Shown here: piece by piece, positions 1-64,000 of the stretch
Layout: the number at the start of each line of letters is the position of its first letter
How positions within the stretch are numbered: the stretch's first letter is position 1
From: an uncultured bacterium
Lineage (GTDB): Bacteria; UBP4; UBA4092
DNA: 64,000 bases
Assembly: GCA_964644695.1 (NCBI GenBank)
Contig: CAZXWN010000002.1
Location: forward strand, 186,001 to 250,000
Direction: 5' to 3'
Made by a program: the position numbers and the translations under genes
The notes under the pieces: generated by a model
Told to the model about the DNA's origin: nothing
Database searches by the model: none
What the model saw: the letters and a program-made list of their open reading frames with translations, nothing else

Positions 1-573
1 ATGCCGGGTGGTGGGGCTGAACTGTTTGCGCCTCGAATTAGAGAGCTGATTGCCAAGGGAAAGATTGATGCCAAGACCTGGTTGTCCATCCATGAAAAAG
101 CTCACAAATTGGGAATTAAAACAAATGCAACCATGTTGTATGGTCATGTTGAAACCCCTGAGGAGAGAGTGGACCATCTTCTTCAAATAAGGGATTTACA
201 AGACCAGACGGGAGGCTTTTCCTGTTTCGTCCCATTAGCGTTTTATCCCCAGAATACCTATATAAAAAATCCAAAGTTGTCCGGAGGAATGGACGATTTA
301 CGGGTTATTGCGACAGCTCGATTGGTTCTGGACAATGTTCCTCATATTAAAGCCATCTGGACTTACCTGGGTTGGAAACTGGCCCAAACGGCTCTTTTCT
401 TTGGAGCAGATGATTTACATGGGACTAATCTGAATGAAAAAATTGTCCATGATGCTGGATCCCGGGAAGCCGCTATGATGGACCGTGATGTATTAGTTCA
501 AATGATTCGTGATGCCGGTCGGAGACCCGTATTGACGAATAGTGGATATTCACCGGCAGTGGAAGTGAATTGA
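1..573 (+). CDS. mqnE: Aminofutalosine synthase MqnE (CofH/MqnC-family radical SAM), 5'-truncated by window edge
   Basis: C-terminal half of CofH family (MPGGGAE, NATMLYGHVET..ERVDHL, HIKA.W, FFGADD); precedes mqnA and mqnC. Confidence 0.85.
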   Translation: MPGGGAELFAPRIRELIAKGKIDAKTWLSIHEKAHKLGIKTNATMLYGHVETPEERVDHLLQIRDLQDQTGGFSCFVPLAFYPQNTYIKNPKLSGGMDDLRVIATARLVLDNVPHIKAIWTYLGWKLAQTALFFGADDLHGTNLNEKIVHDAGSREAAMMDRDVLVQMIRDAGRRPVLTNSGYSPAVEVN

Positions 574-574
574 A

Positions 575-1390
575 ATGAGGATTGGCCGGTTAATATATCT
601 GAACAGTGCGCCTTTCTATTATGGTTTGGACAGGGGATTGGTGAAAGCTCCCGAGATGCAAATTATTCCTGGAGTGCCTGCGGAATTAAACCAGATGATG
701 GCGCAGGGTGATTTAGACATTTCTGTTATCTCTGCTATTGTCTATGCTCGTTATCATCATGAGCTGGTGTTATTACCTGATCTATGTGTGAGTGCAAATG
801 GTCCGGTGATGAGTGTTTTGTTGATTTCGAAAGTGGATCCGAGTCAATTGGATGGGAAAAAAGTTGCATTAACGACATCCAGTGCTACGGCCCAGGCTTT
901 GGTGAAAGTCCTACTGCATGAAATGTATAAAGTGAGTGTGGAGTATATCACTTTACCCCCGAATCGGGAAGCGATGTTGGAAGCGGCGGATGCCTGTCTG
1001 ATTATTGGTGATGACGCTCTTTTACTGGAGCCGGATCCAACCTTGAAAGTATACGATTTGGGACAGTTATGGAAAGCTTTTACTGGGCTTCCAATGGTTT
1101 TTGCCGTTGTTGCTGCTCGCCGGGCATTTGCCTCCCGATATCCTGATAAATTAGCCAACCTGTCTATTGCCATGCATCAATCTGTGCATCTGGCTCTCAA
1201 TTCAGTGGATGACTTTTCCAATGAGGATCGATTTCGAAGGGTATCCCAACGGATTTCATTAAGTAATTATTTCCGTCACCTCAGTTTTTCTTTCGATGAA
1301 CAGAGGCAAAAGGGTTTACTAAGTTATTATGAGAAGGCCGCTCGATTAAGTTTGTGTCCGGAGTGTCGGAGTCTGGAGTTTTGCGGATGA
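575..1390 (+). CDS. mqnA: Chorismate dehydratase MqnA
   Basis: MRIGRLIYLNSAP, GPVMSV, SATAQAL, LIIGDDAL, DLGQLW...TGLPMVFAV motifs; futalosine operon. Confidence 0.9.
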   Translation: MRIGRLIYLNSAPFYYGLDRGLVKAPEMQIIPGVPAELNQMMAQGDLDISVISAIVYARYHHELVLLPDLCVSANGPVMSVLLISKVDPSQLDGKKVALTTSSATAQALVKVLLHEMYKVSVEYITLPPNREAMLEAADACLIIGDDALLLEPDPTLKVYDLGQLWKAFTGLPMVFAVVAARRAFASRYPDKLANLSIAMHQSVHLALNSVDDFSNEDRFRRVSQRISLSNYFRHLSFSFDEQRQKGLLSYYEKAARLSLCPECRSLEFCG

Positions 1391-2493
1391 ATGTGGATAC
1401 CAGGTCATGGGAGACGGCTCTTCAAAAAGCATGGGATGGAGAACGGCTGAGTATTGATGAGGGGCTGGCGCTTTATGATGCGGATTTGCTTTTATTAGGC
1501 AAGACGGCTGACAGGCGACGAAAACAGGTATTCTCTGGCCGGGAAAATATCATCACCTTTGCGGTAAACCTCAATTTAAACTTCACGAATTTATGTTATA
1601 TCGGATGTGATTTCTGTGCCTTTTTCCGGAAGTCCACTGATGCTGATGTGTACTTGTTAAGTCAGGAAGAAATACTCAATAAAATTGAACAATTAGTCCA
1701 AATCGGAGGAACGGAAGTCCTTCTTCAAGGGGGGCTTCATCCGGAGTGTGACCTGGATTACTTTGTTGAATTATTTAAAACTATCCATGAACGATTCCCT
1801 CAGGTTTATATCCATTCATTGTCTTGTACTGAAATTGTAGAACTGGCTCGCCGCCATCAAATCTCTGTCAAAGAAGTGTTGGAAACTCTGAAATCTGCCG
1901 GATTAAAATCCATTCCGGGTGCCGCAGAAATTTTAGTAGATCGGGTCCGGGGAATAATCTCTCCCCGAAAACCTGATACGGCCCAGTGGATGGACTGCAT
2001 GGAAACGGCGCATCAGCTTGGAATGGAATCTACCGCGACCATGACTTTCGGTATGATCGAAACGCATCGGGAACGCATTGAACACATGGCAAAAATCCGG
2101 GATTTACAGGACCGAACCCATGGATTTCGTGCCTTTATTGCCTGGACATTCTCTCCGGCATACACCAAACTCTCACATTTGAAACAGACCGGTGGAGTGG
2201 AATATCTGAGGACCGTGGCCATTGCCAGACTCATGTTGGATAATGTTTCCCATATCACCTCCGGATATGTTACCGAGGGAATGAAAATGGCCCAGGTAGC
2301 ATTAAGTTTTGGGTGTGATGACATGGGTGGAACTCTGATGCAGGAAGAAGTCGTTGCTGCCACTGGAAGTGGAGTTCCTTTTACCAATAAAGAAACGCTG
2401 ATTCGTACTATTCGAGATGCAGGTTTGATTCCTGCGCAACGCAACAGCGAATATGAGATCCTCCAGACCTTTGATGAGGAAGCTCAATCATGA
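1387..2493 (+). CDS. mqnC: Cyclic dehypoxanthinyl futalosine synthase MqnC (radical SAM)
   Basis: NFTNLCYIGCDFCAF CxxxCxxC, LLQGGLHP, STATMTFG; start moved to ATG 1387 (ATGA overlap with mqnA stop). Confidence 0.88.
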   Translation: MNVDTRSWETALQKAWDGERLSIDEGLALYDADLLLLGKTADRRRKQVFSGRENIITFAVNLNLNFTNLCYIGCDFCAFFRKSTDADVYLLSQEEILNKIEQLVQIGGTEVLLQGGLHPECDLDYFVELFKTIHERFPQVYIHSLSCTEIVELARRHQISVKEVLETLKSAGLKSIPGAAEILVDRVRGIISPRKPDTAQWMDCMETAHQLGMESTATMTFGMIETHRERIEHMAKIRDLQDRTHGFRAFIAWTFSPAYTKLSHLKQTGGVEYLRTVAIARLMLDNVSHITSGYVTEGMKMAQVALSFGCDDMGGTLMQEEVVAATGSGVPFTNKETLIRTIRDAGLIPAQRNSEYEILQTFDEEAQS

Positions 2494-3218
2494 AGCCTGT
2501 TGATATCCCTTCCGAACCCCGGGAGAAGTCCCGTTATGTCCAATCCTTGTTTGATTCGATTGCCGGGACTTATGATCTCCTCAATTCCCTGTTAAGTTTC
2601 CATATAGATTCTCTATGGCGAAAACGGACGGTTAAACTGGCGAATGTCCCACAAGGTGGAACGGTTTTGGATTTATGTACAGGGACTGGAAAGTTAGCTT
2701 TTGATTTTGCCCGTTATTCTTTGGCCGGAAACGTGATTGGAACGGATTTTTCTCCCGTCATGATAGAAACGGCCCATAAACTCCTTCAACGTCATCCGCA
2801 AAAAACAAAAGTAGAATTTCAAACGGGGGACGCATTAGACATTCACTATCCCGATAACCAGTTTGATGCCGTTACCTGTGCTTTTGGTTTACGAAATCTG
2901 GTTGATTCGGACCAGTATTTCAGGGAAACATATCGGGTCACAAAACCAGGAGGTAAAATCCTGACTTTGGAACTGACCCGTCCTGCCAATCCTCTGATGA
3001 AAATAATTTATTATCCCTACCTGAAAATTTATCTCCCGATAATGGGACGTCTGGTGTCTGGCCATGGCGCTGCTTACGATTATCTGGCGCAAACAATCAG
3101 CGAGTTTACTTCTCCCGAAGTGCTGGCCGAAAAAATGCGATTGGCCGGATGGAAGGATGTCCAGATAATTCCACTCACAGGCGGAATATCCACCCTCTTG
3201 ATGGGCACTAAACCCTGA
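2490..3218 (+). CDS. menG: Demethylmenaquinone methyltransferase (UbiE/MenG)
   Basis: FDSIAGTYDLLNSLLS, VLDLCTGTG, AFGLRN, AYDYL; ends mqn operon. Confidence 0.9.
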   Translation: MKPVDIPSEPREKSRYVQSLFDSIAGTYDLLNSLLSFHIDSLWRKRTVKLANVPQGGTVLDLCTGTGKLAFDFARYSLAGNVIGTDFSPVMIETAHKLLQRHPQKTKVEFQTGDALDIHYPDNQFDAVTCAFGLRNLVDSDQYFRETYRVTKPGGKILTLELTRPANPLMKIIYYPYLKIYLPIMGRLVSGHGAAYDYLAQTISEFTSPEVLAEKMRLAGWKDVQIIPLTGGISTLLMGTKP

Positions 3219-3259
3219 GAATGTTCCTTGTGTTATGATGTAACTTGAGGTAAGTAACC

Positions 3260-4315
3260 ATGTTTATTATCAGGGCATTTCAAGGCGTTCTTTTATCCAC
3301 TTGGGATATTTTCCTGGATTCAGCACCCTATCTCCTGTTTGGATTCTGGATTGCAGGGTTATTGCGTTATTTTGTGCCGGCAGGACATATTGCACGGTAT
3401 TTAGGGGGAAGAGGATACCGTTCGGTATTATTGGCCTCCGTATTTGGGATTCCTTTACCCTTGTGTTCATGCGGAGTCATCCCGACTGCGATTGGTTTGC
3501 ATAAGCAGGGTGCAAGTAAAGGGGCTACCATGGCCTTCATTGTATCCACACCCGAAACGGGAGTCGATTCCATTTCTATTTCATATGCCCTTTTGGACCC
3601 CATCATGACCGTTTTTCGTCCGATTGCGGCATTTATTACTGCCTTTGTGGTTGGTACGGCGCAGAATACTCTTGATAAACAGGGTGAAAAGTCCTGTCCA
3701 GTAACCAGTCAACCCAAAATTAACGGGCCTGATTTGAAATCCCTTTCATTCATGCAAAAAATAAAAAGGTCAGTTCGATATGCTCTGGTGAGTCTTTTGG
3801 GGGATTTGGCTCCCTGGCTGATTATAGGAATGTTGGTTGCGGGGCTTATCAGTTACATGATCCCTGACCGATGGTTACAGGAAAACATGGGGTCTCCCTG
3901 GATAACGATGCCCCTGATGCTGGTGATAGGGATACCTCTTTATGTCTGTGCGACAGCTTCAACTCCGATAGCGGCCATATTGATTTCCAAGGGGATGGAC
4001 CCTGGGGCGGCCCTGGTATTTCTATTGGCAGGTCCGGCAACCAGTGTGGCGACCATGACGGTTGTGGCAACATATTTTGGAAAAAAGACATTAGGGATTT
4101 ATTTGTTATCTATCGGGATATGTTCGCTGGTCTTTGGGGTGGTACTAAATGGGATATATGCTGGATTTGGATTAAATCCTGCCGTCATTATTGGACATGC
4201 CCGGGAGATACTTCCTGACAGTATCCGATGGTTCTCGGCGCTCATTCTTATAATATGCATTCCCTACGCCTGGTTAAATGAATACCGCTCAAATCATCCA
4301 AAGTCAGGGAACTGA
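3260..4315 (+). CDS. DUF318/ArsP-like permease (SO_0444-type putative metal efflux permease)
   Basis: PLPLCSCGVIP, STPETGVDS, PLYVCATASTP, LLAGPAT; multiple TM helices. Confidence 0.8.
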   Translation: MFIIRAFQGVLLSTWDIFLDSAPYLLFGFWIAGLLRYFVPAGHIARYLGGRGYRSVLLASVFGIPLPLCSCGVIPTAIGLHKQGASKGATMAFIVSTPETGVDSISISYALLDPIMTVFRPIAAFITAFVVGTAQNTLDKQGEKSCPVTSQPKINGPDLKSLSFMQKIKRSVRYALVSLLGDLAPWLIIGMLVAGLISYMIPDRWLQENMGSPWITMPLMLVIGIPLYVCATASTPIAAILISKGMDPGAALVFLLAGPATSVATMTVVATYFGKKTLGIYLLSIGICSLVFGVVLNGIYAGFGLNPAVIIGHAREILPDSIRWFSALILIICIPYAWLNEYRSNHPKSGN

Positions 4316-4365
4316 TTTGAATGAAATCGGGTTTATTCTATTAATACCAAAAGGAGGTTGAATGA

Positions 4366-4944
4366 ATGAAAAATATGACTTGGAAATGGATTGCTTTTTG
4401 CAGTATTTTCGTTTTTGCCATTGCTTTTGTGATGGGAAGTAGTGCCAAGCCAGCGGGAAAGGTGAAACCGGCTTCCGAATTTTCTCTTCAGGATATTAAC
4501 GGGAAGACCCATAAACTCTCAAATTATAAGGGCAAAGTCGTTCTGGTGAATTTCTGGGCGACCTGGTGTCCTCCCTGCCGTCAAGAAATCCCCGATTTTA
4601 TCGAAATACAGAATGAAATGAAAGATAAAGGTTTTGTTATTTTAGGGATATCGGTGGACAATGATGGTGCAAAAGCCGTTAAGCCCTTTGCGGAAAAAAA
4701 CAAAATCAACTACCCGATGTTATTAGCCGATAATAAAGTGGTGGCTGATTATGGTGGAATCCGGGCTATCCCTGCATCCTTCCTGATAGATGTGAATGGC
4801 AATATCGTCAAACAATGGGTGGGTATTCAAAGCAAAGAAGAAATGGTGCGAGATATTACCCCACTATTGGCGGCGGTAAAACCTGCTAAACCTGCACCGG
4901 CTAAAGCACCGGCAAAACCAAAACCCACTCCCAAGAAAAAATAA
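4366..4944 (+). CDS. TlpA/ResA-family thiol-disulfide oxidoreductase
   Basis: Signal/anchor, VNFWATWCPPC, Pro/Lys/Ala tail; AGGAGG RBS. Confidence 0.9.
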   Translation: MKNMTWKWIAFCSIFVFAIAFVMGSSAKPAGKVKPASEFSLQDINGKTHKLSNYKGKVVLVNFWATWCPPCRQEIPDFIEIQNEMKDKGFVILGISVDNDGAKAVKPFAEKNKINYPMLLADNKVVADYGGIRAIPASFLIDVNGNIVKQWVGIQSKEEMVRDITPLLAAVKPAKPAPAKAPAKPKPTPKKK

Positions 4945-4975
4945 GTATAGTATCGTCAGTTATATCAATCCCCTG

Positions 4976-5011
4976 CCTGTTGGAATTCGTCAGATTCCAA
5001 CAGGTTTTTTT
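4976..5011 (+). terminator. Rho-independent terminator
   Basis: CCTGTTGGAAT / ATTCCAACAGG stem followed by T7. Confidence 0.8.
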
Positions 5012-5115
5012 ATGGATTGTGGCGGCGTTGGAGAGGTGAGGAACCTGTCAGGAGTCCATACTGTGGTGGTATAATCTAACCATTAACTCCCTGTATATTT
5101 GAAAGGATCTTTCAG

Positions 5116-5562
5116 ATGATGCGTTTTATATTGTATGTGGTGGTTGCTGCGGTATTTTTTGCCGGTGGATATTTTGTCGGTGCCCGGAATCAGGGGCAGG
5201 TTGAACAAAAATTAAGCAATGCCCAGGTTATTGTGGCCTCCAGTAAAGATAAGGCCACTGAAAAACTGGATGAAGTTCTCTTAAAACTCCGATTGGCTGA
5301 AGTCCGCCAGAAAATCACGGAAGCCAAATCTCTGGCTCAGGACAAAAACTTTGCGGCTGCGTCTCAGGAGCTGCAGGGTGCCAAAACAACTCTTGATTCT
5401 CTCCTCGGCGATGTGAAAGAAGACCTGCGTAAAGAATTTACCCCTGTGGTTGTGACCATTGACGAAGCAAAGATGGATTTGGATAAGAGTGATGAAGCCG
5501 CAACCACTAAACTGGAAACATTGAAAACTCAAGTCGGCGAAATCTGGAAGAAAATGCCCTAG
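5116..5562 (+). CDS. Hypothetical membrane-anchored helical/coiled-coil protein
   Basis: N-terminal TM helix then K/E/A-rich helical sequence. Confidence 0.7.
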   Translation: MMRFILYVVVAAVFFAGGYFVGARNQGQVEQKLSNAQVIVASSKDKATEKLDEVLLKLRLAEVRQKITEAKSLAQDKNFAAASQELQGAKTTLDSLLGDVKEDLRKEFTPVVVTIDEAKMDLDKSDEAATTKLETLKTQVGEIWKKMP

Positions 5563-5617
5563 TCTTTCCGTCCCCTTTTACAACTAAACTCCCAGCCTCA
5601 AAATAATACGTAACCTT

Positions 5618-5662
5618 CGAAGAAACCACGGACCTGCTCGGACCAAGTCCGTGGTTTCTTCG
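5618..5662. repeat. Palindromic element family B, copy 1
   Basis: CGAAGAAACCACGGAC-ctgctcggaccaa-GTCCGTGGTTTCTTCG (16-bp stem); same loop in reverse at 37116-37128. Confidence 0.75.
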
Positions 5663-5745
5663 TTTCTATTGACGAAGCAGAAACGAACCGGGTCGGTCCG
5701 AACCCACAAATTTACCAGGCAATCATTCACCCTATTCCCCGGATT

Positions 5746-5832
5746 TGTCATTCCTGCATGACCTAAGCAGGAATCCATAAGGGCTTATGTCTTAAATCAA
5801 GATTCTGGATTCCTGCTTTCGCAGGAATGACA
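5746..5832. repeat. REP-like family A, inverted doublet 1
   Basis: TGTCATTCCTGCATGACCTAAGCAGGAATCCA (5746-5777) and inverted TGGATTCCTGCTTTCGCAGGAATGACA (5806-5832). Confidence 0.85.
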
Positions 5833-5915
5833 GATTGGTTTTACTTTATTTCTTCATACTTTTGTTTCTTCAGACAGAATGTTTCTTTATTGGGGACAGT
5901 TCTTTCCCTTTTTCA

Positions 5916-5985
5916 TGTCATTCCGGGCTTGACCCGGAATCCACAAGGTTCCGTATCTATGGATTCCTGCTTTCGCAGGAATGAC
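5916..5985. repeat. REP-like family A, inverted doublet 2
   Basis: TGTCATTCCGGGCTTGACCCGGAATCCA (5916-5943) and inverted TGGATTCCTGCTTTCGCAGGAATGAC (5960-5985). Confidence 0.85.
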
Positions 5986-6028
5986 CGTTCGGATTAGCGA
6001 GTTAGGTAGCCTGAGTTAAAAACAATTG

Positions 6029-6057
6029 TTGACAGTCCATGATAAAGGGTATAGATT
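6029..6057 (+). promoter_or_regulatory. Putative sigma-70 promoter
   Basis: TTGACA-N17-TAGATT upstream of 6096. Confidence 0.5.
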
Positions 6058-6095
6058 GGTGACAATGACGACTGAAAAAGGGGATTCAACAACCT

Positions 6096-7157
6096 ATGAG
6101 GACGATAAAACAATTACTTTGTTTGTTAGTTTTAGTATTGATGATTTCGCTTTCTTTTGCTGAGGGTGAAGGAGGATGGGTGAAAGTTGGTGACTCCGTG
6201 GGTATGACGATGGAAAGCCCAATGATTTATTTTGATCATAAACTGGTTACTCCCAGATGGCCTGATTGTATTCAAATTCTTCCCGTAACAGATACTGGAG
6301 AAGTAGGTGAATGGAATGGTTTCTCTCCTCAGGGATTGACTGTTTATCGTAGATTATCAATAGCAACGACAGATAAATATATGTTTTTATCCGGTGGATA
6401 TTACGAAACCATGATGTATCAAAGTGGATATGTGCCTGCTTTATATCAATTAACTTTAAGTCCAGACAGTATAGGGTATGTGGCTTATTCAGGTTCAATG
6501 GATACTCCCCGAGGAAAACATTCAAGTTTGATGGTGAATGATTATTTATATATGTTTGGGGGAACTGGTAACTCTCTTGGTTTTAATCAATTATCTACGG
6601 TATCTTACGCCAAATTTAACCGGACTACTGAGCGGCTCGAAGAATTCCAGTCTGGATATCCCTTTAAACAAATTCAAGGTCCGGTTTATTCTTCTTTCAG
6701 GTTGGGAAATAAAGTTTATTGTTTTGGTCCGCGAATTATAGATGGATGGGTTGATTTACTTGAACGACCATATTATATTGAGTCTGCCGATATTCAGGAA
6801 GACGGTAAGCTAGGTCCTTGGAATATTACAGGGGGTCCGTATAAAGGTATTTATCCGCCAGTGAGTGCAATCTTTACTCAACAATCGACCCTATTTGTAT
6901 TTGTGAATAGAAAAAGTTCAAGCGAAACAATAAATCCTTGTTATGCAATGGATTTAAAAGATGGTGGAGTCGAAGGAAATAAGTTTAAGTCGGTGACAGG
7001 TTTTACCCCATCAATCCTTGGTGGTTCAGATCTTGGTTTAGGTACATGGGGTCGTTTTATTTGTGTTACTGATAACTATAACTACATCTATGACCCCTTA
7101 TTAACGAGTGCTCCATTGTTTGAAGAACCAAATAGTGATAGAAGTCTCTATGATTGA
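6096..7157 (+). CDS. Secreted Kelch-like beta-propeller protein
   Basis: Signal peptide (..SLSFA|EGE), Kelch-like segments MDTPRGKHSSLMVNDYLYMFGG, DGKLGPW; AT-rich. Confidence 0.6.
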   Translation: MRTIKQLLCLLVLVLMISLSFAEGEGGWVKVGDSVGMTMESPMIYFDHKLVTPRWPDCIQILPVTDTGEVGEWNGFSPQGLTVYRRLSIATTDKYMFLSGGYYETMMYQSGYVPALYQLTLSPDSIGYVAYSGSMDTPRGKHSSLMVNDYLYMFGGTGNSLGFNQLSTVSYAKFNRTTERLEEFQSGYPFKQIQGPVYSSFRLGNKVYCFGPRIIDGWVDLLERPYYIESADIQEDGKLGPWNITGGPYKGIYPPVSAIFTQQSTLFVFVNRKSSSETINPCYAMDLKDGGVEGNKFKSVTGFTPSILGGSDLGLGTWGRFICVTDNYNYIYDPLLTSAPLFEEPNSDRSLYD

Positions 7158-7159
7158 CG

Positions 7160-7185
7160 GTCATTCCTGCGGAAGCAGGAATCCA
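7160..7185. repeat. REP-like family A, single copy
   Basis: GTCATTCCTGCGGAAGCAGGAATCCA immediately after the stop of 6096-7157. Confidence 0.85.
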
Positions 7186-7304
7186 GTATCTTATCTTTAT
7201 TCTGAGTCATAACAGGGGTGTTACATCGGTTTCCAACCGGTGGACACCCCTGATTGTTTTTATAGGGGAGGATACTTTATCGAAGGTTGCAGAACAGAGA
7301 TAAA

Positions 7305-9176
7305 TCAATGGTGCTGAAGAAAGACTAACAGAACAGATATATCACTGGGAGACACTCCAGCAATACGGGAGGCTTGCCCCATGTTCACAGGTTGGATTTT
7401 AATGAGTTTTTCCCGGGCTTCGTTGGCAAGTCCCTTGATTCGGTTATAGTCGAATCCGATGGGGATTTTTTTGGATTCCAGTTCTCTGAATCGTTCCGCC
7501 TGTTTGATTTGTTTATCAATATAACCCTGGTATTTGATTTGAATACTGGTTTCTTCCTTTACCCGGAAGGCAGTGTTCAAGGATTCAGGATTCAGAGAAC
7601 CTAATTCATTCCAGGTAATTTCCGGTCGGCGGAGATATTGTTCCAGAGAGACGGATTCTTCTCCTCCCTCCGCTCGCAGAGAGGGAACTTTGACCCTGAC
7701 TGTTTTTAGCCGTTTCTTTTCTGTCTCCAGAGCGTCCCGATAATCATTAAACTTTTGATATTGAGAATCGTTGATCAGTCCTAACCGATGTCCTGATTCC
7801 ATTAATCGGAGGGCTGCATTATCCTGCCGAAGGATCAGGCGATATTCGGCCATAGAAGTAAACATTCTGTACGGTTCGGTGTGTTCCTTGGTAACCAGGT
7901 CATCCAGAAGGACTCCGATATAGGCTTGTGACCGGTCCAAAATAAAGGGCTGCTCACCTCTGAGTTTGAGGACGGCATTAATTCCCGCCATGAGTCCCTG
8001 AGCGGCTGCTTCCTCATACCCACTCGTACCGCAAATCTGGCCTGCTATATATAACCCTGAAACCGTTTTGATTTCGAGTGTAGGGTAACACTGATGGGGC
8101 GGAACAAAATCATATTCGATGGCATAGGCCGGCCGTAATAATTCAGCCTTTTCCAACCCTTCGATAGACTGGATAAATTTAACCTGAATATCAATGGGGA
8201 GTGAGGTGGATATGCCATTTGGATATATGGAGGTCCTTGCCCTGTCCTCCGGTTCCAGAAATATCTGGTGTGCTGTCTTATCTTTAAATCGCATAATCTT
8301 ATCTTCAATCGAAGGGCAATACCGGGGCCCCCGGCCTTTGATCACTCCCGTATAGAGAGGGGACCTGTCCAGACCGGATAAGATGATTTGATGGGTTTTC
8401 TCATTGGTATGGGTAATATGGCAAACTTCCTGAACTAAATCCAGTTTTTCCGTTAAATGAGAAAAGGGCGGGGGAGGTTCGTCTCCCGATTGAATGGACA
8501 GAATATCCCAGTTAATAGTTTTGGGGTCCAAACGGGCTGGTGTCCCAGTCTTTAACCGTCCCAATTCCAGACCCAGGTCAGTTAATGATTCAGAGATACC
8601 CAGAGCCGGCTTTTCGTCATATCGGCCTGCTGAATAATGTTCGAGTCCGATATGGACGAGTCCATTCAGAAAGGTGCCGGTAGTTAATATGACTGCGGAT
8701 GCAAAATATTCTTTTCCGGATTCACACTTGATCCCGGATATTTGGCAGGGAGGTCTTGTAGAGTCGGGAGTCTTTTCCCAAAGGAGTCCGTTCACCATCT
8801 CTATTGCCAAGTCCAGGTTAGAAGTTGATTTAACGACCCTGCGGCAATAATCCATGTATTGATATTTATCGGCTTGTGCGCGAGGTGCCCAAACTGCCGG
8901 CCCCTTGGATTGATTCAACATTCGGAATTGGATTCCCGTGGCGTCTGTGGCTTTCCCCATTTCTCCACCCAGAGCGTCTATCTCCCGGACCAGGTGTCCC
9001 TTTGCCAATCCCCCAATGGCAGGATTACAAGGCATCTGACCGATAGTTGCTTCATCGCCAGTGACCAGCAGCGTTGACATACCCATCCGGGCGGCAGCGA
9101 GTGCCGCTTCAATACCGGCATGACCTGCTCCGACGACGATGACATCATAGGATGACGATAATTCACGGGATTTCAT
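7305..9176 (-). CDS. mnmG: tRNA uridine-5-carboxymethylaminomethyl modification enzyme MnmG (GidA)
   Basis: GAGHAGIEAA, MPCNPAIGGLAKG, GPRYCPSIEDK, GYEEAAAQG. Confidence 0.97.
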   Translation of the reverse strand: MKSRELSSSYDVIVVGAGHAGIEAALAAARMGMSTLLVTGDEATIGQMPCNPAIGGLAKGHLVREIDALGGEMGKATDATGIQFRMLNQSKGPAVWAPRAQADKYQYMDYCRRVVKSTSNLDLAIEMVNGLLWEKTPDSTRPPCQISGIKCESGKEYFASAVILTTGTFLNGLVHIGLEHYSAGRYDEKPALGISESLTDLGLELGRLKTGTPARLDPKTINWDILSIQSGDEPPPPFSHLTEKLDLVQEVCHITHTNEKTHQIILSGLDRSPLYTGVIKGRGPRYCPSIEDKIMRFKDKTAHQIFLEPEDRARTSIYPNGISTSLPIDIQVKFIQSIEGLEKAELLRPAYAIEYDFVPPHQCYPTLEIKTVSGLYIAGQICGTSGYEEAAAQGLMAGINAVLKLRGEQPFILDRSQAYIGVLLDDLVTKEHTEPYRMFTSMAEYRLILRQDNAALRLMESGHRLGLINDSQYQKFNDYRDALETEKKRLKTVRVKVPSLRAEGGEESVSLEQYLRRPEITWNELGSLNPESLNTAFRVKEETSIQIKYQGYIDKQIKQAERFRELESKKIPIGFDYNRIKGLANEAREKLIKIQPVNMGQASRIAGVSPSDISVLLVFLQHH

Positions 9177-9370
9177 AATACTATATATTTTACCGCACCA
9201 TGTATTGATATCTTACTTATTCTACGAAAGTTGCATTCAGGTTAAATCGTGTATGACTCCACCAACCTTTATTCAAGGGTGTGATATTATGAGACTTATG
9301 AGAGGTCTGCTTCATAGTTAGGCCTTATGGAGTGACCCCGAAACAGGATGATCATCAAGTCGAGGTATCC

Positions 9371-10057
9371 ATGTTCACAACTAACTATAAAGATATCAAG
9401 GGTAAACTCATCGCCGTTGAGGGTTTGGATGGTTCAGGTAAATCCACTCAAATCTATCTGGTGAAACGATGGTTGGAACTTCAGGGAATCAAAGTCTTTT
9501 TCACGGAATGGAATTCCTCCCTGTTGGTGAAAAATGCGACCCGCAAAGGGAAAAAACGTCAGCTGTTGACCCCCACGACTTTCTCCTTGATTCATTGTAC
9601 GGACTTCGCTGACCGTTGGGAAAGACAGGTCCTGCCCCTTCTGCGGGCTGGTTATATCGTTCTTGCTGACCGTTATATTTACACGGCGTTTGCCCGTGAC
9701 TCCACCCGTGGATGTGATCGGCAATGGCTTCGGAATTTATACCGGTTTGCCATGCCTCCAACCTTGACCCTGTTTTTTAAAGTACCTCTGGAGACGGCTC
9801 TCTCCCGAATATTGGATAATCGACCGGAACTGAAATATTTTGAGGCGGGTATGGATTTGGGCTTATCCACGGACCCTTACGAGAGTTTTCGAAAATTCCA
9901 AACCATGATAAATAATGAGTATTTGAAAATGGTCAAAGAGTTTAATTTTACGGTGGTGGATGCGACACAACCGATACATGTTCAACAGGCAAAAGTCAGG
10001 GAATTGATTATGACTCAAATCGACCTGCCATCCTATCGTTCTCGGACACGGAAGTAA
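9371..10057 (+). CDS. Thymidylate-kinase-like protein, intact P-loop (candidate catalytic subunit of heteromeric polyP kinase)
   Basis: EGLDGSGKSTQ, TEWNSS, LADRY; GAGG RBS before ATG 9371. Confidence 0.8.
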   Translation: MFTTNYKDIKGKLIAVEGLDGSGKSTQIYLVKRWLELQGIKVFFTEWNSSLLVKNATRKGKKRQLLTPTTFSLIHCTDFADRWERQVLPLLRAGYIVLADRYIYTAFARDSTRGCDRQWLRNLYRFAMPPTLTLFFKVPLETALSRILDNRPELKYFEAGMDLGLSTDPYESFRKFQTMINNEYLKMVKEFNFTVVDATQPIHVQQAKVRELIMTQIDLPSYRSRTRK

Positions 10058-10067
10058 GGGGGATACC

Positions 10068-10757
10068 ATGAATAATAAACGGTTTTTGGGAACAGGATTG
10101 CCGGGAGTGGATATCTCCAAATTAACAGGTAAACTGGTGGTCATTGAAGGTGCCGATGGGTCAGGTCGTTCAACACAAATTGAACTCTTGAAAAACTGGC
10201 TGGAGCGGCAGGGGCATGCCACCGTGGATGTCGGATTGGTCCGGTCCACCCTGGTATCAGAGGAACTGGCGAAAGCCAAAGAAGGGAATATCCTCGGCCA
10301 TCAGACGATGAGTCTGTTTTATGCTACGGATTATGCAGATCAGTTGGAAAATACGATTATTCCAGCTCTCCGGTCCGGATTTATTGTGTTGGCTGACCGG
10401 TATATTTATACTTTGATGGCTCGGGATGTTGTTCGGGGAATAGACCGAAATTGGGTTGAGTCTCTGTATGGGATAGCCATTGTTCCTGATGCGGTGTTTT
10501 ACCTCAAAGTTAATCCACAGATATTGATTGAACGAGCTTTCATGAAAAATCAGACGTTGGATTACTGGGAATCCGGAATGGATATCGGGTTATCCCAAAA
10601 TATGTTTGACAGCTTTGTAAAATATCAGAACTTGATGCAGAAAGAATTTATGAGGATGTCTGATAAATACGGGTTCCGAATTATTAATGGGAACCGGTCT
10701 CCACGCGTCATTAGTCAAGATTTGGAACGGCAATTCCAATCAATACTGGAGGGTTAA
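10068..10757 (+). CDS. Thymidylate-kinase-like protein, degenerate P-loop (candidate regulatory subunit)
   Basis: EGADGSGRSTQ (K to R), LADRY, ESGMDIG; paralogue of upstream gene. Confidence 0.8.
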   Translation: MNNKRFLGTGLPGVDISKLTGKLVVIEGADGSGRSTQIELLKNWLERQGHATVDVGLVRSTLVSEELAKAKEGNILGHQTMSLFYATDYADQLENTIIPALRSGFIVLADRYIYTLMARDVVRGIDRNWVESLYGIAIVPDAVFYLKVNPQILIERAFMKNQTLDYWESGMDIGLSQNMFDSFVKYQNLMQKEFMRMSDKYGFRIINGNRSPRVISQDLERQFQSILEG

Positions 10758-10761
10758 TCTT

Positions 10762-11130
10762 ATGGTGAAAACAAAAAAGCCAGAGGACAAAAAGACCGAG
10801 AAGGCAAAGAAACAATCCGATCCCAATAATGGGGTTTCCAAGGTTCGGAGTGATACTCTCCAAAGTTTGAAAAATTTACGAGTCCTGGTCCATGAAGTTT
10901 CTGAAAACTGGTCCAACCGGGTTCAGGCGGATTTAGCCGCATTGATCGAGGATTTGGAAAACTTCCCTGAACTGAGGATGTCTAAAACGGATGTCCAGAT
11001 TCTACGTAAGGTGATAGAAACGGCTGAATTAAAAGATTTGAAGCCGGAGAAAGGTCGTCCCAGGGATATTCGAGCACTCAATGAACAGGTAAAACTGATT
11101 CGTCAGATTTTTGAGAAATTGGATAAGTAA
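10762..11130 (+). CDS. Hypothetical small helical protein in tmk-tmk-CHAD cluster
   Basis: ORF from ATG 10762 with GGAGGG upstream; ..LKPEKGRPRDI.. C-terminus. Confidence 0.65.
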   Translation: MVKTKKPEDKKTEKAKKQSDPNNGVSKVRSDTLQSLKNLRVLVHEVSENWSNRVQADLAALIEDLENFPELRMSKTDVQILRKVIETAELKDLKPEKGRPRDIRALNEQVKLIRQIFEKLDK

Positions 11131-11170
11131 CTCAGGCCGGAATCCGTCAATTCTTTATGGAGGTTTCGTA

Positions 11171-12085
11171 ATGAATAATCCAGCGGATGTTTTTGCCCAT
11201 TTACGAGAACTTAGCCGGGTTCGGTGGGAACGGTTTGAACATGAATTTGCCCGGACTCGGAAGAAAATCAATGCAGAACAAGTTCATGATTTACGGGTAT
11301 CCATTCGGAGATTGAGAGCTGTTATCCGCCTGAAAGATTCATTATTCCCAGATAAAAACATACCTAAACTGACTCATCCTCTCAGGAAATTAATGACCCC
11401 TCTGGGCGATTATCGGGATACCCAAATTCAATTAGGTTATCTGGAGCAGATAAAGAGTCCCCTTCCATATGGTCTTCAGCTTTATCGGCATAGATTACAA
11501 AAAGATTCTGAATCGTATAAACAGAAAATAAATACACTATTATCTGAATTTGATATTACTGGTTACCAGAAAAAGATACACAAGGATATACTCCCATGGA
11601 AACTTCCACCTGCCATGCTTCATAAGCAAGATTCGAATTCCTGGCCTGATTGGCAGGATGTACTAAAGGTTTCTCTGGAAAAAATAAGGAAACATGAGGC
11701 GGATCTCTTTCGGGAGGGTGGATTGAAGGACTTTCATCAAATGCGGATATCACTGAAACAATTCCGTTATTTATGTGAGTTGCTTCAGGGGCTTACCCCA
11801 GTGGTGACTGTGGAGCGAATTAAAGAACTGGCTTCTTTACAGACCTTGATGGGAGATATCCATGATCAGGATGTCCTTGCCTTAGGTTGTTTGAAGTTTA
11901 GCCAGACATTGTATCCCAATCATTCCGGGTATCAGGATATTGCTACACTCGTCAATCGAATCAAGGAAAGTCGTAGAAAGAGAATGTCCCGATTGAAAAA
12001 GGAGCTTGATAGTTTTGGTGAAAGTTATAGGGTGCTACAACCCTCGGTGAATCATAATACGAACTCATCAGGAAAGAATTCCTGA
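11171..12085 (+). CDS. CHAD domain protein (polyphosphate-binding family)
   Basis: VHDLRVSIRRLRA, LGDYRD, FHQMRISLKQFRY, LQTLMGDIHD; GGAGG RBS before 11171. Confidence 0.88.
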   Translation: MNNPADVFAHLRELSRVRWERFEHEFARTRKKINAEQVHDLRVSIRRLRAVIRLKDSLFPDKNIPKLTHPLRKLMTPLGDYRDTQIQLGYLEQIKSPLPYGLQLYRHRLQKDSESYKQKINTLLSEFDITGYQKKIHKDILPWKLPPAMLHKQDSNSWPDWQDVLKVSLEKIRKHEADLFREGGLKDFHQMRISLKQFRYLCELLQGLTPVVTVERIKELASLQTLMGDIHDQDVLALGCLKFSQTLYPNHSGYQDIATLVNRIKESRRKRMSRLKKELDSFGESYRVLQPSVNHNTNSSGKNS

Positions 12086-13047
12086 TAGGCAATTCCCGCA
12101 GCTCCAATGGCACCCGCATCATTACCCAGAATGGCAGGGACCAGTTTCACGCGTTGTGCTGAAATTGGATAGGCTCGCCGGTCAATTTCCTCCCGAACAG
12201 GATTAAACAGAAAATCTCCCGCGCCGATTACCCCACCAAATAGAATGATGAGCTCTGGATTAAGCAGATTTACCAGGCCGGCAGCTGTAATACCGATGTA
12301 ATAACCGGTTTCCCGGAACACTTCAATAGCAAATGAATCGCCCAATAAACAGGCTTCATGCAACATTTTTGATGTGATTTTATCAATATCTCCCTGGCAT
12401 AGGTCCATGACCTTACTGGATGCGCCTGCCTTAAGGGAATCCTTTGCCCGGTTGACCAGTCCTGTTGCAGAGGCATACAGTTCCAGACATCCTTTTCCTC
12501 CACAATTACAGGCAGGTCCTTCTGGGAATACAGGCATATGTCCCAGTTCCCCGGCATTATCATCGGGTCCCCGGAGCAGTTTGCCATCAAATATCAGTCC
12601 CCCTCCAACTCCAGTTCCCAGAGTAATTACAATAATATTCTGGAAGCCTTGACCTGCTCCCTTCCAATACTCTCCAAAGGCTGCTGCATTGGCGTCATTA
12701 TCCAGATAGACCTTTGATGTGAAACTGGCTTGTACTTTATCTCTTAAAGGGACATTGACCCACCCATTAAGATTGGGAGCGTCGATAACAATTCCTGTTT
12801 TTGTTGATAAAGGTCCTGGTGAACCTATTCCGATACCATCAAGATTTTTGTCATTTATATTATGGAGGTGACAGACTTCTCTTACGGAATGAACAATCCG
12901 TTCAACTACGGCATCTACTCCCAGGATTGACTCTGTCAGGCATTTTGTTCGGGACAGAACAATTCCAGATTCATTAACCAATACGGTACTGATGGTGGTG
13001 CCACCTAAATCGACACCTGCAAAAAGTCGGGAAGGTTTGTTTTTCAT
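12052..13047 (-). CDS. glk: ROK-family glucokinase
   Basis: GVDLGGT, DNDANAAAFGE, TLGTGVGGG, GELGH, CNCGGKGCLE. Confidence 0.85.
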   Translation of the reverse strand: MKNKPSRLFAGVDLGGTTISTVLVNESGIVLSRTKCLTESILGVDAVVERIVHSVREVCHLHNINDKNLDGIGIGSPGPLSTKTGIVIDAPNLNGWVNVPLRDKVQASFTSKVYLDNDANAAAFGEYWKGAGQGFQNIIVITLGTGVGGGLIFDGKLLRGPDDNAGELGHMPVFPEGPACNCGGKGCLELYASATGLVNRAKDSLKAGASSKVMDLCQGDIDKITSKMLHEACLLGDSFAIEVFRETGYYIGITAAGLVNLLNPELIILFGGVIGAGDFLFNPVREEIDRRAYPISAQRVKLVPAILGNDAGAIGAAGIAYQEFFPDEFVL

Positions 13048-13321
13048 GAAATCTCCTGAAAATCCAGTATTTCAGGGCTTAATACTGCGTATTTTTAAAA
13101 ATCTTATCATAATCAAATAAGCTAAACAGGTCTGTTTTATAGGATGTTTTGCATTATTAGAAATAATAAGTGGTTTATTTTATGAATAAGGTTAAACAAT
13201 CTCCAACTGCCAAAATTTTGCAATCTAACCTTGAAAGAGGTTGTAAATGATTGCTTTATGGTATATTTTGAGATAGTAAAGTGATAATTATAGAGCCAAA
13301 ATAAGGATAAACTATTTTTTT

Positions 13322-15448
13322 ATGACTCTGACTGGACCAATTGATATTGATCTAGAGATTCAGGAACTTATTAACTCTACCTTACGGGCTCAGAGGTTCT
13401 TTTGGTTTTATCCTGATCAGCATCCTGCCTGTGAACAGGTTATTAAGACTGTTAAAGTTCACTTTGATCGGTTGATTTTGGAAGGCCCTGTAATTTTTAA
13501 TGTCACCCGGAACACGCTTTCCCTTGGTGCACTCCCGTTAGACACTCACAAACGAACGAATATGGAATTTTGCCGGATGTTATATAAACGCCGGATACAA
13601 TCAATGACTTTGGAACGCGAACTTGATTTTCGTGAGCTAGGTCAGATTGTAAGAATCCTGTCCCTGGATCCCAAAAGAATCAGGCAAAAGGGCGGTATTA
13701 ACAACCTTTTAAAGGAATTGAATGTTATCCATGTCCATGTTGCTGAGTATTATTTTGATACATCTGAGGATACTCGTTCGGGTGGACAAAATGAAGGACC
13801 CGATTTACTGGCCGGTATTACCGAAGAACAAATTGAACGGTTTAAGGCTTTTTTACGGGGGGATATTCGAGAATTAACTTCTGATGAAGAAGAGGTCTTT
13901 CTGGAATATATTCAAAATGGGGATCGCACCTTTGAACTAATACAACAAGCAGTCCATAAGCCTGAAAGCACCGTTGCAAACATTCAATATGAGCGCGAAA
14001 TCCGTAAAGCACTGGATCGTTTACGGAAATGGTTGGATAAATACCCTCCTGAGATTAAATTTCGTGAGTTACGAAGAATTGGTCTGGTCCTATTGAAACA
14101 ATCACGGGATTTTCGAGCAGGAGTATTTACTTCTCCTTCAGGATTGGATCCAGATGAACAGAAAACGATTCATGATATTTTTGAGTCTGTTCCCGACGAT
14201 GATATTGTTAAATCGTTGGTGAAAGATATTACTGAATCGGATATGCCCGATGATGTGAAATCCATTATCAGCCGTTTATATTTAGAGCCAGTCCGTGAAG
14301 CTCAGATTATTGAAAAATTCAATCAGATGCTTCATCAACGTGCTACCCAGATGGATGAAAGTAAGCGGATGGAAGGTTTTAGAGAACGGCTGGCAGAATA
14401 TACCAGGCCCAGAATTATGGGGGATTGTGTAGATATCCTGCTGGAGCTGTTGGAACGAGAAACTGAGCCTACACCTCGTTTAAATTTACTGCGGTCTTTT
14501 GAAAATGCACTGCCGGAAATGGTCTCCTGTCAGCAAATAGCAGCTGCGGATGAAATTGTTCTTGTACTGGCAGATATTGCTACGGGTAAGATGAAGGTAG
14601 ATACCGCTGCTGTAGAAGCTGCACAAAAGATATTAGAACGATTATCCTCCGGTGTATTTATGGATGAAGTAAAGAAACAGTTGCAAGAACCAAAACCGGG
14701 GCAGGAAGATGTTTTAATACAATTACTGGGTCGGCTAGGTGGAAATGCGGTCACCCGATTGATTCAAACTGTATCTGAGTCCGATAATCCGAAAGAATAT
14801 GAAAAATATTGCGTTATGATTCAGCGAATCGGCCCTTCGATAATTCCTGAGTTAATAAACCAGTTAGCTAAAACTACCGGTGTCCATGGGAAAAAATGGC
14901 TGACTATTCTTGGAAATATCCAGCATGAAGAAGTTGCTCACCAGATACGTCGTTCATTTAGTCTTATTTCTGATGAATTTAAGGCTCAAACAATCATTCT
15001 TGCCGGTAATTATCCTGTCAAAGAAAATCAAAAATGGCTTATGGAATTATGGGAAAAGAACGGGACATATGAGATTCGAATGCCCATATTGGAAGCATTA
15101 GGTAAGATGGGGGACCCCGAATCGGTAGAGTTCATTATGAGCCTTGCCTCTCGTTCTTATATTTCCGGGGACCGGGGCCAGGGATTGCAAATCAAGGCTA
15201 TTCAACTTCTAGGAAAATTAGATCAACCGATTGTAGTGCCTGTATTGGAAAAGATTCTTCTGAAGTGGTCTTTAGTTAATTCAAAATCCAAAAATCAATT
15301 AAGGATGTCCGCAGCACAGTCTCTTTCCAAAATGACTGTCCCTTCGGCAAAAGATGTAATAGATAAAGGGTTAAAAGATTACCGGAAGAGTATTCGGAGA
15401 ATATGTGAAAATATTCAAGCTTTTGAAACAAAGGGAGAAAATAACTAA
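13322..15448 (+). CDS. HEAT-repeat (PBS-lyase-like) protein
   Basis: C-terminal HEAT-like repeats (ILEALGKMGDPES, AIQLLGKLDQP, LRMSAAQSLS); N-terminal YPxxHP domain. Confidence 0.7.
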   Translation: MTLTGPIDIDLEIQELINSTLRAQRFFWFYPDQHPACEQVIKTVKVHFDRLILEGPVIFNVTRNTLSLGALPLDTHKRTNMEFCRMLYKRRIQSMTLERELDFRELGQIVRILSLDPKRIRQKGGINNLLKELNVIHVHVAEYYFDTSEDTRSGGQNEGPDLLAGITEEQIERFKAFLRGDIRELTSDEEEVFLEYIQNGDRTFELIQQAVHKPESTVANIQYEREIRKALDRLRKWLDKYPPEIKFRELRRIGLVLLKQSRDFRAGVFTSPSGLDPDEQKTIHDIFESVPDDDIVKSLVKDITESDMPDDVKSIISRLYLEPVREAQIIEKFNQMLHQRATQMDESKRMEGFRERLAEYTRPRIMGDCVDILLELLERETEPTPRLNLLRSFENALPEMVSCQQIAAADEIVLVLADIATGKMKVDTAAVEAAQKILERLSSGVFMDEVKKQLQEPKPGQEDVLIQLLGRLGGNAVTRLIQTVSESDNPKEYEKYCVMIQRIGPSIIPELINQLAKTTGVHGKKWLTILGNIQHEEVAHQIRRSFSLISDEFKAQTIILAGNYPVKENQKWLMELWEKNGTYEIRMPILEALGKMGDPESVEFIMSLASRSYISGDRGQGLQIKAIQLLGKLDQPIVVPVLEKILLKWSLVNSKSKNQLRMSAAQSLSKMTVPSAKDVIDKGLKDYRKSIRRICENIQAFETKGENN

Positions 15449-16902
15449 TGCCTCCTTTTGATGATACAAATAAACCGAACATCCCGTTTTTACCCGATGA
15501 GGATGATAATAACAGTCTTGTAAGTTCTGATGTTATGAAGACAGTGGAAGAAATTGTTACTCAGCTGAACTTTTGTTTGAGTGGGACATTGATTTATCCA
15601 CTAGCCCATCCAGCCGTTAATAAGGCTGTTTCCGGTACGATGGAAGTTCTGACACCTTTCATTGGAAATCACACAAATCTTATTTTGAATTTTGTGAATG
15701 AAGAAGTTTTATTTCGGGGTGAATCTGTCCTGGATGGAAGCCACCTGGCCCAGCAATTTTATAAATTATTTCATGAGCGTGAAGTCTTTGGATTAGTTAT
15801 TAACCGTGGATTGGTTGCTGAAGAATTAAAAGGATTGATTGCAATATTCCGGGAAGGGTCTCGAGATGATAAGCCTACTCTTGAAGCTCTTATTCCCATG
15901 ATGAATAATCGCAATATAACCCATATTACTTTGCAAGCCCCACCCCGCAATAAATCAATGCAAAGTGGTTCTCGCTTTGAAATTGCCAGAACCATATATG
16001 AAAAGGGTAGCCGGTTATTAGAATCCTCTACAATGGACTCGGTAGATTCTAAACGGTTTGATGTCCAGTCTGTCAGGCCAGTAGTTCAGGAATTAATTGA
16101 TTCTCTTATGGAAGATGAATCTGCCTTGTTAGCGGTTACTTCGTTAAAGAATTTTGATAACTATTTATATAACCATTGCATGAATGTATGTGTTTTATCA
16201 TTGTGTTTTGCCATGTATTTGAAACTTGAGCATCATTGGCTGATGGAAATCGGCATTGGGGCATTACTACATGATATTGGTAAAATCCGTCTTCCGATGG
16301 ATATTCTCCACAAACCATCACCATTAACCGAGTCTGAATGGAAGTTGATGCGGCAACATCCGGTTGAGGGTGCCCGAATGATCATGCACTCCCGGTATTG
16401 TACTGAATTACCGATGATGATTGTCTTCGGACATCACTGGCGTCCTGGAGCTGATGGGTATCCCGTAACAAAACGGAATATACATCTGCATCCCATTGTG
16501 GCCATGGTATCTGTCTGTGATTGTTATGATGCTATGACAACCTCACGGCCATATGGAAGAGTATATTTACCTAGTGGTGCTTTGACAACGATTAAACAGA
16601 CTTCTGGGACTCAATATGATCCAGAGATAATTAGCTTTTTTGAGAAAATGTTGGGTCCATATCCTATTGGATCTCTGGTTAAATTAGATACGGGAGATAT
16701 TGGAATTGTGTTACGTCATAATCAGGAAGATGTTCACCGTCCCCATGTGAAAATTATGCAAGATGCCAATGGGAACTTACTGACAGATATCGTGATTCAT
16801 GACTTAACAGAGAAAGATGACGATGAAACACAATATCTCCGTTCTATTGTATCGTCTGTTGATCCTGCGACAGTATCCTTCAATGTGTGGGAGTGTCTCT
16901 AA
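15448..16902 (+). CDS. HD-GYP domain protein (putative c-di-GMP phosphodiesterase)
   Basis: LHDIGK, HHWRPGADGYP, DCYDAMTTSRPY; C-terminal YPIGSLVKLDTGDIGIV extension. Confidence 0.85.
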   Translation: MPPFDDTNKPNIPFLPDEDDNNSLVSSDVMKTVEEIVTQLNFCLSGTLIYPLAHPAVNKAVSGTMEVLTPFIGNHTNLILNFVNEEVLFRGESVLDGSHLAQQFYKLFHEREVFGLVINRGLVAEELKGLIAIFREGSRDDKPTLEALIPMMNNRNITHITLQAPPRNKSMQSGSRFEIARTIYEKGSRLLESSTMDSVDSKRFDVQSVRPVVQELIDSLMEDESALLAVTSLKNFDNYLYNHCMNVCVLSLCFAMYLKLEHHWLMEIGIGALLHDIGKIRLPMDILHKPSPLTESEWKLMRQHPVEGARMIMHSRYCTELPMMIVFGHHWRPGADGYPVTKRNIHLHPIVAMVSVCDCYDAMTTSRPYGRVYLPSGALTTIKQTSGTQYDPEIISFFEKMLGPYPIGSLVKLDTGDIGIVLRHNQEDVHRPHVKIMQDANGNLLTDIVIHDLTEKDDDETQYLRSIVSSVDPATVSFNVWECL

Positions 16903-16921
16903 CTGATATGGATTTACCAGA

Positions 16922-19900
16922 ATGAAGAAATGGATTCGTGAGTTTATCGTTAAAATTAAACCTTGGAAAACATGGCCCCGGCGACATAGGGCTTTAATTG
17001 TTTTACCCTTGTTATTTTTAGCCCTCTTTTTGAGTGGGTATGTAATTATTAAAAATTCATCGGTTCAGTCCTATCTTAAAAAAGAGATTATTACTGCCGT
17101 TGAAAAAGATATGGATGCTTCCCTTAAAATTGGGGAGATTGATGGAAATCCTTTTTCATATCTCCGATTAAAACAGATTGATTTACAAGGCCCCTATAAA
17201 TCAGAAGAACCCAAAAATCACATTAAAGCCAGCGAAGTTTTTGTTCGTTTTAGCCTGTGGCAACTATTGAAGGGTCGCGTTGGTTTTTCCCGTGTTTATA
17301 TCAAATCACCGGAAGTTTATCTCGATACAAAAGTACTTTTGTCACATAAGACCGTGAATAAGAAAAAGGGAAGTTTTGAATTGGGATGGCTTGATATTTA
17401 TCAGGGGAATGTTACCTTGGTTTACCTCGATAAGGCTTACGATATTCAAAATGCTGTTTTACAGGGAAGCTTATCTGTCAGTACCTCCGCTACTGTAGTC
17501 AAACTTCGTAATTTCGACGGAACTGTGGAAGGTTTAAAGATTGACCGTATTCGAGGCCGAGTGAGCTTTTCACCTAACCGTTTGGAGGTCAATTCTCTTC
17601 AGATTCAGGGGAAAGATATTCGCCTGGATGTAAATGCTTTAATGCGCATGGATCCCAATAGTCCTCCATATCTCATTCTTCAGGCTGAATCACCCAAACT
17701 ACCTGTGGACAAAATATTTGATTTTATTCCAAAAACATCTACTCCTGCAGCAAAAGGAACTGCTCGGTTCAAGGTGAAATTGTCTGGACAGTTGGACAGG
17801 CTTGTGGGTGAGGGTGAAATATCTTCACTTAAAGGTGAACTGGGTGGGATGCCTTACAGTAAGTTGAATGCTCATTTCTCAGTCAACACCAGTCATATCG
17901 AAATTGATAAAGCTTCTATTCAAATATTAAAAGGAATGATAAACGCTCAGGCTGAAGCCCATATTATTATAGATGATGCGCAAGCCAAAAACGATAATTC
18001 CAGTGCTTTATCCAGACTCAATATCCCCTTTGTCTTAAAAGTAGGATTAGGTGATATTGATTTAACCCAGATTCCTAAAATAGACCCCACTATGTCTGGA
18101 AATCTGTCTGGTAATGTGAAGTTGGAAGGGGCATTGACTCGGGTATCTACATGGCGAGGTAATGGAAGTTTTAAATGGGCAAAAGGTACTTATCGGGGTG
18201 TCCAAAATATGGCTGGCCGGGCTGATTTGAGTTTGGTCGAAGATAACCTTTATTTTAAGAACGTATTATTTACATCACCGGGTATGGATTGTAAGGGAAA
18301 TATTGATGTTTTGCGAGTGGCAAAAAAGAATTCCCGCTTGGAGTTCAAATTCGACTTTACAACACAGGACTTTAATAATCAAAAGACAATTCTTCATTTT
18401 AATAATGTTTCAGGAGCTGTTAAGGGAACTCTGCATGGGGTCAGTGACCAGTGGAGACCTCTTTTAGTAGATGGTAAATTTCAGGTAGGTCGAGGCAGGT
18501 TTGAGTCATTAAAGTTTTCCAGTGCTGAAGGAATTATACATGCAGATCGAAAGCTTGATATATCTGGGCAGAATATTATGTGGTTGGATCAGTGGCCCAT
18601 TGCCTCTGCCAAAGTAAATATACAGATGTTGGCTGATGAAAAGGGCCGAATTTATGGGATGCAGTTTATTTCTATTGATGGACAAAATGGTCAGACACAA
18701 GTAAAGGGAAAAGGGACCGTAGATTTTAGAAATCAGAAAATGCTATTTGGATATACGGGTGTGAATGGTCGATTAGAAGACTTGCCTGTGATCCAAGGAT
18801 TTATTCCCATGTTTGGCGGCCGACTGAATGTAGATGGAACTGTTACTGGGTGGGGAAATAAAGTGGTTGTAAGCAACAAATATACATTAACCAATCCTAC
18901 TGTCTGGAAAAATGGTGTTCCTGAAGCATTTAAAGGGGATGTTGTTGTTGCAGGGCCTCTTGTTTCCTATACGGTTACAGGTTCCGGTTTTGATGTTCGG
19001 GGAACTGTTGAGAATAGAAAACCTGAGTCTACGATGAATATGACGGCAATATTAAAAAATGCTCGATGGAACTCTCCTGAAGGAAAAGGTATTGAGGGGA
19101 ATGTTAATGGTAATATTCAGGTAAATGGAAGACTGTCTTCTTTGCAGTTGCGTGGACAACTCGATAATTCGAATCTGAGAATTTCAGAGGCCGTTCCTGT
19201 ACATGTTACTCAGGGAACCCTGCAAGGATCTTTACTGGATACTTTTAAACGTGGCATGGTGGACTGTCAGATTGGCAGTGTTCATTCAAAAGCATTGAGC
19301 CGAAATTGGAACTTTCCAGAAATGAATGTGGGATTTCAATGGAACAATCCTCATGCAGTCGATATTCAAGTTGACGCTGACAGTGGTGCCATAGAAAAAG
19401 ATCAATTATCTCGATTTAAGATGGACATGACTTACCAGTTTGATCGTGAATATCTAGAGTTCAAGGATATCCGGACAGGTATTGGTTCTCAAGGAGCTTT
19501 TGACCTTAAAGGTTATCTTGATTTAAAGAGTAAAACATCTTTATTCAGGGCAAATATGGTTGGTCGGAAATTCCCAATAGAACAGATATGGAAGTTTTGG
19601 GATGAAAACCCTCCTATTGGTGGTTTGAGTGATTTTGATGTGAGATGGACTAGCCAGGGATTTGACATGGGTAATGCCTCGTTTGAGGGAACTTTGGGTG
19701 CCAGTAATTTGTCGATTGTAACGCAACCTGGTTGGAGTAATGCTATAAATTTGAAAGGTATTGACCGATTTGATGTAAATATAAATGGGACGAATGGGCT
19801 TGTTAAGCTACAGAATGGAAAGGCTCGCATAGCAGGTACTGATCTTACTATTAATGGAACGTTGGAATCAGGAAAGCCCATGAATCTCAAAATTAAAGGT

Positions 19901-21562
19901 GATATAGGGAATTTGGGATCTATACTCAACAAAGGTGGGGGCTTGGCGAATATTGATTTAATTTTAACAGGGACTCGAGAACGCCCCAGGATTAATGGAA
20001 ACATTATATTAAAAAATGGACGATATGATCTTTTGAAGTGCCAATCTGGAACATTATCAATTAATCTCAATGATAAGCTGGATGGCACGATAAAGGGTGA
20101 CTTCAATAAATGTAAACTCGGATCAGAGTTGTTTGATACTGGCTCGTTGCGTATAACAATGAAAGATCCTGTTATTAAGGTTGATGGTTTTCAGTTGACT
20201 CGAAAAGATTCTTTGGTAAAAGGACAGGGCACGATTCATTCTGATAATGGACAGACACAACTTGATTTGACTGCCCGCAAGATAATCCTGACTCGGTGGC
20301 TGACGACAAAACCCTCTGCCTGGTTGGAAGATAGTCGAGTTGATCTTGATGCTGAGTTTAATGGAAACTACAAAACTCAACAGGGTACCTATTATGTAAA
20401 GCGAATTGAGGGTAGTGCTGGATCTGCTACCTTAAATCTTCGTGAACCGGTTAAGGTGTCCTGGAAAAATGATGCTTATGACATTTCTCCTTTTATATTT
20501 GATAGTCATGTCACAGAAACTAAGAAAAATAAAAATGGAGTTCCAGTTGCCGGAAATGGTGGAGGCACTTTATCTGGACAGGGACAAATTCGTTATAAAG
20601 GGAATGATGCGGATTATGCCTTCACTATCAAGGCAAAGAAGTTTGCCTGGCCCATTTTTAAGGGAATAGATGCACTGTACGATGCGGATATAAATCTTAA
20701 CGATAAAACTGGAAAGATGAAAATGACGGGTGATGTTAAGTTGTATAGAACCAACATTACAACCGTTGTATCTATTGATAAGCTGGGAGGAAATAATCCG
20801 AACAGGATCACATCTTTACCAGAATTACCCTTTCAGATGGATATGAAATTATCAGCAGATTCAGCTGTTTTCTTTCATAATGATTTACTCAATCTGGAAG
20901 CTCGTGGATGGGCAAAATTAGTAACAAACTCCTCTAATGAATTGGAAGTTTCATATGAATTAAAAACACTGGGCGGAGCCATTCTTTACCGTAATAAGCA
21001 ATTCCCCATTACCCGTGCTGAGTTGAGAAATACAGACCCAAGAGTATTTAATCCATATATCGAAGCTGAGGCGCGCACCCGCATAAGAAGCATTGATATT
21101 TTCTTAAGAGTATTTGGGCCGCTTAATAATTATGATATTAATCTGACGAGTGATCCCCCATATTCTCAGTCGGATTTATTGGCACTCCTTGCGACAGGTC
21201 GAACCGTTGTTGAATTGAAAGAACTGGAAAAAGGTATTACGCCAGAGGTTGCGGCTGGATATGCCGGAGAACAGATTCTAAATACTCTGGGAAGTCCTGT
21301 TGTTAAAGCCGTGGGTATTGATAATGTAGCTGTTGAGTATGATGAAGTAGACAGTGAAACAAAACTGAAGATTGAAAAGAAAATTAACAATAGAATAAAA
21401 GCGGGCTACAATCTTGGGCTTTCCAAAGAGTCAAAATCTAATGCGGAAGTTGAAGTTAATTTAAATAAAAATTTATCCGTTGTAGGACGTGTTGGTGTTA
21501 ATTCTGTTACGAAAGAAGCCAATGGCTCTGTTGATTTGGAAATAAAGATTCCTACCCGTTAA
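16922..21562 (+). CDS. tamB: TamB/AsmA-like translocation and assembly module protein
   Basis: 1546 aa, N-terminal TM anchor, beta-rich body, C-terminal DUF490-like LTSDPPYSQSDLLALLATG. Confidence 0.8.
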   Translation: MKKWIREFIVKIKPWKTWPRRHRALIVLPLLFLALFLSGYVIIKNSSVQSYLKKEIITAVEKDMDASLKIGEIDGNPFSYLRLKQIDLQGPYKSEEPKNHIKASEVFVRFSLWQLLKGRVGFSRVYIKSPEVYLDTKVLLSHKTVNKKKGSFELGWLDIYQGNVTLVYLDKAYDIQNAVLQGSLSVSTSATVVKLRNFDGTVEGLKIDRIRGRVSFSPNRLEVNSLQIQGKDIRLDVNALMRMDPNSPPYLILQAESPKLPVDKIFDFIPKTSTPAAKGTARFKVKLSGQLDRLVGEGEISSLKGELGGMPYSKLNAHFSVNTSHIEIDKASIQILKGMINAQAEAHIIIDDAQAKNDNSSALSRLNIPFVLKVGLGDIDLTQIPKIDPTMSGNLSGNVKLEGALTRVSTWRGNGSFKWAKGTYRGVQNMAGRADLSLVEDNLYFKNVLFTSPGMDCKGNIDVLRVAKKNSRLEFKFDFTTQDFNNQKTILHFNNVSGAVKGTLHGVSDQWRPLLVDGKFQVGRGRFESLKFSSAEGIIHADRKLDISGQNIMWLDQWPIASAKVNIQMLADEKGRIYGMQFISIDGQNGQTQVKGKGTVDFRNQKMLFGYTGVNGRLEDLPVIQGFIPMFGGRLNVDGTVTGWGNKVVVSNKYTLTNPTVWKNGVPEAFKGDVVVAGPLVSYTVTGSGFDVRGTVENRKPESTMNMTAILKNARWNSPEGKGIEGNVNGNIQVNGRLSSLQLRGQLDNSNLRISEAVPVHVTQGTLQGSLLDTFKRGMVDCQIGSVHSKALSRNWNFPEMNVGFQWNNPHAVDIQVDADSGAIEKDQLSRFKMDMTYQFDREYLEFKDIRTGIGSQGAFDLKGYLDLKSKTSLFRANMVGRKFPIEQIWKFWDENPPIGGLSDFDVRWTSQGFDMGNASFEGTLGASNLSIVTQPGWSNAINLKGIDRFDVNINGTNGLVKLQNGKARIAGTDLTINGTLESGKPMNLKIKGDIGNLGSILNKGGGLANIDLILTGTRERPRINGNIILKNGRYDLLKCQSGTLSINLNDKLDGTIKGDFNKCKLGSELFDTGSLRITMKDPVIKVDGFQLTRKDSLVKGQGTIHSDNGQTQLDLTARKIILTRWLTTKPSAWLEDSRVDLDAEFNGNYKTQQGTYYVKRIEGSAGSATLNLREPVKVSWKNDAYDISPFIFDSHVTETKKNKNGVPVAGNGGGTLSGQGQIRYKGNDADYAFTIKAKKFAWPIFKGIDALYDADINLNDKTGKMKMTGDVKLYRTNITTVVSIDKLGGNNPNRITSLPELPFQMDMKLSADSAVFFHNDLLNLEARGWAKLVTNSSNELEVSYELKTLGGAILYRNKQFPITRAELRNTDPRVFNPYIEAEARTRIRSIDIFLRVFGPLNNYDINLTSDPPYSQSDLLALLATGRTVVELKELEKGITPEVAAGYAGEQILNTLGSPVVKAVGIDNVAVEYDEVDSETKLKIEKKINNRIKAGYNLGLSKESKSNAEVEVNLNKNLSVVGRVGVNSVTKEANGSVDLEIKIPTR

Positions 21563-21566
21563 TGGT

Positions 21567-22056
21567 ATGGAGAAAATTAAATATCCACATCAATTTCTTT
21601 GTGATGCCATGCTGGGCTCCTTGGCAAAATGGTTAAGGGTCCTTGGATTTGATACTGTGTATTATGTCCATACCACAGATCGTGAGATTGTTGCTCGCGC
21701 AATTAATGACCATCGTACAATTCTGACCAGGGATCATCATTTTCTACACATTAAAGCGGTTCAGTACTTGCTGATGATTGATAGCCTTGAATTAAATCGT
21801 CAAATTGGACAGGTTACTTATGACTTAAATTTGATACCAGAGGTTCGGTTGTTTTCCCGATGTATGGAATGTAACGCCGCATTGAACTCTGTGATTAAAG
21901 AACAGGTTTGTGATCAAGTTTTATGAGCATCATAATGAATTTAAGCAGTGTCTTGGATGTGGTAGGATTTACTGGGCTGGAAACCATTCTGAAGAGATTA
22001 AAGAAAGGCTTCGGCTCATTTTTAAGGATGATGTACAACTAATTGATGATTTATGA
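21567..22056 (+). pseudogene. Mut7-C RNase (PIN-like) gene, frameshifted near 21921
   Basis: FLCDAMLGSLAKWLRVLGFD...FSRCMECN stops at 21926; +1 frame continues YEHHNEFKQCLGCGRIYWAGNH to TGA 22056, overlapping the next ATG. Confidence 0.85.
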
Positions 22057-23897
22057 AACGATATTCACTTTCAGATTTGATTATGTGGGGAATTTATGGA
22101 CTCAGTTTCCTACTTCCAATATTTATTATTCCCAGTGCTTATGATTCTTATGTGATGCCCAAATGGGCTTTATTACAGTCATTTACTCTTCTGTTTGTTG
22201 CAGGGATAATGATTTTGCCTCAGACAAAAATCTCTCTCCGAAAAACAATTCTAATTCCACTATTTGTGTGGACTCTCTGGTTAGTCTGTACTGCTTTCTT
22301 TGCCCAGAGTAAGGCTCTGGCAATTACTGATATTGGGCACTGGTTGTTTATATTATTACTGTATAGTGTTTTTTGTGTGGTGATAGACTCTTTCGAAAAA
22401 CTGCAACGGATGATGATGAGTTTATTAGGTGCAGGGCTGATTACCGCAGTCTGGATACTTCTTCTGGATTACCATGTGATAGGTGCTGGATTGATATCAA
22501 AGCTGCCAGACTGGAGAGGATACCTGGTAGCGGGTATGGGGAATTCTGATTATGTGGCAGGATTTCTGGCGGCAATATGGCCTGTTGGATTAAATTTCTA
22601 CCTGACTTCAGAAAGCAGGAAAGGTCTCTGGTTCTGGGGGACTCTTTTATCTTTGATAGCGGCGGCTTTGATAGTTACTTATTCAGTAGGTTCAAATGGT
22701 GGTCTAATCATTGGGTTATTAGTCATGCTGATATTATGTCTCTACTATCGGAAAGAGTGGTTTGTCCGAAAAATTCAGCACAGATTATTAGGATTAGGTG
22801 GGATATTACTCCTGATTATATTGTTTTATTCAGTCCCTAATCCCTGGAATGGGCGGGGGATGTCAATATTTCAACAAGCTTTTGGATCTTGGAGGTGGAA
22901 AGAGGGTGGAGATACCCGATTCGTAATCTGGTGGAATACCCTGGAAATTATCAAAGCTCACCCCATAACGGGTGTGGGAGCGGGTAATTTCACCCTTCGC
23001 TATCTGGATACAGTCTCTTCCCATGTTTTGAATAACCCTCAGTATCGGTTATATTCGGGTGAATATACGAATGCGGCCCATAATGAAATACTACAGGCGT
23101 GGGCTGAAACCGGTATCGTGGGCGTTTTATTACTTTTATTGATTGTTGGATACGTTATCTCTTTGTATGTAAAAGCATTGAAAGGGAAGCTATTACCAGA
23201 CCAACGCGTATTGATAATAGGTTGCCTGAGTGGTGGAATTGCCTTAGGTTTGTATGGAATGATGAGTTATCCGCTACATCTGCCTTCAGCGGTGTTAGTA
23301 GCCATTGTTTATGCTTTTGTTCCAACACTCTGGCTGGGCAGGGCGATACCTCAGAATAATATAGACCAACAGAGTCAGCCGTCCTGGTTCAGGATTATCA
23401 GAACTGTTTTTATATCTGTTTTGTTATTAACTGGATTGATTTGGATTAATCTCCCGTTATTGGCAGAAATTCGATATAAGCAAGGTGAAATATTGTCAGC
23501 ATCAGGGCAAAAAGAAGAAGCTTTTGACTATTATGACCAAGCGGCGATAATGGCTGATCATGCCGATGCTCAATACAAACTGGGTCGCCTGTTGATTGAA
23601 CGTGGACAATTGACTGAAGGCATAAAAATATTGGAACGATGTGCACAAAAAAGAGGCGACAAGCATATACGATATGACCTGGCAACTCTGTATTATCTGA
23701 ATGGTCAGGTATCAAAATCAATTCCGTTATTAGAGAATTTAGTCCATAATAATCCCGATGATGCGACCTATTGGCGTTTGATGTGGCTGGCCCAATTAAA
23801 AACGGGACACAAAGAAGCCGCAGAACAAGCAATGTTGCAGTGGAAAAAGCTGGAAGATAAATCTGACATATTGCAGTATTCACCAGAGAGGAAGTAA
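22053..23897 (+). CDS. O-antigen ligase / O-oligosaccharyltransferase-like membrane protein with C-terminal TPR
   Basis: Many TM helices, R..IW, HPITGVGAGNF, AHNEILQAWAETGIVG; TPR-like tail. Confidence 0.8.
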   Translation: MKRYSLSDLIMWGIYGLSFLLPIFIIPSAYDSYVMPKWALLQSFTLLFVAGIMILPQTKISLRKTILIPLFVWTLWLVCTAFFAQSKALAITDIGHWLFILLLYSVFCVVIDSFEKLQRMMMSLLGAGLITAVWILLLDYHVIGAGLISKLPDWRGYLVAGMGNSDYVAGFLAAIWPVGLNFYLTSESRKGLWFWGTLLSLIAAALIVTYSVGSNGGLIIGLLVMLILCLYYRKEWFVRKIQHRLLGLGGILLLIILFYSVPNPWNGRGMSIFQQAFGSWRWKEGGDTRFVIWWNTLEIIKAHPITGVGAGNFTLRYLDTVSSHVLNNPQYRLYSGEYTNAAHNEILQAWAETGIVGVLLLLLIVGYVISLYVKALKGKLLPDQRVLIIGCLSGGIALGLYGMMSYPLHLPSAVLVAIVYAFVPTLWLGRAIPQNNIDQQSQPSWFRIIRTVFISVLLLTGLIWINLPLLAEIRYKQGEILSASGQKEEAFDYYDQAAIMADHADAQYKLGRLLIERGQLTEGIKILERCAQKRGDKHIRYDLATLYYLNGQVSKSIPLLENLVHNNPDDATYWRLMWLAQLKTGHKEAAEQAMLQWKKLEDKSDILQYSPERK

Positions 23898-23903
23898 CAA
23901 ATA

Positions 23904-24614
23904 ATGTTGATGAGCATCAAAGAATTAAATAAGAAATATCCTATGGATCAAGGAGAACTTCACATCTTAAAAGGGGTGAATTTATCAGTTGAGCCAGGGG
24001 AATTTGTCGCGATTATGGGGCCTTCTGGTTCTGGTAAATCTACTCTGATGCACATTCTGGGATTACTGGACCAACCGACTTCTGGAGAATACCTTTTTGA
24101 TGGATATCCTGTACATAGTTTGAATGATACGGAATTGTCCCGAGTCAGAAATAAAGAAATCGGATACGTCTTTCAATTCCATAACTTACTTCCTCAATTA
24201 ACCCTTCTTGAAAATGTTGAAATGCCTATGGTCTATTCAAATGTGTCACGAAAAGAACGAGTCAGGCGTGCTACTGAATTAATTGAAGCCGTTGGATTGG
24301 GACATCGACTTAATCATGTATCGACCCGGTTATCCGGTGGAGAAAGTCAGCGGGGTGCCATTGCTCGCGCTTTAGCTAATAATCCAAAACTGATTCTGGC
24401 AGATGAACCGACAGGAAACCTTGATACTAAAAGTGGTAATCAGATCATGGCCATATTCCAAAAAATGAATGATCGTGGCATGACCATTGTCTTAGTGACC
24501 CATGAGCCAGACATCGCCAAATTTGCGAAAAGATCTCTGCATGTCCGTGATGGCGTGATTGAGCGGGATGAGCCTATTTTAAACCGGACAATACTTACCA
24601 CGGATGTCCTATAG
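23904..24614 (+). CDS. ABC transporter ATP-binding protein (LolD/MacB family)
   Basis: GPSGSGKST, LSGGESQR, ILADEPTGNLD. Confidence 0.92.
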   Translation: MLMSIKELNKKYPMDQGELHILKGVNLSVEPGEFVAIMGPSGSGKSTLMHILGLLDQPTSGEYLFDGYPVHSLNDTELSRVRNKEIGYVFQFHNLLPQLTLLENVEMPMVYSNVSRKERVRRATELIEAVGLGHRLNHVSTRLSGGESQRGAIARALANNPKLILADEPTGNLDTKSGNQIMAIFQKMNDRGMTIVLVTHEPDIAKFAKRSLHVRDGVIERDEPILNRTILTTDVL

Positions 24615-24631
24615 AATGGATGGACCTTTAG

Positions 24632-26305
24632 ATGAAATCTGATATTGAAATTGCACAAAATACGGTTCTCAAGCCTATTGTAGAAATTGCGGAAAAGGCA
24701 GGTATTCCAGAGGATGCGCTGGAATATTATGGTCGATATAAATCGAAGGTCAGTCTGAATTTATTAGAAGAGCTCAAAGATAATCCGGATGGAAAGTTGA
24801 TTCTGGTAACGGCTATGACAGCTACCCCGGCCGGAGATGGAAAGACCTGTACAGCCGTGGGGTTGACTCAGGCTTTGGGACAGCTGGGTCAGAAAGTCAT
24901 TCTGTGTTTACGCGAGCCGTCTTTGGGGCCTACATTTGGACTTAAAGGGGGTGCCACAGGGGGTGGACATTCCCAGGTTCTCCCTATGGAAGATATTAAT
25001 CTTCATTTTACGGGAGATATTCACGCTGTTGGAACGGCTCATAATTTACTTTCTGCCATGGTGGATAATCACCTGACCCAGGGAAATGAATTGGATATTG
25101 ATCCATTAACCGTGACTTGGAAACGGGTTGTGGATATGAATGACAGGGCACTGCGAAATATCATTGTTGGGCTGGGAGGGCGCAGAAATGGTGGAGTCCC
25201 CCGGGAAAGTGGATTTGATATTACTGTTGCCTCTGAAGTGATGGCCATCTTGGCGCTGGCCTCAGATTTACAGGATTTGAAGAAACGGCTGGCAAAGATA
25301 GTCATTGGGTATAACTATTCAGGAAAAGCCGTAACAGCCGGGGATATTAAGGCAGAAGGTGCAATGGCTCTACTGTTGAAAGAAGCTATTAAGCCGAATC
25401 TGGTTCAAACTATGGAAGGTCAGGCTGCTTTTGTGCATTGTGGGCCTTTTGGAAATATTGCACATGGGACAAACAGTATCCTGGCAACCCGTATGGCCCT
25501 GAAACTGGGGGATTATGTGGTAACTGAGGCTGGATTTGCAACCGATCTGGGAGCTGAGAAATTCTGTCATATTGTCTGTAATGCTGGAGGATTTCAACCA
25601 GCCGTTGCTGTTTTGGTGGCAACTCTTAGAGCATTAAAAATGCATGGGGGAGCCGCAAAAAATAAATATGATCAACCTAATTCTGAAGCGGTAACCAAAG
25701 GTCTGGATAATTTGGATAAACACATCGAAAACCTGGCCCATTTTGGTCTGGCTACTGTGGTGGCCTTGAATAAGTTCCCTGATGATCCTGACAACGAAAT
25801 TAAACTTGTGCAGGATTATTGTAATGCCCGGAAGATACCTTTTGCGGTGTCGGATGTTGTTTCCAGTGGTGGAAAGGGTGGGCTGGAACTGGCAGAAATC
25901 GTAAAGCAGGCGGCTGACAGTGGATTAACTCGATATCGGACAGTGTATTCTATTGAAGAACATTTACGGGAAAAAATACGGAAAGTGGCCCGTGAGATAT
26001 ACGGAGCAGATGATGTCGTTTACACTGCCCGTGCTGAAAAGGATTTGGAATCTCTCGAAGTAAATGGATTTGCCACCCTTCCTTTATGTATGGCGAAAAC
26101 ACAATATTCTTTATCGGATGACCCTCTGAAATTAAACCGACCTACGGGCTGGAAACTGACTGTCAGGGAATTGAAACCTTCTATCGGTGCGGGTTTTATT
26201 GTGGTTTATACGGGTGAGGTAATGACGATGCCCGGATTACCCGTACACCCGGCGGCAGAACAGATTGATATCGATGCTACGGGAAAAATTACGGGACTAT
26301 CCTGA
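24632..26305 (+). CDS. fhs: Formate--tetrahydrofolate ligase
   Basis: TPAGDGKT, REPSLGP, KGGATGGG, INLHFTGD, TEAGF, MTMPGLP. Confidence 0.97.
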   Translation: MKSDIEIAQNTVLKPIVEIAEKAGIPEDALEYYGRYKSKVSLNLLEELKDNPDGKLILVTAMTATPAGDGKTCTAVGLTQALGQLGQKVILCLREPSLGPTFGLKGGATGGGHSQVLPMEDINLHFTGDIHAVGTAHNLLSAMVDNHLTQGNELDIDPLTVTWKRVVDMNDRALRNIIVGLGGRRNGGVPRESGFDITVASEVMAILALASDLQDLKKRLAKIVIGYNYSGKAVTAGDIKAEGAMALLLKEAIKPNLVQTMEGQAAFVHCGPFGNIAHGTNSILATRMALKLGDYVVTEAGFATDLGAEKFCHIVCNAGGFQPAVAVLVATLRALKMHGGAAKNKYDQPNSEAVTKGLDNLDKHIENLAHFGLATVVALNKFPDDPDNEIKLVQDYCNARKIPFAVSDVVSSGGKGGLELAEIVKQAADSGLTRYRTVYSIEEHLREKIRKVAREIYGADDVVYTARAEKDLESLEVNGFATLPLCMAKTQYSLSDDPLKLNRPTGWKLTVRELKPSIGAGFIVVYTGEVMTMPGLPVHPAAEQIDIDATGKITGLS

Positions 26306-26342
26306 TTTAACGTAAATCGGCGGTTTTATTCTAAAGAGGTAA

Positions 26343-26371
26343 TTGCACTTCTGTCCAAAAGTCACTATAAT
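26343..26371 (+). promoter_or_regulatory. Putative sigma-70 promoter of tRNA-Ser
   Basis: TTGCAC-N17-TATAAT. Confidence 0.6.
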
Positions 26372-26389
26372 TTTATAGTACGCTTTTGC

Positions 26390-26479
26390 GGAGAGATGTC
26401 CGAGTGGTTGAAGGTGCACGCTTGGAAAGCGTGTGTGCCGGAAACGGTACCCAGGGTTCGAATCCCTGTCTCTCCGCCA
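26390..26479 (+). tRNA. tRNA-Ser(GGA)
   Basis: GGAGAGA/TCTCTCC acceptor, CACGC-TTGGAAA-GCGTG anticodon arm, long variable arm, GTTCGAATCC, encoded CCA. Confidence 0.97.
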
Positions 26480-26529
26480 TTTTATTTCCCTCCTTATTTC
26501 CTCTAAATCACCTCTAGTCTTCTGAATGC

Positions 26530-26558
26530 TTGACAGTTACCTTGTTCTCATATAATCT
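26530..26558 (+). promoter_or_regulatory. Putative sigma-70 promoter, possibly giving a leaderless mRNA
   Basis: TTGACA-N17-TAATCT (TATAAT 2 nt earlier); GTG start 7 nt downstream, no SD. Confidence 0.5.
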
Positions 26559-26564
26559 AAACCT

Positions 26565-26939
26565 GTGATTAACCTATGTGCATCATGGATCGGGATTCTA
26601 TTGGGATGTCTGGCGGGTGCCACGACAGGGTTATTCTTTCATCAGGAAAATTGGCTGCACGGATATAACTCCTGGGAACGCCGCATGACTCGGTTAGCCC
26701 ATATCTCATTTTTTGGATTGGGCTTCATCAATTTTATGTATGGCATGACCTGTCTGTATTTGAATTTGAAATTTACGCCTGATTATTCTGCTTACCTTCT
26801 TATCTGTGGTGCGATTACGATGCCCATAGTATGTTATCTCTCCGCATTTCGTAAATTCTTCCGTCACTTATTCTTTATCCCGGTGGTTTCAATACTATCC
26901 GGGATATTATTCTTTTTCTGGCAGGTGGGAAAACTATGA
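26565..26939 (+). CDS. Hypothetical 4-TM membrane protein
   Basis: Hydrophobic helices, GYNSWERRMTRLAHISFFG; ATGA overlap with next gene. Confidence 0.7.
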   Translation: MINLCASWIGILLGCLAGATTGLFFHQENWLHGYNSWERRMTRLAHISFFGLGFINFMYGMTCLYLNLKFTPDYSAYLLICGAITMPIVCYLSAFRKFFRHLFFIPVVSILSGILFFFWQVGKL

Positions 26940-28255
26940 AAATTGGATTAATTGCAATGAGTGGTGTCAGGTGTTGTGACCCTGAATTATTATCATTGGG
27001 GCTGACTCTACCGGGATTTGTGGAGCGAAGTAAGACTATTGCCTCATTACCCAGCCTGGGATTGTTAATTCTGGCGGGAATGACGGATTCACGGCATCAG
27101 GTGGAATATATTGAAGTCCCGGATTTGGGATGTTGGGATAGTCTTCCAAGAGATTTTGACTTGGTAGCTATCTCCACTTATACCGCCCAGGCTGCTGAAG
27201 CCTATGATCTGGCCTCACGGTTCCGTGGTTTAAATATTCCCGTTGTTATGGGGGGACCGCATGTGACAGCTGTTCCCGATGAAGCGCTCAAGTATTGCGA
27301 TGCGGTGGCTGTCGGAGAAGGTGAAATATCCTGGAACAAGATTCTCGAAGATACCGAAGCGGGAAAACTCAATGGGAAATATGGCCATGTGAATGGTGGT
27401 TGTGATTTCAATCATCCAGTGATGCCTGCCTTCGAAAAACTGGACATCAGCCGTTATAATCGGTTAACGGTACAAACCAGTCGGGGATGTCCTCATCAAT
27501 GTGAGTTCTGTGCCAGTTCAGTGATTATCTCTCATCATTACAAACAAAAACCTGTCAGTAGTGTTTTAGCCGAAATTGAGAAAATCCAGACAATATGGAC
27601 TCATCCCTTCCTGGAATTTGCAGATGATAATGCCATGGTCAATAAGGCGTATTGGCGTGAGCTGTTAGCAGAACTGGGGAAAAAGAAGATCCGTTGGTTT
27701 GCGGAAACGGATTTATCTATTAGTGAAGATGATGAATTACTGGAACAAATGCGAGAGTCTGGATGTGCCCAGGTTTTGATAGGACTGGAAAGTCCCGTAC
27801 AATCGGCACTGATGGGTGTTGAACTCCATAATAACTGGAAATATAAACGATTTGATGATTACAAACAGGCGATCCGAAATATCCAATCCCATGGCATTAC
27901 TGTGAACGGCTGTTTTATTTTAGGCTTGGATGGGCACAAGACGGATATCTTTGATAAGGTCTTTGAATTTGTGAAAGAAACGGAGTTGTATGAGGTGCAG
28001 ATTACTTATATGACTCCTTTCCCGGGGACGCCTCTTTATGCCCGATTGTTAAAGGAAGACCGATTATTGGAGCCGGAGAACTGGGCAAAGTGTACCCTGT
28101 TTGATGTGAATTATAAACCCGCTCAGATGTCCGTAGAAGAACTTCAGAATGGATTCAGGGATTTGGCTGTTAAGATATATTCAGATGACTTTACGAAATG
28201 GCGCCGGGATACTTTTAAGAAATATTTAAAGGAACATCACCAAAGGACACATTAA
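26936..28255 (+). CDS. Cobalamin-binding-domain radical SAM protein
   Basis: PSLGLLILAG, VVMGGPHVT, QTSRGCPHQCEFC, IGLES, TPFPGTPLY. Confidence 0.88.
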   Translation: MKIGLIAMSGVRCCDPELLSLGLTLPGFVERSKTIASLPSLGLLILAGMTDSRHQVEYIEVPDLGCWDSLPRDFDLVAISTYTAQAAEAYDLASRFRGLNIPVVMGGPHVTAVPDEALKYCDAVAVGEGEISWNKILEDTEAGKLNGKYGHVNGGCDFNHPVMPAFEKLDISRYNRLTVQTSRGCPHQCEFCASSVIISHHYKQKPVSSVLAEIEKIQTIWTHPFLEFADDNAMVNKAYWRELLAELGKKKIRWFAETDLSISEDDELLEQMRESGCAQVLIGLESPVQSALMGVELHNNWKYKRFDDYKQAIRNIQSHGITVNGCFILGLDGHKTDIFDKVFEFVKETELYEVQITYMTPFPGTPLYARLLKEDRLLEPENWAKCTLFDVNYKPAQMSVEELQNGFRDLAVKIYSDDFTKWRRDTFKKYLKEHHQRTH

Positions 28256-28635
28256 TGTTTGTACACAGACTTTTATTTGGACTGAGTGCTGTTTATGACG
28301 GGGTCTTGGCATTGATGTTTATATTGTTCGGTCCTGCCTTATTTCGGTTTTATCAGGTGACACCTCCGAACCACTGGGGATACATCCTTTTTCCGGGTCT
28401 GATGTTATTCATCTTCAGTGTGATGTTTTTTCAAATTGCACGGGAACCCGTAAAGAACCGGAATCTGATACCTTACGGGATTATGTTGAAAGCCGCCTAT
28501 TGTGGCTGTGTATTTTATTACTGGGTGACCAGTGGGATCCCGGGGATGTGGAAACCGTTTGCGGTTTATGATTTCATCTTTGGGATTCTGTTTACAGTTA
28601 GTTATGTACAATTAGGAAAAATCAAAAATATCTAA
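28255..28635 (+). CDS. Hypothetical 4-TM membrane protein
   Basis: Hydrophobic; YDG..PPNHWGY..P motif; TAATG overlap with rSAM stop. Confidence 0.7.
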   Translation: MFVHRLLFGLSAVYDGVLALMFILFGPALFRFYQVTPPNHWGYILFPGLMLFIFSVMFFQIAREPVKNRNLIPYGIMLKAAYCGCVFYYWVTSGIPGMWKPFAVYDFIFGILFTVSYVQLGKIKNI

Positions 28636-28669
28636 TATCCATCCCTGACAGGATTGCCGGGGTGTTGGA

Positions 28670-29362
28670 TTGATTGAAAGCATACAAATGTCTGAAAAAC
28701 AAAGATCGTACTGGGAATTAACCGGTTTAGTTTTGACCGGTTTTTTTCATATAGTGATTGAACAAATCAGTATTTACCTGAATTATTCGGGGCCCCGATT
28801 GTACGGCCCGGATTATATTTACAATATGATGGCGGTTGTGGCCTGGGTAGGGTATGTCACTTATCGGACAAAAAAGGACCGGACTCTTTGGAAACAATGG
28901 GGATTTCGTCTGGACAATATCAAGCCTGCTGCATTGTGGTCGCTGGGGTTTGCGGTTATTGCCGGGTGTCTGTTGGGTGGATATGGTTATGTGATTAAGG
29001 GATACCGGTATCCTTTCCTTTCACTCATGGTTATCTTTTCCCTGTATCCTCTATGGGGACTGGCTCAACAATTCGCGCTTCAGGTGTTTGCTAACCGGAA
29101 CTTAAGAACTGTTGGATTATATACAGGTGTCCGAATCTTATTCGTTGCCTGTCTGTTCAGTATCTCTCATTTCCCGAATTATCCATTGATGGGCCTGGTT
29201 TTCCTGTTAGGATTGTTTGCTACCGTGTTATATGACCGGTATCCGAATTTCTGGGTCTTATCTGTTCTCCATGGGTTTTTGGGTGGGATGGCTTACTTCT
29301 TTATCTTGGGAGAAGACCCTGCTGCACCGATTATAGCGGCATTATCTCGATTCTTTGGGTAA
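28670..29362 (+). CDS. CPBP (CAAX/Abi) family intramembrane protease-like protein
   Basis: QQFALQ in place of EE..FRG, FSISH, LHGFLG; start may be ATG 28688. Confidence 0.7.
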   Translation: MIESIQMSEKQRSYWELTGLVLTGFFHIVIEQISIYLNYSGPRLYGPDYIYNMMAVVAWVGYVTYRTKKDRTLWKQWGFRLDNIKPAALWSLGFAVIAGCLLGGYGYVIKGYRYPFLSLMVIFSLYPLWGLAQQFALQVFANRNLRTVGLYTGVRILFVACLFSISHFPNYPLMGLVFLLGLFATVLYDRYPNFWVLSVLHGFLGGMAYFFILGEDPAAPIIAALSRFFG

Positions 29363-29447
29363 TAACAGACGTTATCTGACCGTAAAGTGAATCATCCGCA
29401 ATGTTATACTACAGACAATAGATACTAAATGGTCTGGATAATATTGC

Positions 29448-30719
29448 ATGGCTCATAAAACTCTAAAATCTACTTACCAGTCCCTTGAAGAACGAATAAA
29501 CCGATTTCCACTGGGAGCAGCTCCTTCTGATTTACTTCACAAAATACTGGCTCTCCTCATGTCTGAAAAAGAGGCGGGTCTGGTCTCTCTCTTACCGATA
29601 AAACCTTTCACGGTCAAACAAGCCAGTCAGTTATGGAAATTAGATGAAAATGTAACCTTGAAGATTTTGGATTCACTGGCGGATCGAGCCTTGATTCTGG
29701 ACCTTCCCAAAGAAGGACAGGAAACCCGATATGTATTACCGCCTCCGATGGCGGGATTTTTTGAGTTTTCGCTGATGAGGATACGAGGTGACATTGACCA
29801 GAAATACCTGAGTGAACTTTATGATGAATACATCACTCGTCAGGATGACTTCTTAAAAGGATTGTTTGCGGGCGGTGAAATGCAATTAGGCCGGACCTAT
29901 GTCAATGAAGATGCGTTGCCGGAAAATGATAACTTGTTGGTTCTTGATTATGAGAGGTCCAGTCATCTTATTAAAACAGCTTCTCATGTTGGGGTAGGGA
30001 TGTGTTATTGCCGCCATAAGAAACAGCATCTGGGGACTGCCTGTGATGCTCCGATGGATATCTGTATGACCTTGAACAGTACCGCAGATTCTTTGATTCG
30101 GCATGGGCATGCCCGGCGGGTAGATAACATGGAAGCCCTTGATTTACTTCAACTGGCCCGGGATAAGGGATTGGTTCAGTTTGGTGAAAATGCTCAGGAA
30201 AATATCAGTTTTATCTGTCATTGTTGTGGATGTTGTTGTGAGGCGCTCCATGCTGTGAAAAAGTTTGGTTCATTAAACCCCATCCATACGACAAACTTTA
30301 TATTATCTGTGGAGGATTCAGCCTGTACCGGATGTGGGGCCTGTGTCAGGGCTTGTCCTGTGGAGGCTCTGTCTCTGGTCAACTCTGAACAGGGCCGGAA
30401 AAAAGCTGTTTTAGATGGGTCAACATGTCTGGGGTGTGGAGTCTGTGTGAAATCCTGTCCCCGGAAATCTCTTAAACTGGTTCCGCGGAAACTCCGGGTC
30501 ATGACTCCGGTTAATTCGGCCTATCGAATCGTTCTGATGGCTCTGGAACGGGGAAAACTTCAACATCTGATATTTGATACTCCCGCATTGGTCAGTCATC
30601 GTGTGATGGGGAATATCCTGGGAGCGCTTTTGAAACTGACACCCTCACTGCGGCTAAAGGCCAGCCGGCAATTACAGTCCCGGTATATCGAATCCATGTT
30701 TGCTAAAATTAAAAACTAA
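29448..30719 (+). CDS. 4Fe-4S dicluster domain protein
   Basis: CYCR, ICHCCGCCC, CTGCGACVRACP and CLGCGVCVKSCP motifs. Confidence 0.85.
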   Translation: MAHKTLKSTYQSLEERINRFPLGAAPSDLLHKILALLMSEKEAGLVSLLPIKPFTVKQASQLWKLDENVTLKILDSLADRALILDLPKEGQETRYVLPPPMAGFFEFSLMRIRGDIDQKYLSELYDEYITRQDDFLKGLFAGGEMQLGRTYVNEDALPENDNLLVLDYERSSHLIKTASHVGVGMCYCRHKKQHLGTACDAPMDICMTLNSTADSLIRHGHARRVDNMEALDLLQLARDKGLVQFGENAQENISFICHCCGCCCEALHAVKKFGSLNPIHTTNFILSVEDSACTGCGACVRACPVEALSLVNSEQGRKKAVLDGSTCLGCGVCVKSCPRKSLKLVPRKLRVMTPVNSAYRIVLMALERGKLQHLIFDTPALVSHRVMGNILGALLKLTPSLRLKASRQLQSRYIESMFAKIKN

Positions 30720-30746
30720 TTTACATTTAATTTAGGAGACTTTGGG

Positions 30747-31097
30747 ATGATGGAAGCAAAAGAGTTTGCAAACGAGTGGATCAATGCCTGGAACGCCCAT
30801 GATTTAGACCGGATCATGGATCATTATTCGGAGGATATTGTTTTTACTTCTCCCTTTATCCAAAAGGTACTGGGGATAACGGATGGCACTCTCCGGGACA
30901 AAGCGTCATTAAAGAATTATTTTTCTAAAGGGTTGTCGTTAATCCCTGACCTGAAATTTACCTTGGAACAGGTCGTGGTGGGTGTGAATAGTATGGCCAT
31001 TGTTTATAAGAATACTTCAGGAATCCTTTCTGTTGAAGTTGTGGAATTGAATGACCAGGGGAAAATTGTCCGTTCCCTGGCGCATTATGCTCAATAG
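30747..31097 (+). CDS. SnoaL/NTF2-like protein
   Basis: WINAWNAHDLDRIMDHYSEDIVFTSP. Confidence 0.85.
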   Translation: MMEAKEFANEWINAWNAHDLDRIMDHYSEDIVFTSPFIQKVLGITDGTLRDKASLKNYFSKGLSLIPDLKFTLEQVVVGVNSMAIVYKNTSGILSVEVVELNDQGKIVRSLAHYAQ

Positions 31098-31121
31098 AAA
31101 ATAAAACATGGGAGAAATAGA

Positions 31122-31415
31122 ATGAAACATTTTATTATTGAAATTAATTACACCGAACCCTGGGAGAAGATTGAACCTGTCGTACCGGAACACCGGTTAT
31201 TTCTACAGGGATATTATGACAAGGGAATGTTACTGATGTCCGGACCTCAAAACCCCAAAGTGGGTGGGATACTGGTGGCAAAAGCGGAATCCCTGCAACA
31301 AATAGAGGCGATGATAGCCGAAGATCCCTACAACAAACATACGATAGCTACTTACCGAATTGTGGAGTTTAACCCAGTCAAATATCAGGATTGGATGAAA
31401 TCCTGGGTTGAATAA
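31122..31415 (+). CDS. YciI family protein
   Basis: EHRLFL, SGP..PKVGGI, AEDPY. Confidence 0.85.
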   Translation: MKHFIIEINYTEPWEKIEPVVPEHRLFLQGYYDKGMLLMSGPQNPKVGGILVAKAESLQQIEAMIAEDPYNKHTIATYRIVEFNPVKYQDWMKSWVE

Positions 31416-31438
31416 ACAATCAATGAATATGACTCAAC

Positions 31439-31475
31439 AGAGGGTTTTCACGAGTTGTGAAAGCCCTCTTTTTTT
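31439..31475 (+). terminator. Rho-independent terminator
   Basis: AGAGGGTTTTCAC / GTGAAAGCCCTCT stem plus T-run. Confidence 0.8.
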
Positions 31476-31607
31476 ATGTTTATTTTATTTCGTGAGATAA
31501 TAGGTATCTTCACTACCGCATTATTTTACTGGTAAAAAGGCAGCCGCAGTTCTGCTGTTTGAAAACAGACTTCATGTTTCAATTTAATTAAACCCGGAAA
31601 AATAGTA

Positions 31608-32993
31608 ATGCATATTACAATCATTCATCTGGTCAGTTTGGTCCTTACCTTAATCTCAATTGTCATCTTGGGAATCTACGCTTCTCGAAAAGTAAAATCG
31701 GCTGAGGATTTTTGTGTCGGTGGCCGGTCTTCCAGTGCGTCCATGGTGGCCGGTACAATTGCTGGCACGACGATTGGAGGCGCTTCCACGATTGGAACGG
31801 CTCAGCTGGCATATTCTATCGGATTATCTGCCTGGTGGTTTACTCTGGGGATGGGACTGGGATGTTTATTGATGGTCTTCTTCTATGCCAAACCCCTCCG
31901 GAAATCTAAACTGGATACCGTTCCGCAATATCTGGTATTACATTATGGAAAAGCGGCAGGACCTTTCAGCAGTATTTCCGCTTCCCTGGGAATATTTTTC
32001 AGTGTGGTCGCCAGTACCCTGTCAGCTGTTCATTTACTCTCGACGGTGTTCAACCTTTCTCCGGCAGTATCCTCCATTATCACCGTATTAATCACAGTAT
32101 CTTATGTGTTTTTTGGGGGAGTCTGGGGAACGGGAATCATCGGAGTTGTGAAAATAGCCATTATTTACCTGACATTATTAGTGGGTAGTTTGCTTGCTTT
32201 TCATGGTCTGGGTGGGTTAAAGGGACTCCATACTACTTTCCCGGCTTATCCCTGGTTCAGTATGATGGGAAGAGGGTTTTGGGTGGATGCCGGGAGTTTA
32301 CTTTCTTTGATTGTGGGGATGCTTTCAACACAGACCTATATTCAGGCCTTGTATGCCGCAAAGGATGTTAATACAGCTCGCAACGGGGCTTTAATAGCAA
32401 CTATCATGACTATCCCGGTGGGATTATTGGTTGTTTTGGTGGGATTATTCATGTATGTGAAAGAACCGGGAATAGCTCCGATTGATGCCCTTCCGTTATT
32501 CTTTATCCATTACCTTCCTGACTGGCTGGGCGGAATCGCTATCGGAGGATTATTATTATCCTGTGTTGGGTCAGCGGCAGGTTTAGCCTTAGGAATCGGT
32601 ACTATGGTGTCTCATGATTTAGTAACGGATATTTTCGGGTGCAGGGACAGTAAATCACTCTTGATGATCAATCGGGGTGTCGTTTTACTGGTTACCATCG
32701 GGGCGGCCCTCTTTTCTTTTGTGAATTTGAAATCACAAGTTCTTCAATGGAATTACCTGTCCATGGGGTTACGGGGGGCAGGAATCTGTATTCCTTTTTC
32801 ACTGGCAGTTTTGTATCCCGGACACCTTTCTCCCCGGTGGGCGATAGGTGCCATTGTCGCCGGAACAGTCATTACCGTAGGTTGGAAATTCCTGACATCC
32901 AGTTCCCTGGATCCTTTATTCCCTGGATTACTTTGCAGTGCCTGTGTCGTCGGAGTGGGCATGATTTATCCGAAATTTGGGAACAGGGATTAA
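31608..32993 (+). CDS. Sodium:solute symporter family protein
   Basis: SAEDFCVGGR, IGGASTIGTAQLAY, about 13 TM helices. Confidence 0.88.
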   Translation: MHITIIHLVSLVLTLISIVILGIYASRKVKSAEDFCVGGRSSSASMVAGTIAGTTIGGASTIGTAQLAYSIGLSAWWFTLGMGLGCLLMVFFYAKPLRKSKLDTVPQYLVLHYGKAAGPFSSISASLGIFFSVVASTLSAVHLLSTVFNLSPAVSSIITVLITVSYVFFGGVWGTGIIGVVKIAIIYLTLLVGSLLAFHGLGGLKGLHTTFPAYPWFSMMGRGFWVDAGSLLSLIVGMLSTQTYIQALYAAKDVNTARNGALIATIMTIPVGLLVVLVGLFMYVKEPGIAPIDALPLFFIHYLPDWLGGIAIGGLLLSCVGSAAGLALGIGTMVSHDLVTDIFGCRDSKSLLMINRGVVLLVTIGAALFSFVNLKSQVLQWNYLSMGLRGAGICIPFSLAVLYPGHLSPRWAIGAIVAGTVITVGWKFLTSSSLDPLFPGLLCSACVVGVGMIYPKFGNRD

Positions 32994-33126
32994 TGGAGTG
33001 ATTTACAGATTACCCAGATGTGGGGCTCCTGCCAAAATTAATTGACGGGGGGACTTGTTGAGTCCTAGGATGAGGTCAGAAGGATAAGTTACCAGATATT
33101 CATTATGTATCCGCAGGAGGTCTATC

Positions 33127-33345
33127 ATGATGACGCAACATCTAGCGACTTTCAAGCGGCAATTACAGGCAGGAACACGAACCTATCATTTTGAACTCCT
33201 GAAAGGGATTGATGGGACTCGGCAAATGGTCATCAAGGAAATCCTCAATTCTTCTTCTGGAGGACACTCCAGTCAAATCGTAATATCGGAACATCACTGG
33301 GATCAGTTCTGTAAGGAAATAGAATTTATCCGGGGAAAGATGTGA
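33127..33345 (+). CDS. Small PUR/DUF3276-like nucleic-acid-binding protein
   Basis: AGTRTYHFEL...MVIKE...SQIVISEHHWDQF pattern; AGGAGG RBS. Confidence 0.55.
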   Translation: MMTQHLATFKRQLQAGTRTYHFELLKGIDGTRQMVIKEILNSSSGGHSSQIVISEHHWDQFCKEIEFIRGKM

Positions 33346-33360
33346 TTCGATATTGAGTTC

Positions 33361-33777
33361 TTAGAGGTCAGCGACCAGTTGTAACCTGTAACCGGTGGGG
33401 GTGGTGTCGAGCCGTAACTGGTGGTAAGTGACGGCTTTGATTTCCTGGTAAGACTCATCCCGATCGGGATCAAAAGTATCCCCTTCCAATACAGCATCTA
33501 AATTATCAGCCTCCGATTCCCGGAGGTTGTATTTTATCGGGACAAATCCACTGATAACAAACTGAAGTAATAACTGATTCAGGAATTGAACGGCGCGATC
33601 CTCGGGAGTGTCTGACTGGACTTTGAGATGAATCGTCTGGGTACAGGACATTTTTTCGGAGGAACAGATTTGATTAAACAAAGCACGGGCGGCATATTCT
33701 ACTGTTTCCGGGTAGGTGGATCCTTCGCTGATAATGCCTAAATCTGCAGTATGTTCAAAATATTCGTAATGGCCCAT
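33361..33777 (-). CDS. Archease
   Basis: YEYFEHTADLGI N-terminus, EIKAVTYHQL, C-terminal VADL; GAGGAG RBS before ATG 33777. Confidence 0.9.
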   Translation of the reverse strand: MGHYEYFEHTADLGIISEGSTYPETVEYAARALFNQICSSEKMSCTQTIHLKVQSDTPEDRAVQFLNQLLLQFVISGFVPIKYNLRESEADNLDAVLEGDTFDPDRDESYQEIKAVTYHQLRLDTTPTGYRLQLVADL

Positions 33778-33864
33778 GAAGTGATTACTCCTCACCGAAT
33801 TATATCATTGGGTTAAGATAAACAAGAGGTTTTACATTGAATGAATTATTAAGGGAGTCATATC

Positions 33865-35154
33865 ATGCCCATGAAAATGAAAAATTCCAGTCAGTTATTC
33901 AAGACCGCCCGGGAAGTTCTGGTCGGGGGTGTCAACAGTCCTGTCCGTGCCTTTCGGGGGGTTGGAGGAGATCCCTTTTTTGTCCGGTGTGGTAAGGGAG
34001 CTCGTATCTATGATGCTGACGGGAATGAACTGATTGATTATGTCATGTCCTGGGGTCCCCTGATTTACGGACACAGTCATCCTAAAATTGTGAAGGCCAT
34101 CAAAACTGCGGCGATTAAAGGGACCAGTTTTGGTATTCCAACTGAGGGTGAGATTCACCTGGCCCGATTCATTAGAAAACTGGTGCCGTCCATGGAACTG
34201 GTTCGTCTGGTAACTTCGGGGACAGAAGCCACTATGAGTGCGCTTCGTCTGGCTCGGGGTTATACGGGCAGGAATATTATTCTGAAATTTGACGGGTGTT
34301 ATCACGGACATGGAGATTCTCTGCTGGTACAGGCAGGGTCGGGAGCTTTGACTCTGGGGCATCCGGATTCAGCCGGTGTGCCGGAGGATTTTGCCCGGAA
34401 TACTCTGTCTATTCCCTATAACAACATCCAGGCCCTGGAAGACACGGTGAAGAAGTACCCAGGGAAAATTGCCGCGGTGATTATCGAACCCGTAGCCGGA
34501 AATATGGGATGTGTTCCTCCCTCTGAAGGGTATCTCCAGAAAGTCCGGGAGATTTGTACTCAGGATGGAATTGTCCTGATATTTGATGAAGTCATGACCG
34601 GGTTTCGGGTGGCATTGGGGGGCGCTCAACAACGATATGGAGTGACTCCCGATTTAACGACTCTGGCGAAGATTGTCGGAGGCGGAATGCCGCTGGCGGC
34701 GTATGGCGGGAAAAAGGAAATCATGGAAAAGGTATCTCCCCTGGGTCCTGTGTATCAGGCGGGAACCTTGAGTGGAAATCCTGTCTCTGTGGCGGCTGGC
34801 CAGGCCATGTTACGCTTAGTCCATCAACCCAAGACCTATAAGACTCTGGAAGAAAAGGCCCAATATCTTGAGATGGGAATTAAGGAGCTGGCGGCAAAAT
34901 ATAACCAGTCTGTTACCCTTAATCGGGTCGGGTCCATGTTTACCCTGTTTTTTAACCCGGGTCCAGTGACGGATTATGCGAGTGCCAAAAAGTCTGATAC
35001 TGAGAAATATGCCAAATTCTTCCATCTCATGTTGGAAGGCGGGGTTTATCTGGCTCCGTCTCAGTTTGAATGTGGTTTTATTTCTACGGCACACGGCCGT
35101 AAAGAGTTAAATAAAACTTTGAAGGCTGTGGAAAAGGCCTTTAAACAGATTTAA
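33865..35154 (+). CDS. hemL: Glutamate-1-semialdehyde 2,1-aminomutase
   Basis: GGVNSPVRAF, SGTEATMSA, GCYHGH, FDEVMTGFR, PSQFE. Confidence 0.97.
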   Translation: MPMKMKNSSQLFKTAREVLVGGVNSPVRAFRGVGGDPFFVRCGKGARIYDADGNELIDYVMSWGPLIYGHSHPKIVKAIKTAAIKGTSFGIPTEGEIHLARFIRKLVPSMELVRLVTSGTEATMSALRLARGYTGRNIILKFDGCYHGHGDSLLVQAGSGALTLGHPDSAGVPEDFARNTLSIPYNNIQALEDTVKKYPGKIAAVIIEPVAGNMGCVPPSEGYLQKVREICTQDGIVLIFDEVMTGFRVALGGAQQRYGVTPDLTTLAKIVGGGMPLAAYGGKKEIMEKVSPLGPVYQAGTLSGNPVSVAAGQAMLRLVHQPKTYKTLEEKAQYLEMGIKELAAKYNQSVTLNRVGSMFTLFFNPGPVTDYASAKKSDTEKYAKFFHLMLEGGVYLAPSQFECGFISTAHGRKELNKTLKAVEKAFKQI

Positions 35155-35195
35155 TGCCTCTGAAAGTGGTAACTTGCCAGTAAATTGTGTAAAAT

Positions 35196-35231
35196 AACCC
35201 TACAGGAATGAACATTCATTCCTGTAGGGTT
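35196..35231. promoter_or_regulatory. 17-bp inverted repeat: probable TetR operator, may also terminate hemL
   Basis: AACCCTACAGGAATGAA-CA-TTCATTCCTGTAGGGTT then T-run; core repeated at 35858. Confidence 0.7.
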
Positions 35232-35259
35232 TTTGTTTATATGAAGTCTGGAGAATTAA

Positions 35260-35832
35260 TTGACTGAGAATCGACAGGACAAACGGGCGGCGGCGTTACA
35301 GGCCACTTTGGAATTGATATCGGAACAGGGGTTCCAGGGAACTCCCATGTCTCAGATTGCGGAGAGGGCAAATATCGGAGTGGGGACAATTTACCGTTAT
35401 TTTGCCAGCAAGGATGAACTGATCAATGCCTTGTATGTCGATGTGAAATCCAGAATGGCTCACTATCTTTTCAAAGATTATTCTGAGGATAAACCGGCTG
35501 ATGAAACCTTCATGACCTTCACCCGTAACATGGTCGATTATTTCACTCAGAACCCCAAAGTATTATTGTTTATTGAACAATATGCCAACTCACCCTTGAT
35601 TACCACAGACTCCCATGAAGAAGGATTACGGTCTTTTGAACCGGCGAAAGCCCTGTTTAAAAAGGCAAAAGAAGATGGGTTGATGAAAGATTTACCTTTG
35701 GAAATGATTTGTTCTCTGGTGTTCGGATCGACTTTATCACTGGTGAAACTTTCCTTATTCGGGAAGGATAAACTCAGTGTCGAAGATTTGGATAAAGGGT
35801 TACAGGCTGTATGGGATGCGGTGAAAAAATAG
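35260..35832 (+). CDS. TetR/AcrR family transcriptional regulator
   Basis: IAERANIGVGTIYRYFASKDEL HTH; TTG start with GGAG RBS. Confidence 0.92.
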   Translation: MTENRQDKRAAALQATLELISEQGFQGTPMSQIAERANIGVGTIYRYFASKDELINALYVDVKSRMAHYLFKDYSEDKPADETFMTFTRNMVDYFTQNPKVLLFIEQYANSPLITTDSHEEGLRSFEPAKALFKKAKEDGLMKDLPLEMICSLVFGSTLSLVKLSLFGKDKLSVEDLDKGLQAVWDAVKK

Positions 35833-35857
35833 GCGGCTATTTTTTTGTGATAAATGT

Positions 35858-35875
35858 GGAGTGAACATTCATTCC
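35858..35875. promoter_or_regulatory. Second putative TetR operator
   Basis: GGAGTGAACATTCATTCC, 17/18 match to 35205-35222. Confidence 0.7.
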
Positions 35876-35929
35876 GCTTCAAATAAAGAGAAGAAAGATA
35901 ACGATGACGATTAAGTCTGGAGGAATCAG

Positions 35930-37081
35930 ATGTTATACCGAAAACTAGGAAAAACGAATGAGGATGTATCCATTTTAGGATTTGGGACGATGCGGTTACC
36001 GATTATTGGGACGAATCCTACAAATATTGATGAGGGGAAAGCCATCGACATGATGAGGCAGGCCATTGATTTGGGTGTGAATTATGTGGATACTGCCTAC
36101 CCCTATCACGGGACTGGATTCACCCAACCGGGGCAAAGTGAATTACTGGTGGCCAAGGCATTAAAAGATGGATACCGGGAAAAAGTGAAAGTGGCTACAA
36201 AACTACCGAGCTGGCTGGTTCAGAAAAGGGACGACATGGACCGGCTTTTGGATGAACAGTTGAAACGGCTTGAGGTAGATTCTATTGATTTTTATCTGAT
36301 CCATTCCCTGAACCGTCCCTTCTGGGAGGGTGTGAAGAAGGCGGATGTCCGGGATTTTATGGATAAGGCACTCAGTGACGGACGAATCAAGTATGCAGGA
36401 TTTTCATTCCACGACAAGCTCGATTTATTCAAAGAAATTGTAGATTATTATGACTGGTCCTTCTGTCAGATCCAATATAACTATCTGGATGAAACCTTCC
36501 AGGCAGGTACGGAGGGGATGAAATATGCAGCCGACAGGGGACTGGGTATTGTCGTCATGGAACCGTTACGGGGAGGGAACCTGGCAGATCTTCCAGAGGG
36601 AGCACAGTCCATCCTGAAACAGGCGGATGCGTTAAAGAGTCCGGCGGAATGGGGACTCCGCTGGGTGTGGGACCATCCGGAAGTGTCGGTGGTATTAAGT
36701 GGAATGACGACGATTGAACAGGCGATGGAAAATATTAAAGTGGCGGATAATGCGCGTCCAAATTCATTAACCGAGATGGAACTGGGTTATATCAAGGATG
36801 TGAAGAAATTCCTGGAACAACGGATGAAAGTGAATTGTACGGCGTGTTCTTATTGTATGCCCTGTCCTTCGGGAATTAATATTCCGGGGAATTTTGAGGC
36901 TTATAATAACCACTGGATATTTGATGGGAATCCTACGGCGAAACAGTATTACGGGATACTCCAGAAGATATCGGCACCCATATCTAATTGTACGGAATGT
37001 GGTGTTTGTATGACTCATTGTCCTCAGAGTATTCAGATTCCCGATGAATTAAAGAAGGTTGTGGCATTATTTGAAGCGTAA
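35930..37081 (+). CDS. Aldo/keto reductase with C-terminal 4Fe-4S domain
   Basis: GFGTMRLP, DTAYPYH, GFSFH, QIQYNYLD, CTACSYCMPCP, CTECGVCMTHCPQ. Confidence 0.92.
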   Translation: MLYRKLGKTNEDVSILGFGTMRLPIIGTNPTNIDEGKAIDMMRQAIDLGVNYVDTAYPYHGTGFTQPGQSELLVAKALKDGYREKVKVATKLPSWLVQKRDDMDRLLDEQLKRLEVDSIDFYLIHSLNRPFWEGVKKADVRDFMDKALSDGRIKYAGFSFHDKLDLFKEIVDYYDWSFCQIQYNYLDETFQAGTEGMKYAADRGLGIVVMEPLRGGNLADLPEGAQSILKQADALKSPAEWGLRWVWDHPEVSVVLSGMTTIEQAMENIKVADNARPNSLTEMELGYIKDVKKFLEQRMKVNCTACSYCMPCPSGINIPGNFEAYNNHWIFDGNPTAKQYYGILQKISAPISNCTECGVCMTHCPQSIQIPDELKKVVALFEA

Positions 37082-37104
37082 TAAATCATTCAATGTTATC
37101 GTTG

Positions 37105-37139
37105 CATCCACGGAGTTGGTCCGAGCAGCTCCGTGGATG
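37105..37139. repeat. Palindromic element family B, copy 2
   Basis: CATCCACGGAG-ttggtccgagcag-CTCCGTGGATG. Confidence 0.75.
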
Positions 37140-37183
37140 TTTCGTTTTGAGGGTAGGGATGGAGGGGAGACATTACAGGTCCG

Positions 37184-37522
37184 GGACTCACCACCTCACC
37201 ATTACAGGGTCCCCCCTCCTTGAAAAGTCGGGGAGTTTGAAAAGCCAGCACTGTATCCGGTCCGGATACTTGAGTTTATTCTCAATATGTCTGAAGCTCC
37301 TTAATTTTTTCGGGTAGTTAGTTCCTGCCTCGTTGTTTCTGATAGGGAAGATTTGATTGAAACAGGTCTTCTGGATTCCTGCTAAGCCCATGCAGGAATG
37401 ACATGAAGGTGTTCCGCGAATTAATCAATTTATACCCTCATAGTGTTCATGCCATTCTAAGCGGTCCTGAAACTCCCCGCCTTTTCAAGGAGGGGTCCGG
37501 CTTGCCGGGGGGTGGTTAGTCC
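37184..37522. repeat. Family C inverted pair (37184-37238 and 37470-37522) enclosing a family A copy (37372-37403)
   Basis: GGACTCACCACC..CCCCTCCTTGAAAAGTCGGGGAGTTT versus revcomp GGACTAACCACC..CCCCTCCTTGAAAAGGCGGGGAGTTT; inner TGGATTCCTGCTAAGCCCATGCAGGAATGACA. Confidence 0.75.
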
Positions 37523-37725
37523 TTGATCTATTCATCGCATGAAATCATAAGCATATTTAATAAGCCTTTATACAGCCCTTAGTCAATATGCAAACACTGC
37601 CTCATGATTTTCCAGTGGTCCTCCAGTGCTCCTTCGTCAGTTCAACCCGGGATAGTTAAACAAGGTAAGAAACAGTTTGAAATCAATGATATATAATTAA
37701 CCCCATCTTAAACTAGAGGAATTAA

Positions 37726-38286
37726 ATGCCCCAGATTGATCCTTACAATAAATGTCCAGTGTATGAAACAGAAAAGTTTATACTTCGACTTGTAAATGAA
37801 GGTGATGTGGTAGACTTACTTGAATGTTATTCCAATCCCCAGGCGCAACAGTTTTTTAACAGTGATAATTGTTGTTTTGGATTTGAGTATCACACCTTGG
37901 AGAGTATGGAGAATTGTATCCAAAGTTGGATTGAGGCATATAAAAGTCGAGGATTTATCCGGTTTTCTATTGTCAACAAGAAACTGTCAAAGGTGATCGG
38001 AACTATTGAGATGTTCGCCCGGTTTGGTGATGATTCAGAATACAATCCAGTAGGGGTTCTTCGTATAGATTTGTTTCCAGACTATGAAACTCAGAGTGAT
38101 ATTAGTCAATTATTGCAAATTTCAAATGAACATTTCTTTGATGACTTTGATGTTGACCATATCATCACAAAAGCCATTCCTGAAGCCACAGAACGGGTAC
38201 AAACATTGATGTTAAACGGATTTACCCGGCTGGAAGATTTTAGGATCATGGCATATCCGGATTATTATATTCAACATCGAGGATGA
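37726..38286 (+). CDS. GNAT (RimJ/RimL-like) acetyltransferase-like protein
   Basis: YETEKFILRLV..DLLECYS, RFSIV..VIGTIEMF; GAGG RBS. Confidence 0.7.
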   Translation: MPQIDPYNKCPVYETEKFILRLVNEGDVVDLLECYSNPQAQQFFNSDNCCFGFEYHTLESMENCIQSWIEAYKSRGFIRFSIVNKKLSKVIGTIEMFARFGDDSEYNPVGVLRIDLFPDYETQSDISQLLQISNEHFFDDFDVDHIITKAIPEATERVQTLMLNGFTRLEDFRIMAYPDYYIQHRG

Positions 38287-38473
38287 ATTCTGACGGGTGA
38301 TTTACTTTCATTATTTTGACTGAAAATCAAACATCTTGTGGGGAGTGTAATTGTTTATTAAGAATTCTGTCAGGGATGACCTAATATGTCATTCTCCATT
38401 TATAGAATTAACAAAAGTAAGTGATTGGTGTATTCTTGAGACGAAGATATTGCAGAAGAGAATGAGGGTAAAT

Positions 38474-39265
38474 ATGCAGGTTCTTAATAAACCAATGTAT
38501 AACATTTTTATGGAGATGGTGACTCAATCAAATCACTCCATCCAGATATGTTCTCCATTTATTAAGAAAGAAATTGTTTCGGATTTATACCAAAACAAAA
38601 AAGATGGTGTCCGTATATCAGTTGTTACTAATATAAACTTAAAAAGTATCTGTAAGAAATCAACAGATATTGAGGCCCTCACACAAATCATTGAACAACG
38701 AGACCCCTTATATAATTTCCAACGGTTACATGCAAAGTTTTATATTTTTGATAAGCAACGGCTAGTCATTACCTCTGCCAATCTGACACCCTCAGGGATG
38801 AAACGAAATTATGAATATGGTTTATTGATAAGCGATGCCTCTATCGTAGGACAAGCTTGCAGTGATTTTAAATCACTATGTACTGATGAATCTTCCGGAA
38901 GAATTACGAGTAAACATATTTCCAAAATATCGGATATTATTCAATCTATTCCAAAACCCGAAGAAGTAAAAATACCTCGACTCGTTCTTGATTATGTAGA
39001 TACTGAAGATGTATTTGAAGATGATGTTTTGGTGATTTCTAGGAAACTCACTGGCTGGAAGAAATCCCTGTTTGATGTATTAAATGATTTTGAAAAACCA
39101 GTTTTTACAACAACAGATTTTAAACAGTTCAGTACTGTTCTTGGTACGAAGTATCCAGGCAATAATAATATTGATGCGAAAATTAGACAGCAATTGCAAG
39201 AGTTGAGAGATTTGGGTCTGATTAAATTTGTTGACCGTGGCATATATAAGAAATTATGGAAATAA
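38474..39265 (+). CDS. PLD-family nuclease fused to DpnI-like (Dam-replacing) winged-helix domain
   Basis: CSPFI, LHAKFYIFD, TSANLT, NYEYG; C-terminal YPGNNNIDAKIRQQLQELRDLGLIKFVDRGIY; start at ATG 38474 after GAGGG. Confidence 0.85.
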   Translation: MQVLNKPMYNIFMEMVTQSNHSIQICSPFIKKEIVSDLYQNKKDGVRISVVTNINLKSICKKSTDIEALTQIIEQRDPLYNFQRLHAKFYIFDKQRLVITSANLTPSGMKRNYEYGLLISDASIVGQACSDFKSLCTDESSGRITSKHISKISDIIQSIPKPEEVKIPRLVLDYVDTEDVFEDDVLVISRKLTGWKKSLFDVLNDFEKPVFTTTDFKQFSTVLGTKYPGNNNIDAKIRQQLQELRDLGLIKFVDRGIYKKLWK

Positions 39266-39516
39266 ACCATTACATATTTCTGACCAATGAAGGGTTTACC
39301 TATCAGCCGGTGATAGATGGCACCTTGGACGATGATGAGAACAGGGTTGAGAACACTCAGGTATTGGGGTATGCTTCGGGGGTAAGTCCTGAGGATGCCT
39401 TTAATCATTTATTAGAGGAATCCCCCTGGATAAAAGAAACAACTTTTCATGAGGTATTCTCTGTTCCCTTAAGTTCTTCTTTCCCTGAAAATATTACTTA
39501 CCATTTATTACGGTAA
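39256..39516 (+). CDS. Hypothetical acidic protein coupled to the PLD-wH gene
   Basis: 86-aa ORF overlapping the upstream stop; YIFLTNEGFTYQP..ENTQVLG. Confidence 0.65.
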   Translation: MEINHYIFLTNEGFTYQPVIDGTLDDDENRVENTQVLGYASGVSPEDAFNHLLEESPWIKETTFHEVFSVPLSSSFPENITYHLLR

Positions 39517-39600
39517 TCTGTTTCTCATTTCCCTATCCAGCCCTTAATCAGATATGATGATTATTTGCGGTTTTATTTAATATTATTGAGGTGATAAGGA

Positions 39601-41709
39601 ATGGCTATACGCGTATCGGAAGGGAAACAGATTTTTTCAGTGGACACCTGCGGGATGTCCTATGTCTTTACCTTGGATGTTACAGGGTTATTGAGACATC
39701 TGTATTGGGGGAAAAAGTTAAATGATCCGGAAGAGTTTATCATCCATCCTGTTCCGGAGATTTCTTCGAATGACTTGCCTGTGGACCAGACCTGGGAAGA
39801 ATATACTCCCTGGGGCGGTCTCCGGTTCAAAGAGTCCTCATTGAAAGCCTCCTTCAGTGATGGGGTTCGTGATGTTGTCTTGAAATATGATGGCTATTCT
39901 GTGGAAGGTGACCATCTGGTCATCCGAATGAAGGATGCCTGTTATCCCTTGAAGGTGGATCTTCATTACCGTGCCTGGCCGGAATCTGATTTGATTGAAC
40001 GGTGGGTGGTTCTCGCAAATACCGGTACCGATCCCATTCTCCTGGAGAATGTCCAGTCCGGTGAATTTAATCTTCCCGGGACGGGATACCATTTGACGAA
40101 TGTCAGCGGCCACTGGGGTGTTGAACAACAGACCTTCCGTGAACCCATGCTGCCCGGGAAAAAGATACTGGAAAGCCGCCGGGGAACGACAGGCCATAAC
40201 CATAGTCCTTATTTTGTCATGGATAAATCGGCAGATGATGATCAGGGTGAAGTCTGGTTTGGTGTGCTTGCCTATTCTGGGAATTTCCGGATTACTGTAG
40301 AAGCCACTCCCTACCACACGACTCGAATTCAAGCCGGTATCAATAACTTCGATTTTTCCTGGAAACTTAAAGGCGGAGAGATTTTTCAGACTCCTTCCGT
40401 ATTTGCAGGATATACGACCGGGGGATTTGGTGAGATGTCCCGAACCCTTCACCGGTTTGCCCGAACCAACATCCTGCCTGCTGGATTCCGGGATAAGATC
40501 CGTCCTGTCCTTTATAACTCATGGGAAGCAACCGCCTTCGACATCGATTGTGAATCCCAGATGAAACTGGCCGAAATGGCTGCTGAGATGGGTGTTGAAC
40601 AATTCGTCATTGATGATGGATGGTTTGGGGCCCGCAACACCGATAAAGCAGGGTTGGGAGACTGGTTCATCAATAAACAGAAGTTCCCTGACGGATTGAC
40701 ACCCCTGATCAATAAAGTGAGATCTCTGGGTATGGAGTTTGGTATCTGGATTGAACCAGAGATGGTCAATCCAGACAGTGATTTATACCGAAACCATCCC
40801 GACTGGTGTTTTCATTTCTCCACCCGGGAACGCACTCCGTCACGGAAACAACTGGTTTTGAATATGACCCGTCCTGAGGTTCAGGAATATCTGTTCTCTG
40901 TCCTCAATGATTTACTGAGCCAAAACAATATTGATTTTGTGAAGTGGGATATGAACCGCCCCATTTCTGAACCAGGAGCTGATAATCTGGAGTCCGATGA
41001 CCGGAAATCTGTCTGGCACCGATACTCCCTGGCAGTTATAAATCTTTGTGACCGTCTCCGTCAACAACATCCTGCTGTCAGTATTGAAGCCTGTGCCTCC
41101 GGCGGCGGCCGGGTTGACTGGGGATCCTTGAGTCATTTTGACCAGGTCTGGACCAGTGATAATACGGAAGCACCTGACCGGATATTAATTCAGGAAGGAT
41201 TCAGCCTCATTTATCCGGCTAAAGCCATGCGTGCCTGGGTGACAGATTCACCCTATTATGTCAGTAAGAAAGTCATTCCTCTGGAATTCCGGATTAATGT
41301 CCCCATGTCCGGTTCTCTGGGTATTGGTGGAAATCTTCCCCATTGGACTCCGGAAATGCGGGCTCTTGCCAAAGAACAGGTGACTTTGTATAAATCAATC
41401 CGTCACATTATTCAGGAAGGTGATTTGTACCGTTTGAACTCTCTCCGAAAAGGGGATGGATTCCAGGCCCTCCAATATGTCAAAGACCAGAAAGAATCGG
41501 TGGTGTTCTTTTATCTCCTGGGGAACAGTCTGTTAAAGACGGTTTTCCATCTGAATCTTAAAGGTCTTAATCCCGAGAAACGGTATAAATTGACTGTCGA
41601 TGGGAATGAACTTGTGAAATCCGGCGATTATCTGATGTATGTGGGATTTGACCTCAAGGTCCAGGGTGATTATCAGTCCCGAGTGATTCACTTGTCAGTT
41701 GTGGATTAG
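39601..41709 (+). CDS. Alpha-galactosidase (GH36)
   Basis: YNSWEA, FVIDDGWFG, FGIWIEPEMVN, KWDMNR, CASGGGR, WTSDNT. Confidence 0.95.
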   Translation: MAIRVSEGKQIFSVDTCGMSYVFTLDVTGLLRHLYWGKKLNDPEEFIIHPVPEISSNDLPVDQTWEEYTPWGGLRFKESSLKASFSDGVRDVVLKYDGYSVEGDHLVIRMKDACYPLKVDLHYRAWPESDLIERWVVLANTGTDPILLENVQSGEFNLPGTGYHLTNVSGHWGVEQQTFREPMLPGKKILESRRGTTGHNHSPYFVMDKSADDDQGEVWFGVLAYSGNFRITVEATPYHTTRIQAGINNFDFSWKLKGGEIFQTPSVFAGYTTGGFGEMSRTLHRFARTNILPAGFRDKIRPVLYNSWEATAFDIDCESQMKLAEMAAEMGVEQFVIDDGWFGARNTDKAGLGDWFINKQKFPDGLTPLINKVRSLGMEFGIWIEPEMVNPDSDLYRNHPDWCFHFSTRERTPSRKQLVLNMTRPEVQEYLFSVLNDLLSQNNIDFVKWDMNRPISEPGADNLESDDRKSVWHRYSLAVINLCDRLRQQHPAVSIEACASGGGRVDWGSLSHFDQVWTSDNTEAPDRILIQEGFSLIYPAKAMRAWVTDSPYYVSKKVIPLEFRINVPMSGSLGIGGNLPHWTPEMRALAKEQVTLYKSIRHIIQEGDLYRLNSLRKGDGFQALQYVKDQKESVVFFYLLGNSLLKTVFHLNLKGLNPEKRYKLTVDGNELVKSGDYLMYVGFDLKVQGDYQSRVIHLSVVD

Positions 41710-41724
41710 AATCCGGTCGTGTTA

Positions 41725-41767
41725 GTCAAAATGGCGAAAATGACCCTGTCATTTTGTCATAATGGCA
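41725..41767. promoter_or_regulatory. Array of GTCA-WWW-TGNC-like boxes (putative enhancer-binding-protein sites)
   Basis: GTCAAAATGGC, GCGAAAATGAC, GTCATTTTGTC, GTCATAATGGC about 100-140 bp upstream of a -24/-12 promoter. Confidence 0.5.
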
Positions 41768-41866
41768 AACATGAAAGAGACAATTGCAAGTAAAGAAAAA
41801 AATAAAAAATAAATAATCATTGAAAATAAAAGAGTTAGGCGTAGTTTGTCAGAGTGATTCGGATTT

Positions 41867-41882
41867 CGGCACACTGATTGCA
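41867..41882 (+). promoter_or_regulatory. Putative sigma-54 (-24/-12) promoter of groESL
   Basis: CGGCAC-ACTGA-TTGCA. Confidence 0.65.
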
Positions 41883-42036
41883 TTTATATATCTCCGGTTG
41901 ATGAATTGGCCAGGTTGGAGTATCGGCTGAGGAAGTTAATCTGTTCTTTTTATAAGGCACTCAAGCGGGGCAACCCCCTGGAATGTCAATACAAAATTCT
42001 AAACGAACATAAACACAGAAAGGAGTCCCAAAAGGT

Positions 42037-42324
42037 ATGAAAATCAGACCGTTAGGAGACCGTATCCTGGTGAAACGAGTCCAGGAGGAAGAAAAGAGCA
42101 AAGGCGGAATCATTATTCCCGATACCGCAAAAGAAAAACCACAGCAGGGCATCGTTGAAGCTGTTGGCGCAGGCCGTCATGACGAAAGCGGCAAACTCAT
42201 CCCGATGGAAGTTAAGAAGGGTGACAAAATTTTGTTCGGTAAATATTCCGGCAACGAAGTCAAAATGGGCGATGCTGAAATGCTCATTATGCGTGAAGAA
42301 GAAATCCTCGGCATCATCGAGTAA
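42037..42324 (+). CDS. groES: Co-chaperonin GroES
   Basis: [30 protein letters not shown]. Confidence 0.98.
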
Positions 42325-42353
42325 TTCTATCTAAACACAGAACAAAGAAATAA

Positions 42354-44009
<1,656 letters not shown>

Positions 44010-44041
44010 ACCGGTAACCGGTTGATAATGTACTACCTCAT

Positions 44042-44075
44042 AGGGGATGGTGGCTTCGGTCACCATCCCTTATTT
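44042..44075 (+). terminator. Probable terminator of groESL
   Basis: GGGATGGTG / CACCATCCC stem around GCTTCGGT, then TTATTT. Confidence 0.7.
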
Positions 44076-44143
44076 ATTGCCTCTTTGTTAAGTTTAAAAT
44101 CTCTATTGAGTCAGAACCTATCGGATAAAAAGTCCCGGAAATA

Positions 44144-44159
44144 TGGCATGGCGTTTGCA
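44144..44159 (+). promoter_or_regulatory. Putative sigma-54 promoter
   Basis: TGGCAT-GGCGT-TTGCA upstream of 44233. Confidence 0.65.
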
Positions 44160-44232
44160 TTACATATCAACAGGAAATCACTTAAAAAGGAAAAGTGGTA
44201 GAATATAAAGACTAAGTGAGGTGTAAATAAAC

Positions 44233-44511
44233 ATGCCAACCTACGAATATTACTGTGCCAAATGTGACAAAACCTTTGATGTATTTCAATCTATATCTGA
44301 TGAACCCGTAAAGAAATGTCCGGACTGTAACGGGAAAGTAGAACGGCTTATTTCTGGTGGAGCCGGGCTTATTTTTAAAGGTTCAGGGTTTTACATCAAT
44401 GATTATGGCCGGTCCAGTGAATACAAACAGAAATCCCAGGCCGATAAATCTGGAGGAAGTTCCGGATGTGGGTCCTGTTCGGATAAAAAGACCTGTCCCA
44501 ACGCTAAATAA
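44233..44511 (+). CDS. FmdB-family zinc-ribbon protein
   Basis: MPTYEYYCAKC...CPDC...FKGSGFYINDY. Confidence 0.9.
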   Translation: MPTYEYYCAKCDKTFDVFQSISDEPVKKCPDCNGKVERLISGGAGLIFKGSGFYINDYGRSSEYKQKSQADKSGGSSGCGSCSDKKTCPNAK

Positions 44512-44536
44512 GACATAATTGAAAAAAAAGTTTACG

Positions 44537-44572
44537 CCGGTGTCCAAATTGTGGACACCGGTTTTTCTTTTT
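44537..44572 (+). terminator. Rho-independent terminator
   Basis: CCGGTGTCCA / TGGACACCGG stem plus T-run. Confidence 0.8.
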
Positions 44573-44632
44573 AGAGCGATAATGGAAGAAATAAGCGTTT
44601 TATTCGTATAACCAATGGGGCTGGTATATTTC

Positions 44633-44661
44633 TTGACAGGTTATTTGCCTCATGGTAATTT
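44633..44661 (+). promoter_or_regulatory. Putative sigma-70 promoter of the 7-gene operon
   Basis: TTGACA-N17-TAATTT with extended TG; AAGGAG RBS before 44704. Confidence 0.6.
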
Positions 44662-44703
44662 CAGCCCATCAGCCGATGGTTTGAATGAAGGAGTTCTAAT
44701 TGT

Positions 44704-45933
44704 ATGAGCGGTGAAATTATTGTGGTGACTTTAGCCTTCAAGGCTTTAGAGATGGTAGGGGTAAATATAGCGGTCAGTAGTTGTTCAATGACTCTCCATG
44801 CCAAAATCAAGGAGAGTATCCAGAACGCCATGGATAAAATGGAAAAACAGGACGTATTGAAAACCGAGTGGTTAAAAGAGCGAAATAATAAAAACCAAAA
44901 TATTGATCACCTCAGAAAACAGCAGCAGGAACTTCAGCAGATAATGTCTAGTGTTCGATTACAGGAAATTGAGAACCTGGGGCTTGATACCAGCTGGATG
45001 AATCAGGTTGCAACTTATTTTATTCTTAAAAAAGAATTTAATTTACAAGCGGCCAGCCACCTGATTGGATTAAACAAAGAACTAAAAGTCTTGAGTGAAA
45101 AATATGGTGAATCCGCAACCTCACCCATACCGGCATTGAGTAAACGATTAGTTCAGCTTGTGGAGAAGACCAAGACCCAAAATGGATTAATGCCAGAGGA
45201 GATTTATCAATTCCGGTCCTGGATGGGGACCAGTATCCAGCATTGGCTGGATGAATTGGAAAACTTGGAACATCGTCAGGTGGAATTGATGAATGAGAGT
45301 GTTCTTCTGATGCAAGATGTTTTGTTATGGAAATCTATTTCGGAGAATACTCCTTTATGGGAACAATGGAATTCCTTATGGGAAAATCTTGAGATTTGGA
45401 ATAATCAACCTGTTTTATCCGGGGCAAAATTTTCGGAATACCGGGACAGCTACGAGCAGCTGAAACAAAAACAACAGGATTGGTTGAATGCAGAATCTCA
45501 GGAATGGGTGGTTGCTGATTTTCTTAAAATGCATCTGGCAGAACTGGGATATTTCTGTCACACGGATTTCCCGGCCCGATTAAATAGTGATAAGATGTCG
45601 GCTCGATTCCTGATTCCCGGAGGAGAGTATCTGGATGTTAATTTATATGCCACGGGTCAGATGGGTTTCCAGGTAAAACATGCTGGGGATAAACCGGAAT
45701 CAGAACTGGATTCAGAATCTCTGGATAAATTTCGCCGGCAGGAAAATAAATGGTGTGAGGATGCCAGGGAATTATTCCGCCTGATGGCTGAGGAAGGTAT
45801 CCATTGTGAAATAACCCTGGAACAAAATGTGCCGCAATCAAGTATCCCTATTGTAATTGTAGAAACAGCAGATGAACTGGCGGAAGAAGAAGCAGCCCGC
45901 AGGTCCGAATTGAAACAGAGGAAAATGACATGA
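44704..45933 (+). CDS. Hypothetical coiled-coil protein with small C-terminal alpha/beta domain
   Basis: Q/E/L-rich helical body; C-terminal LAELGY...ENKWCED...EEGI; ATGA overlap with next gene. Confidence 0.75.
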   Translation: MSGEIIVVTLAFKALEMVGVNIAVSSCSMTLHAKIKESIQNAMDKMEKQDVLKTEWLKERNNKNQNIDHLRKQQQELQQIMSSVRLQEIENLGLDTSWMNQVATYFILKKEFNLQAASHLIGLNKELKVLSEKYGESATSPIPALSKRLVQLVEKTKTQNGLMPEEIYQFRSWMGTSIQHWLDELENLEHRQVELMNESVLLMQDVLLWKSISENTPLWEQWNSLWENLEIWNNQPVLSGAKFSEYRDSYEQLKQKQQDWLNAESQEWVVADFLKMHLAELGYFCHTDFPARLNSDKMSARFLIPGGEYLDVNLYATGQMGFQVKHAGDKPESELDSESLDKFRRQENKWCEDARELFRLMAEEGIHCEITLEQNVPQSSIPIVIVETADELAEEEAARRSELKQRKMT

Positions 45934-47870
45934 TACATACCGGACAGGAAGCTCCACGATGGATCCGGGAATTAGCCCGGTTTTTACCATTAAAAAATCT
46001 GATATTTATTCATGGGAATATTTATGACCTGATTAATTATCCTGTGGAGAAACCTTCCGGTGAGGTGTATTGGACTGAGAGTACCCATCTGGAGCATTTT
46101 CTGGAGCGGTACTTGATGGACTGTGGGTATGAAATGGTAGGTATTGGAGACACTATTGATGGAATCTATTTCCCAAAGAATGAAATGCGGGATACCTATC
46201 GGAAATTAACAATGGGGAAAACTGTTGTTACCGGGACACAGGACAAACCCTTACAGGAACCTGAATCGGACAAGAAAGTCAGCCAGAAAAGACTGTTTCC
46301 CAACGACCCTTTGGTATTGATGGATGGGGTTAAGAAGTGTATGGAAAATACGACAGTCCCTTGTGCCTTTGTGATCAATTATGCATCACGTCTGGTATCT
46401 GATTCGAGTCATTTATCTACTCCGGAACGGCAGTTGATGGCACGGATACAAAAGGCGATGATGCAAAGCCGGATTGTGATTCGGGAAAATCAACGGTGGA
46501 GTAATGTCCTGATTTTAATCGTTGATAAACTGAACGATATCCCGCCCTTTTTATATTTAAATAACCCCCGAGGCCGTTCTGTTTTTATCAATCAGCCTGA
46601 TTATTTGGAACGGCAACGGTTTATTCGCCGGAACTATCCCTATTTTTATCAGGCTAAACCAGAGGGGCCTAACCCTGAGACATTGTCACTTTTTCCAATC
46701 CTAACTGAGGGTTTGTCTTTGTATGAGATGAAATCATTAATTCATCTTTCCATGTGTGAAAAGATTCCGATTGAAGACCCAATAACTCATAATCCACGAA
46801 TTAATAATATTTGTGAGATGTACAAGTATGGAATCATTGAAAGTGAATGGGACAAAATTGATCGACAACGGCTAGAACAGGCGGACAGTTTTATACATCA
46901 GAGAATCAAAGGTCAGGAATCGGCTGTTCATCGAGTCTTGGACATCATAAAACGTGCCCGTATTGGGTTGGCTGCTGGTTCCAGTACCAAACAAAACCGG
47001 CCTAAAGGTGTTTTGTTTTTTGCGGGACCTACCGGTGTTGGAAAAACAGAAATGGCAAAAACATTGGCGACCCTTTTATTTGGGGATGAAGACCGATGTA
47101 TCCGATTTGATATGAGTGAGTATTCTGCCGAACAGTCTGATCAAAGATTATTAGGTGCACCTCCGGGGTATGTGGGGTATGAGGAAGGGGGACAATTAAC
47201 CAATCTGGTTAAAAATAACCCATTCTCTGTTCTTTTGTTTGATGAAATTGAAAAAGCTCATCGTCATATTCTGGATAAATTTCTTCAGATTCTGGAAGAT
47301 GGACGACTGACTGATGGAAAAGGAGAAACTGTTTATTTTTCTGAATCCATCATCATTTTTACCAGTAATCTGGGGACTGTCAGCCGACCCAGCATGAATC
47401 AATCCGGAGTTCCTCTGGTGAACCCTGAAATGGATTATTCTGAGATTCAGAACAGAATACTGGAATCAATCCGGGAACATTTTATCTTTGAACTGGGTCG
47501 TCCTGAAATACTAAATCGAATGGGTGATAACTTTGTCGTATTTGACTATATCCGGCCGCCCGTGGACCAGGAAATTATTGATTTATTCCTCCAACGGTTA
47601 GCTGCAAGCATGGAGAGCATCCTTCAATTACAAATTGTGGTGATGAATCCTGTCAAAGAACGTTTAACCGCATTATGTCAGGTGGAACTTCAATATGGTG
47701 GCCGGGGTATTCGAAATGTGTTTGACAGTGTGTTGGTGAATCCTTTGAACCGATTTGTATTTGATACCAGTCCTGCTAAGGGGAGTACTCTTGTCCTTCA
47801 GCAGTTGCTGGATAGCGGCACTCCGAATACTAAAGAATATTCTCTGGATATACATGTTGATCCGGTATGA
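45930..47870 (+). CDS. ClpB/ClpA-like AAA+ ATPase with a single intact (D2-type) module
   Basis: IKGQ, FAGPTGVGKTE, RFDMSEY, LLGAPPGYVGYEEGGQLT, LLFDEIEKAH, RPEILNR, GGRGIR; no Walker A in the N-terminal half. Confidence 0.88.
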   Translation: MIHTGQEAPRWIRELARFLPLKNLIFIHGNIYDLINYPVEKPSGEVYWTESTHLEHFLERYLMDCGYEMVGIGDTIDGIYFPKNEMRDTYRKLTMGKTVVTGTQDKPLQEPESDKKVSQKRLFPNDPLVLMDGVKKCMENTTVPCAFVINYASRLVSDSSHLSTPERQLMARIQKAMMQSRIVIRENQRWSNVLILIVDKLNDIPPFLYLNNPRGRSVFINQPDYLERQRFIRRNYPYFYQAKPEGPNPETLSLFPILTEGLSLYEMKSLIHLSMCEKIPIEDPITHNPRINNICEMYKYGIIESEWDKIDRQRLEQADSFIHQRIKGQESAVHRVLDIIKRARIGLAAGSSTKQNRPKGVLFFAGPTGVGKTEMAKTLATLLFGDEDRCIRFDMSEYSAEQSDQRLLGAPPGYVGYEEGGQLTNLVKNNPFSVLLFDEIEKAHRHILDKFLQILEDGRLTDGKGETVYFSESIIIFTSNLGTVSRPSMNQSGVPLVNPEMDYSEIQNRILESIREHFIFELGRPEILNRMGDNFVVFDYIRPPVDQEIIDLFLQRLAASMESILQLQIVVMNPVKERLTALCQVELQYGGRGIRNVFDSVLVNPLNRFVFDTSPAKGSTLVLQQLLDSGTPNTKEYSLDIHVDPV

Positions 47871-48478
47871 ACCTTCGACTTTTTTCCATAGCTTATCCTG
47901 TGACTGCTCTTGGACCCGGGCGGCGGTTAGCGATTTGGGTGACCGGGTGTAAGAAAAGATGTCAGGGATGTATCAGTGTGGAAATGCAACCTTTTGATGC
48001 TGGACGGGATATTGATATACGGTATCTGGTTGATAAAATCATAAATCTTTCCTGTTCACTGGAGGGAATTACTATCTCTGGAGGAGAGCCTTTTTTACAG
48101 GCAAAAGCATTAGCCTATTTGCTCCGATTAATTAAAAGAGCCTATCCGAACTGGTCTGTTATTGTCTACAGTGGGTACACTCTGCGGACACTCCAAAAAC
48201 GGTATGAGGTGCATAATTTTATTAAAGAGATTGATGTTTTGATTGATGGGCCTTATCGGGAAGGTATTGCATCAAATCATCCTTTGGCAGGATCTGGGAA
48301 CCAAAAGGTGCATGCTTTGTCTGCCAAAGGTCAAAATATGATAAAGAGTTTAAATACACTTCCTCATGGGGTTGTTAATCTCGGTGTCACAAAAGACCAT
48401 TGGAATATGTTGATAGGGATTCCTTCTTCTTCCGGTCGTGGTAAAATCCATCAAGAATTGTTTGTTGGGAAGGATTGA
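47867..48478 (+). CDS. NrdG-like radical SAM (4Fe-4S single cluster) protein
   Basis: LGPGRR..IWVTGCKKRCQGC, GITISGGEPF, YSGY, DVLIDGPY, GSGNQ. Confidence 0.88.
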   Translation: MNLRLFSIAYPVTALGPGRRLAIWVTGCKKRCQGCISVEMQPFDAGRDIDIRYLVDKIINLSCSLEGITISGGEPFLQAKALAYLLRLIKRAYPNWSVIVYSGYTLRTLQKRYEVHNFIKEIDVLIDGPYREGIASNHPLAGSGNQKVHALSAKGQNMIKSLNTLPHGVVNLGVTKDHWNMLIGIPSSSGRGKIHQELFVGKD

Positions 48479-49047
48479 ATTTGGCGGAATATGTAAAAAT
48501 ATGTCCGGTCTGTGGGTATAAGAATTCTGAAGATTCTGATGTTTGTATTCAGGATAAAGTATATCTGGGAATGGTTCCAACTGTTCGTGAGGAGGATATT
48601 GATTCCATACCAGAGTCTGTTGCCAAAGAATTAGTCGATAATTCTGAACAGCCAGCAGCTTTGCCAACGATGCCAGAACCTGATAGTAAAATTCAATTCA
48701 AGATACCTGCTGTGTTATATCTTGAGATAGATGGGATGAAACAGGTTTTTCCGGTTAAGCCAGGGGATATTGCTGGACAGGCCTATCCGGGAAACACAGC
48801 TTCCATCCAAATTAGTGATGTGCCTTTTGTAAAGTATGTGCATCGTCAACATTGCCAGTTTGATGTACAAAATAGCGAGTGGACAGTGACAGCATTGGAT
48901 CAAGGTCGATTTGGAAAAGACTTTACAAATCCAACCCGACTTAATGGGGAACTCTTAAAATTAGGGACCCCATATCCTTTGAAACAGGGAGACCAGTTGG
49001 TACTTGGGAAGCTTACCTTGAACCTCCGACTGATAAAGGATGAATAA
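48475..49047 (+). CDS. Zn-ribbon plus FHA-like domain protein
   Basis: CPVCGYKN..C; FHA-like C-terminus (VHRQHC, NPTRLNG, LKQGDQLVLG); TTG start overlapping upstream TGA. Confidence 0.75.
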   Translation: MNLAEYVKICPVCGYKNSEDSDVCIQDKVYLGMVPTVREEDIDSIPESVAKELVDNSEQPAALPTMPEPDSKIQFKIPAVLYLEIDGMKQVFPVKPGDIAGQAYPGNTASIQISDVPFVKYVHRQHCQFDVQNSEWTVTALDQGRFGKDFTNPTRLNGELLKLGTPYPLKQGDQLVLGKLTLNLRLIKDE

Positions 49048-49846
49048 ATATTTAATCTATGGACATTCAGAAACGGGGAATGTCCGGCCAAATAATGAAG
49101 ACCATATCTTGTTGGGATGTTGTGTGCAAAATGATGGTTTTATCACGGTTGATTTCTCTTTATATGATGAAATGTATCAAGAACATGGACTTTTATTTGC
49201 TGTTGCCGATGGTATTGGTGGTGCCCAGGGTGGGGAAGTCGCTAGCCGCACAGCGTTAACTGAATTTTCAGATTTTTATTATTCAATGACTAAGAATATC
49301 CATTCAGCCAAGGAATGTTGCCTGGCAATAAGTCAGGCAGCAGATCATGCGAATCATGTTCTTATGAATATGGCCAGTAATGATCCTTCTTTACATGGTA
49401 TGGGATGTACTTTGTCGGGAGTATGTTTGACTCCAAAAGGCTACTATCTTTACAACGCAGGAGACAGTAGAGTCTATCGGTATCGTGAGCAGTTTTTGCG
49501 TCATATGACAAATGATGATACCTTGACTAGTTTTGCTTTAAAAAATGGGCTTATTTCTGACACGGAAGCTTTAACCCATGATGGCCGTCATGTCTTAACA
49601 AATTGTCTAGGTATTCAATCCTTCAAGCTTGATGTACATAAAGGACCTGAATGGAATGCTTCAGACATCTTACTCGTTTGTTCGGATGGATTACATGGGA
49701 TGGTGAGCCACGATTGGATGGAAGCTATTTTGCAAAAAGAATTTACCTTTCAGGAAAAAGGCGAACAGCTCGTAACGGCTGCTTTAGTTGCTGGCGGTAA
49801 AGATAACATCTCAATTATCCTGATAAAACCCTTATATGATGAATGA
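49040..49846 (+). CDS. PP2C-family Ser/Thr protein phosphatase
   Basis: GNVRPNNED, AVADGIGG..GGEVAS, MGCT, NAGDSRVY, CSDGL, GGKDNIS. Confidence 0.93.
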   Translation: MNKYLIYGHSETGNVRPNNEDHILLGCCVQNDGFITVDFSLYDEMYQEHGLLFAVADGIGGAQGGEVASRTALTEFSDFYYSMTKNIHSAKECCLAISQAADHANHVLMNMASNDPSLHGMGCTLSGVCLTPKGYYLYNAGDSRVYRYREQFLRHMTNDDTLTSFALKNGLISDTEALTHDGRHVLTNCLGIQSFKLDVHKGPEWNASDILLVCSDGLHGMVSHDWMEAILQKEFTFQEKGEQLVTAALVAGGKDNISIILIKPLYDE

Positions 49847-52416
49847 GGTGTCCGATGGATAAGGATCAATTCCGGGGACCCATTACACATAAACTTTCTG
49901 ATGGTACTGGTCTCACCCAGCGGATGGATGATGCAATAAAACCAGATGCTTCATTAGAGGATGTCCTGAAGCCGAGTGATAAGATTGATAACCGTTATTC
50001 AGTCCTGTCAGGTCCTTTGGGTGGTAAAACAGGCGAAGCTGAAGTCTATCAATGTCGTGATGAAGACAGTGGCTCTATAGTTGCTGTAAAGCTGTATAGG
50101 AATACATCGAAACCCCGACAGGAAGTTATTGATCAATTACTAAACCTCAAGCATCCTCATCTGGTAGAACTGAAGAGCGCTTCCATTTGGCAGGGACGAT
50201 TTTATGAGGTTATGGAATTTTGCTCAGGTGGAGTTTTGGCTGAGCATCTTCCTTTATCTGAATCTATATTGAGAGAATTATTGCCAGACATATTATCTGG
50301 ATTGGAATATTGCCATGACCAGGGAATTGTTCACAGGGATATTAAACCTGGGAATTTGTATTATCGGGATGAGGACAAACAAGAAATAATCATCGGTGAT
50401 TTTGGGATCAGTTCATATCTTTCAGAAGATCATTCCCACCGAACGCAGTCCTATATGAACTTAACATTGGATTATGCTGCTCCTGAATTATTGAATCGGG
50501 AGGAAGTCAGTCCAGCAACAGATTTTTATGCATTGGGTATTACTCTTCTGCATTCTTTGCTGGGAGCTTCTCCATTTGCTGAGGTGAATAATCCAAATGC
50601 AATATTGTCTGCACACCTAATGGGGCGAGTTCCCCGAGGTGATAAGATCAGTACTTCTTTTAATCAATTGATTGACGGATTATTGCAGGTAAGGCCTGAA
50701 AATCGCTGGGGTGCTATTCAGGTTAGGCAGTGGCTTCAGAATGAACCTATTCTAACTTCTCAAGGAACACAATGGCATGCTGAATTTACTACAGGATTAG
50801 AAGTTCCTTTTCCTGGATTTCCTGAGGCCTGCACACCTCAGGAATTAGCCCAGAATTTGGACCGGTTTAATGCTGAGAGACATTTGTTCCGAGGAGATAT
50901 CTATCGTTGGGTGTTTGACTATTTTGATTCGCGGATGGCGGAACAAATTCAATCACTTGAAGAAGTTTATGCCGAAAATCATCATGTTGGAGTTTTTAAG
51001 CTGCGCTATATTTTGGACCCAACATACCCTTTGGAGATTGAAGGCTTAACAATTAAAAATGCTGAGGATTTATATGATTTGCTGGCTCATGAATTAGATG
51101 CCATTACTGAAACCCGCCTGGCATATATTTTATACAGTGGGTTGCTCGAAGCTTGGTTGACGGCGACTCAACCTCTGGAATGGGTGAATTCCATATTACC
51201 TGGTATTCATAATATTATTGAAAACCAACCTGACAAGAAACTGGGATTATTTCAGTTCCGATATTTAATTAATCCAGCTTTGGGTTTTTCTGTTAATGAG
51301 TCTATTGTTTTACGGAAGCCAGAAGATTTAACAGAGTTGGGAGTATCTAATCCAGAGTATATGGATATAATTTGTGAGCATTACAAGTCTGGTCGGTATG
51401 TGGCCTGGTTACAAATAGCATTCCCGGGTCGAAGTGATTTAATTGAAAAGATCTCTCAATTAAAGAAAGATTTTGTGGCCAAAATGTTTGCTCAGGAGTT
51501 TTTTGCCTTCCTTTGCCTTATTGATTCGGCATACCCTTTTCCCTTTCTGAATTCATTCTGTCGTACTCCTGAGGAGCTGGCCCATAGTATTGATGTTTCA
51601 ACTGAGGCAACACAGGAAGGTATACGGTTAATGAACGAAGACTGGATTCGGGTCTGGCTTGTATATACAGGGCGATTGGTTAATTTAAACTCTTTTCAAC
51701 AGATCATGAATTGTTCTTCTAAAAATGATGAAGAAAAAATGGAAAATCTACTGCATGTATTAGACCCTGTTTTGGTATGGCCAGAATTAGTGGTAAATAC
51801 TGATTTTGTCGATTTTGGTAAGGTTTTCACAAATGAAACATATACTCGAGAGATTGTTATTAGAAATCGTGGTCGTGGATATTTGTCTGGATTATCGTTT
51901 ATTCAACAGGATGATGAGCAGGCTTTAAGTATTGAGCCTGATCAGCTGTTGGGTAATTATGTGGTCATGAAGATTACTTTGAATACCGTAGGATTGCCTG
52001 TTAGTCCCAAGCACCGTGTTTTGTTAATAATTGAAACTAATGGTGGTAATTTAGCTATTCCTATAACATACCAGACCAAAGTGCATTATTTTCCAGTTTT
52101 AGGAAAAGTACTGTTAGTAGGATTATTGGTTGGTGCCACTTTGGGATTATATCGATATTTGATTTTAATTTCGGCTCCCGGGATGGTGTTTTCTTTTCCA
52201 CCACAATTTCCAGACAATTTAGTAACCACCTTAGGAATGATGTCGAGATTATCGTTATTTAACTCTGTGCCCATGTTTCTCTTTTGGATGAACTTTCTTG
52301 TTATTCTTTTGATCCAGTTATTTTATACCTTTTATCAGTTGGGACTGAACATGCTTTGTTATATGGATCGAAAAAGAAATAATAGGGATATTATTGAAGA
52401 ACAAGGGTTAGATTAA
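49843..52416 (+). CDS. Hanks-type Ser/Thr kinase with internal repeats, Ig-like domain and C-terminal TM helices
   Basis: VAVKLY, HRDIKPGN, DFG, YAAPE, DFYALG; VDFGKV..IRNRGRGYLSG..TNGG Ig-like segment; start may be 49855. Confidence 0.9.
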   Translation: MRCPMDKDQFRGPITHKLSDGTGLTQRMDDAIKPDASLEDVLKPSDKIDNRYSVLSGPLGGKTGEAEVYQCRDEDSGSIVAVKLYRNTSKPRQEVIDQLLNLKHPHLVELKSASIWQGRFYEVMEFCSGGVLAEHLPLSESILRELLPDILSGLEYCHDQGIVHRDIKPGNLYYRDEDKQEIIIGDFGISSYLSEDHSHRTQSYMNLTLDYAAPELLNREEVSPATDFYALGITLLHSLLGASPFAEVNNPNAILSAHLMGRVPRGDKISTSFNQLIDGLLQVRPENRWGAIQVRQWLQNEPILTSQGTQWHAEFTTGLEVPFPGFPEACTPQELAQNLDRFNAERHLFRGDIYRWVFDYFDSRMAEQIQSLEEVYAENHHVGVFKLRYILDPTYPLEIEGLTIKNAEDLYDLLAHELDAITETRLAYILYSGLLEAWLTATQPLEWVNSILPGIHNIIENQPDKKLGLFQFRYLINPALGFSVNESIVLRKPEDLTELGVSNPEYMDIICEHYKSGRYVAWLQIAFPGRSDLIEKISQLKKDFVAKMFAQEFFAFLCLIDSAYPFPFLNSFCRTPEELAHSIDVSTEATQEGIRLMNEDWIRVWLVYTGRLVNLNSFQQIMNCSSKNDEEKMENLLHVLDPVLVWPELVVNTDFVDFGKVFTNETYTREIVIRNRGRGYLSGLSFIQQDDEQALSIEPDQLLGNYVVMKITLNTVGLPVSPKHRVLLIIETNGGNLAIPITYQTKVHYFPVLGKVLLVGLLVGATLGLYRYLILISAPGMVFSFPPQFPDNLVTTLGMMSRLSLFNSVPMFLFWMNFLVILLIQLFYTFYQLGLNMLCYMDRKRNNRDIIEEQGLD

Positions 52417-52418
52417 AT

Positions 52419-52754
52419 ATGAGATATTATCTGATAATCTTGGGAAGCATGGCCTTAATGCTGTTAGGATTTTGGTGGATTGTCTCTTTGACCCCAGGAT
52501 TTTACTATATTGCTCTTGGATCAGTTCGGTTATACGGGTATCTTTTATCAGCTCTTGATGGATTGTTGGGATGTGTCAGATACGTCCCGATATATGTATC
52601 TTGGGGCATTATAGGGATGATGGGAACCTTTCTGATATATGGAGGGTGGGTTGTAAGAAATGAAATGCATCTAAGTAAATTGGGTATCATTCTCAACTTG
52701 GCGGCATTTCTATTTTTTGCCATATTAGTTGCATGGGGATTGGTGATTGGATAA
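52419..52754 (+). CDS. Small hypothetical membrane protein
   Basis: 111 aa, about 3 TM helices, starts 2 nt after the kinase stop. Confidence 0.65.
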   Translation: MRYYLIILGSMALMLLGFWWIVSLTPGFYYIALGSVRLYGYLLSALDGLLGCVRYVPIYVSWGIIGMMGTFLIYGGWVVRNEMHLSKLGIILNLAAFLFFAILVAWGLVIG

Positions 52755-52799
52755 AAAAAAGAAACCCACGACAATGTCGAGGGTTTTAGTGGGCAAAAA

Positions 52800-52875
52800 T
52801 GGTGGAGACGACGGGGGTCGAACCCGTGACCTTCAGACTGCCAGCCTGACGCTCTCCCAATTGAGCTACGTCCCC
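52800..52875 (-). tRNA. tRNA-Ala(GGC)
   Basis: Revcomp GGGGACG...CGTCTCCACCA with G3:U70, anticodon loop CTGGCAG, 76 nt. Confidence 0.97.
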
Positions 52876-53242
52876 ACTGGTGCAATGAATTAATTTTACC
52901 AAGATTTGGTTGACCTGCGCAAGTAGCAAATCGTCAATCTGTTAAAAAACTTTCATAATACACTGATTATTTGATTAAATGAGTGCCAAAATTCGTTTTA
53001 AGAGTGAAATGTTTGGCAGATTTAGATTTATGTTGTTACAGATAGTAATCTAAGTGAGCGTTTGAGTGGTACTTTATGATAGAGGAACCGTTTAATATGT
53101 AATCCTCTGGTTCTGGAGGCTTATCAGTTCAAATGTTGGATCGTTGAAGTCAACTCGTAAGGGTATATGGTGATATAATTCATAGGACTTGGGCTTACAG
53201 GCCTGAATGTCATATTTTTATTGAAAATAAACAGGTTAATGC

Positions 53243-54994
53243 ATGATTCGTAAAGGTAAAAAATTACTGGGTGAGATGTTATTAGAAAAAGGTCTCATTC
53301 AACAGGACCAATTGGAAGAAGCTCTTCGCCAGGCAAAACAATCTGGAGCACGGGTTGGTGAAGCCTTAGTGAAGTTGGAGTATGTTACTGAGGAAGAAGT
53401 CCTTATGGCCCTGGCTGAACAGCTAGGGTTAAAATTTCTTAAGTTAAAAAATTACAATATCCCTCCCCAAGTTATTCAAAAGATTCCCGCCAAACATATT
53501 CTTCATTACAATGTCATCCCTGTCAAAGAAGACCGGGGTGTTCTCTATCTTGCTATGAACGATCCACTAAATATCAGTATTCTGGATGATATCCGATTAC
53601 TGGTAGGGGAAGATGTTGAACCTGTGGTGGCTACTGATGAAGAAATTGAGGATGCCATTAAAAAGTACTATGGTATCGGTGCTGCCACTATGCAGCAGAT
53701 GGATGCTCAAGATACTCAGACCGCCGAAAAAATACGAAGTTTGGAAATGGTGGGAAGTGAAGATACTGAAATATCTTCGACAGGAGATATGTCTGAAGAT
53801 GCTTCCATCATTTCTTTTGTGAATCAGATATTTGCTGAAGCTTTTGATGGTAAGGCGACGGATATCCATATCGAACCCTTTGAAAAAGATTTGAGAGTAA
53901 GGTATCGAATTGATGGTTTACTGTACGAAGTCCCTGTACCCGCTGCCATTAAGCGATATCAAGCAGCGATTACATCCCGTATCAAGATTATGTCCAACCT
54001 GAATATTGCAGAACGACGGTTACCTCAGGATGGTCGTATAGAATTGCGGATGAGCGGAATGGCCTACGATCTTCGAGTTTCTACGATTCCAACCGCATAT
54101 GGTGAGTCTATCGCCATTCGTATCTTGGATAGAAGCAGTGTGCTTTTGTCTCTGGAACACCTTGGATTGTCTGATGAAGGTTTGCAGAAATTCAATGTTA
54201 TGTTGAAACGCCCCCATGGAATTATTCTGGTAACGGGACCGACTGGTTCAGGTAAGACGACTACTTTGTATGCCTGTCTTAATAAAATCAACTCCATAGA
54301 TAAGATGATTATTTCTATTGAAGATCCTATTGAGTATGAATTACACGGCATAAATCAGATTCAGGTCCAGGATAAAATTGATTTGAGCTTTGCCAGATGC
54401 CTGCGCGCTATATTACGGCATGACCCTAATATCATTCTCGTTGGAGAAATTCGTGACCATGAGACCGCTGAAATTGCTATTCAAACGGCATTAACAGGGC
54501 ACTTGGTTTTCTCTACACTCCATACAAATGATGCTGCAGGAGCTGTTACCCGCCTTTTGGAAATGGGAATTGAGCCCTACTTAATTTCTTCATCAGTAGA
54601 AGGAATGGTGGCTCAGCGTCTGGTTCGATTAATTTGTGAAAACTGCAAAAAAGAATATACACCCGATCCCGGTACTGTCGAAATGATAATGAATGCACTC
54701 CCCGAAAATGACCGGCCCAAAGGTGATATTAAACTTTATCGAGGCGCGGGATGTGAAGCTTGTCGGTTTACTGGATTTAAGGGCCGTACAGCAATCTATG
54801 AAATCATACTATTGAATGAAAAGATCAAAACTCTCATTATGCAGCAAGCTAATGCTGGGCGCATCAAACAACAAGCTGTTGAACAGGGGATGAGAACTTT
54901 GCGCCAAGATGGTATGCTGCGAGCCCTGGCCGGAAAAACAACCGTTGATGAAGTCCTTCGTGTTGCCCAGGAAGAAGAAGTTATAGACGAGTAG
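53243..54994 (+). CDS. gspE: Type II secretion / type IV pilus assembly ATPase (GspE/PilB)
   Basis: MshEN-like LLGEMLLEKGLI N-terminus, ATDIHIEP, GPTGSGKTT, VGEIRD, two CxxC Zn motifs. Confidence 0.92.
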   Translation: MIRKGKKLLGEMLLEKGLIQQDQLEEALRQAKQSGARVGEALVKLEYVTEEEVLMALAEQLGLKFLKLKNYNIPPQVIQKIPAKHILHYNVIPVKEDRGVLYLAMNDPLNISILDDIRLLVGEDVEPVVATDEEIEDAIKKYYGIGAATMQQMDAQDTQTAEKIRSLEMVGSEDTEISSTGDMSEDASIISFVNQIFAEAFDGKATDIHIEPFEKDLRVRYRIDGLLYEVPVPAAIKRYQAAITSRIKIMSNLNIAERRLPQDGRIELRMSGMAYDLRVSTIPTAYGESIAIRILDRSSVLLSLEHLGLSDEGLQKFNVMLKRPHGIILVTGPTGSGKTTTLYACLNKINSIDKMIISIEDPIEYELHGINQIQVQDKIDLSFARCLRAILRHDPNIILVGEIRDHETAEIAIQTALTGHLVFSTLHTNDAAGAVTRLLEMGIEPYLISSSVEGMVAQRLVRLICENCKKEYTPDPGTVEMIMNALPENDRPKGDIKLYRGAGCEACRFTGFKGRTAIYEIILLNEKIKTLIMQQANAGRIKQQAVEQGMRTLRQDGMLRALAGKTTVDEVLRVAQEEEVIDE

Positions 54995-55006
54995 AATTAA
55001 AACACT

Positions 55007-56248
55007 ATGCCAAAGTATTTTTACAACGCCCGAGATAAAAACGGAAAAATGGTTACTGGAAACATGGATGCACCGACCCGTGACCAGTTTATTTCTCGTC
55101 TTCAGACGATGGGGCTTTTCCCAATATCCATTTCGGATGATGAATCTCAAATGGATCGGTCTCTGTTAAAAAAGATAGGTAGCCAGGAAGCTGTCGTTAC
55201 TGTCCGGGGCCGGGTAAAGACCCGGGATGTAACTCGTTTTACCCGACAATTATCTGATCTTCTGGCATCAGGTCTAACACTTACCAGTGCTCTCCGGATT
55301 CTTACCAATCAGACAGAAAACCCAAGACTAAAAGAAGTTCTGAAGATTGTCGGCAGCGATGTGCAAGGCGGTAGTACACTAGCAGAAGCCATGGGAAGAC
55401 ATCCCAGAGTGTTTTCAAGATTATTTGTCAGTATGATTCGTGCCGGAGAAATAGGAGGCCTGCTGGAGAATGTTTTAATCCGGTTGGCTGATTTTCTTGA
55501 AAAAGAAGATGAATTAAAAGGAAAGATTCTCTCCGCGCTTGCTTATCCAATGGTTATGCTGTTTGTGGGTTTCTCGGCCATCTTATTGTTGATTACATAT
55601 GTTATCCCACGATTTGTAAAAATGTTTGATGAGCTAGGTGCTGATTTACCCTTACCCACCAAGATATTGATCGGCATTAGTGGTTTCTTCCAGAGCTACT
55701 GGTTATTTATTTTAGTCGGGTTAGTTGTCTTCGGAATAATCGTCCAGAGGACACTGAAGACTACGGAAGGTCGCCGAATGTTGCATCTATGGCAATTAAA
55801 GATCCCTCTAATTGGTGACTTGATATTAAAACGCGAAATTGCCCAGTTTGCGAGGACATTTGGTGAGTTGTTGCGTAATGGGGTGAATATTCTTCAAGCG
55901 TTGCAGATATCGTCCGATACGATGAACAACCAGATTATGGCAGAGGAAATTTCTAAAATCAGAACCAATATCAGCGAAGGTGAAAAAGTATCCGATCCCT
56001 TAAAAAACAGTGCTTATTTCCCTCCGGTTGTGGTAAACATGATTGCCGTAGGGGAAGAGTCAGGGCATCTGGAAAATGTACTAACCAAAATCGCGGTTTC
56101 CTATGAGAACGAAGTGGATCGTTCCATCAAAACGGTTACTTCATTATTTGAGCCAGCCATTATTCTGGTCATGGGTGTGATAGTTGGAGCTATTGCGATT
56201 AGTATGTTGTTGCCGGTATTTACCTTGAACCTTTCAATGACCAAATAA
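55007..56248 (+). CDS. gspF: Type II secretion F / PilC platform protein
   Basis: FTRQLSDLL, AGEIGGLL, ALAYP, LPLPT, VGEESG. Confidence 0.92.
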   Translation: MPKYFYNARDKNGKMVTGNMDAPTRDQFISRLQTMGLFPISISDDESQMDRSLLKKIGSQEAVVTVRGRVKTRDVTRFTRQLSDLLASGLTLTSALRILTNQTENPRLKEVLKIVGSDVQGGSTLAEAMGRHPRVFSRLFVSMIRAGEIGGLLENVLIRLADFLEKEDELKGKILSALAYPMVMLFVGFSAILLLITYVIPRFVKMFDELGADLPLPTKILIGISGFFQSYWLFILVGLVVFGIIVQRTLKTTEGRRMLHLWQLKIPLIGDLILKREIAQFARTFGELLRNGVNILQALQISSDTMNNQIMAEEISKIRTNISEGEKVSDPLKNSAYFPPVVVNMIAVGEESGHLENVLTKIAVSYENEVDRSIKTVTSLFEPAIILVMGVIVGAIAISMLLPVFTLNLSMTK

Positions 56249-56264
56249 GTCAGGATGTCAGATA

Positions 56265-56792
56265 ATGGCATGTAATTCTACCCATCATAAATCAAGTTCC
56301 GGTTTTACATTATTGGAAATTCTGATTGTCGTTGTTATCGTTGGGATTATGGTGACAGCGGCAGCCCCATCATTCCGTGCTTTCTATTTACAGTCCATAG
56401 AGAAGGATGGAGTGACTACTCTTGTTACTACACTTCGAACGGCACAAAACCTGGCTATTATAAACCGAGTGGATATAAAGGTTGAGTTTGAACCCGATAA
56501 ACGCCGTTACCGGATAATCCCAGATGCCTCAATGCTTAAATCATACCGGGATGAACAGATTCCCAAATACGCAAGATTCCATTATTTACCTGAAGGGATG
56601 GCTTTTGGAGAGTTGGATTTTACAAATTCTGAGCAGGATGATCCGACTATAAAGGCGAAGTCTTTTTACTTCTATCCCAATGGTTCCAGTGATGGGGGGA
56701 AGATTTCATTAAGTGGTCACCAATTGGGCAGTACGAAAATTGAGATTCGGAAAACATCGGGGATGGTAGAAATTAAAGATAGCACTGAATGA
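56265..56792 (+). CDS. Minor pseudopilin (GspH/FimT-like)
   Basis: G|FTLLEILIV prepilin site; FYFYPNGSSDGG C-terminal motif. Confidence 0.8.
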   Translation: MACNSTHHKSSSGFTLLEILIVVVIVGIMVTAAAPSFRAFYLQSIEKDGVTTLVTTLRTAQNLAIINRVDIKVEFEPDKRRYRIIPDASMLKSYRDEQIPKYARFHYLPEGMAFGELDFTNSEQDDPTIKAKSFYFYPNGSSDGGKISLSGHQLGSTKIEIRKTSGMVEIKDSTE

Positions 56793-56804
56793 GTTAATGA
56801 TAAT

Positions 56805-56846
56805 AAAAGCGGTTCTGAAGAAAAAATCTTCAGAACCGCTTTTTTT
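56805..56846. terminator. Bidirectional terminator between convergent genes
   Basis: AAAAGCGGTTCTGAAGA / TCTTCAGAACCGCTTTT. Confidence 0.85.
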
Positions 56847-56862
56847 GTTTAAAGACGTTTGC

Positions 56863-57480
56863 CTATGGACCCGAAATAACGATGTTTCCACGGCTGATGG
56901 TTCCATTCGATGGGTCATAAACCCATACATAAGGCATATCAACTTCCAAGGCTCCGGGGTAAGTATTTTGTGCAAAATGCCGGTCAGGGCCTTTGGAAAT
57001 CAATACCCACATGGCAGGATTGCCTTGTGTTTGTCCGTTTGGATAGATGAGCCAGCTCCAGGCCTGACTTTTTATGTCAGTCCGGTCATAGTATCTTTTA
57101 GTTGCATACCAGTAGTTATTTGTGACACCCCAGGCTGTATAGGGATCTGTAGGTGCTACCTCTCCAAAGGGGTCTTTGGCAAGACTGGTGATATAGGCAA
57201 TCGGTGTGGTGATTCCTGTATCCAGTTCCCATTCTGTGACAGAACCGTCATAACCGCCGTTCAATTGGATCATACGCTTTTCATGAGACACCAGAGGATA
57301 GTCATTATTATCAACGAAATAGGACTCAATGGCGACCGCTGTGGAGCGCATATCCGATTTGGTTCGTGATACTTTTGCTCGAATTTGAGCGGCCAGAAAG
57401 TTTGGAATGGCTATCGCAGCGAGAATAGCGATGATGGCAACAACAATTAATAACTCAATTAATGTAAATCCTTTTTTCAT
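56863..57480 (-). CDS. Pilin/pseudopilin paralogue 1
   Basis: G|FTLIELLIVVAIIAILAAIAIPNF; TPIAYI, DPF, SKGPD, YDPSNGTISRGNI. Confidence 0.9.
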   Translation of the reverse strand: MKKGFTLIELLIVVAIIAILAAIAIPNFLAAQIRAKVSRTKSDMRSTAVAIESYFVDNNDYPLVSHEKRMIQLNGGYDGSVTEWELDTGITTPIAYITSLAKDPFGEVAPTDPYTAWGVTNNYWYATKRYYDRTDIKSQAWSWLIYPNGQTQGNPAMWVLISKGPDRHFAQNTYPGALEVDMPYVWVYDPSNGTISRGNIVISGP

Positions 57481-57538
57481 GTAATATCAACTCCTCTCAT
57501 TTATGGTATTTAGCAATCAACCGCAACTTTATCACAAT

Positions 57539-57554
57539 TAGACACCCGTGTGAA
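57539..57554 (-). promoter_or_regulatory. Conserved upstream motif of pilin 1
   Basis: TAGACACCCGTGTGAA identical to 59674-59689; minus strand reads TTCACA-N17-TAAAGT. Confidence 0.6.
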
Positions 57555-57712
57555 CAGAAATATTACTGTCTCGGCAGGGGGGTAAAATAAACCCGCTGAA
57601 GAATGCTTTATGTTATTGATTTATGAAGATTAATAATGAATTAGGTGTTGATAAAAAAAACGAACCCCGCATAATCAGTTTACACAGGGTTCGCTTTTAA
57701 GTTTGTAGATTT

Positions 57713-58288
57713 CTATGGACCAGAAATAACGATATTGCCACGGCTGATGGTTCCATTGGTTGGGTCATAAGCCCAGACATAAGGCTCGTTTGTTTCCATG
57801 GTTCCTGGATAGGATGCCTGAGCCCAACACATATCCGGACCCTTGGACATCAAGACCCATTTAGAGACATTCCCAGAACGATAGCCTGCCGGATAAACAT
57901 TCCAGGTAAAGTTCCGCGAAGGACTTTGAGCATATTCCTGGGTGGCATACCAATAATCATTTGTGGTCCACCAGTTATTACTGGCAAGATTAAAGACATC
58001 ATACGCTGCAGATTTGCCGAAGGGATCTTTTCCGGAAGAAGAAATATAGGCTATTGGAGTGGACAGCCCCATCGGGAAGCTATAACCAGCCCCAACTTCG
58101 GGGTAATCATTATTATCAACATAATAACTCTCAATCCCTGTGGCAATAGTTCTCATATCAGCCTTGGTACGGGATACTTTGGATCTGACTTGGGCGGCGA
58201 GGAAGTTGGGAATGGCAATGGCGGCCAGAATGGCGATGATGGCAACGACAATTAATAATTCTATTAAGGTGAATCCTTTGGATTTCAT
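57713..58288 (-). CDS. Pilin/pseudopilin paralogue 2
   Basis: MKSKG|FTLIELL start at 58288; YDPTNGTISRGNI end. Confidence 0.9.
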   Translation of the reverse strand: MKSKGFTLIELLIVVAIIAILAAIAIPNFLAAQVRSKVSRTKADMRTIATGIESYYVDNNDYPEVGAGYSFPMGLSTPIAYISSSGKDPFGKSAAYDVFNLASNNWWTTNDYWYATQEYAQSPSRNFTWNVYPAGYRSGNVSKWVLMSKGPDMCWAQASYPGTMETNEPYVWAYDPTNGTISRGNIVISGP

Positions 58289-58315
58289 TGTTGAAAATTC
58301 TCTTTCGTGGTGTCT

Positions 58316-58357
58316 AAAAAAAGAACCTGTCCTGTTGAAGGACAGGTTCTTTTTTTT
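58316..58357 (-). terminator. Terminator hairpin between paralogues 3 and 2
   Basis: AAAAAAAGAACCTGTCCT-gttga-AGGACAGGTTCTTTTTTT. Confidence 0.85.
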
Positions 58358-58368
58358 ACACATAAATA

Positions 58369-58938
58369 CTATGGACCTGCAATAACGATATTGCCACGGC
58401 TGACGGTTCCATTGGTAGGATCATAAAGCCAGTCAAACGGCTCATCGACCTCGAGAGTTCCGGGGTAACTTGACTGAGCCCAACACATATCTGGGCCTTT
58501 TGATTGTAATACCCATTTAGCAGTATTTCCTGAACGATGGCCTCCTGGATATACATACCAACCAAAATTGTAGCGAATAAAATACTCTTCTGAGGCATAC
58601 CAGTAATCTTCTGTTGTGCGCCAAGTGTTACTGGCTTGGTTATAAATATCGTAACCTGCAGATTTACCGAAGGGATCTTTTCCTGCCGAGGTAATATAAG
58701 CTATTGGAGTTGATAAGCCTTTGGGAAATCCCATATCGTTTTCCACTAAAGGATATGAATTACTGTCAACATAATAACTCTCAATACCTGTGGCAACGGC
58801 CCGCATGTCGGCCTTAGTACGGGATACTTTGGACCTGACCTGGGCGGCGAGGAAGTTGGGAATGGCTATCGCAGCGAGAATTGCGATGATGGCAACGACA
58901 ATTAATAATTCTATTAAGGTGAACCCTTTATGTTTCAT
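58369..58938 (-). CDS. Pilin/pseudopilin paralogue 3
   Basis: MKHKG|FTLIELL; YDPTNGTVSRGNI. Confidence 0.9.
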   Translation of the reverse strand: MKHKGFTLIELLIVVAIIAILAAIAIPNFLAAQVRSKVSRTKADMRAVATGIESYYVDSNSYPLVENDMGFPKGLSTPIAYITSAGKDPFGKSAGYDIYNQASNTWRTTEDYWYASEEYFIRYNFGWYVYPGGHRSGNTAKWVLQSKGPDMCWAQSSYPGTLEVDEPFDWLYDPTNGTVSRGNIVIAGP

Positions 58939-58965
58939 TACTCATAACCCTTTCTTAATTTATTT

Positions 58966-59003
58966 AAAAAAAGAACCTGCCCTGTCAAAGAGCAGGTTCT
59001 TTT
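58966..59003 (-). terminator. Terminator hairpin between paralogues 4 and 3 (homologous to 58316-58357)
   Basis: AAAAAAAGAACCTGC...GCAGGTTCTTTT. Confidence 0.8.
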
Positions 59004-59017
59004 AAAATCAAATAATT

Positions 59018-59611
59018 CTATGGGCCAGAAACGATGATATTACCTCTACTGATAGTTCCATTGGTTGGATCGTACATCCAACGATATGGAACATCAACTT
59101 CAGCAGCACCACCAGTACCATCTTCCATAGCGATATTTTGTGCCTGAACGCGGTCTGGACCACGACTCATCAAGCACCATTTAGTTCTTTCGCTAGAAGT
59201 TCCACCACTCGGGTCAACTGCCCATGGATTAGCGGATAATCCCCACAATGTATATTTTCTTTCAAAATAATCCCAAGTGGAATACCAGTATGTTGAACCA
59301 CGACTGTAAACATCGGTAGCCGGGCTAGGTCCAAATGGATCGAGAGGAATGGAGGAAATATAAGCAATTGGGGTGGACAGTGTAATCGGTAACGAATAAC
59401 CTAATCCAGCTATTGCTACGATTTCTGGATAAGCTGTATTGTCTACATAGTATGATTCCACTGCAGTTTGCACTGTCCTCATATCAGCTTTGGTTCGGGA
59501 TACTTTAGAGCGGACTTGAGCGGCCAGAAAATTAGGAATGGCAATAGCTGCCAAAATAGCAATAATTGCTACGACAATTAAAAGTTCGATAAGGGTAAAG
59601 CCTTTTTTCAT
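59018..59611 (-). CDS. Pilin/pseudopilin paralogue 4
   Basis: MKKG|FTLIELL; YDPTNGTISRGNI. Confidence 0.9.
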   Translation of the reverse strand: MKKGFTLIELLIVVAIIAILAAIAIPNFLAAQVRSKVSRTKADMRTVQTAVESYYVDNTAYPEIVAIAGLGYSLPITLSTPIAYISSIPLDPFGPSPATDVYSRGSTYWYSTWDYFERKYTLWGLSANPWAVDPSGGTSSERTKWCLMSRGPDRVQAQNIAMEDGTGGAAEVDVPYRWMYDPTNGTISRGNIIVSGP

Positions 59612-59673
59612 TTATAGTTCACCTGCCTTTCTTAATCAGAATATTATTCTATCCATGAAAAATATCACAAAAG

Positions 59674-59689
59674 TAGACACCCGTGTGAA
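59674..59689 (-). promoter_or_regulatory. Conserved upstream motif of pilin 4
   Basis: TAGACACCCGTGTGAA, with TATCACAA just to its left as at 57530. Confidence 0.6.
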
Positions 59690-59777
59690 AAATTTAATAT
59701 AAAAACGATTTATTTGAGATAGAACCGAAATATAGTTTAAAAATGACGGGATTGATGGTTTAAGCTAATATATTGAT

Positions 59778-60752
59778 ATGAAAAAGGTTTTAATATTCGG
59801 CTCTGGAGCGATAGGCTCGGTGATCGGTGGTTTTTTAGCTCTAAGTGGTGAAGCTGTAACGCTTTACGGGCGTAAAGACCATATTGAGGCTATTCGTGCT
59901 GATGGACTTCAGATCAAAGGTATCTGGGGTGACCATTGTGTGAAGAATATTAAAGCGGAACATGAAATCGGTTCGTTGCAAGGGCAGGGATACGACCTGA
60001 TTCTTTTGACTGTCCGAGCTTATGATTTGGAACAAGTCTTACCTGATGTCCAAAAAATAGCCAATGCAACGACCATCCTGGTATCCATGCAAAACGGCTT
60101 GGGAAATATTGAGAAAATAAGTCGTTTCTTTCCAAAAAATAATATCCTGGGCAGTCGAGTTATTTTTGGAGCAAAGAAAGTTAAGGCGGGGACGGTGGAA
60201 GTCACGGTGTATGCTGAGGAAGTGATGCTGGGTCCTGTGCAAGGCACCCCTGCTGATGCCTTCGAAAAATTGTACACTGTCGCCGAGGACCTTGCCGGAA
60301 GACTGTCAAAAGCTGGAGTTCCTTCTTTACCCACTTGGGAAGTGGAAAAATATATCTGGGCCAAAGTGCTTTATAATGCGGCTTTGAATCCTCTCTCAGC
60401 TCTTTTGTCTGCCACTTATGGGAACCTCTCCGATAATCCTCATACTCGAGCGATGATGAAAGAAATTATCCAGGAAATTTTTTCAGTCGCTCAGGCGAAA
60501 CAGATTCCCATGTTTTGGGACAGTCCTGATGGGTATTGGAAAAAGTTTATTGAACAGGAAGTCCCCGCAACCAAAGCGCATCGTTCTTCCATGCTGCAGG
60601 CGATTGAAGCCGGTAAGCCCGTTGAAATTGATGCGTTGAATGGTGCTGTCGTTGAAATGGCTCGGGAGATGGCTATCTCCGTCCCCGTCAATGATTTACT
60701 TGTTCGATTAATACGCGCCAAACAATATCACAGAGTCCATTTTCCAATTTAG
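59778..60752 (+). CDS. panE: 2-dehydropantoate 2-reductase
   Basis: GSGAIG, QNGLG, WAKVLYNAALNPL, SSMLQ, EIDALNG. Confidence 0.9.
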   Translation: MKKVLIFGSGAIGSVIGGFLALSGEAVTLYGRKDHIEAIRADGLQIKGIWGDHCVKNIKAEHEIGSLQGQGYDLILLTVRAYDLEQVLPDVQKIANATTILVSMQNGLGNIEKISRFFPKNNILGSRVIFGAKKVKAGTVEVTVYAEEVMLGPVQGTPADAFEKLYTVAEDLAGRLSKAGVPSLPTWEVEKYIWAKVLYNAALNPLSALLSATYGNLSDNPHTRAMMKEIIQEIFSVAQAKQIPMFWDSPDGYWKKFIEQEVPATKAHRSSMLQAIEAGKPVEIDALNGAVVEMAREMAISVPVNDLLVRLIRAKQYHRVHFPI

Positions 60753-60830
60753 AATTACTTCTTTCAGAATCCGTTATTTATCTTCCCTTCAAAATCCGTT
60801 AAAATTATATTTTTAACCAAGTGTGGACCG

Positions 60831-61940
60831 ATGACAAAATTACCTATTGCTGAATTAGCGAAAACTCATGGAACTCCTCTGTTTGTGATAAACAAGAGTC
60901 GATTGAAACACAGTGTACAGAGATTGAAACAAACGCTTCCCCGCGTAACGCCTTATTACGCCATCAAGGCAAATCCACATCCTGAGATAATTTCCTATTT
61001 TGCCCGTGAATGCCAACTGGGTTTTGATGTGGCATCTAAGGGTGAAATGGAGTTAGCTCTCAGAAATGGTGCTGACCCCAAGAAGATGATCTTTGCCAAT
61101 ACCATCAAACTTCCCGAAGCCATGCAGTTTGCCATGAGCAAAGGAATCGATTTGATGACCTTTGATGATTATCCTGAATTGGAAAAGATTGCTCATTACG
61201 CACCCGGAGCCCGGGTGATGGCCCGTATCAAGGTTCCTAATGTGGGTTCGGTCGTTGAACTTTCCATTAAGTTCGGTGCTGACCCGTCTGACGCTCTCCC
61301 CTTATTAATAAAAGCCCATCAACTAGGTTTACAACCTGAAGGCATCAGTTTTCATGTAGGTTCCCAGTGTACCCATCAAGAGAACTTCCTGGATGCCTTT
61401 GAGCTGGCATCTATTATTGTCCGCGATGCCCTGTTAAAACAAATCCCCTTGAAAATGGTTGATATCGGTGGTGGATTCCCGATCACTCATTTTGATGGAG
61501 AAGAAGACCATTTTTCTAAAATTGGGCCCTTCCTCCGGGATGAATTGGACCGCCTGTTACCATCCAATATTCAACTGATTTCTGAGCCAGGTCGATTCCT
61601 GGCAGGTCCTGCGGGGACTTTGATTATGTCCGTTATTGGAAAATCGGTTCGGGAAGGCAAGAAATGGTACTATCTCAATGATGGTGTTTATGGTGATTTA
61701 TCCGGTCAGATTTTTGACCATTGTAAATACCAGTTCCATGTCCTGAAAAAAGGGCCGACGGAAATGGTTGCATTAGCCGGTCCGACCTGTGACTCACTGG
61801 ATGTTATTTCTTACAGTGAACATCTCCCTGAACTGGAAATTGGGGATTTGGTTTATGTAGAAAATATCGGGGCATACTCATACGCCAGTGCGACGCATTT
61901 CAATTTTATTGATACGGCCAAAGCAATCGTAGTTGAATAA
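60831..61940 (+). CDS. Fold-type III PLP ornithine/lysine decarboxylase
   Basis: YYAIKANP, FDVAS..E, KFGA, SFHVGSQ, DIGGGF, EPGRF, GPTCDSLD, GAY. Confidence 0.9.
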   Translation: MTKLPIAELAKTHGTPLFVINKSRLKHSVQRLKQTLPRVTPYYAIKANPHPEIISYFARECQLGFDVASKGEMELALRNGADPKKMIFANTIKLPEAMQFAMSKGIDLMTFDDYPELEKIAHYAPGARVMARIKVPNVGSVVELSIKFGADPSDALPLLIKAHQLGLQPEGISFHVGSQCTHQENFLDAFELASIIVRDALLKQIPLKMVDIGGGFPITHFDGEEDHFSKIGPFLRDELDRLLPSNIQLISEPGRFLAGPAGTLIMSVIGKSVREGKKWYYLNDGVYGDLSGQIFDHCKYQFHVLKKGPTEMVALAGPTCDSLDVISYSEHLPELEIGDLVYVENIGAYSYASATHFNFIDTAKAIVVE

Positions 61941-62056
61941 ATTTCTCAAATGTCTTATAACCAATAAGACAGAGTATATATCCTTCGATATTCTCGTTGA
62001 TAAAATACCGATAGGATATCTCTGTCATCAGACCTAAAGATGAAGGTAGGATTGTA

Positions 62057-63280
62057 ATGAAACAAGACCCGGCAAAGAAAGGAGCCTCCTGCGCCATGAA
62101 ACGATCAAGTCTCAGACACAGTGTGAAAGATGAAACTCCCGAGTGGATGAAAAACAAGAAACATCCTCATAAGCATAAGTTTATGTCTGGCCGTGCTATT
62201 GCACCCAAGGGGATCACCGGTAAAGAGTCACTGACAAAATTGGTGAGTGAAACCTTCCTGGCCTACAATGCAGCGCGCCTGCGTGAAGCCTGTGAATTAT
62301 ATACACAGAAAATGCTTGAACCGGATGTGACAATCGGGATGTCTCTGGCAGGTGCGCTTACTCCAGCCGGTATTGGCTGTTCCTGTGTTATCCCGTTGAT
62401 TGAATCCGGTTTCGTTGACTGGATAGTCGCGACCGGTGCCAATATGTACCATGATATGCATTTCGCCTTGAATTTATTCCCGCGGGTTGGGTCATTCCAG
62501 GCTGACGATGTCTTATTACGAGAAAATGATGTCGTTCGAATTTACGACATATTCCTGGGTTATACCGATGGTTTGATGGCCACGGATGATATCCTCCGTA
62601 TGATCATTAAGCAGCCAGAATTCCAGAAGGAAATGGGCACGGCTGAGTTCTATCACCTCCTGGGAAAATACTTGAATGAATACGAAAAGAAAAATAAAGT
62701 GGGTAAAGTCTCTGTCCTGGCTGCTGCCTATCGTTCCGGTGTGCCTGTTTTTACTTCCTCCCCTGGCGATTCTACGATTGGGATGAATATGGCAGGTGTT
62801 GAGCTGGAAGGGTATAAGTGCCGAATCAATCCTTCAATTGATGTGAATGAGACCACCTCCATTGTTTTACATGCCAAACGCTCTGGTGGTAAATCTGGAG
62901 TGGTTTTGGTGGGTGGAGGTAGTCCTAAAAACTTTATGCTCCAGACAGAGCCTCAGATCCAGGAAGTTCTTCGGATCAAGGAAGTCGGACAGGATTATTT
63001 CCTTCAGTTTACGGATGCTCGGCCCGATACAGGTGGATTATCCGGAGCCACCCCCAGTGAAGCCGTATCTTGGGGTAAAGTAGATCCCAATCGTTTACCT
63101 GATGCGATTGTCTGTTACCTGGATTCTACGGTAGCTCTTCCCATCATGGTTCATTATGCCATGGAGAACCGAAAGAAACGGCCTCTGAAACGGCTCTATG
63201 AAAAACGCGAAGAGATGCTTAAAAACCTGGTGGTTGAGTATTTTGCTCATAACAAAATTACTCATCTGAGCCATAAATAA
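62057..63280 (+). CDS. speY: Deoxyhypusine-synthase-like homospermidine synthase (SpeY type); start may be 62147
   Basis: [52 protein letters not shown]. Confidence 0.8.
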
Positions 63281-63303
63281 TCAGAGATTCAGTAAACAAC
63301 GAC

Positions 63304-63340
63304 AACCGGCAGGTTCAGTAATGAGCCTGCCGGTTTTTTT
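63304..63340 (+). terminator. Rho-independent terminator
   Basis: AACCGGCAGGTTCA-gtaa-TGAGCCTGCCGGTT plus T-run. Confidence 0.85.
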
Positions 63341-63443
63341 ATTGATTTATGAATTGTGCCGGATGTGTTGATTACCTTCTTTTAATGATGTGGGAGTATG
63401 ATAAATATGAGGAAGAAATGTTGATTTTAAGGTGTTCGTTACG

Positions 63444-63815
63444 ATGAAAGAATCATTTTACATTTTTATCGGCGGTGGATTAGGGAGTGTCAGCCGGTAT
63501 TGGTTATCCAAAGGTGTAAATAGCCTGTATCTTGGAAGTTTCCCGGCAGGAACTCTGGTCTGTAATCTGGTGGGTTGTTTTCTCATTGGATTATGGATGG
63601 TAATGATGGCGCAGCGGTTTTTGATCAATCCCTACTTACGGATGTTTTTGTGTATTGGTTTTCTGGGAGGACTGACGACATTTTCAACTTTCAGTTATGA
63701 GACATTAAGTTTGTTTGAAGGGCGCAGTTATTTATGGGCGGGATTAAATATTCTGGCCAGCCTGGTGGGTTGTTTGACGGCTGTTTACCTGGGTAGTTTG
63801 CTGGCAAAGGCTTAG
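63444..63815 (+). CDS. crcB: Fluoride channel CrcB/FluC
   Basis: GGGLGSVSRY, GTLVCNLVGC, GFLGGLTTFSTFSYE. Confidence 0.93.
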   Translation: MKESFYIFIGGGLGSVSRYWLSKGVNSLYLGSFPAGTLVCNLVGCFLIGLWMVMMAQRFLINPYLRMFLCIGFLGGLTTFSTFSYETLSLFEGRSYLWAGLNILASLVGCLTAVYLGSLLAKA

Positions 63816-63840
63816 TTTCTTCATAAGGAGGAGCAAGAAG

Positions 63841-64000
63841 ATGCATCTACAGGGCGAAGGTAAATTACTAAGGATTTTTATTGGCGAATCGGATCATCTG
63901 AAGCATGAACCCCTTTATTCCGTGATTGTGAATTTGGCACGAAAGGAAGGGCTGGCAGGAGTGACTGTTTTACGGGGACTGATGGGATATGGAGCTAACA
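63841..64000 (+). CDS. DUF190 protein, 3'-truncated by window edge (not in ORF track)
   Basis: Translated MHLQGEGKLLRIFIGESD...PLY..LAGVTVLRGLMGYG; AGGAGG RBS; usual crcB neighbour. Confidence 0.85.
   Translation, partial: MHLQGEGKLLRIFIGESDHLKHEPLYSVIVNLARKEGLAGVTVLRGLMGYGAN

Follow-up and report, generated by a model that had tools for sequence, protein, structure and literature searches.

The threonine-phosphorylation pathway of type VI secretion systems (T6SS) combines a Hanks-type kinase, a PP2C phosphatase, an FHA protein and an Hsp100-family ATPase (PpkA, PppA, Fha1/TagH and TssH/ClpV). The operon analyzed here encodes the same four kinds of protein, its Hanks kinase likewise being a membrane protein, and the ATPase presumably also works on a single structural protein dedicated to it; however, the operon also encodes a radical-SAM enzyme and a member of a family termed G1, neither of which belongs to T6SS. 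The ATPase (g2) resembles the class-1 Hsp100 proteins ClpB, ClpC and Hsp104 in its D1+D2 fold (Z about 29), its D2 Walker A and B motifs, GYVGY pore loop and D2-small domain, but it has no N-domain and no Walker A motif in D1, scores at most one fifth of the cut-offs of the ClpB, ClpA and ClpG models, and is encoded with a radical-SAM enzyme instead of the ClpP or DnaK partners of Hsp100 unfoldases. With a D2-type ring as the only one predicted to hydrolyse ATP, it is comparable to single-ring Skd3/CLPB. The radical-SAM enzyme (g3) has the small size, N-terminal CxxxCxxC motif, Gly-rich loop before the cluster, GGEP and GSxNQ motifs of the activases NrdG and PflA, whereas no glycyl-radical enzyme adjoins it, its constant neighbours being the FHA protein and the Hsp100 ATPase.

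The TerY-P triad consists of the vWA protein TerY, a PP2C phosphatase and a kinase. As in TerY-P, PD-T4-6 and the MADS system with Mad6, a Hanks kinase (with PP2C) appears as the switch of an accessory module. The kinase domain of g6, and this domain only, matches mad6 (1.5e-48) and PD-T4-6 (1.3e-36), but g6 reaches 100.3 with the NCBIfam MAD6 model, the cut-off of which is 460, and a vWA domain is absent from all seven proteins. Dodola is described as comprising two genes, and its DolB as having a predicted ClpB domain (PMC11514479). The PADLOC model of DolB matches the ClpB-type ATPase domain of g2 (8.1e-22, residues 278–483), but covers the D2 core only; the other genes of the operon gave no DolA-like match, and kinase, phosphatase, FHA and radical-SAM genes are not part of Dodola as described there.

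Organization of the operon

Seven same-strand open reading frames extend over positions 44704–52754 of the window, i.e., the whole stretch of 64,000 nucleotides that was analyzed:

44536–44562, forward strand: intrinsic-terminator-like hairpin (11 pairs, 7 of them G-C, loop of 5, tail TTTTTCTTTTT)
44633–44661, forward strand: candidate promoter read from the sequence (TTGACA 44633–44638, 17-nt spacer, TAATTT 44656–44661)
44704–45933, forward strand: g1, G1 family, 409 aa, open reading frame
45930–47870, forward strand: g2, Hsp100/Clp-type AAA+ protein, 646 aa (AAA_2 and ClpB D2-small)
47867–48478, forward strand: g3, NrdG-like radical-SAM enzyme, 203 aa (Fer4_12/Radical_SAM, CxxxCxxC)
48475–49047, forward strand: g4, Zn-ribbon and FHA protein, 190 aa (FHA; TTG start)
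49040–49846, forward strand: g5, PP2C-type Ser/Thr phosphatase, 268 aa (PP2C)
49843–52416, forward strand: g6, Hanks-type Ser/Thr kinase, 857 aa (Pkinase)
52419–52754, forward strand: g7, small hydrophobic protein, 111 aa (hydrophobic segments; module membership doubtful)
52800–52875, convergent to the operon: tRNA-Ala(ggc)

The reading frames, their junctions (ATGA at 45930, 47867 and 49843, TTGA at 48475, 8 nt shared at 49040, and g7 starting at 52419 after a gap of 2 nt), the boundaries (a strong terminator before, tRNA-Ala after) and the domain calls (AAA_2 plus ClpB D2-small, Fer4_12/Radical_SAM, FHA, PP2C and Pkinase) all agree with the initial annotation. The terminator-like hairpin closes an upstream Zn-ribbon gene and forms the 5' boundary of the operon. 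The proposed TTGACA-N17-TAATTT promoter can indeed be read, and TGG precedes TAATTT, so that a TG is located just upstream as in an extended -10; however, it does not appear in the list of the promoter scan, because its -10 matches TATAAT at only three of six positions. Since the scan returned fewer promoter-like sites than shuffled sequences did (16 vs 24.5 ± 5.7), this candidate promoter of the operon is plausible at most.

The operon, the host of which is a sludge bacterium, is located downstream of groES-groEL. Its flanks in the window comprise groESL, the Zn-ribbon gene, the tRNA gene, and type IV pilus/T2SS genes, and this placement is kept in a second genome, G001. Its GC content is 40.6%, that of the window 42.7%. 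As had been noted, nrdD, a PFL-type domain and clpP do not occur within the window; they are on other contigs, beyond the window, or absent.

The Hsp100-type ATPase and the G1 family

The module ATPase is a two-tier Hsp100 protein in which D1 is dead but D2 is intact, and not a Clp D2 module alone, as it had been described. The g2 protein matches AAA_2 (2e-49) and also the ClpB model TIGR03346, the latter with 258.5 bits where the cut-off is 1232.1. Residues 7–300 form a degenerate D1 that has lost its Walker A motif, and residues ~310–646 an intact D2 including the D2-small domain, with Walker A (GPTGVGKT) at 366, the GYVGY pore loop at 413 and Walker B (DEIEKA) at 438. Residues 7–646 of the AF2 model (pLDDT 82.7) fit D1+D2 of ClpC/ClpB/ClpA (VIA-align, Z 29, 500–523 residues aligned). 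None of 40 homologues has a Walker A motif in the first 300 residues, while Walker A and Walker B of D2 are present in all 40 and GYVGY in 37.

For the family founded by the upstream "coiled-coil" protein, Pfam has no model, and searches of Pfam, NCBIfam and PADLOC assigned g1 to no family. The Met-Ser-Gly-Glu N-terminus, with a hydrophobic stretch at residues 4–25, is followed by a long helical region (26–280) and a conserved C-terminal alpha/beta domain (284–372), with which Tyr283 and Cys351 are residues of note; the AF2 model (pLDDT 74.9) is composed mostly of long helices. The C-terminal domain, a weak match to a KA1-like fold (Z 8–9.3), is common to five subfamilies of upstream genes (hhalign 77–98.5%, 8 of 10 pairs), across which the N-terminal motif and the Cys are also conserved. 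An N-terminal Ser-Gly was found in 37 of 45 G1 reading frames, compared to 6 of 999 controls. G1 has 597 library representatives at E<=1e-3, and 100 of 129 near-full-length library matches start with [MVL]-S-G. Cys351 is kept in 40/41 sequences. Since position 3 is Ser, Ala, Cys or Thr in 19 of the 129 near-full-length matches, and Gly282 is conserved in only 30/41, G1 is not an obvious glycyl-radical protein. We propose that it is a client or adaptor of the ATPase.

The radical-SAM enzyme

The g3 protein shows an LGPGRR loop, the cluster motif C28-x3-C32-x2-C35, GGEP and GSGNQ. It matches Fer4_12 (1.6e-31); its top NCBIfam match is NrdG (TIGR02491), with 98.6 bits below the cut-off of 126.1, and its closest solved relative is PflA (E 1.9e-4). 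The N-terminal LGxGxR loop of activase type, which aligns with the DGPGIR loop of PflA, is invariant across 40 homologues, as is the cluster motif. In activases, the Gly-rich loop binds the substrate peptide. The nrdD gene of this genome is accompanied by an activase of its own directly beside it, and so has no need of g3.

FHA protein, phosphatase, kinase and g7

The FHA domain of g4 (1.3e-7) carries GQ and HRQH, whereas most members in the family alignment have GR and SRxH; among the 12 loci of the window's clade, Gln replaces the phosphate-binding Arg in 11 and His replaces Ser in 9, and PP2C is missing from 5. The domains of the kinase-PP2C-FHA phosphoswitch assumed initially are present, but the FHA replacements make a textbook phosphothreonine switch doubtful here; judging from these residues, the switch may work differently in this clade, or not at all. 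The g5 protein matches PP2C_2 (6.6e-9) and, below the cut-off of 230, the Stp1/IreP model NF033484 (184.1 bits). In g6, the kinase domain (residues 64–295; Pkinase, 3e-44) has readable VAVK, HRD and DFG motifs, and is followed by a middle region of about 440 aa that matches no family and is conserved only in the close clade. Two C-terminal hydrophobic helices (747–765 and 803–831, hydropathy window) bear out its description as a membrane kinase; such helices are found in most kinases of the module.

The g7 protein, with two to four hydrophobic segments by hydropathy window, is possibly co-translated with g6. Its homologues are absent from all of the first five loci, the closest relative included, and therefore the conserved set consists of six genes; the operon had been proposed as a seven-gene system, of which the six form a recurrent module. 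Unrelated small membrane reading frames (c32, c92) occupy a similar place in five other loci.

Distribution and gene linkage

A gene-neighbourhood search retrieved homologues that occur together in unrelated genomes; their conserved order, with identities of 24–61%, is seen at loci from UBP4, Desulforhabdus, Desulforudis and "Deltaproteobacteria". Other phyla have the genes in this order as well, which places the arrangement far beyond chance. As initially supposed, no named system in PADLOC, NCBIfam, Pfam or the literature searched matches it, nor did this literature contain a description of the module. The operon is one representative of a module that is conserved, sparsely and patchily distributed, and apparently undescribed.

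Relatives of the ATPase N-terminal domain were found in 192 genome stretches of the species-genome collection, 80 of which were kept as loci for counting partners within 10 kb. The radical-SAM gene accompanies the ATPase in 53 of the 80 loci, G1 in 48, FHA and kinase in 43 each, and PP2C in 32; all five partners occur in 26/80 loci, and in 21 of the 38 that have at least 5 kb of flank on both sides. The tightest gene pair of the module is radical-SAM and FHA, which are adjacent in 41 of 42 loci (ATPase and radical-SAM, 48/53; G1 and ATPase, 38/48). The initial suggestion of the coiled-coil protein as the target of the radical-SAM enzyme is unsupported; in the genomes, the closest partner of this enzyme is the FHA/Zn-ribbon protein.

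The module may also be split, in which case the genome retains both halves: a radical-SAM gene missing next to a module-type ATPase was found elsewhere. It lies just beyond the locus in L062; the genomes of L012, L023 and L009 have a module-type radical-SAM gene (202–228 bits) at another locus, where it adjoins FHA and in one of the three also occurs with PP2C and kinase. The copy in the L057 genome is weaker (149.6 bits). Pairwise identities of ATPase and radical-SAM proteins correlate with r = 0.91 (maximum of 0.20 in 1000 label shuffles), a value confounded by host kinship. A clade of gut Clostridia, accounting for 9 of the 38 full-flank loci, has the same ATPase type but none of the partners, its best radical-SAM matches (102–133 bits) being at the level of ordinary NrdG; therefore, the ATPase can work without them.

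The ATPase relatives span a wide range of phyla, and the distribution of the module is patchy: G000 and G001 have it, but G002, a genome of the same family, does not, nor do G003 and G004, which belong to the same class. The Desulforudis copy (Bacillota) is 51% identical to the proteobacterial type, compared to 39–40% for other Bacillota copies, which suggests transfer.

Proposed function and alternative explanations

The explanation we favor, tentatively and with slightly less than even confidence, is a kinase-gated unfoldase/radical-SAM module of two halves with an accessory stress or conflict role. What we observe is the genes, their domain and motif content, a D1 that is dead beside a D2 that is live, conserved linkage, and the presence of both halves in a genome where they are unlinked; every interaction, substrate and role in this working is one that we infer. 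One half consists of the G1 protein and the Hsp100-type ATPase with its dead upper and pore-loop-bearing lower ring, the other of the NrdG-like radical-SAM enzyme and the Zn-ribbon/FHA protein, usually with PP2C and the membrane-anchored Hanks kinase. Held by its C-terminal helices, the kinase would sense a membrane or envelope signal, to be reset by PP2C, and the FHA/Zn-ribbon protein would position or control the radical-SAM enzyme. The ATPase might grip G1 by its near-invariant N-terminal Ser-Gly end and unfold or extract it. By analogy with glycyl-radical activases, the radical-SAM enzyme could take a hydrogen atom from a protein, for which G1 (Ser2, Cys351) and the FHA protein are candidates. 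Such a module would serve an accessory stress or conflict response in anaerobes. The tighter association of the radical-SAM gene with FHA than with G1 counts against a G1-centered working.

An anti-phage or conflict system of the abortive-infection type is possible, but rather unlikely. The kinase would sense infection, and the ATPase would arm or disarm an effector harming the cell or the invader, either the radical-SAM enzyme or G1, the N-terminus of which is hydrophobic. The patchiness within family and class, the phylum range and the putative transfer involving Desulforudis are consistent with such a function, as are additional effector-like genes within or next to some copies (behind the ATPase, L062 has a PLD-family nuclease-like gene and L023 a Fic/DOC gene), and domain-level PADLOC matches of the ATPase (DolB, PDC-M37B) and the kinase (mad6, PD-T4-6). 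However, in an uncontrolled count of 169 proteins that flank the loci with both ATPase and radical-SAM, defence-specific PADLOC matches at E<=1e-10 were limited to about 4 (a reverse transcriptase, a Cas6, PDC-S01 and PDC-S68); the remaining matches were generic. A single relative was detected among 2.9 million viral contigs, no integrase was seen in this window, and the housekeeping flanks, the placement kept in G001 and the similar GC content likewise argue against defence. These data lend little to the defence role raised by the initial annotation.

The four part types shared with T6SS bring to mind an assembly-disassembly cycle, in which G1 would form a coiled-coil membrane structure, kinase, PP2C and FHA would act as trigger, and a ClpV-like ATPase would recognize the G1 N-terminus and dismantle the structure, the radical-SAM enzyme being an accessory. 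The mostly helical G1 with its conserved N-terminal tag would suit this idea, and the TssH and TagH-type FHA models do give matches (200 and 20.8 bits), yet we consider it improbable: both scores are far under the cut-offs (884.95 for TssH), and a VipB/TssC sheath gene is absent from the genome, the completeness of which is 98.67%. Moreover, ClpV uses its N-domain, which the module ATPase with its dead D1 lacks, and the radical-SAM gene as the most constant partner of the ATPase (53/80) and of FHA would be left unexplained.

Formation of a small molecule by the radical-SAM enzyme, QueE-like or viperin-like, on a nucleotide or pterin, with the other proteins sensing and regulating, appears more improbable still. 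The Fer4_12/COG0602-type fold is common to NrdG and QueE, and weak matches to QueE (TIGR04349, 26.3 bits), viperin (NF038283, 15.1) and pVip (13.5) were obtained, but QueE and viperin trail far behind the NrdG and PflA models in score, the invariant LGxGxR loop is the one that aligns with PflA, and the recurrent genes of the module include none that handles nucleotides or pterins. Finally, a chance association of a spare NrdG and a ClpB paralogue with a housekeeping kinase/PP2C/FHA trio downstream of groESL is barely credible: every domain has housekeeping relatives and the operon does follow groES-groEL, but the linkage recurs across phyla, elsewhere away from groESL, nrdD has an activase of its own, and the pseudo-D1 ATPase and G1 are specific to the module context.

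Operon organization

The initial annotation described seven genes with overlapping or abutting ends, set between a terminator and a tRNA gene, and ORF calling bore this out: ATGA overlaps occur at 45930, 47867 and 49843, and the remaining junctions are TTGA (48475), an 8-nt overlap (49040) and a 2-nt gap (52417–52418). Features of the region are the following.

38351–39265 (+), gene for a 304-aa protein combining DpnI_C (Dam-replacing HTH) and PLD-family nuclease domains
44233–44511 (+), FmdB-type Zn-ribbon small protein, after groEL
44536–44562, strong terminator-like hairpin closing the Zn-ribbon gene, upstream of the operon
44704–52754 (+), operon genes g1 to g7
52505–52885 (−), 126-aa ORF overlapping g7 and the tRNA-Ala gene, almost certainly spurious
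52800–52875, tRNA-Ala(ggc), convergent with the operon

Pfam and NCBIfam confirmed the domain calls for g2 (AAA_2 and ClpB D2-small), g3 (Fer4_12/Radical_SAM), g4 (FHA), g5 (PP2C) and g6 (Pkinase), while g1 and the small hydrophobic protein g7 have no Pfam, NCBIfam or PADLOC family. The promoter proposed for the operon is readable as TTGACA separated by 17 nt from TAATTT, with TG immediately preceding the −10 hexamer, but it is absent from the promoter-scan list because its −10 matches at 3 of 6 positions; as the scan returned fewer promoter-like sites than shuffled sequences did, the assignment is no more than plausible. The four sequencing runs consulted (three labelled RNA-Seq) consist of contigs, probably of DNA, and give no transcription reading for the operon.

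The 304-aa PLD/DpnI_C protein resembles a methyl-directed restriction nuclease; its gene precedes the operon by about 5.4 kb, with a GH36 alpha-galactosidase gene and groESL in between. Relatives without the operon also retain the groES-groEL-Zn-ribbon trio.

Recurrence and distribution of the module

The genes g1–g6, hereafter the module, are real and conserved as a set, and apparently undescribed. Five loci came from an initial search with g2. Genes g2–g6 keep their order in four of them (UBP4, Desulforhabdus, Desulforudis and a “Deltaproteobacteria” MAG), and a g1 homologue is present in both loci that extend far enough upstream; the joint gene neighbourhood recurs in other phyla, contrary to the refuting case named in the initial annotation (no conserved order in unrelated genomes). 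A profile search with the first 310 residues of the ATPase in 185,579 species genomes yielded 192 relatives, of which 80 loci were kept and re-scanned with HMMs built from clustered ORFs. Within 10 kb of the ATPase gene, these 80 loci, many of them on short contigs, contain genes for the radical-SAM protein (53), G1 (48), FHA (43), kinase (43) and PP2C (32), with all five present in 26. Where at least 5 kb of sequence is available on each side (38 loci), 21 loci have all five partners, 3 lack PP2C alone, 5 show other incomplete sets and 9 have no partner. Gene order varies with the clade.

Gene orders of the module
Order; Occurrence
G1-ATPase-rSAM-FHA-(PP2C)-kinase; clade of the window, several Bacillota
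PP2C-kinase-G1-ATPase-rSAM-FHA; Bacteroidota
kinase-x-G1-FHA-rSAM-ATPase; some Clostridia

According to their record labels, the loci belong to Nitrospirota, Thermodesulfobacteriota, Gamma- and Zetaproteobacteria, Hydrogenedentota, Bacteroidota, Ignavibacteria, Bacillota, Spirochaetota, Verrucomicrobia and others. Among loci L013, L034 and L014 are two bacterial-type copies in archaeal-labelled MAGs (Bathyarchaeia and Heimdallarchaeota) and one in a sulfidic-cave MAG labelled Borreliella garinii; L013 has the gene order of the Hydrogenedentota locus L015. The archaeal and B. garinii labels look like binning or labelling errors and not like the true range. Additional genes accompany the module in places. 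A class-I SAM methyltransferase gene lies between the G1 and ATPase genes of two Bacteroidota loci (L049, 9273–9851, and L044), and in the window's clade four loci (L007, 16426–17658; L013; L015; L019) encode, next to the module, a protein with an FGE-sulfatase domain, a frequent companion of bacterial kinases as a sensor.

Of the related genomes, G001 has the module (63% identity) at the same site, with the groESL/Zn-ribbon genes on one side and pilus genes on the other; G002, G003 and G004 lack it. No clean empty site was demonstrable in G002 and G003, because these genomes have the groESL/Zn-ribbon genes and the pilus genes on separate contigs.

Two halves of the module

Gene adjacency is tightest for the radical-SAM and FHA genes, which are neighbours in 41 of the 42 loci containing both, followed by ATPase and radical-SAM (48/53) and G1 and ATPase (38/48). 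Five loci with a module-type ATPase but no neighbouring radical-SAM gene were followed up. In L062, the radical-SAM gene lies just beyond the end of the fetched locus. The genome of L012 has a module-type radical-SAM gene elsewhere, with FHA, PP2C and kinase genes after it, and that of L023 likewise has a copy at a separate locus, with FHA after it; the L009 genome has a copy (227.6 bits) on a different contig, and the L057 genome a weaker one (149.6 bits) at a contig end. G1 plus ATPase, and radical-SAM plus FHA (with PP2C and kinase), are thus co-retained in genomes even when unlinked, which is a stronger argument for functional dependence than adjacency provides. A complex prediction of full-length g2 with g3 (ipSAE 0.00 in two runs, made without control pairs) speaks neither for nor against a contact.

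A clade of the same dead-D1 ATPase type, comprising L060, L061, L067, L070, L074, L077, L079–L081 and others, comes without G1, radical-SAM, FHA or kinase genes. Its hosts are gut and rumen Clostridia, in which the ATPase gene stands beside unrelated small genes without a Pfam family. The best radical-SAM matches in the gut Clostridia with a lone ATPase reach 102–133 bits over the core only and look like ordinary NrdG.

The ATPase

The AF2 model of g2 (pLDDT 82.7) aligns over residues 7–646 with the D1 and D2 rings of ClpC, ClpB, ClpA and Hsp104 (VIA-align, Z about 29 over 500–523 residues; e.g., 9a66_A and 6oax_E). Since the model spans both Hsp100 rings, the “unknown N-domain”, whose profile retrieved nothing in a PDB sequence search (E 0.95), corresponds to the D1 ring. 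None of 40 homologues, that of the window included, has a Walker A motif (GxxxxGK[ST]) within the first 300 residues, whereas in D2 both Walker A and Walker B are present in 40/40 and the GYVGY pore loop, at residue 413 of g2, in 37/40. Hence g2 shares with class 1 ClpB/Hsp100 proteins the two-tier fold and the D2 pore-loop tyrosine, but these have two active rings, and g2 lacks Walker A in D1 and scores below the curated cut-offs: 258.5 against 1232.1 for ClpB, 206.3 against 993.15 for ClpA, and 200 against 884.95 for TssH, the ClpB, ClpA, ClpG and TssH models all scoring it at no more than one-fifth of their cut-offs. An N-terminal Clp domain is absent from g2.

The radical-SAM enzyme

The best models for g3 are those of the activases NrdG (TIGR02491, 98.6 bits; cut-off 126.1) and PflA (TIGR02493, 49.8; cut-off 231.75), PflA being its sole solved relative by sequence. 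LGxGxR, which aligns with the PflA loop DGPGIR, CxxxCxxC, GGxP and GSxNQ are kept in 40 homologues; C28, C32, C35 and G72-G73 are invariant in these sequences, and E74 is conserved in at least 90%. Like the activases of glycyl-radical enzymes, g3 therefore has the CxxxCxxC cluster motif and the SAM-binding GGE motif, but it differs from them in scoring below the curated cut-offs and in having no cognate glycyl-radical partner. The operon encodes no glycyl-radical enzyme, a PFL-type Gly_radical domain is absent from the genome, and the window contains no nrdD, PFL-type domain or clpP, in agreement with the first reading. Because the nrdD of the genome, located on another contig, is followed by an activase-type ORF of its own, g3 is, judged by its sequence, an orphan activase-like enzyme. 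Outside the window, about 46 kb from its end, a 697-aa frame contains a second, weak NRDD-like match (G000:C2:295939-296991), distinct from the clear contig-6 nrdD.

The G1 family

BLAST relatives of g1 are weak (24–35% identity), and a word-based homologue search recovered its own cluster alone. Profile-profile comparison showed that its C-terminal domain is common to the genes preceding the ATPase in other clades (ORF clusters c5, c9, c11 and c18). Among the resulting five subfamilies, eight of ten pairs match with probabilities of 77–98.5%, the pairs 5/9 and 9/11 failing. All five begin with Met-Ser-Gly: of the 45 G1 ORFs that no contig end truncates, 37 open with a start codon followed by Ser-Gly, versus 6 of 999 other ORFs from the same loci. 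Searching 1.84 billion representatives with a G1 profile returned 597 matches at E≤1e-3, 167 of them at E≤1e-30. Among the listed matches of at least 380 aa (n=129, mostly of the window's subfamily), 100 start with [MVL]-Ser-Gly; Ser occupies position 2 in 120, and 19 have Ser, Ala, Cys or Thr at position 3. Cys351 (40/41) and Tyr283 (39/41) are conserved across subfamilies; a hydrophobic, Gly/Ala-rich stretch after the N-terminal tag is present in the window's subfamily and missing in the others.

The g1 model (pLDDT 74.9, with the first 27 residues below 50) consists of long helices followed by a four-stranded sheet with helices. It had no Foldseek match in the PDB at E≤0.001; a PDB sequence search with the G1 profile returned only coiled-coil noise (best E 0.0055), and the ESM Atlas only unnamed clusters (0.92 and below). 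KA1-like matches (VIA-align wide, Z 8–9.3) fall within the common range of the tool, and an assignment as KA1 protein was not adopted. A glycyl radical on Gly3 or Gly282 of G1 was rejected, as both glycines are non-invariant.

Kinase, FHA protein and phosphatase

With a Pkinase domain (3e-44) and the catalytic Lys, HRD and DFG elements, readable in the translation as VAVK, HRDIKPGN and DFG, g6 is by its residues a Hanks-type Ser/Thr kinase. It has two C-terminal hydrophobic helices, and most module kinases have such helices; its middle region matched DUF5717_N in the ESM Atlas (0.83), a lead only. The module FHA proteins carry a Zn-ribbon. Canonical phosphothreonine-binding FHA domains have conserved Gly-Arg, Ser-x-x-His and Asn, the Arg and Ser contacting the phosphate. 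Most other clades read GR / SR..H / N, whereas the FHA of the window reads GQ / HRQH / N and lacks this canonical set; of the 12 loci in its clade, 11 have GQ and 9, among them that of the window, have His in place of Ser. Without the canonical Arg and Ser, the FHA domain of this clade may bind something else.

Relation to known systems and possible role

The claim that the gene set matches no named system held, with no system-level match in PADLOC, NCBIfam or Pfam; in PADLOC, g1, g4 and g7 had no match at E≤0.01. Dodola has DolA next to DolB, whereas no gene here matches DolA (PADLOC, E≤0.01), and the papers retrieved on Dodola and ClpB were Dodola papers alone. TerY-P combines a vWA protein (TerY) with kinase and PP2C, whereas none of the seven proteins has a vWA family. 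Unlike the threonine-phosphorylation pathway of the T6SS with its ClpV, the operon lies in a genome (98.67% complete) without a match to the sheath (TssB/TssC) family VipB (PF05943). Ophion, composed of radical-SAM, PHP and PRTase proteins (10.1101/2025.09.30.679545), is a different system. No published description of the gene set was found in the accessible text of the literature; supplementary tables could list such neighbourhoods (PMC7159879, 10.64898/2026.10.19.760177, 10.1101/2025.09.30.679545).

The anatomy of the module is now clearer, with a dead-D1 Hsp100, a G1 family bearing an N-terminal tag, a radical-SAM-FHA pair, and two halves; the mechanism that we infer from it has at best about an even chance of being right. 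The full combination, in which an Hsp100 unfoldase and a glycyl-radical-activase-like enzyme cooperate on a dedicated non-enzyme client under the control of a membrane kinase, seems to us rather unlikely. The dead-D1/live-D2 ATPase would grip the Ser-Gly N-terminus of G1 and expose it, the FHA-bound radical-SAM enzyme would then place a radical or covalent change on a protein, and the membrane kinase would control the whole. To our knowledge, NrdG/PflA-type activases have no partners except metabolic glycyl-radical enzymes, and we know of Hsp100 unfoldases solely as disaggregases, protease partners and the T6SS recycler. If true, this cooperation would constitute the first protein-radical system outside metabolism and a triggered membrane or self-destruct effector of anaerobes, possibly also an oxygen reporter. 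A conserved activase-Hsp100 module under a eukaryote-like kinase switch would open a new field in protein-radical biology and in AAA+ client selection, and would add, in G1, a protein family with a striking, testable N-terminal tag.

A role in conflict is hinted at by the patchy occurrence among the relatives (G001 versus G002–G004), by signs of transfer of the module, and by a PLD nuclease-like gene in L062 (9177–10415) and a Fic/DOC gene in L023 (12113–12919), each directly 3′ of the ATPase gene as if encoding extra or alternative effectors. However, the flanks of the loci have few defence hits (PADLOC, counted without a control set), the viral contig collection contains a single relative, and in the window the operon is flanked by housekeeping genes and has a GC content near that of the window as a whole. 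Were the role defence, the module would represent an immune system of a new type, present in anaerobes that include gut Bacteroidota and Clostridia. The sequencing runs mentioned above show near-identical DNA (95–99%) in metagenomes from sludge, wastewater and biogas, sampled in several studies.
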